This document shows, one piece after another, positions 1 through 24,724 of a stretch of 24,724 nucleotides of DNA; within the stretch, counting starts at the first letter, position 1, and each line of letters opens with the position of its first letter. The DNA comes from a virus (taxonomy: Duplodnaviria > Caudoviricetes), in IMG/VR virus record IMGVR_UViG_3300037307_000012, positions 1 through 24,724 of that record. The stretch is one strand, 5' to 3'. The position numbers and the translations under genes were made by a program. Below the pieces are notes generated by a model. That model had not been told where the DNA came from. It did no database searches and saw only the letters and a list, made by a program, of their open reading frames with translations.

Positions 1-1864
1 CGTAGCCCTTCTTGATCTCCGCGAGATTCTTCTGCGCGGCGGCCGTCGCGGCGGCGTCCTCCTTGCCGAGTTGCCGGTTCCACTGCTGGAGTTCGATCAC
101 CGCCTGCGAGTACCGCTGCGCGCCTTCGAGTTGCGCCTGATACTGCTTGAGCGACTCGCCGGTGAGCTTCGCGACGTCGTCGGCCGCCAGAACGGACACG
201 GACGAGTATTGCTGGAGGGCGGAGACGGTCTCCTGCGCGCCGGAGGCGAGCCCCCGGAAGGTCGCCTCCAGCCGCTTGTTCGCGGATTCGACGTCGTTCC
301 CCGACATCTTCGCGAGCCAGCCGCCGAGTTCCTTCCCGTAGTTGGCGGCGATCTCAAGCGCCTCTACGAACCCGGCCGTGACGAGCGAGATCGAGACCGT
401 CTTCGGCAACTTGTCGAGCGCGCCGAGGACACTTGTCGTCGTGTTCTTGAGGACGTTCCCGGCCTTGATGAAGTTGTAGAGACCGTTGACGGCGTAGAGC
501 CCGAGCCCGGTTCCGATGGCGAGGGAGAGGCGTTCTGCCGCGCCGACGATGCCGTCCATGTTCTGCGAGAGGGACCGGAGCGCCCCGGCGGCCTTCTCGC
601 TCGCGCCGGTGCTGTCGTCCAACTGCCCGACGAAGTAGGTCCACTCGTTCGAGACGGACTGAACGGCCCGGCCGATGGTCTGCGGGAGTTGGCCGAACTC
701 GGCCTCCAGGGTAGCCCGCTGACCCTGGATCGCCCGGAGAACCTGCTCGGAGGCGAGCTTGCCCTCCATCCCCATCTTGCGGAGTTCGCTGCGGGCGATG
801 CCCATCCCGTCGGCGATGGCCTGCGCGAGGCGCGGCGCCTGTTCGAGGACGGAGTTCAGTTCCTCGCCGCGCAGCACGCCGGACGCGAACGCCTGCGACA
901 ACTGGATCATGGCGGCGCTCGCCTCCTGCGCCGTCGCGCCGGAGACCGCGAAGCCCTTCGTGATCGTGTCCGTCAGTTGGGATACCTCGTCCTGCGTCAG
1001 TCCGAGGTTCTTCGTAGACGTCGCGAGGCGGGCGTAGAGGGAGGCGACCGATTCGAGCGCCGTCCCCGTCGAGTTCGAGGTCGCCCGTACCGCGTCGAGC
1101 GCCTCGTTCATGCCCTGCTGGCTCCCGGTCGCGATCTTGAGCCGGGCGGCGAGGTTGTTGTAGGCGTCAGCGGTGGCGCCTACCGACTTGGCGGTCTGCA
1201 CGAGCGCGCCGAGGGAGAGCGCGGCGCCGGCGAACTGCGCCATCTTCTGGAACGACGCGGCCGTCGCGTCGGCGCCCTGCCGGACGGAGTCGAGCGCCGG
1301 CCTACCCTTCGCCCCGAGTTGGCCGAGCGAGTTCGCTGCGGCCCGGGCGCTGTTCGCGGTCTCGGTCAGGCGGGTATTGAGCGCCTGCTCTGCGCTCTGG
1401 ACCGCGCGGAGATCCTGGCTCAGTTGGCGCTGCGTGGCGGCGAGGTTCTGGGTCGAGACCCCGGCGTCCGCCATGCGGTTGCGGAGCGCCTGGAGGGAGA
1501 CGGCCGAGCGCTGCCACGCGGCCTCGGTGCTGGTGACCGCCGCGCGAGCCGCCTCGAACTTCGCCTTCATCTGGTCGGTCGGCGAGCCGCTCTGCGCGAT
1601 CTCCCGGCCGAGTGCGGTAGCCTTCGCCCGCGCCGCGTCCATCGCGTCCTTCGTGGACACGACCTCGGCCTTGAGCGCCTTGAAGTTGTTGACGAGCGCC
1701 TGCTGGTTCGCGATCCGCGCCAGTTCTTTCTGGAGCGCGGCAGCGTGGGCCTCGGCGGCATCTGAGGCGACGCCGAGCCCCTTGATTTCCTCTATGAGGT
1801 TCGCAACGTCCGAAAGGCCTTCGGTGGCCGCGCGTATGCGAACGCCAACAGTAGTTTCGGCCAT
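1..1864 (-). CDS. Tail tape measure protein (5' part; runs off the left edge)
   Basis: Not in the ORF track; translated by hand from ATG 1864: MAETTVGVRIRAATEGLSDV..., Ala-rich coiled coil, then the tape-measure domain ...ADAYNNLAARLKIATGS...IQLSQAFASGVLRGEELNSVLEQAPRLAQAIADGMG...EFGQLPQTIGRA. Confidence 0.95.
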   Translation of the reverse strand, partial: MAETTVGVRIRAATEGLSDVANLIEEIKGLGVASDAAEAHAAALQKELARIANQQALVNNFKALKAEVVSTKDAMDAARAKATALGREIAQSGSPTDQMKAKFEAARAAVTSTEAAWQRSAVSLQALRNRMADAGVSTQNLAATQRQLSQDLRAVQSAEQALNTRLTETANSARAAANSLGQLGAKGRPALDSVRQGADATAASFQKMAQFAGAALSLGALVQTAKSVGATADAYNNLAARLKIATGSQQGMNEALDAVRATSNSTGTALESVASLYARLATSTKNLGLTQDEVSQLTDTITKGFAVSGATAQEASAAMIQLSQAFASGVLRGEELNSVLEQAPRLAQAIADGMGIARSELRKMGMEGKLASEQVLRAIQGQRATLEAEFGQLPQTIGRAVQSVSNEWTYFVGQLDDSTGASEKAAGALRSLSQNMDGIVGAAERLSLAIGTGLGLYAVNGLYNFIKAGNVLKNTTTSVLGALDKLPKTVSISLVTAGFVEALEIAANYGKELGGWLAKMSGNDVESANKRLEATFRGLASGAQETVSALQQYSSVSVLAADDVAKLTGESLKQYQAQLEGAQRYSQAVIELQQWNRQLGKEDAAATAAAQKNLAEIKKGY

Positions 1865-1882
1865 GACTCACCGAGAAGTGGT

Positions 1883-1898
1883 GCGCCGTCCGTGGCGC
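1883..1898 (-). promoter_or_regulatory. Small hairpin with ACGGAC loop upstream of the tape measure start (possible CsrA/RsmA-type site)
   Basis: Minus strand GCGCC-ACGGAC-GGCGC, 18 nt before the ATG; a second CAGGAC lies just upstream. Confidence 0.35.
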
Positions 1899-1920
1899 GG
1901 GGAGTCCTGGGAAAGAGCGA

Positions 1921-2670
1921 TTACCCTGCGAGGGCGCGGTAATACTTCGACTTGCCGGCGCCGGTCTTCGTCGTGTCTGCCTGGAGCTTGCCCTCAATCG
2001 AGAGCGCCGCGAAGTCGTCGCCGATGAGGTCGATCTGCTTCGCCGCGCCGATCTTGACGCGGAACAGTTCGACGTTCATGACCTTGCCGCCGTTCGCCTC
2101 GTTCACGCCCTCGAAGTACATCTGGAGGGTGACGGCGGACGCGGTAAGCGCCTCGATGACGTTGTAGCCGGCATAGGTGTAGGTGACCTCGATGGTCGAT
2201 CCCTCGGCGCCAGTGAACGTGTCGAGGATGTAGATGCCGCCGGTCCGGACCTCGTAGTCCGTGCCCGCCGTATAGGTGACGGTCGCGCCGTCGTTCTTGA
2301 CGGAGACGGTCGTCGGGTTCGGGTGGGCCAGCACCACGAGCGAGTTCTTGTAGGCGACATGCTCCTCCGACGTGACGGTCGCGCCAGCGACGGCCGTCGC
2401 CTCGCCGAACACCGCGCGAGCGAAGTTCGTCGGGTTGAGGTCGGTCATGTCGAAGGAGACCGGGATCGCCTTGACGCGGTTGACCGAGGCGTAGACGCCG
2501 CCGCCGGCCTGCGTAAAGTCCTGCTGCTCCTTCGTCTCCTCATCGAACCCAATCGTGAGCTTGGAGACGTTGCCGACGTGGACGAGGCCCCCGGTCACGC
2601 CTTCCTCTTTCGCGTAGACCTTGCCGGCGCCAATGTAGGGGTAATAGACAACGGGTGCAGTCATGGTCAT
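1921..2670 (-). CDS. Major tail (tube) protein
   Basis: 249 aa, beta-rich: YIGAGKVY, VGNVSKLTI, central Ig-like insert YTAGTDYEV, C-terminal FEGVNEANGG..VELFRVK...LIGDDFAAL. Directly upstream of the tape measure gene. Confidence 0.85.
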   Translation of the reverse strand: MTMTAPVVYYPYIGAGKVYAKEEGVTGGLVHVGNVSKLTIGFDEETKEQQDFTQAGGGVYASVNRVKAIPVSFDMTDLNPTNFARAVFGEATAVAGATVTSEEHVAYKNSLVVLAHPNPTTVSVKNDGATVTYTAGTDYEVRTGGIYILDTFTGAEGSTIEVTYTYAGYNVIEALTASAVTLQMYFEGVNEANGGKVMNVELFRVKIGAAKQIDLIGDDFAALSIEGKLQADTTKTGAGKSKYYRALAG

Positions 2671-2858
2671 TGACTCCTAAGTTGCGGTTGAAAGACGGCC
2701 TCGTCGCCAATGACGCGCCGAAGGATCGCCGGACAGTCCGGCTGACGGGCGATGCTCGCGAGTAGCTCGGGATGGACGCGCGAGACGAGCCAGCGCATCG
2801 CGTCCACGACTTCTCCCCATGCCTCCACGAGCGTCCTCTCGCGAGTTCCGTTCACCAT
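2667..2858 (-). CDS. Hypothetical protein (63 aa)
   Basis: MVNGTRERTLVEAWGEVVDAMRW...; TGATG overlap with the endolysin stop and ATGA overlap with the tail gene; GAGG upstream. Confidence 0.6.
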   Translation of the reverse strand: MVNGTRERTLVEAWGEVVDAMRWLVSRVHPELLASIARQPDCPAILRRVIGDEAVFQPQLRSQ

Positions 2859-3442
2859 CACGCGACCTCGCTCCGGGCCTGCTTGACGAGGCCGAGGATC
2901 TGATCGAGTAGCTCGGGGAGAACGGTGGAGCGCGCAGCCGAGACGCTCTGCTCGCTCGCGAGAAGGCAGGCCGGAACCCGGTAGAACCAGTGGTGTCCGA
3001 ACTTCGAGACGTTCTTGTTGGCCGCGTAGCGCGTGCAGCGCCGCGAGACGTATTCGGCCACGACCCACGCCTCGCCGCGCGCGTCGAGGGTATCGTGCAG
3101 CGCCGCGAGCGTAGCCGGACCGATGATCCCGTCCTGTGACGCGTGAACGATCTCTTGAAGCGCCATCGAGGCGAATCCCTTCCCCTGATTGACCGCGCAA
3201 TCGAGCATGATGAACGCGAGGCGAGGCGCGAAGTCGGCGACGCGCCCGGCCGTCGGCGCCCAGTATTCGTCGGCGTAGATTTTCGCCGCCTGCGCCTTCG
3301 TCAGATTGCGGATGTCGAGGCTCGGGTGCGCCCGCTTCGAGATCCCGAAGTTGGTCTCGCCGCCCGGGTCGTCCGGGTTGTTCGCATACCCGCCCTCGAT
3401 GTCCGGGCGGAGGATGAAGTCGATGGCCGCCTCGCGGATCAT
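2858..3442 (-). CDS. Endolysin, glycoside hydrolase family 108 (secretion activator-like) with peptidoglycan-binding segment
   Basis: Start moved to ATG 3442 (ATGA overlap with holin). EGGYANNPDDPGGETNFGIS, DCAVNQG, QDGIIGPATL and FGHHWFYRV motifs. Confidence 0.93.
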   Translation of the reverse strand: MIREAAIDFILRPDIEGGYANNPDDPGGETNFGISKRAHPSLDIRNLTKAQAAKIYADEYWAPTAGRVADFAPRLAFIMLDCAVNQGKGFASMALQEIVHASQDGIIGPATLAALHDTLDARGEAWVVAEYVSRRCTRYAANKNVSKFGHHWFYRVPACLLASEQSVSAARSTVLPELLDQILGLVKQARSEVA

Positions 3443-3969
3443 CGGAGCGCCTCCGCCTTCGCGAGGAGTTCGGTCTTGCGGGCGCCGCTCGCGGTGCTGC
3501 CGACGTAGTAGGTCACGCAGGCGATCCAACTCGTCGCGAGCGCGCCGAGCATCGTGTAGAGGACGTCGGCGCCTTCCGCCGGGGCGCCCTTGAGCAGCAG
3601 GAAGAACAGGACGCCGAAGAACCCGAGCGTGACGATGAGCGTCAGGGCGCGCGGGGTCCAGATGTCGCCCGTCGCGACCTCGCGTTGGCGGGCGTTCGCC
3701 CGGTCCTCGTTCGCGAGCCGGTCGATGTCGACGCCGAGCGCCGCCATGTCCTTCTGGAACTGGATGCTCGCCTGCTTGAGGGCGATCAACTGGTCGGGGC
3801 TCGCCGTCTTGACCGCTCGCGCGATCTCGTCCTCGGAGACGTCGGTCTGCCCCTCGCCGAGGATCGTGTCCACGATGACCTTGGTCGCCATCCCGGCCAA
3901 CGGAGTCCCGAAGGCGGAAGCGAGCGCGGGCGCTATCGTCTTGACGAGGTCTTTCCAATCAACGTCCAC
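3439..3969 (-). CDS. Holin (3TM/GTA-holin-like)
   Basis: WKDLVKTIAPALASAFGTPLAGMA N-terminus, EDRANARQRE, two C-terminal hydrophobic helices ending YYVGSTASGARK; adjacent to the endolysin. Confidence 0.85.
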   Translation of the reverse strand: MDVDWKDLVKTIAPALASAFGTPLAGMATKVIVDTILGEGQTDVSEDEIARAVKTASPDQLIALKQASIQFQKDMAALGVDIDRLANEDRANARQREVATGDIWTPRALTLIVTLGFFGVLFFLLLKGAPAEGADVLYTMLGALATSWIACVTYYVGSTASGARKTELLAKAEALR

Positions 3970-4068
3970 TCACCACCCCCTGAACCAATCGGCGATCTGT
4001 ACGACGGCGAGGAGGACGACGAGGACCGCGCCGACGATGAAGACCGGATCTGTTCCCGTTACCGCCAT
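3970..4068 (-). CDS. Small single-TM protein (32 aa) in the lysis cassette
   Basis: MAVTGTDPVFIVGAVLVVLLAVVQIADWFRGW fills the gap between neighbouring genes almost exactly. Confidence 0.5.
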   Translation of the reverse strand: MAVTGTDPVFIVGAVLVVLLAVVQIADWFRGW

Positions 4069-4070
4069 GA

Positions 4071-4475
4071 CTAGCCGCCGTTGTGGAGCCGGTAGAAGAA
4101 CTGAACGCCGGCGACGATCAGCGCCGCGCCGACCCCGATCCCGACGACCCACGCCTTGAGGCCGGCGAGGCGCTCCGCGCATATCTGCTGCGCGTCGGCG
4201 AGCTTGCTGACCTTGCGGCTGATCTCGTCGTCCTTGTCGAAGTCCACGACCTCGTGCGACTTGAAGGCGTCGAGCATCTCCTGATGGTTCTTGTCGATGG
4301 AGGCGAGAACGTCGCGCCGCATGACGTCCATCTTGTCGCGCAGGGAATCTAAGCCCTGCCGGAGGAGGGTGATCTCTTTCTCGTGCCCTTCGAGACGTCC
4401 TTCCATCTTCGACATCCGCTCACGGAGCGGACTGATGTGCTCGTGGATGTCGATGCGAAGGCGCTCGTGTTCCAT
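4071..4475 (-). CDS. Coiled-coil protein with C-terminal TM helix (XhlA-like architecture, lysis-associated)
   Basis: MEHERLRIDIHEHISPLRERMSKMEGRLEGHEKEI...WVVGIGVGAALIVAGVQFF; GGAGCAGGA before ATG 4475 (alternative start 4493). Confidence 0.7.
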   Translation of the reverse strand: MEHERLRIDIHEHISPLRERMSKMEGRLEGHEKEITLLRQGLDSLRDKMDVMRRDVLASIDKNHQEMLDAFKSHEVVDFDKDDEISRKVSKLADAQQICAERLAGLKAWVVGIGVGAALIVAGVQFFYRLHNGG

Positions 4476-4492
4476 AGTTTCCTGCTCCAGCA

Positions 4493-4921
4493 TTACGTCC
4501 CAACTCCAAGAGGTCTGCGCGCGGTAAAGGTCTCCTGCCAAATGAGAACTTGATCCGTGTAGCCGACGGGCGCTGCGTCGCTAAACTCGAAGGGGAGGCG
4601 CGTCGAATCCGGCCGCCAGCGCCACAGGGCGCCGCGAACGGAATCCGCGAGGGCGCGGAGTTCCTCAGACGCGGCCTCGCCGCGAGCGTCGCTGACGTTC
4701 TGGCACGCGATGACGACGGCGAACGACTCAACGAGGATCCGGTAGCGTTTGGCGCCGTCCTGAACCTCGATGACTTGCTCCCTCGCCGGCATGACGAACG
4801 CGGCGGGGAGGACGGGCGCCGTCGCATCCTCAAGCCCGGTGTAGTCGGCGATGCCGGCGACACGCGCGAGACTCGGGACGGCCGCTTGGAGGCGCTCGAT
4901 GATGGGGGAGAGATTCAGCAC
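4493..4921 (-). CDS. Tail terminator / Mu gp37-like protein
   Basis: IIERLQAAVP, PAAFVMP, FAVVIACQN, VRGALWRWRP, WQETFT; follows the gp36-like gene. Confidence 0.8.
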   Translation of the reverse strand: MLNLSPIIERLQAAVPSLARVAGIADYTGLEDATAPVLPAAFVMPAREQVIEVQDGAKRYRILVESFAVVIACQNVSDARGEAASEELRALADSVRGALWRWRPDSTRLPFEFSDAAPVGYTDQVLIWQETFTARRPLGVGT

Positions 4922-4924
4922 CGT

Positions 4925-5344
4925 TCACCCCATCCTCGCCAGTAGCTCGTCAGTAAAGATGAGGTCGGAGGAGGAGACCGCTATGCCTCCGCCGGCCTCG
5001 CCATCGTTCGCCGGGAGCGCGCCGGCGATTACCGCGCGCCCCGCCGCGACGTCCTTGAGCCACGCGATGGCCTCCTCGTACCGGGAGCGAACCTCGTCGG
5101 TGACGCGGTCGTCGTACAGCATGAAGCGCGCGATGTCGCTCGCGCGGCGGACGAGATCCGCCGGGGTCGGGTCGGGGATGATGAAGCGCCCACCCAAGCG
5201 ACTGTCGATCTCCGCCGTCGCGTCGGCGACGGCCAGATCGACAACCTCCTGGCCTATTTCTCCCGTGCGAGCGCGGTCGGAGAGTTGGATGATCTCCGCC
5301 TCTCCGAACCGCGTCGTCAGGTCTTCCGTTGTGCAGTAGCTCAT
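4925..5344 (-). CDS. Mu gp36-like head-tail adaptor (DUF1320)
   Basis: MSYCTTEDLTTRFGEAEIIQLSDR, DATAEIDSRLGGRF, DIARFMLY, RYEEAIAWLKDVAAG. Confidence 0.93.
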   Translation of the reverse strand: MSYCTTEDLTTRFGEAEIIQLSDRARTGEIGQEVVDLAVADATAEIDSRLGGRFIIPDPTPADLVRRASDIARFMLYDDRVTDEVRSRYEEAIAWLKDVAAGRAVIAGALPANDGEAGGGIAVSSSDLIFTDELLARMG

Positions 5345-5353
5345 CCGGTTCGC

Positions 5354-5377
5354 CCGGGCGGGAGTTACCCCGCCCGG
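5354..5377 (-). other. GC-rich stem-loop after the capsid gene (mRNA stabiliser or weak terminator)
   Basis: CCGGGCGGG-N6-CCCGCCCGG, perfect 9-bp stem; no U-tract. Confidence 0.5.
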
Positions 5378-5386
5378 ACCTCTCGG

Positions 5387-6370
5387 TTAGTTGCTCGTCT
5401 TGACCTCGACCAGAACGGCCGGGCGCAGGCAGAGCGGCAGCGGGTGCGACTGCGTGTGGACGATGTAGCCGCGCCCCATCTCCTCCTCCATGACCTTCGC
5501 GTAGTACAACTGGCCCATCTGGCCGACGGTCTCGTTGAAGTCCGCCGGAGCCGCGAAGGTCTGGAAGGTCTGCGTGGTGCCGACCGGGAACGCCTGACCG
5601 TAGTCAGCGGTGATGAACCGCGTCCCGTTCACGCTCGCGCGGTACTCCTCGAAGGTGATCGAGCCGAAGGTGAAGCCCTTCCGCATGTCACCGCCCAGCC
5701 TGTTCGCCGCCTCCTGATAGTTGGCGTAGGCCTCCTTGACCTTCGCGTGGTTGACGAGCTTGTCGAAGAACTCCTGCGAGACGAGGGCGCGGACGCCGGA
5801 CGCCATCTCGCCGAGGAGGTTGTCCTCGATATGGCGGACGACCTCCATGCACTTCCCGCGAACGTCGGTCGTAGACGTCCCGAGGACGAAGTCCACGGAC
5901 TTCTTGACGATCCCGAAGTCGGTGAACAGGTCAACGATGGTGTTACCGCCACCGTCCACCACGACGCCCTTGAGGGCGCCCATGCGGAGATATTCGAGGG
6001 TCTGGTCGTGCTTCGCGCGGGCGGTCTCCATCCGCTGATTCAGGTACGACGCGACCGCCGCCTGACCGTCGACGCCGAACTGCCGGAGGCCGACGACGTC
6101 GTAGGGGGAGACGCGCTCGTCGTAGACGAACGACGGGACGGTGAACGTCCGGACCTTGCGCTTGCCGATGGTTCCGACCTGACCCGGGGCGCCGTACTCG
6201 GTCGCGGTCAGCAGGGAGAGCGAGCCGCCCTGCTCCTCGACCATGACGGTGTTGTTGATGACGCCCTTGACCGGGAACAGGCCAAGCTCGTTCAGGCGAC
6301 CGTAGCGGTTCGGGATGACGTTGATGGCCGCGCTTATGTCGGCCGTGGTGAAAATGCCGAAGGGGTTCAT
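5387..6370 (-). CDS. Major capsid protein (lambda gpE-like family)
   Basis: 327 aa: AINVIPNRYGRLNELGLF, HDQTLEYLRMGALKG, FAAPADFNETV, QSHPLPLCLRPAVLV; GAGGAGG RBS. Confidence 0.95.
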   Translation of the reverse strand: MNPFGIFTTADISAAINVIPNRYGRLNELGLFPVKGVINNTVMVEEQGGSLSLLTATEYGAPGQVGTIGKRKVRTFTVPSFVYDERVSPYDVVGLRQFGVDGQAAVASYLNQRMETARAKHDQTLEYLRMGALKGVVVDGGGNTIVDLFTDFGIVKKSVDFVLGTSTTDVRGKCMEVVRHIEDNLLGEMASGVRALVSQEFFDKLVNHAKVKEAYANYQEAANRLGGDMRKGFTFGSITFEEYRASVNGTRFITADYGQAFPVGTTQTFQTFAAPADFNETVGQMGQLYYAKVMEEEMGRGYIVHTQSHPLPLCLRPAVLVEVKTSN

Positions 6371-6381
6371 GGTCGTCCTCC

Positions 6382-6768
6382 TCAGATCGCGCTACGGCAG
6401 AGAATGTTGAGCGCCTTGAGGTCAACCACTGCGGCGTCCTTCTCGCCTTGGGTGGTGACGCCGGCGCCCCATGCGAGGGCTTCGGTCGCGAGAATGGCGG
6501 GACCGCGCACGAGCGCGACGCCCTTCTTGTCGCCCCCGCTGGCATCGACGGCGAACAGCAGGATGCCGCTCGCGGTCTGCGAGCCATCGACGGCGTCGTT
6601 GTCGTAGGCCTTGACCTTGCCCGACGCGGTCACGGTCCCGAGGACCGTTCCGGCCAGGAGGTTCTGGCCGGACAGGACCGTGACGGTCTCGCGGCAGAAC
6701 TGAACCTCGGGCGCCTCCTCGTACTTGAGGAAGTCACTGAGTTGTGCGGCTTCGGTGTAGGTGGTCAT
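6382..6768 (-). CDS. Head decoration protein (lambda gpD-like)
   Basis: LSDFLKYEE, RETVTVLSGQNLLAGTVLGTVTASGK, DGSQTASGILL, VALVRGP; immediately upstream of the capsid gene. Confidence 0.9.
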   Translation of the reverse strand: MTTYTEAAQLSDFLKYEEAPEVQFCRETVTVLSGQNLLAGTVLGTVTASGKVKAYDNDAVDGSQTASGILLFAVDASGGDKKGVALVRGPAILATEALAWGAGVTTQGEKDAAVVDLKALNILCRSAI

Positions 6769-6780
6769 CCTTCAGTCTCC

Positions 6781-7131
6781 TCAAGCGTGGTAGCGAGCCT
6801 TCGCGGCCTTCGTCAGCGGGCCGTCGGAGGCCGGCTGCGCGGAGGTCGTGTCGGTGGCGGTCTGGTGGAACAGGTGCTCGGGGACCGGGGCCGCCAGCGA
6901 CTTGACGAGGTTGAGGGTCGCGGCGAACTGCTCGTCGGTCATACCGAACATGACCTCCTTCTCGGCGTCCGCGAGCTTGAAGGTCGACAGCGCGGCCTCG
7001 CGCTCCGCCTTTACCTTCGCGGCGAACTTCGCCCGGAGATCGGCGATCTCGGTAGTCAGTGCCTCGTTCCGCGCTTTCTCCTCAGCGAGTTCGGCGCGGA
7101 GCGAGTCGAGTTCCTGGGTGTTGTCAGGCAT
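6781..7131 (-). CDS. Probable nested scaffolding protein (internal in-frame start)
   Basis: AGGAG at 7142-7138 precedes an in-frame ATG (MPDNTQELDSLRAELAEEK...) exactly at the protease/coiled-coil boundary. Confidence 0.65.
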   Translation of the reverse strand: MPDNTQELDSLRAELAEEKARNEALTTEIADLRAKFAAKVKAEREAALSTFKLADAEKEVMFGMTDEQFAATLNLVKSLAAPVPEHLFHQTATDTTSAQPASDGPLTKAAKARYHA

Positions 7132-7632
7132 CGGTGGCTCCTGTGGTTTGAACAAATGCGCGGAGGTGCGCGGGTCGGCGCCGACGGGGACGAACGAAAG
7201 CTCGCGCACGGCGGCGTTCTCGAAGACGGCCTCGACGTTCAGTTCGCGGCCGTTGAGGTGAACCGGCTTGCCGCCGGTCTTGCGGACGTCGGCGTTGATC
7301 CCGACGGACAGTTGAATCGGGTGGCCCGCCTTCATCAGGGCGGTCACCATCTTGCCGGCCTCGGTGACGGCGTTGAGCTTCCCGACCGCGACGAGCTTCC
7401 CGTCCTCGACCGCGAGGTCGGCAAAGCCAGCCGTCGAGCGGATCGAGTTGTCGTGGTCGATGAGGACCGGGGTCGGGTTCGATAGCTTGATCGTCGCGAG
7501 GTCGATGGCGACGTCGCCGTGGAACCCGTAGTCCGTAATGACGTCGCCGGAGTAGGCGACGGCACGGAACCGGCCGGCGGACTCCGGATCGAGGGAGACG
7601 TCGGCGGCGAAGCGAAGGAGGCTAGTGTCCAT
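6781..7632 (-). CDS. Prohead protease fused to C-terminal scaffolding region
   Basis: FRAVAYSG, PVLIDHD, QLSVGI, RELSFVPVGADPRT followed by a coiled coil. Start moved to ATG 7632 (7644 possible) because the longer ORF overlaps the gpG-like gene. Confidence 0.88.
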   Translation of the reverse strand: MDTSLLRFAADVSLDPESAGRFRAVAYSGDVITDYGFHGDVAIDLATIKLSNPTPVLIDHDNSIRSTAGFADLAVEDGKLVAVGKLNAVTEAGKMVTALMKAGHPIQLSVGINADVRKTGGKPVHLNGRELNVEAVFENAAVRELSFVPVGADPRTSAHLFKPQEPPMPDNTQELDSLRAELAEEKARNEALTTEIADLRAKFAAKVKAEREAALSTFKLADAEKEVMFGMTDEQFAATLNLVKSLAAPVPEHLFHQTATDTTSAQPASDGPLTKAAKARYHA

Positions 7633-7663
7633 GCCGCGTAGCATGGGAGCCGCGCGGCCCGGC

Positions 7664-7684
7664 GTAAGAGTGACGCTCGTCAGT
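7664..7684 (-). promoter_or_regulatory. Putative activator-binding late promoter element (copy B)
   Basis: Minus strand ACTGACGAGCGTCACTCTTAC in the 56-bp gap before the protease; matches copy A at 18737-18757. Confidence 0.6.
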
Positions 7685-7688
7685 AGCC

Positions 7689-8264
7689 CTAGACGGGCGT
7701 GAGTCGGATCAACCTCTGGATCATCTGGACGATCTCGCTCTCCATCGACGGCGGAAGGCCTCGGGAGTCGGGCAGGAACGGCCGGGCCGGGATCTTGATC
7801 GTGTAGGGGCCGGTCGTGTAGCGGACCGTCCGCGCCTTCTTGTGCCGGTCCTTCGCGAACACCGAGCGCCCCGCCGCGTTCTTCCGGAGCCGGACCCACG
7901 ACGAGTAGGGCGCGCGGTTGATGGTAGCGCCGAACTCGTGAGTGGGGCCATAGACCCGGTCCGTGCCGATCAGGACGGAGTCGCCCTCGACCTTCGCGTG
8001 GAGCGAGTTCCGGAGCGCGCCGGTATCGAGGAGGATCTTGTGGCCGCCGGACCCCTTACCCTTCCGCCGCTTCGCGACAGTCGAGGACTTGAGCGGTTGC
8101 CACGGGGCGCCGTAGGGGTCATGCGAGGTCTCGAACGTCTTCAGCGACGAGTTCAGCACCAAGTCGCCGATGTCCTTGAGGAACCACCGGATGTCCCCGG
8201 ATAGGCCGGCGAGGCGCCCGAGCAGGCGCGACGCCTCGGAATCTACGACCTCGACGGTGAACAT
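7689..8264 (-). CDS. Phage virion morphogenesis protein (Mu gpG-like)
   Basis: ATG 8264 with AGGAGG RBS; DPYGAPWQPLKSST, KILLDTGALRNSL, IGTDRVYGPTHEFG, IPARPFLP. Confidence 0.92.
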   Translation of the reverse strand: MFTVEVVDSEASRLLGRLAGLSGDIRWFLKDIGDLVLNSSLKTFETSHDPYGAPWQPLKSSTVAKRRKGKGSGGHKILLDTGALRNSLHAKVEGDSVLIGTDRVYGPTHEFGATINRAPYSSWVRLRKNAAGRSVFAKDRHKKARTVRYTTGPYTIKIPARPFLPDSRGLPPSMESEIVQMIQRLIRLTPV

Positions 8265-8272
8265 GGCGCCTC

Positions 8273-8587
8273 CTAGTAGACCACTCCGGGGCCGCCGTCG
8301 TCGGTGTCGGCGATCTTCTGGGCGATCAGCGCGGCGTGAGCGGCCTTGAGTTGGTCGGGGACCGTGAAGAACTTGTAGAGGATGACGGCCAACTCGGCCG
8401 GGCTTCGGTACGGACGCCGGACCGGGTAGAAGGCCGGATAGGGGTCCGAGACGAGACCGCCGTCCTCGATGACCTCCTCGATGGCGTCGATGACGCGAGG
8501 GGCCATCGGCCCGGTGATTTCTCCGGTCTCCGGGTTCCACTCGATGTAGCCGGCGAGCGGGTTGGCTGGGTCTAGGATGAATTTCAT
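8273..8587 (-). CDS. Hypothetical 104-aa protein; candidate immunity protein of the MuF toxin
   Basis: ATGA-coupled to the MuF stop; small and acidic; lies between MuF and gpG-like genes. The immunity role is inference. Confidence 0.7.
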   Translation of the reverse strand: MKFILDPANPLAGYIEWNPETGEITGPMAPRVIDAIEEVIEDGGLVSDPYPAFYPVRRPYRSPAELAVILYKFFTVPDQLKAAHAALIAQKIADTDDGGPGVVY

Positions 8588-10083
8588 GGCGCGAAGTAGA
8601 AAAGGAACCCGAGGCAGAGATCAACCATCTCCGGGTCTTTGTTGAGCATGGCGGTCAGGTCGGAGCGGTGGTGCGGCGAGAGGACGCGCTCCATCGACAT
8701 CGTGATCATTTCGAGCGGCTTATCCTGCCAAAGCCCGGACCATGTGTACTCCTTGCCCATGTACGGGTGGATGTAGCCGTCCGGCCGGCACTTCTCGTCG
8801 GCGCGGTAGCCCTTGCCGAAGTTCTGGAGCTTTACGAGAGGCTCGCCGGCCGTCCTCCGCTTGTAGAGCGCCTCGAAGGCGTCATCCATCTCCGGGAGGA
8901 CGTTCTGGAGGCGGTGGAAATACTCGTGGATCATGGTCGAGACGCCGTCAGACTTGATGACGGACTCGCCCGGCGCGACGTAGTCGATGCGCCCGATCTT
9001 CCGGTAGTGGCCGGAGCCGGCCGGCTGGTAGTTCATATCGTGCCAGCCGCGCCCGCTCGTCCCGGAGACGTAGGTCCGGCCGCGCGCGTTCGACTTCTCG
9101 ATCCACGACGTCGGGATTGTCGACATCGCGCTCTCGACCATCGGCTTGGTCTTCGCCGAGAGTTTCGTCGTCGCCATCTTCCCGCCGAGCTTCCGGGTCG
9201 CCGCGAGCCGGTCGAGCATCCGGGTCCGGAACTCCTTCCCGAGGTCGGAGCCGATGACGTCCGCCCCATAGACGTCGTTCGGGTCGAGCGCGGCCATCGT
9301 GTCGCGGAGGATCTCCTCGCGCATCGTCCTGCCGGCCGCGATCCACTCGTCCAGGGTTTGCGGTTGCTTGGCGAGCGCCGGCGCCGGCTTGGCGAGCGCC
9401 TTCGCTGCGGCGGCAGCGGCGACCTTGGCCGCTGCCATGCTGGCCTTCCGCTCCTCCATGTTCTTGAGCGCCTGCTCCATCTGTTCGAGCGGGTGATAGC
9501 CCCAGCCCGGGTCCGGCTTCGCCTCGGCCGGGATGTCTTCGAGCGGGGTCGCCCCGCCCATCCCCGCGACCTCGTCGGCCGTCAGGGAGCGGAGCGAGCA
9601 TCGGCAGTTGTGGCCGAGCGGCGGCGAGTGGGTCGTCCAGAACGGGTCATCGACCGGGCGGACTACGCCGTTGAGCGCGCGGTGCGACGGCCGCGTCCGC
9701 GAGTCGTTGATGGCCGAGTAGCGGAGATAGGGTCTCTCCTTCTTGGCGAGGTCGAACGCCCGCCAGTGGCCCGCCTGATAGGCGTTCTGGAGGTGGTTGC
9801 GGAGGATAAGCTCGACCCGCCACCGGGGGAGCCCCCAGCCCTTCGCCATCGCCTGCCGCTTGAAGTCCTGAAACGTCCCGCCCTTGGAGAGGATCCGGTC
9901 GTTGAGGAAGTCGAGGACTGCCTGGATCTGGTCGATCTGCCCCATCCGGGCGACGGAGAACGTCCAGGCGCGCATCCGCGCCGACATCTGGGGCATGTAG
10001 TAGGTGTCGGGGAGGACGACGCCGCGCTCGGTCGCGGCCTTGATGGCGTCCTCGAACGGGAGCGGGAAACCGATTGAGAGCAT
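8584..10083 (-). CDS. MuF (Mu gpF-like) minor head protein with C-terminal HEXXH metallopeptidase-like extension
   Basis: MuF motifs NHLQNAYQAG, YLRYSAINDSRTRPSHRALNG, DDPFW..HSPPLGHNCRC, PDPGWGYHP; Ala-rich linker; HEYFH at 8914-8928, then YMGKEY...EMITMSMERVL. Confidence 0.9.
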   Translation of the reverse strand: MLSIGFPLPFEDAIKAATERGVVLPDTYYMPQMSARMRAWTFSVARMGQIDQIQAVLDFLNDRILSKGGTFQDFKRQAMAKGWGLPRWRVELILRNHLQNAYQAGHWRAFDLAKKERPYLRYSAINDSRTRPSHRALNGVVRPVDDPFWTTHSPPLGHNCRCSLRSLTADEVAGMGGATPLEDIPAEAKPDPGWGYHPLEQMEQALKNMEERKASMAAAKVAAAAAAKALAKPAPALAKQPQTLDEWIAAGRTMREEILRDTMAALDPNDVYGADVIGSDLGKEFRTRMLDRLAATRKLGGKMATTKLSAKTKPMVESAMSTIPTSWIEKSNARGRTYVSGTSGRGWHDMNYQPAGSGHYRKIGRIDYVAPGESVIKSDGVSTMIHEYFHRLQNVLPEMDDAFEALYKRRTAGEPLVKLQNFGKGYRADEKCRPDGYIHPYMGKEYTWSGLWQDKPLEMITMSMERVLSPHHRSDLTAMLNKDPEMVDLCLGFLFYFAP

Positions 10084-10268
10084 CAGCGCAGCAGGGCGAG
10101 CAGGATCGCCTCATCCTCCTCGACGTTCCGGCGGCGCCGCTTCCCGCGTACCCCGGGAGCGAGGCCCGGCTGCGACGGGGGAGGCGGCTGGGAGCCGGAC
10201 TCCTTCCACGCGCCGGCCTTCCACGCCGACTCCTTCCAGGCTCCGCCCATCCACGCGAGGAGCGCCAT
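10083..10268 (-). CDS. 61-aa protein with Ala-Trp pentapeptide repeats and RRRR-x-EEDEAILLALL tail
   Basis: TGATG overlaps at both ends; LAWMG-GAWKE-SAWKA-GAWKE. Confidence 0.7.
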   Translation of the reverse strand: MALLAWMGGAWKESAWKAGAWKESGSQPPPPSQPGLAPGVRGKRRRRNVEEDEAILLALLR

Positions 10269-10579
10269 CAGTACGGCTCCGCGTAGCCGTTGAGCAGGAG
10301 CCAGTCGGACAGGTTCGGGCCGCCGACGATCTGAACCTCGGCGATCCAGCGCCCGTACTTGTCGCCCTTGCTCGTGCTGATCGTCACGTCCGGCGAGCCA
10401 GCGAACTCCTCGGCCATCCGTCTCTTTAGTTCCTTGCCGAGATCGGTCGACATCTCCGGCGCATCGACGCGCGCGAGCCGAACGCGGACGCGGTGCGTGA
10501 TGCGGAACCCGAGGTCAACGTCGAGGTCGAGCGTGTCGCCGTTAACTACCTTCGCCACCTTCGCGTGATACGTCCACAT
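10268..10579 (-). CDS. Thermonuclease (SNase-like) family protein
   Basis: ATG 10579 (TAATG overlap); VVNGDTLDLDVDLGF, RVRLARVDAPE, DKYGRWIAEV, LLLNGYA. First Asp of DGDT is Asn. Confidence 0.88.
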   Translation of the reverse strand: MWTYHAKVAKVVNGDTLDLDVDLGFRITHRVRVRLARVDAPEMSTDLGKELKRRMAEEFAGSPDVTISTSKGDKYGRWIAEVQIVGGPNLSDWLLLNGYAEPY

Positions 10580-11085
10580 TACGCCGGACCCCACTCGTTG
10601 CCGGTCACGCCGGCTCCGCCGACGGTCACGGAGTTGATCTTGCGGAGATCGACGGGAATGGTCGTGGCGGCGAGCCGCGCCATGATCTCGTCAGCGATCT
10701 GGCCGACGCTCGGGCCGGACGAGCCGGAGGTCGCGATGGCCTGCGCCTGGACCGGGACGGTGTACTGGACGGCGACGTTGAAGTTGCCGAGCGTCTGAAC
10801 GACGGGCACGCCGCCGCCCTCCACGAACAGGTTGCCCGTGATGATGAGCGTGTGGTTGCTCTCCATCGGGCGCACGCGCCAGCCGTTGAGCAAGAACAGG
10901 TAGGGCGGAATTGACAGCCCGCCGCCGAGGTCGTCCCCGCCCACCTGACGGAACGCCGGCAGCCACCGACCGTTGTTGGTGTCCGCGTCCAGCCAGTCGC
11001 ACCATCTCGACCACAGCTCCGCCGCTGAGACGGAACTGGAGTCGAGGACGATGCGCTTGGTCGGCCCGTCGAAGGTGATGGGCAC
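10579..11085 (-). CDS. Hypothetical 168-aa putative virion protein
   Basis: AAGGAGG RBS, GTG start; ITFDGPTKRIVL..ELWSRWCDW..FLLNGWRVRP..ITGNLFVEGG. Confidence 0.8.
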   Translation of the reverse strand: MPITFDGPTKRIVLDSSSVSAAELWSRWCDWLDADTNNGRWLPAFRQVGGDDLGGGLSIPPYLFLLNGWRVRPMESNHTLIITGNLFVEGGGVPVVQTLGNFNVAVQYTVPVQAQAIATSGSSGPSVGQIADEIMARLAATTIPVDLRKINSVTVGGAGVTGNEWGPA

Positions 11086-11094
11086 GTCGCCTCC

Positions 11095-12489
11095 TTACGC
11101 GGTGTAGGCGCGGTCCTGCTCGGCCACCAGCGAGATCGTGATGCCCTTGGCACGGGTGATTGTTCCCGTCGCGACCACCGGCTTCGCCACGCCCTTGTTG
11201 CCGGCCACGACCACGATGGGCGCGTCCTCCGCGTCGGAGCCGGCCCCGCGCTGCACGTTGCCGTCGTAGTCGTAGGTGAAACTGATCTGCCCGGACGTGA
11301 TGGCCCCGGCAATCGGGCTGCCGTCCTTGTCATTGACGGTAATCGCCGTCGCAGTGCCGTAGTCGTCGCCAGAGTTGTCGCCAGCATCGTCGTTGGCAAA
11401 GTACATGCGGTAGTAGCCCGTCGAGCCACTGGACAGGAACGAGTTAAACACCAGCGAGCCGGCCGCCGAGTAGGGGTAGGTGCGCTGAACACTGTTTTGG
11501 TCCAGGAACACGACCCGGTTGAGGTCGTTGGCTTGGATGTTCTCGATAAACACGCCCTGCGTGGTGTACAGCGTGTCACCGACGAAGTAGCAGAGCTGGC
11601 TCTCGGTCTTGCCGTTGACCGTGCCGCCGCCCTCGTCGATGTCCGCGTCCTGCCGCAGGAGGTACTGGATCTTGGTGTAGATCTGCTCCAGCGTCGCGTT
11701 GTTGCCGTCGATGATCTTGCGGAATGGGTAGCTGCCCGCGCCGATGGTCTTGTTCTGGTCAGTGCCGTAGTAGGTCACGTCGATCCCCGAGTACGGCGCA
11801 CCAGCCATTGAACCGTCAGCGGCTTGGATCTTCAGATCACTGCCGACTGCCACAGGCAGCGACACCTTGAACGCGCCCGTGCCAGTGGCACCAACGTCCG
11901 TCAGGTTAGCATCGTCGTAGGTGTAGTTATACTCACGGCAGAAGATCTTGAAGTAGGTCCGGTTGTCGAAGTCGCCGTTTGCGGCGTCACCGTAGACCTG
12001 AATGCCTTGGTTCGGGCTGTCGGTGAACGTGAAGTTGGCCGCCGCCCCGCCGCTCGCCTTCTGGTAGTAGAACTGCGCGCCAGCCGGGAACCCAGACGCA
12101 AGAGCGACGATGCCGACGTACTGGCGGTTGAGCGCGCCTGCCGCGCTGTACTCAGACCAGCCGCCGTCGCGGAGCATCTGTCGCGTGGTGTCGTTAGCCG
12201 GTTTCCAGCCGTTGTAACTACCGCCATCCGTGCCAAATTGAAACTGGCCCGAAAGTGCGTCGATAGCGTACATCCCAAACGGGTATTTGTTGTATGACGC
12301 CAACTCCCATAGCTTAATCAGCTTTGAGTACAGCGCTTGCAGGGTGACGCCGTCTTTGGCAACCAGGTCGCCATAGGCCGCCAGGGAAATCGTTTTTGCC
12401 GACGTATCGATCCACAGATTGCCGTCAACACCGAGATTGCCGGACGTTGTAGAAACAACCAACTGATCGGGGTCTGTGCACTTAGCCAT
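11095..12489 (-). CDS. Hypothetical 464-aa putative virion structural protein
   Basis: AAAGGA RBS; Gly/Thr/Asp/Tyr-rich beta-type composition; MAKCTDPD start, EQDRAYTA end. Confidence 0.85.
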
Positions 12490-13063
12490 TGTGATGTCCT
12501 TTTACAGAATTAGATTTGGTTCTGTTTTCATGCTGCGTGACGATGCGCAAATTCCATGGGACGTGTAGCCCGCTTACCGTCTTTCCTCGTAGCGGGACAA
12601 TGTGGTCAACCTCATGCGGAATGCCCGTTTCCTTGGTTGCGCTTGCGGCCCGTGCGTAAATTTCGAGAATCTGCTTATTGAACGCTTTACCAAGCGCCCT
12701 GCTCGGAAGCAGCATTTCTCGTTCCCGCGCTCTTCGCTTGTAAGCATCGGGGTTTGCCCTATACCGGCGTCTATCGGCCTCTCTGATTTCGCCCCGCCGT
12801 TCCTCAAGCGCAGCTTTTACCCTCTCAGGATTTTGTTGCTTCCATGCCGTCGCACGCTCAACAGCCTTGCGTTTCCGCTCATCGCGCTTTTCTGCGTATG
12901 TAGGGTCAGCATCAAGTCGCTTAAGGTACGCCCTGCTTGCAGCGTTACGACGTGCAGTTACGGCAGGATCGTTTTTCGCCAGGTAACGGCGATTGCGTTC
13001 ACGACTCATAGCCTTCTGGCGCTCCCATTCTTCTGGCGTGCAATCTACCTTGCGTTTGCCCAT
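12482..13063 (-). CDS. Free-standing HNH endonuclease (probable homing endonuclease)
   Basis: [36 protein letters not shown]; basic helical N-terminus; visibly more AT-rich than its flanks. Confidence 0.9.
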
Positions 13064-13065
13064 GG

Positions 13066-15348
13066 TTAGCTCACAAAGTTTCGGTCAGCGACCTGCGCGA
13101 TAGGCAGAGACGCATTGGTTGAGCCGAGCAGATAACCTCTTACGGTGTACGGGACGTAGCCCTGCTTGTAGACGCAGACATCAACGTAGTCGCTGGCCGC
13201 GTAGCTGTAGCTGTACCCGTAGGACGTGCTGCCGTGCGCGTCCACGTTGACCCGTTCGGTCGTCGTGCCGGCGGTCAGAATCACGATGTCCGATCCAGAC
13301 ACCAGCCCAGTGAGGGTCAGCGTCACGCTGTTGTTGACGACCACCGTCGCGCCCGCCGTGCGGATGCTCGGGGTCGAGCCGCCGCCTGAGATGTTGATCG
13401 TCACCGACCCGCTGGCGATGTTGACGTAGATCGCCTCGTTACCGGTGCTGCCGTTGCTGCTGGCGTAGCTGGTGAACGTGTTACCCGTAAAAGTGATCGT
13501 GCTCGCGCTGCCGGACACCTCGATGGCGTGGCCGGTGCCGCCACTGGTGAAGGCGCAATTCGAGATATTGTCCATGTCCGCTAGCGTGGCCGACGTGATC
13601 TTGCAGTTCTTGAACTTGCTGCCGGTGATCGTCGCGCTGTTCTGCGTAATGGTCAGACAGTCCGTGAACGCCATCTGGTCGTAAGTGATGGCCCGAAGGT
13701 TGAGCTGGCCCGCGTTGATGACCTGCGCGCCTGCTGTGTAGACCGTGGCGCTGGTGCTCATGCTGGCGTGCCAGTCCCATTTGAACTTGCTCTTGGACGA
13801 GAACACCGCATTGCGAACGTCGATGGTGTCCGACGCGCCGGGATAGAAGGTCAGCCCGCACACGTTGTCCACAGAGTTGTAGAACACTTGCTTGTCGGTA
13901 ACGCTGCGTTGCTGCGGGAACTCGATCGCCGCATTGGACAGATCGAGGTAGACCGCGTTGGTGCCGCCATCCCCAAGCTGGATCGGCTGGAGCACAAGCA
14001 TCTGCGTCGCGCCTTGCTGCAAGACGCTCATCCGCTCCTTACCCTGCGCAGTGACCTTCACAATGTCAGGCACCTTCACCGGATAGCTAGCATTGCCGCC
14101 TGCGACTGTCGTCGTGTCTAACGCCCACAACGAACCAAACTGCATGACCGGCGCGGCGAAGGTGCCAGAGACAGCAAGGCCAAAGGCAGAGACCGACGCC
14201 GCATTGAACGTGCCTGTCGTGTCAATGGCCGTTGCGCCGTCGTTGATGATAAGCGGCAAGTGCTGCGCTGTGTCCCATTTTGTGCCTGAGCCATGCACCG
14301 CCCAGAATTTGAAATTGCCTGCCGACGACGCCATGCCGAATGCGACGCCTTTGCTCGTCGCTTTGCCGATGTTGTCGAGGTTCTGGTAGACCTTCGGCGT
14401 TGACGGCTTGGTGTGGATCAGGACGTTCTTGCCAGTGACATTAGGCTTGTTGCCGGACGACAGCACGGTACATGCACCAGCGTAGGTGCCGTCTGTCGTC
14501 ACCCCGGTAAGCTGCCCCATCGAGTGATAACTGTTTAGGCCAACGTCTGCCGCCGCGGCTGTCGTGCCGTTGCTAAGGGTGCGGCTGTTCAGCGTCGTGC
14601 CGAAGTTGGTGGTCACGGTAGCAGCCCACGCAGTATTACCGTTGTAGGCGGTCGTGCCGTGTACCGGATCGATGTAGAGCGAGGCATCCGCCACGCAGTA
14701 CGCCGGGATCACCGACGCACCGCCTGACGGGGGAGAAATGCCGACAGTAGCGATGACGCCAGCCGCCGTGCCGGATTTGTTGCCGTACACGTCAGAGCCG
14801 ACTGCGCCAGCGGTGCGCTTGAAGCCCCATGACCAACCGTGCGAATGCGCGGACCCGTCCATCGCATCCTCCCAGGTACACGGCCCTTCGAGGACGCCTG
14901 GGACGACTGCACCAGACTCGGAGTTGATGAAGATAACGAGGCTGTTGTTAACCGTCGTGGTCAGCACAGGCATCGCGACACGCGCCGCACTGTTGCTTGC
15001 TGTTCGGTAGCCCGTGCCTGCGCCGCCAGTGCCGTTGAACGGCGTTGAAGTGTTCACGTCGCCAATGGCGATCAGGTGGGCGTTGGCCGTCTCCGCAATC
15101 GTGTAGGTGAACGTCGGGTCACTCTCACTCGCCCCGGCGATCTTGTACAAGACGCCGACGTTGCAAGTGTTCGACACTGAGAAGAGCTGTGTCCAGCCGC
15201 TCGATGACCACGCCTGTGTGGTGCCCGTGTCTGTCGTACAGATCGCCAGCAGCAAATCGTTCTGCTGGTACTGCGGCAGCTTGCACGAGATCGTTGTGGC
15301 CGTCGTCGTGCTGTGCAGGTTGAACTGCCAGTCGCGAATGAACGGCAT
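13066..15348 (-). CDS. 760-aa putative fibre/spike-like protein with beta-helix-like segment
   Basis: Thr/Gly/Ser/Ala-rich; N-terminal [21 protein letters not shown] domain; repeats FTDC/FKNC/ISNCAF/FTGNTF; C-terminal [13 protein letters not shown]...YKQGY...QVADRNF. ATG 15348 has GAGG and a TGATG overlap. Confidence 0.82.
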
Positions 15349-15446
15349 CAGCACATCCTCACGATGACAGCATCAGGCCACCAAGGAACAGGTGGCAGCG
15401 GGGGCGGGGGTAGCACCCACAGATACGCAAGCATGACGGCAGTCAC
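15348..15446 (-). CDS. Possible 32-aa hydrophobic Pro-rich peptide
   Basis: GTG start overlapping the upstream TGA, GGAGGAAAGG upstream; MTAVMLAYLWVLPPPPLPPVPWWPDAVIVRMC. Confidence 0.4.
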   Translation of the reverse strand: MTAVMLAYLWVLPPPPLPPVPWWPDAVIVRMC

Positions 15447-15601
15447 TGTTGCCTTTCCTCCTCCAAGAGCGACCGATTGAACAGGAACCAGAGCGCCATG
15501 ATCTGCGCCCGGTCGTCGGTGTCGGTCAACGGACTCTGCGCGACAGCGTGCGTGAGGCGCATCAGCAGCGCCCGCAGGAATTCCAGTTGCTCCTCTGTCA
15601 C
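15443..15601 (-). CDS. Hypothetical 52-aa protein
   Basis: GTGA overlap, GGAG upstream; MTEEQLEFLRALLMRL... Confidence 0.55.
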   Translation of the reverse strand: MTEEQLEFLRALLMRLTHAVAQSPLTDTDDRAQIMALWFLFNRSLLEEERQQ

Positions 15602-15816
15602 GGCAGCGACTCCAGCTCGCATTCGATCTCGTTCCACAAGGCGTGCGGCATCTGGATTTCGTTGTAGAGCGCGGCACGGAAGTTCACGCGGCACTGCCGC
15701 ACCTCGGACAGTAGAAGGCGCAGCCGTTTGATCGTTTGCGCTTGCCGCACCAACGCCTGCCCCTTCGTCTCCTCAAAGACGCGCTCGATGGGGTCGTCCA
15801 TCGGCCCGAGCGTCAC
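15598..15816 (-). CDS. Hypothetical ~70-aa protein
   Basis: GTGA overlap at 15816 (or ATG 15801); MDDPIERVFEETKGQAL...WNEIECELESLP. Confidence 0.55.
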   Translation of the reverse strand: MTLGPMDDPIERVFEETKGQALVRQAQTIKRLRLLLSEVRQCRVNFRAALYNEIQMPHALWNEIECELESLP

Positions 15817-16073
15817 AGCGCCGCCTCGAACGAGCGGCCGACGAGCTTGCCGTTCACCCACCAACGCATCCACCTCACGCCGAGTGGTTCCAGCTTCTCG
15901 CGCAGCAGATCGCAGATGTGGTCGTTCATCTCGATGCGGGTGCACGGGGTAATGAAGGCGGTCTCCTCTGAGTCGATGTCCGCCCTGATCTCGCCACGGT
16001 AGGTCCGCCAACCCAACTCCCCGGACTCGTCCGGGTCGTGGAGGGCGAAGATGAGGGCTTGTGGCTCAAGCAC
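15813..16073 (-). CDS. Hypothetical 86-aa protein
   Basis: GTG 16073 after GAGGTGG; MLEPQALIFALHDPDESGELGWRTYRG... Confidence 0.55.
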   Translation of the reverse strand: MLEPQALIFALHDPDESGELGWRTYRGEIRADIDSEETAFITPCTRIEMNDHICDLLREKLEPLGVRWMRWWVNGKLVGRSFEAAL

Positions 16074-16081
16074 CCCCCACC

Positions 16082-16783
16082 TCAGTGAATGGAAGTGGAC
16101 GAGGCGGATGGCGGCGGCTCCTTTACGGCGGGGCACTCGTCGCCGAGCGCCTCGCGCATCTTCTCGTCCATACACGCCCTGCGGACGGCGGCGGCCGGGC
16201 GCCCCATCGAGGTCAGCAACTTCACCGCCTTGATCGTCTGGCAGTGGTCGTCTACGAGGGTGAACCCGAGCATGGCGCCGAGCCCGGACAGGCCGAGCCC
16301 GCCGGACACCGAGCCGAGGCAGACGTCGTCGCCGCCGGTCGCGAGGCCGGGCGCGTAGACGTCGGGTACGACGTCGCCGAGGTCAGCGGCACGGGGCGCC
16401 GCGATGTTCACGCTCGTCGTCTGGTTGCCGTTGATGGCGTGGGCCGTCGCCTGCCCACCCGTGGCGGTAGCGTTCCCTCCAGTCGCCGACGATGCCGACC
16501 GAGAACGGGACGTCGAAAGAGACTTGGCCGATGAGGTCGCTGCCGCGCTCGACCTCGCTGACGGGGAAGACGTCAGCGTGTTCGTCACGCTCACGCCGCC
16601 TGACCCACCATTGCCGGAACCGCTTGAGCATGTTGACCCCTGACACGTTTCGACCTTCTCGCCATCCACGAACGTCGTCCCGGCTTGCGCCGCAACGACC
16701 GCGAACATCAGCACCCAGAATACGACGAGCGCCCAGAAGACGGCGCGGGACCAACGGATGGGCTCCGGGATGTGCCGCCTCAA
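16082..16783 (-). CDS. Exported protein with signal peptide, Ser/Gly/Ala linker and Cys-containing C-terminal domain
   Basis: TTG start overlapping the portal stop; basic N-terminus, hydrophobic core, AQA|G site; DDVCLGSVSGG...DDHCQTIKAVKLLTSMG..AAVRRACMD. Confidence 0.75.
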   Translation of the reverse strand: MRRHIPEPIRWSRAVFWALVVFWVLMFAVVAAQAGTTFVDGEKVETCQGSTCSSGSGNGGSGGVSVTNTLTSSPSARSSAAATSSAKSLSTSRSRSASSATGGNATATGGQATAHAINGNQTTSVNIAAPRAADLGDVVPDVYAPGLATGGDDVCLGSVSGGLGLSGLGAMLGFTLVDDHCQTIKAVKLLTSMGRPAAAVRRACMDEKMREALGDECPAVKEPPPSASSTSIH

Positions 16784-18684
16784 TTCAGCGTCCTCCCGTC
16801 GGTCGCCCCGTCAGCGGGGCCGTCGGTCTGGACCGCCCGCTTGATGTTGCCGTCGGCGTCGCGCTCGATCTCGGTGACGGTCTTCCTCGGCGGGATCTCG
16901 ACCGTCGCGTTAAGCGTCACCGCCGGGGTCGCCTCGACCGTAACGGAGGGGAGGGGAACCTCGTTGGTGACGTTGACCACCGGCGGTGACTGCTCGGGGA
17001 CGTTCACGACCACGGTCGGCGCCGGCGGCGGCTCGAACTGTGCCGTGACGTTGATGATCGGGGCCGACGCGGCGAAGGACGCGAAGCGGTCGGCCTCGGG
17101 GTCGTCGGCGTGGGCGAAGCCCATGACCTCGGCGGCGAACAGGGCGCGCTCGAACATGGTCCGGAACTCCGGGGATGACGAGTTCCGCATCAGGACCGCC
17201 ATGCGTTCGAGGAGGTCTTCCGGATCCTTCGCGAGGCGGATGACGCGGAGGATCGCGGCCTCCTCGATCAGCGGCGGGAGGCCGGAGAGGGTGTTGTCGA
17301 CAAGGCGCTCGACGGCCTCCTGGCCCTGAGTGAACCTCGGGCCGGTCTGCGCCGCGAAGCCTGCCTTGGTGGCCGAGGCGCCCGCGTCCCGCGCGTTCTG
17401 GTCCGACTCCGTGCCGCCCCCCTTGGGCGGCGCCTTCTGGCCGTCCTGGGCCGCGTTGGGGTCTTGGCCGGCGTAGGGCGCCAACTGCGGCGGCGGCTCG
17501 GGGATCTCGAAGTCGCCCTCGCGGAAGTCGTAGCGGTCCATCAGGTAGTCCTCGGTGAGCTTGAGGATGCCTGCCTGGACGAGCTTCGAGTCGCGGTCGG
17601 CGCGGTCGATCTCCAGCCCGGTCTCGTCCTCCATGACGAACTCGGGGGCGGTCCCGCTGAAGCGGTTGAGCGCCCACAGGTTGTTGACGATCTTCTGGAA
17701 GGTCGCCCTGACGAGGCGGATGTCGGCGTTGCGCTTGTCCTCGCGGACGTCGTTGTGCACCTTCGCCGCCGCGTAGGAGCCGGACTGCCCGACGTCCGAG
17801 GTTAGGGTCTGGCCGAGGATGACGCGCTGATAGCGGCGGATGATGGCGCCCTCGAACGAGGAGAACTGATCCCCCTTCGAGCCGGCGTCGAGGGCGCTTA
17901 CCTCGTCCTCGGCGTCAACGGCGATCCCGGCCCCGCCGGACGCGGCGGCGAGCGCCTTCGACATCGCGTTGATGTCGCCCTTCGTCCTGGCGATCAGGAA
18001 TGGCGAGCCGAACCGCTCCAGCCACTTCGCCCAGAACTTCCAGCCGGCTTGGCGGAACTTCCACGGCCAGTAGAGCCGGGAGAGGAGCGCCTCGCCGTAG
18101 GGGCTGAGGTAGGTGCCCTGCCGGACGGTCAGAAGGAACTTCAGCGGATCGGCCTCCTCGCCGTTCGGCTCCTTCTGCGAATACCAGACGAGCTTGCCGT
18201 CGGGGCGCGGAGAGAACCACCAGAACGGGATCTCCACGACCGCGCCGAGGCCGAGCCCGCCCTCGCGCCACGCATAAACGACCTCGGAGACGGAGTAGCC
18301 GTAGCAGACGGCGGCGAAGCCCGAGCGGACGATCTTCTCGACGTGCGGGCGGAGTTCGTCGGCGATGAACTTCGAGGCCGCGTCGGTCCCGGGTTCGAGG
18401 CGCCACGGGACGCCGATGATCGCCTCGCGCCGGGTATCGAGGGCTGCGAAGATTTCATCGTCGTATTCGAGGGCGCGGAGGTGTTCGCGGCGGATCCCGA
18501 GGTTCTTCAAGACCTCGTCCGGGTCCGGGAACTGCGTGAGCATCGTCAACCACTGGTCGAACGCGGTCTCGACGGTCAGCGCGGCGCGGCCCCGGCGGTC
18601 CGCCTGATCGCGCGGGACGGGCTGGATCGCCATCGCCTCAGTGACCGGGGCCGGGAGGTGGGTCTTGCGGGTGACTCGTGCCAT
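16780..18684 (-). CDS. Portal protein (Mu gp29/DUF935-like) with Pro/Val-rich C-terminal extension
   Basis: DDEIFAALDTRREA, YGYSVSEVVY, PYGEALLSRLYWPW, KWLERFGSPFL, ILGQTLTSD..GSYAAAKVHNDVREDK..AD. Confidence 0.95.
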   Translation of the reverse strand: MARVTRKTHLPAPVTEAMAIQPVPRDQADRRGRAALTVETAFDQWLTMLTQFPDPDEVLKNLGIRREHLRALEYDDEIFAALDTRREAIIGVPWRLEPGTDAASKFIADELRPHVEKIVRSGFAAVCYGYSVSEVVYAWREGGLGLGAVVEIPFWWFSPRPDGKLVWYSQKEPNGEEADPLKFLLTVRQGTYLSPYGEALLSRLYWPWKFRQAGWKFWAKWLERFGSPFLIARTKGDINAMSKALAAASGGAGIAVDAEDEVSALDAGSKGDQFSSFEGAIIRRYQRVILGQTLTSDVGQSGSYAAAKVHNDVREDKRNADIRLVRATFQKIVNNLWALNRFSGTAPEFVMEDETGLEIDRADRDSKLVQAGILKLTEDYLMDRYDFREGDFEIPEPPPQLAPYAGQDPNAAQDGQKAPPKGGGTESDQNARDAGASATKAGFAAQTGPRFTQGQEAVERLVDNTLSGLPPLIEEAAILRVIRLAKDPEDLLERMAVLMRNSSSPEFRTMFERALFAAEVMGFAHADDPEADRFASFAASAPIINVTAQFEPPPAPTVVVNVPEQSPPVVNVTNEVPLPSVTVEATPAVTLNATVEIPPRKTVTEIERDADGNIKRAVQTDGPADGATDGRTLN

Positions 18685-18736
18685 CGTTCGCGCCTTCTGG
18701 TCGATGGCGCGATAAGAGCGGAGTCTCTCCTCCCCG

Positions 18737-18757
18737 GTAATCCTGACGGCCGTCAGT
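18737..18757 (-). promoter_or_regulatory. Putative activator-binding late promoter element (copy A)
   Basis: Minus strand ACTGACGGCCGTCAGGATTAC containing the perfect 14-bp palindrome CTGACGGCCGTCAG (18743-18756), upstream of the portal gene. Confidence 0.6.
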
Positions 18758-19149
18758 TACCGGCTATCGAACAGATCGAACAGGTTCAGTTGCTCCGCCA
18801 CGCCGCGCGTCTTCTGGACGATGCGGTAGATGTGGCGCTCGGAGAGGCGGGCGACGTAGGTGAACTCGCGGGCGATCTCTGCCGGCTTCTTCCCCTCCTT
18901 GAGCATCCGGAGGATCCGGTTGTTGCGGTCTTCGAGCGCCTCGGCCTCGTTCCTCGGGACGTAGAGCGTGTCACCGCCGGCGTAGCGGACGAGCTTGTCG
19001 GCGGCCGGGTAGCCGATGATGAGCGCGAGCCGCTCGTAGCCCTCCCCCTCGTACTGCGCCGGGACGCGAAGGTCGGCCCCGCCCATGACGCGGCACAGTT
19101 CCTTGGTGGCGTCCGGGCCGATAGCGAACGTCAAGACCTCGAAGCTCAT
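18757..19149 (-). CDS. Mor/C-family transcription activator
   Basis: ATG 19149 (ATGA overlap with TerL); IGYPAADKLVRYAGGDTLYVPR, RNNRIL, HTH AEIAREF...LSERHIYRIV; ends QLNLFDLFDSR. Confidence 0.88.
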   Translation of the reverse strand: MSFEVLTFAIGPDATKELCRVMGGADLRVPAQYEGEGYERLALIIGYPAADKLVRYAGGDTLYVPRNEAEALEDRNNRILRMLKEGKKPAEIAREFTYVARLSERHIYRIVQKTRGVAEQLNLFDLFDSR

Positions 19150-20411
19150 GAGAATACCCTCCCGCCGAAGACAACAGGCTCGCGGCCCGAGGCGCGGCCT
19201 ATCCCGTGCCACGCGATAGCGAGGCTCATCACGCAGTCGTCGTGTTCTCCTGGGGGAGCCGAGTAGCGTAGCGCGCCGCTCGGGAGTCGCTCCTGATCGA
19301 AGGCCAGGAGTTCTCTTGTGAGGTGTTCGTTGTCCGGGATCCGGATCTCGCTGCGCTCGAACGCCATCGCGAGCCCTTCGATGATCGAGGCCTTGGACGC
19401 GGCCGTGGTCTGGAAGGCGCGGACCGGGATCCCGTCGGCCTTGAGTTGCTCGATCAACGGACCGCCCATCGAGTTCGACTCGGCAATGACGGGCGCCCTC
19501 GGGAAGCGCGCGGAGATCGCCCGGAGCCGGGCGAGTTGGATCGAGTATTCGATGTCCGTGAAGCGGTCGAGACCTATGACGACCTTCTCGCGGGCGTCGA
19601 GGACCGTGAACACGGTGAAGTCGTTGTGCCGGCCCCAATCGACCCCGACGACGTAGGCGCGGCCGTCCTGAATGTCGCGGATCGAGCCGAGCGGCCGGTT
19701 CAGGGAGTTGTCGATGGCGTCGGTGACTCTGTGGAAAACCCCGCCGCCGTCTGTGAGGAACTCGGCGAGGTACTCCTGCCGGAAGACCCGCTCCGGGAGG
19801 GTCTGACGCGCCTCCTCGACCTCCTCGGGGGCGATAAACGGGTTGCAGGACGTCGGCATCTGCCACGAGCGGTAGCCGCTCCGGCCTTTGGCGCCGCGCA
19901 TCCATAGCTCGTGGAAGAAGTTCCGCCCTTTCGGGGTCGAGAAGAACCACGCATCGCCCCGGTAGTCTGTCAGCGTCGGCCGGATCGCGTCCTCCCACGC
20001 CTTCTTAAGGTGCCGCGCCATCGCGGCCTCGTCCACGATCACGCGCTTGTACTTGCGGGAGCGGCCGGCGTCCTCGTCCTCCAGGGTCCAGAACTCGATG
20101 GAGCCGCCTGTGACGAGCGCGATCCGCTTCGAGGTCTCGGACTTCTCCACGATGAGCGGGGCGAGGCGGCGCTTTGTCTCGCGCCAAGCGTCATCGAGGA
20201 CGCGGTAGGTCGGGGCGAACCACCCGACGGGGTAGCCCTGGATGGCGCCCTCCGAGAGGTCGTGAGAGGCGGACGCGCCGGCCGCGAGCATGACGCCCAT
20301 GACGGACTTGCCCGAGCGCCGGCCGATGCAGACGGAGTTGTAGCGGGCGCGGCCTTCCCAGATCGAGGCCTGCGCCTGATGGAGCGCCGGGAGGACTATG
20401 TCCCGCCTCAC
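19146..20411 (-). CDS. Terminase large subunit (Terminase_6-like), intact
   Basis: Walker A GRRSGKS, Walker B VIVDEAA, STPKGRNFF, RQEYLAEF, nuclease VGVDWGRHNDFT and HDDCVMSLAIA. Confidence 0.95.
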   Translation of the reverse strand: MRRDIVLPALHQAQASIWEGRARYNSVCIGRRSGKSVMGVMLAAGASASHDLSEGAIQGYPVGWFAPTYRVLDDAWRETKRRLAPLIVEKSETSKRIALVTGGSIEFWTLEDEDAGRSRKYKRVIVDEAAMARHLKKAWEDAIRPTLTDYRGDAWFFSTPKGRNFFHELWMRGAKGRSGYRSWQMPTSCNPFIAPEEVEEARQTLPERVFRQEYLAEFLTDGGGVFHRVTDAIDNSLNRPLGSIRDIQDGRAYVVGVDWGRHNDFTVFTVLDAREKVVIGLDRFTDIEYSIQLARLRAISARFPRAPVIAESNSMGGPLIEQLKADGIPVRAFQTTAASKASIIEGLAMAFERSEIRIPDNEHLTRELLAFDQERLPSGALRYSAPPGEHDDCVMSLAIAWHGIGRASGREPVVFGGRVFS

Positions 20412-20872
20412 CCGTAGCTCTCAATGATCCAGCCGGCGAACTCGCCGAAGCGCCAGAACTCGAACCGACCGTCGAGCCCGAGATGCCCCTCGGCGATGGG
20501 GCGCTGCACGCCGGAGAGGGAGAGTTCCTTCTGGACGATCTCGTCGGCCGGGACGCCGGTCGAGACCTTCCCGGCGATGGTCAGGCGGTGCATGACGGTC
20601 CCGAGGTAGCCTTTCGGGACGGCGAGCTTGTCGAAGATGATGATGCAGCCGCCCGGGCGGGTCCGCTCCCGGAGCCGGTCGATGAGCGGCTTGCGGTAGG
20701 GGACCGGGACGAACATCAGGACGAGGAACAGGATCGCGATGTCGAACTCGCCGAAGGGGTAGGTGACGGCGTCCGCGATCTCGATCTTGCCCGGGCCGTC
20801 GTACTGCGCCGCCATTTCGGCGGACTTCTCGATGGGGACGAGGAGCGCGTCGCGGGATTCGAGGATCGGCGC
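20408..20872 (-). pseudogene. 5'-truncated class I SAM-dependent methyltransferase (CmoA-like)
   Basis: Frame reads APILESRDALLVPIEKSAEMAAQY..ADAV..FDIAILFLVLMFVP..RPGGCIIIFDK..FGEFAGWII; the N-terminal DxGxxxG SAM motif is absent and the frame hits a TGA a few codons upstream. Confidence 0.75.
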
Positions 20873-21887
20873 AGTGGAACATCATGACCGGCGGGACGGC
20901 GCGGCCGAGGCGCTCGACGGACTGCGAATAGTCGCCGGTCAGGACGAAGTCGTCGGGGAAGGCGCAGATGCGCTTGAGTTCGGAGACGGTGAACTTCCGC
21001 CTTTCGAGCGGGTGAACGACGCTCGCCGCATCGAGGACTCCGGCGGTCTGGGTAATCGTCGGGCAGGGAAGGTAGAGCGCCGGCTTGACGAGGTTGAAAT
21101 ACTTCTCGGACTGCTCGCCGGGCTGGATCCGGTCCCACTCGGCGCCGATGGCGTAGCGCGAGATGTCGGTCTCCGCGCCCCCTCCCCGGCCGTCGGCGAT
21201 CTCCGGGATCGCGTCCCGGACCGAGTAGCGGTAGGGGAGCGGCTTCGGGTGGACGGGGTCGAGGCCGAGGTCGTCGCGGACGCCGACGAAGATCGTCCGC
21301 TGCCGCGCCTGCGGGACGCCGAGCCATTGGGCGTCGAGGACTTTGCAGGCGACGCGGTAGCCGCACGCCTTCAACTCGCCGAGGATGTCGAGGAAGTAGC
21401 CCTTGGCGACGCCCTTGACGAGGCCGGCGACGTTCTCGGCGACGAAGGTCCGGGGCCGGATCTCGCGCAGGAGCCGGGAGAACTCGAAGAACAGATCATC
21501 GGTCCGCTGCGCCTTGTCGCTGTACTTCTTGACCTTCCCCCAGCCGGCCGCGCGCTTCCCGGCCGTCGAGAAGGAGGCGCACGGCGGCGAGCCGTCGAGG
21601 AGGTCGAGTTCGCCGGCCTTAAGGTCGATGGCATCGAGGATCTCGGCGCCGGTGACTTGGCGGATGTCGCGGCCGTCGAGGATCGTGTAGGGCGCGGCGT
21701 TGGCGCGGTAGGAGTCCCGGGCGGCGTCGATGAACTCGGACGCCCACAGGACGCGGAACCCGGCCATGCGGTAGCCGAGCGACGAGCCGCCGGTCCCCGA
21801 GAAGGTGCTGATGACGTTGAACCCGTTCCAGGGGAGCGCGCGGATCTCCTCCATCGAGGGGACGCGGTAGGGCGGCTTTTCGGTCAT
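20421..21887 (-). CDS. C5-cytosine DNA methyltransferase; native sequence ends at ~20874, then an out-of-frame tail
   Basis: ATG 21887; motifs I (FSGTGG), IV (GSPPCASFS), VI (ENVAGL), VIII (QARQRTIFVG), IX (RKFTVSELKRI), X (LGRAVPP); the last ~150 codons are an Arg-rich alternative frame of the next gene. Confidence 0.88.
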   Translation of the reverse strand: MTEKPPYRVPSMEEIRALPWNGFNVISTFSGTGGSSLGYRMAGFRVLWASEFIDAARDSYRANAAPYTILDGRDIRQVTGAEILDAIDLKAGELDLLDGSPPCASFSTAGKRAAGWGKVKKYSDKAQRTDDLFFEFSRLLREIRPRTFVAENVAGLVKGVAKGYFLDILGELKACGYRVACKVLDAQWLGVPQARQRTIFVGVRDDLGLDPVHPKPLPYRYSVRDAIPEIADGRGGGAETDISRYAIGAEWDRIQPGEQSEKYFNLVKPALYLPCPTITQTAGVLDAASVVHPLERRKFTVSELKRICAFPDDFVLTGDYSQSVERLGRAVPPVMMFHCADPRIPRRAPRPHREVRRNGGAVRRPGQDRDRGRRHLPLRRVRHRDPVPRPDVRPGPLPQAAHRPAPGADPPGRLHHHLRQARRPERLPRDRHAPPDHRREGLDRRPGRRDRPEGTLPLRRAAPHRRGASRARRSVRVLALRRVRRLDH

Positions 21888-21898
21888 CCGGTCCCGCT

Positions 21899-22456
21899 CT
21901 AGCGGTAGCCGCACTTCGGGCATTCGTAGTCGGTTTCGAGGCCTTCGTTGACCTCCTTGAAGTCGTCCGGAGGCGGCGGATCGGTCCCGAGGGCGAGGAG
22001 CCGGTCGAGTTCGCCGACCCCGAAGCCGAGGAGCGAGAGGTCGAAGTCCTCCTCCTTGAGGCCGGCGAGTTCGAGCGAGAGGAGTTCCTCGTCCCAGCCG
22101 GCGTTGAGCGCGAGCTTGTTGTCGGCGATGACGTAGGCGGAGAACTGCGCGTCGGTCCAGCCGGAGACGTCGAGGACGGGAGCGGTCCGGTCTGGGAACG
22201 GCTCCGCCCCCCGGGCGCGGCCGGGAGCCGGGTAGACCCGACGGCCGGCGTCGTACAGGCGACGGATGGCGGCGAGCGTCCCGTGACCCTTCGCGATGAC
22301 GCCGGAGCGGACGACGATGGCGCCGACCATCCCGAACTCCTCGATGCTCGCGGCGATCTGCGCGACCTGTTCGTCGCTGTGGGTCCGGGAGTTCCGGGCG
22401 TAGGGGATGAGCGTGTCGATGGCGACCGGGCCGAAGCTATTCGGCGTTGATGACAT
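21899..22456 (-). CDS. ParB/Srx N-terminal domain protein with C-terminal CxxC
   Basis: LIPYARNSRTHSDEQVAQIAASIEEFG, IAKGHG, AYVIADNKLALNAGWDEELL..EL, ECPKCGYR; GAGGAG RBS. Confidence 0.88.
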   Translation of the reverse strand: MSSTPNSFGPVAIDTLIPYARNSRTHSDEQVAQIAASIEEFGMVGAIVVRSGVIAKGHGTLAAIRRLYDAGRRVYPAPGRARGAEPFPDRTAPVLDVSGWTDAQFSAYVIADNKLALNAGWDEELLSLELAGLKEEDFDLSLLGFGVGELDRLLALGTDPPPPDDFKEVNEGLETDYECPKCGYR

Positions 22457-23012
22457 TGCCGTACTCCTCGCGAACGATGTTGATGGTCAGGAGCCCACCC
22501 TGCGCCGCCGGGGCGTTCGGGGTTCCCTCGTCAAAGCCCCACGCCTTCCGCTCGCCGGCCTGCTGGATGGCGGTCATCTCGGCGGTGATCTTGGCGAGCT
22601 TGGCGCGGTTGAAGGCGGCGCGGACGTTGGCGGCGCGGTCGGCGAGCGCCTCCTGCCGGAGGAGCCGGACGATCTTCCACTCCTCGCGATGGCGCTCGAT
22701 GACCTTCGCGCGTTGGTCGATGGCCGCTTCGACGGCGTCGGCCAGGAACTTTTTCGGCCCAGGCAAAGTAATGGCGCCGGAAACTTTGCCGCCAAGTTCG
22801 CCCTCCTCCTCGCCGTCCCGCGCTCGCATCTGCGCGAGTTCGGCGACGCGCTGGAGGGTTCCGACCTTCGTCCAGCCTTCGGCGCGGATCCTGTTCCGGA
22901 GCGCCTGCGGGGTGCAGCCGAACCGGCCGGCGATGGCCGGCGCGGACGCGGTCGGGTCCGCTTCCCATAGCGCCCGGGCTTCGGCCCATTGGTCGGGGGT
23001 AAGGCGCGGCAT
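22437..23012 (-). CDS. HTH protein, probable terminase small subunit #2
   Basis: ATG 23012; LTPDQWAEARALWEAD..IAGRFGCTPQALRNRIRAEGWTK, then helical region IERHREEW...QQAGERKAWGFD; upstream of the intact TerL. Confidence 0.7.
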   Translation of the reverse strand: MPRLTPDQWAEARALWEADPTASAPAIAGRFGCTPQALRNRIRAEGWTKVGTLQRVAELAQMRARDGEEEGELGGKVSGAITLPGPKKFLADAVEAAIDQRAKVIERHREEWKIVRLLRQEALADRAANVRAAFNRAKLAKITAEMTAIQQAGERKAWGFDEGTPNAPAAQGGLLTINIVREEYGNVINAE

Positions 23013-23014
23013 GG

Positions 23015-23470
23015 TCAGCGGTCGAGGTAGAAGGCGCCGAGGAGGGCGGCGTCGGCGCGGCCGACGTCCTTCTTGCGGCCGAAGTAGAACGTGGCGAGGT
23101 GCGGCCACCGCTCCTGGGCGACGGTCCGCGCGACCTCCTTGTCCTCGCCCATGGCCCAGAAGTCGAGCGTCGAGCCGGTCACGAACCGCATGCGCCCGGC
23201 CTGGCGGTTCTTGTACTCGACCAGGCCGGCCAGGCGCGCCAGGATCTCGTCCCACACGTCGTCGACGTAGCGCGAGCTCGGCGCGAACCAGCCGGCCGGG
23301 TAGCCGGCGGGATCGAGCAGGTTCTTCGGTCCGGTCAGCAGGCGGTGCAGGCCGAATTTCGTTTTCCCCCAGCGGCGGCCGCAGGTGAGCACGTTGTACC
23401 GGCCGGCATTCTCTGCCACGAGCTTCTGGCCCGGGTGCAGGATCGGCAGCCGGACGCGGATCTCAGCCAC
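23015..23470 (-). pseudogene. Chimeric ORF: N-terminal terminase large subunit fragment fused to a RuvC-like resolvase C-terminus
   Basis: Residues 1-~115 align with the intact TerL (LHPGQ, CGRRWGKT, GYPAGWFAP, VTGSTLDFW) but stop before Walker B; the tail ARTVAQERWP...RKKDVGRADAALLGAFY resembles phage RuvC-like C-termini. Confidence 0.75.
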
Positions 23471-23867
23471 TGGAGCCCTCGTAGACGTGCTCGACGATGA
23501 TGCGGGTGGTGGCGTCGACCCGGTCGATGAAGTCGCCGGACGACTTGCCGAGCAGCTCGGAGGCCTTGAGGCGGTCGGCCCACTTTGGCGGATTGCCGTC
23601 GCCGTCGGCGCCCTCTCCGCGCAGGACGGCGGACCAGAAGCGGCGCCGTTCCTCAGCGGTGGCGATGCGCCGATCGTGGTCGGGTTTCGCCAGCGCCTTG
23701 ATGGTTTCCCGAATCCTAGCGTCTCCTAGCAGCCGCGCGCCTTCTGGGTCGGGCCGTGCGTACCCTGCCGCCTTTGCGGCCCGCAGCGCATTGCCGCCGT
23801 TCGCGAGGTACTCCTCGACGAACCGTTGGCGCTTTGGCGTCAGGCCGCCGCCATGGGTACGCGGCAC
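23463..23867 (-). CDS. Terminase small subunit #1 (Terminase_2-like)
   Basis: GTG 23867; LTPKRQRFVEEYLANGGNALRAAKAAGY, ARLL, IATAEERRRFWSAVLRGE, DRLKASELLGK..GDFID. Confidence 0.92.
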   Translation of the reverse strand: MPRTHGGGLTPKRQRFVEEYLANGGNALRAAKAAGYARPDPEGARLLGDARIRETIKALAKPDHDRRIATAEERRRFWSAVLRGEGADGDGNPPKWADRLKASELLGKSSGDFIDRVDATTRIIVEHVYEGSSG

Positions 23868-23868
23868 A

Positions 23869-24003
23869 TCACACCCCCCCCTCGTCGGTGCCGGGCTCGT
23901 AGGCGAACAGGGCGCAGCGTGCCGAGGCGGCATCGCGACGGCGGACGCACCACAGGTACCCGGTGATGAGGCGGATCGCGTAGCGGCAGGAGAGGCAGGT
24001 CAT
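23869..24003 (-). CDS. 44-aa Cys-rich protein (not in the ORF track)
   Basis: ATGA overlap; MTCLSCRYAIRLITGYLWCVRRRDAASARCALFAYEPGTDEGGV, with CxxC...C...C. Confidence 0.6.
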   Translation of the reverse strand: MTCLSCRYAIRLITGYLWCVRRRDAASARCALFAYEPGTDEGGV

Positions 24004-24644
24004 GCGGCGTCCTCGTCCGACGGCGCGGCGAGACGGATCACATTCGCGGCCGGCCGCAACCCGACTGCCGGCGCTGACGACCCTCCGGCGATTACCCGCT
24101 TTGCAGCCGACTGGTCGCCGATGAGTGCGGGAGCCGGGATGGGTTTCCCGGTGCGTGCGTTGTGCGCCTCGCTGATGCCGATCAGCACGCGGGGGTAATC
24201 GCGGCTGGCGAGGCGACTACGGTAGCCGCGGTAGCGGGCCTCGAACTCCCGAGCGACGAACGGCCATTCGTCCTCGGTGCGTGAGCCCAGGCCGATCCAG
24301 CCGCCCATGTCCTGCACGACGACGTGGATCAGCGGGTCGTCGAACGCCACGGACTGGTAAATGCCGACGTGGCGGATGGCGCGGTCGACCTTTGCCCAAG
24401 CCCGCAGGGCGGTGTCTTGGGTCGACCCCTGCAGCATGCGGGTGACGTCAGCGATGCGTGGCATGTACTGGCCGGCATCGGGGTTGCGCATGTGGCGGTT
24501 GATGGCGTCCCGCACGGCATCGAGGTCGTACTCCTCCAGGCCCTGCCAGTACATGCCGATCAGGCCGTCGCTGATCTCGCGGCCGTAGTACTCGCCGAGC
24601 ATCGCGAGCATGGTCACGAACGCCGGCTTGTCCTGGGGCGTCAT
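24000..24644 (-). CDS. Phage replication-region protein (DUF6475-like; helicase loader/inhibitor-like N-terminus)
   Basis: YWQGLEEYDL..VRDAINRHMRNPDAGQYMPRIAD, AWAKV..AIRHVG.Y.SVAFDDPLIHVVVQDMGGW, EWPFVAREFEARYR. Confidence 0.8.
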   Translation of the reverse strand: MTPQDKPAFVTMLAMLGEYYGREISDGLIGMYWQGLEEYDLDAVRDAINRHMRNPDAGQYMPRIADVTRMLQGSTQDTALRAWAKVDRAIRHVGIYQSVAFDDPLIHVVVQDMGGWIGLGSRTEDEWPFVAREFEARYRGYRSRLASRDYPRVLIGISEAHNARTGKPIPAPALIGDQSAAKRVIAGGSSAPAVGLRPAANVIRLAAPSDEDAA

Positions 24645-24724
24645 GCGGATGCCTCCTGCGATTCGAGCCAGCGCTGTGCGGCGGCCATGTTGCGCTGGCC
24701 GACTGAGGTGAGCGGGACGATCTG
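24641..24724 (-). CDS. 3' end of an upstream gene, probably a replication initiator (partial)
   Basis: Open frame QIVPLTSVGQRNMAAAQRWLESQEASA* with ATGA overlap to the DUF6475-like gene; function inferred from position only. Confidence 0.5.
   Translation of the reverse strand, partial: QIVPLTSVGQRNMAAAQRWLESQEASA

Follow-up and report, generated by a model that had tools for sequence, protein, structure and literature searches.

A TerL–RuvC fusion frame as a probable crossover scar between two phage genomes

The mosaicism of lambdoid phages is reportedly explained by illegitimate recombination, a model associated with Juhala and Hendrix and with the HK97/HK022 comparisons. That mosaic genomes of temperate phages contain joints inside genes, with gene fragments left over, is well established, and the case described here is an event of that known type. 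PMC3945230 and PMC3029335 both treat it as a matter of debate whether mosaic joints form at short homologies or at randomly placed sites. According to PMC3029335, most mosaic boundaries are without shared sequence, and genes 67/68 of mycobacteriophage Island3, compared with Brujita, contain a recent joint at a shared stretch of ~50–60 bp with related gene ends. Red-beta, as presented in PMC3945230, uses 23–27 bp of exact pairing for efficient exchange and tolerates one mismatch in five, and the same source places exchanges by Rad52-like phage recombinases (Red-beta, RecT, Erf) in homologous regions of ~100 bp or more. For the terminase side of the present joint, PMC5727402 identifies R139 as the trans-arginine finger of P74-26 TerL. 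Most phage joints are too old or have no known partner; at the joint described here, identity reaches 99–100% to one parent and is complete at the protein level to the other, and the switch has been mapped to 5 nt.

The joint lies in a linear virus record of 24,724 bases that was analysed as a whole (the window). Our results favor a reading in which a single ORF, composed of 112 codons of TerL from a phage A and 39 codons of RuvC from a phage B, is probably the scar, likely without activity, left by a single recent crossover for which a predicted look-alike of 23 nt in the two parents served as guide. Both parts of the ORF have been traced to their parents, they meet within a 5-nt interval, and the joint occurs in several samples. 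On the minus strand, the window reads DUF6475, TerS, the 151-aa ORF, a second TerS-like gene, a ParB-like gene, a C5 methylase and a fragment of a SAM methyltransferase, and further along an intact TerL of 421 aa, Mor and a Mu-type portal, followed by head, lysis and tail genes (Table 1). Contig L001, which overlaps the window with 2 differences in 3,978 nt, extends it upstream with repressor, Cro-like, endonuclease and replication initiator genes, and contig L180 (8 mismatches in 10,112 nt of overlap) supplies the downstream part, where the tape measure is completed to 1347 aa and two large ORFs match phrog_6128. This element, which carries two TerS genes, is a tailed phage or prophage of temperate type. 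It combines Mu-like features, namely the portal and Mor (Pfam), with an early region of repressor, Cro, replication initiator and DUF6475; the hybrid sequence obtained ends upstream at the repressor gene, and an integrase (phrog_1) is present in the A relative G002. Promoter and terminator scans remained at chance level.

Table 1 Features at and around the joint (window coordinates).
Feature	Position	Strand	Evidence
DUF6475 gene, end of the phage A replication module	24000..24644	-	Pfam DUF6475, E 2e-36
Intact TerS-A, own TerL gone	23463..23858	-	Pfam Terminase_2, E 1e-13; 94% aa to L002
TerL-RuvC fusion ORF, 151 aa	23015..23470	-	
TerL-A 5' remnant, codons 1-112; LHPGQ motif and Walker A retained	23135..23470	-	
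Crossover interval, GTCGC on the - strand	23130..23134	-	Switch vs L002 and P0002
Imperfect look-alike of the parents, MGEDKEVA (TerL-A) vs IGKDKDVA (RuvC-B)	23130..23152	-	Modelled
RuvC-B 3' remnant	23015..23129	-	Fusion residues 113-151 = end of P0002
TerS-like gene of phage B	22437..23012	-	phrog_1206 TerS, E 0.007
Second deletion scar, out of frame, methylase genes	20878..20880	-	Mcat8 comparison
Intact TerL-B, 421 aa	19146..20411	-	phrog_2, E 8e-44 over aa 9-408
Mor-like late activator of B	18757..19146	-	Pfam Mor, E 2e-12; phrog_836, E 3e-22
Portal of B, first of the head/tail genes	16780..18684	-	Pfam Portal_Mu, E 4e-67; 54% to L090

Several other features of the element were recorded. 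The portal-to-head-morphogenesis block at 10579–15354 of the window has a lower GC content (0.54–0.62 over 12001–15800) and contains an endonuclease VII-like gene as well as ORFs of 762, 464 and 168 aa that have no PHROG match at E 1e-4. The 1200 positions of phrog_6128 are spanned by two neighboring ORFs of 634 and 602 aa (L180 67–3783); because a homologue in G003 begins at the same motif as the L180 ORF, this split is probably natural. The replication initiator (L001 2456–3256) is mosaic relative to that of L002, at 50% over residues 1–86 and 95% over residues 160–266. A holin-like gene (window 3439–3969) is 61% identical to that of G002, and the head genes of A and B belong to different families; a holin common to A and B at this level is consistent with one gene pool.

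The preliminary description had read the first part of the ORF as a diverged homologue of the intact TerL in the window. This homology holds (residues 6–116 align at 39%, E 4e-23), but the source is a separate 402-aa family: the closest longer homologue, the 402-aa terminase P0004, is 93% identical over 76% of the fusion query, and residues 1–112 are 96% identical to an intact copy in viral contig L002. Within the first 341 nt of the ORF, L002 differs at 21 positions (13 synonymous and 5 non-synonymous codons), and within the next 77 nt it differs at 47 and reads on as GRRYARVVVDEAAH into Walker B. The TerL half also matches phrog_2 (TerL) at aa 11–107 with E 9e-4. Its LHPGQ and GRRWGKT sequences align with 11 TerL rows as the Q motif and Walker A, with H12, Q15, G31, R32, R33, G35 and K36 invariant in this alignment. 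In agreement with the earlier observation that similarity ends just before Walker B, the fusion switches at residue 115/116; Walker B (hhhhDE) is found in 17 of the 17 closest TerL-A proteins examined and is absent from the fusion, as are the ISTP motif and the C-terminal nuclease domain. TerL-A family proteins are 369–529 aa long, most with PF17289. Full-length homologues of the fusion were sought, and the only full-length match of similar length was the fusion protein itself; among 50 longer homologues, none aligns past fusion residue 121. Two other origins were considered and rejected: a duplication of the window's own TerL, on account of 39% identity to it versus 96% to TerL-A, and a conserved TerL–RuvC fusion family, on account of the 50 longer homologues. 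The gene following TerL-A in L173 has no PHROG match.

For the remainder of the ORF, a RuvC-like tail had been proposed, and such similarity is present: fusion aa 88–147 match the Holliday junction resolvase family phrog_1770 (E 0.003), and the last 44 aa alone do so with E 0.002. The 39 terminal residues match the C-terminus of P0002 without a single difference; this protein of 159 aa is encoded on a 532-nt contig, its residues 1–155 match phrog_1770 (E 6e-25), and it also matches plant MOC1 structures (tobacco MOC1 6kvn, E 1e-11); in Pfam, there was no match for either the 151-aa fusion or P0002. The DK..AR segment expected on this side takes the form GKDKDVAR in RuvC-B, and KDxxR is near invariant in 133 relatives; this motif and RKKDxGRADA, the C-terminal motifs of phrog_1770 resolvases, are both present in the fusion tail. 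Among the resolvase relatives, K119 and R123 are each found in 132 of 133 and D/E148 in 126 of 126, and the first catalytic Asp (position 8) and Glu66 are found in 131 of 131 and 133 of 133, respectively. The fusion contains nothing of P0002 residues 1–120 and consequently lacks the first Asp, Glu66 and the N-terminal sheet. With Walker B, the nuclease and the first two resolvase catalytic residues missing, the fusion is likely inert and, judging by the family motifs, would have neither terminase nor resolvase activity. P0002 itself has His at residue 8, where the relatives have the catalytic Asp, which points either to an error in sequencing or to a resolvase without activity.

The gene order predicted by the preliminary description was found in parents or relatives of both sides, supporting its proposal of a module exchange. 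On the A side, DUF6475 of the window is 96% identical in amino acids to that of L002 versus 45% to that of the B relatives L008/L090, and a comparison of TerS-A with TerS-B gave no significant similarity. The A relative G002 (28,429 nt), which is temperate, encodes a Bet-like SSAP (E 3e-87), a RecE-like exonuclease and an integrase. On the B side, the B-like phage L090 has the order Cro, DUF6475, RuvC, TerS, ParB, TerL, Mor, portal, with identities of 55% for RuvC (to P0002), 55% for TerL and 54% for the portal. RuvC thus lies directly ahead of TerS in L090, which is the resolvase-before-TerS order that had been anticipated, and the TerS-B homologue that comes after it matches phrog_1206 with E 3e-5. 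From this gene order, B likewise had an early region of its own, with RuvC as the last gene ahead of TerS, and it is this region that was replaced in the hybrid. The further claim that an A early region was joined to the morphogenesis region of B agrees with the map, in which B's whole packaging set sits behind A's early genes and an orphan TerS-A remains. In the slot between ParB and TerL, the window has methylases and L090 has 7-deazaguanine-type candidates (L090 11614–15325, with genes that, from their motifs, presumably resemble the synthesis genes QueC, FolE, QueD and QueE).

DNA of parent B was not found in three collections. With P0002 as query, the best relatives reached 55%, both among the best 80 of 225 confirmed loci in viral contigs and among the best 80 of 563 loci in metagenome contigs (18 of 64 parts); a TerS-B query returned L001 and two distant loci only, and a search for the junction pattern returned the L001 contig only. 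The closest other proteins to TerL-B are ~60% identical and include proteins from Burkholderiales MAGs, and a GTDB scan yielded 5 weak loci, the best being a partial TerL-A relative in a Gammaproteobacteria MAG; neither match fixes the host.

The crossover had been placed at a DKEVAR microhomology at ~23126–23143. The switch does occur in this motif, but it maps to a shorter interval, and the match between the parents is imperfect, extends over ~23130–23152 and is modelled. The last base in common with L002 is 23130, giving a switch at 23130/23129, and codon 23135–23137 encodes the A-type Glu where P0002 has Asp; together, these place the switch within 23130–23134 if P0002 represents parent B. 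The peptides that meet here are GEDKEVAR in TerL-A and GKDKDVAR in RuvC-B, and both are conserved motifs. Fusion Arg115 falls at the position where the P74-26 entry 4znj has Ala in place of Arg, a substitution that we take to be R139A. The B DNA was modelled by back-translating P0002, one protein on a 532-nt contig, with B-side codon usage in 20,000 draws; in this modelled DNA, 19 or 20 matches in 23 nt were obtained in 16,469 draws and an exact run of 10 nt in 15,430. As a background, G002 compared with the B side (23,129 nt) has 116 sites with at least 19/23 matches, a density of 0.18 per kb x kb, and 22 sites with at least 20/23. A search for repeats found none at the joint.

Seven sequencing runs contain part of the stretch, of which six (X1–X6) were compared and X7 (share 0.13) was left out; in all of them, the evidence on the joint consists of assembled contigs. 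One contig crosses the joint in each of X1 (21417–23573, depth 8.45, 0 differences), X2 (21417–23989, depth 9.89, 2 differences) and X3 (18000–24269, depth 10.4, 0 differences), as well as in L001, so that spanning sequence is present in three of the six runs. These three runs come from three studies and two years, the samples dating from 2017 and 2020. Over 18000–23989, 7 positions separate X2 from the window, and L001 shares two of these. X4, X5 and X6 contain the A side at depth ~36–200 and essentially no B side, and each departs from the window at 23130 with an intact TerL-A continuation; in these wetland runs, X5 and X6 have one base different over 23130–23308, and X4 has pieces with 0 differences over 23138–23573. 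That intact A is almost identical here argues for a recent event and, with it, for the earlier description of the joint as a fresh scar.

In the crossover that we favor, DNA of A and B would have met in one cell, either by superinfection of a lysogen or by co-induction, and would have annealed at the look-alike, most likely through a Bet-type annealing protein as in A's relative. A joint just upstream of TerS-B would leave TerS, TerL, the Mor activator, portal, head and tail genes all cognate behind A's repressor and replication genes. Such a position might account for the survival of the hybrid, with B's recognition, cutting, packaging and late switch all downstream of it, and TerS-A and the fusion would be passengers awaiting purge. 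The Bet-like protein and RecE-like exonuclease of G002 offer an enzyme. The modelled exact core of 10 nt is shorter than the 23–27 bp of Red-beta, which counts against a Bet-guided exchange, and the event would be rare; recombinase-independent annealing is possible. A further point against the crossover is that the hybrid is seen as contigs that stop upstream at the repressor gene, short of a left arm with recombinase, integrase and att, and with neither a virion nor a circular form.

The same sequence would result from an exchange between phage and prophage or from a deletion across two adjacent prophages. We regard the second route in its full form as conceivable, though tentative: A and B would have been adjacent prophages in the same orientation, a deletion at the look-alike would have removed the late genes of A and the early genes of B, and the hybrid would perhaps be non-excising and spread with its host. 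The temperate nature of A's relative is in line with this scenario, as are the flat depth of 8–10 in three bulk metagenomes with ~0.1% strain variation and the presence in the methylase genes of another deletion, which is out of frame; a decaying resident prophage would account equally well for the even depth and for this second deletion. At the second deletion, the end of the C5 methylase (aa 4–339 of 356 in the comparison with Moraxella phage Mcat8, the match ending at 20880) is joined to the middle of the SAM methyltransferase (aa 65–215 of 216, the match starting at 20878), with ~240 nt missing by our estimate, and this scar is present in X1, X2, X3 and L001. It affects accessory genes only, however, and the late genes of B that were examined show no breaks and are full length, including the tape measure; in addition, a search of GTDB representatives turned up no host genome carrying the joint, which is a weak negative. 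A fork upstream of the joint in X1 (window 23544–23720), with depth 5.1 for window-type TerS-A and 3.4 for a variant that differs at 13 positions, also argues against a static prophage by suggesting a later exchange with an A-type phage. In this run, the depth is 7.2–8.5 on the B side and 4.4 on the window-type A side further out, sums that fit two junction-bearing haplotypes, and the variant allele shares SNPs with the intact-A wetland runs. A similar picture would arise if X1 contained an intact A phage at low depth and the assembler had clipped its branch.

Conversely, the hybrid may be a replicating lineage that arose by annealing over ~23 imperfect nt and in which the TerS-A/TerL-A leftover serves as a homology adapter for swapping A-type early regions onto B packaging and tail genes, a proposal that we consider rather unlikely. 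The leftover stretch of ~730 bp is 92–100% identical to abundant A phages, and, if this proposal were true, the two TerS-A alleles of X1 would be a second swap step caught in progress. Separately, a second DUF6475 allele occurs at 23960–24632 in X2 (46 differences in 322 nt, depth 4.1) and X3 (28 in 377 nt, depth 7.4), indicating a related element in the same samples.

Whichever route produced the joint, it is improbable that the fusion or its open frame has been selected, be it to carry translation to the TerS-B start or to provide a fragment that modulates or blocks TerL-A-type motors. Compatible with such a role, the stop codon lies 2 nt before the TerS-B ATG with no purine-rich ribosome site visible there, Walker A and the arginine-finger position (Arg115) are retained, and the joint persists in samples of 2017 and 2020. 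The position of the stop codon, though, is merely inherited from RuvC-B, Walker B and the remaining ATPase core are absent, and the protein cluster of the fusion has two members that differ only at the start residue, giving no sign of selection. Moreover, 91 of the 116 look-alike sites fall in sense-strand genes on both sides; once the 13 that lie in homologous gene pairs are set aside, 78 are left, and 68 of these are in frame. The open frame of the fusion is therefore what look-alike sites between GC-rich genes usually produce, and it needs no selection.

Very improbable, in our estimation, is that the joint formed without sequence guidance and that the resemblance of the two peptides is a coincidence. 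The match is short and imperfect and was modelled rather than read in B DNA, and unrelated sequence in X4–X6 matches 23115–23149 by chance at the 85% setting, showing that such codon runs recur. Against this, 6 of the 8 residues of the two peptides agree, in register and exactly at the switch, and by our own arithmetic the chance that a random joint lands on a site with at least 19/23 matches is of the order of 1e-6 to 1e-5. An assembly or library chimera, finally, hardly deserves credence and is close to refuted already: support for the joint does come from contigs without raw reads, and X1 and X2, and perhaps X3, which is identical over the stretch, are possible sources of the window, but the same joint is found in three runs, one with its own SNPs, plus L001, there is no fork at the joint in X1, X2 or X3, and the contig pieces overlap by 30 nt, which implies 31-mer assembly, for which a modelled exact core of at most 10 nt is too short to cause a mis-join.

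Compared with known systems, the finding is neither a new enzyme nor a new system. The source family of the N-terminal half is the Terminase_6-type TerL (P74-26, PDB 4zni) and that of the C-terminal half the RuvC/MOC1-like resolvases (phrog_1770, PDB 6kvn), and neither half retains a complete active site. A literature search that missed most subscription papers found no report of a TerL–RuvC fusion joint, a weak negative. The joint contributes one case from nature to the evidence for guidance by homology that is coincidental, very short and imperfect and that lies between unrelated genes, and it illustrates cleanly how temperate phages swap whole genome halves; it might also serve as a template for a systematic search in which in-frame fusions of two unrelated phage proteins mark recent joints. 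The joint of Island3 and Brujita is similar in being recent, in connecting otherwise different sequences at a short shared stretch inside genes, and in that deletion and intermolecular exchange are indistinguishable in both cases; here, by contrast, the stretch is ~23 nt and imperfect, the genes are unrelated (an ATPase and a nuclease) and the joint divides two genome halves. Relaxed recombination resembles our case in that the A family includes a temperate phage encoding a Bet-like annealase and in that the likely setting is an exchange with a co-resident prophage; it differs in that the modelled exact core here is 10 nt without flanking homology. The illegitimate-recombination model of lambdoid mosaicism shares with this locus a joint inside genes, leftover fragments and survival through a kept gene order, whereas the joint described here sits at a non-random position, within a look-alike, and its nearly identical parents can be recovered.
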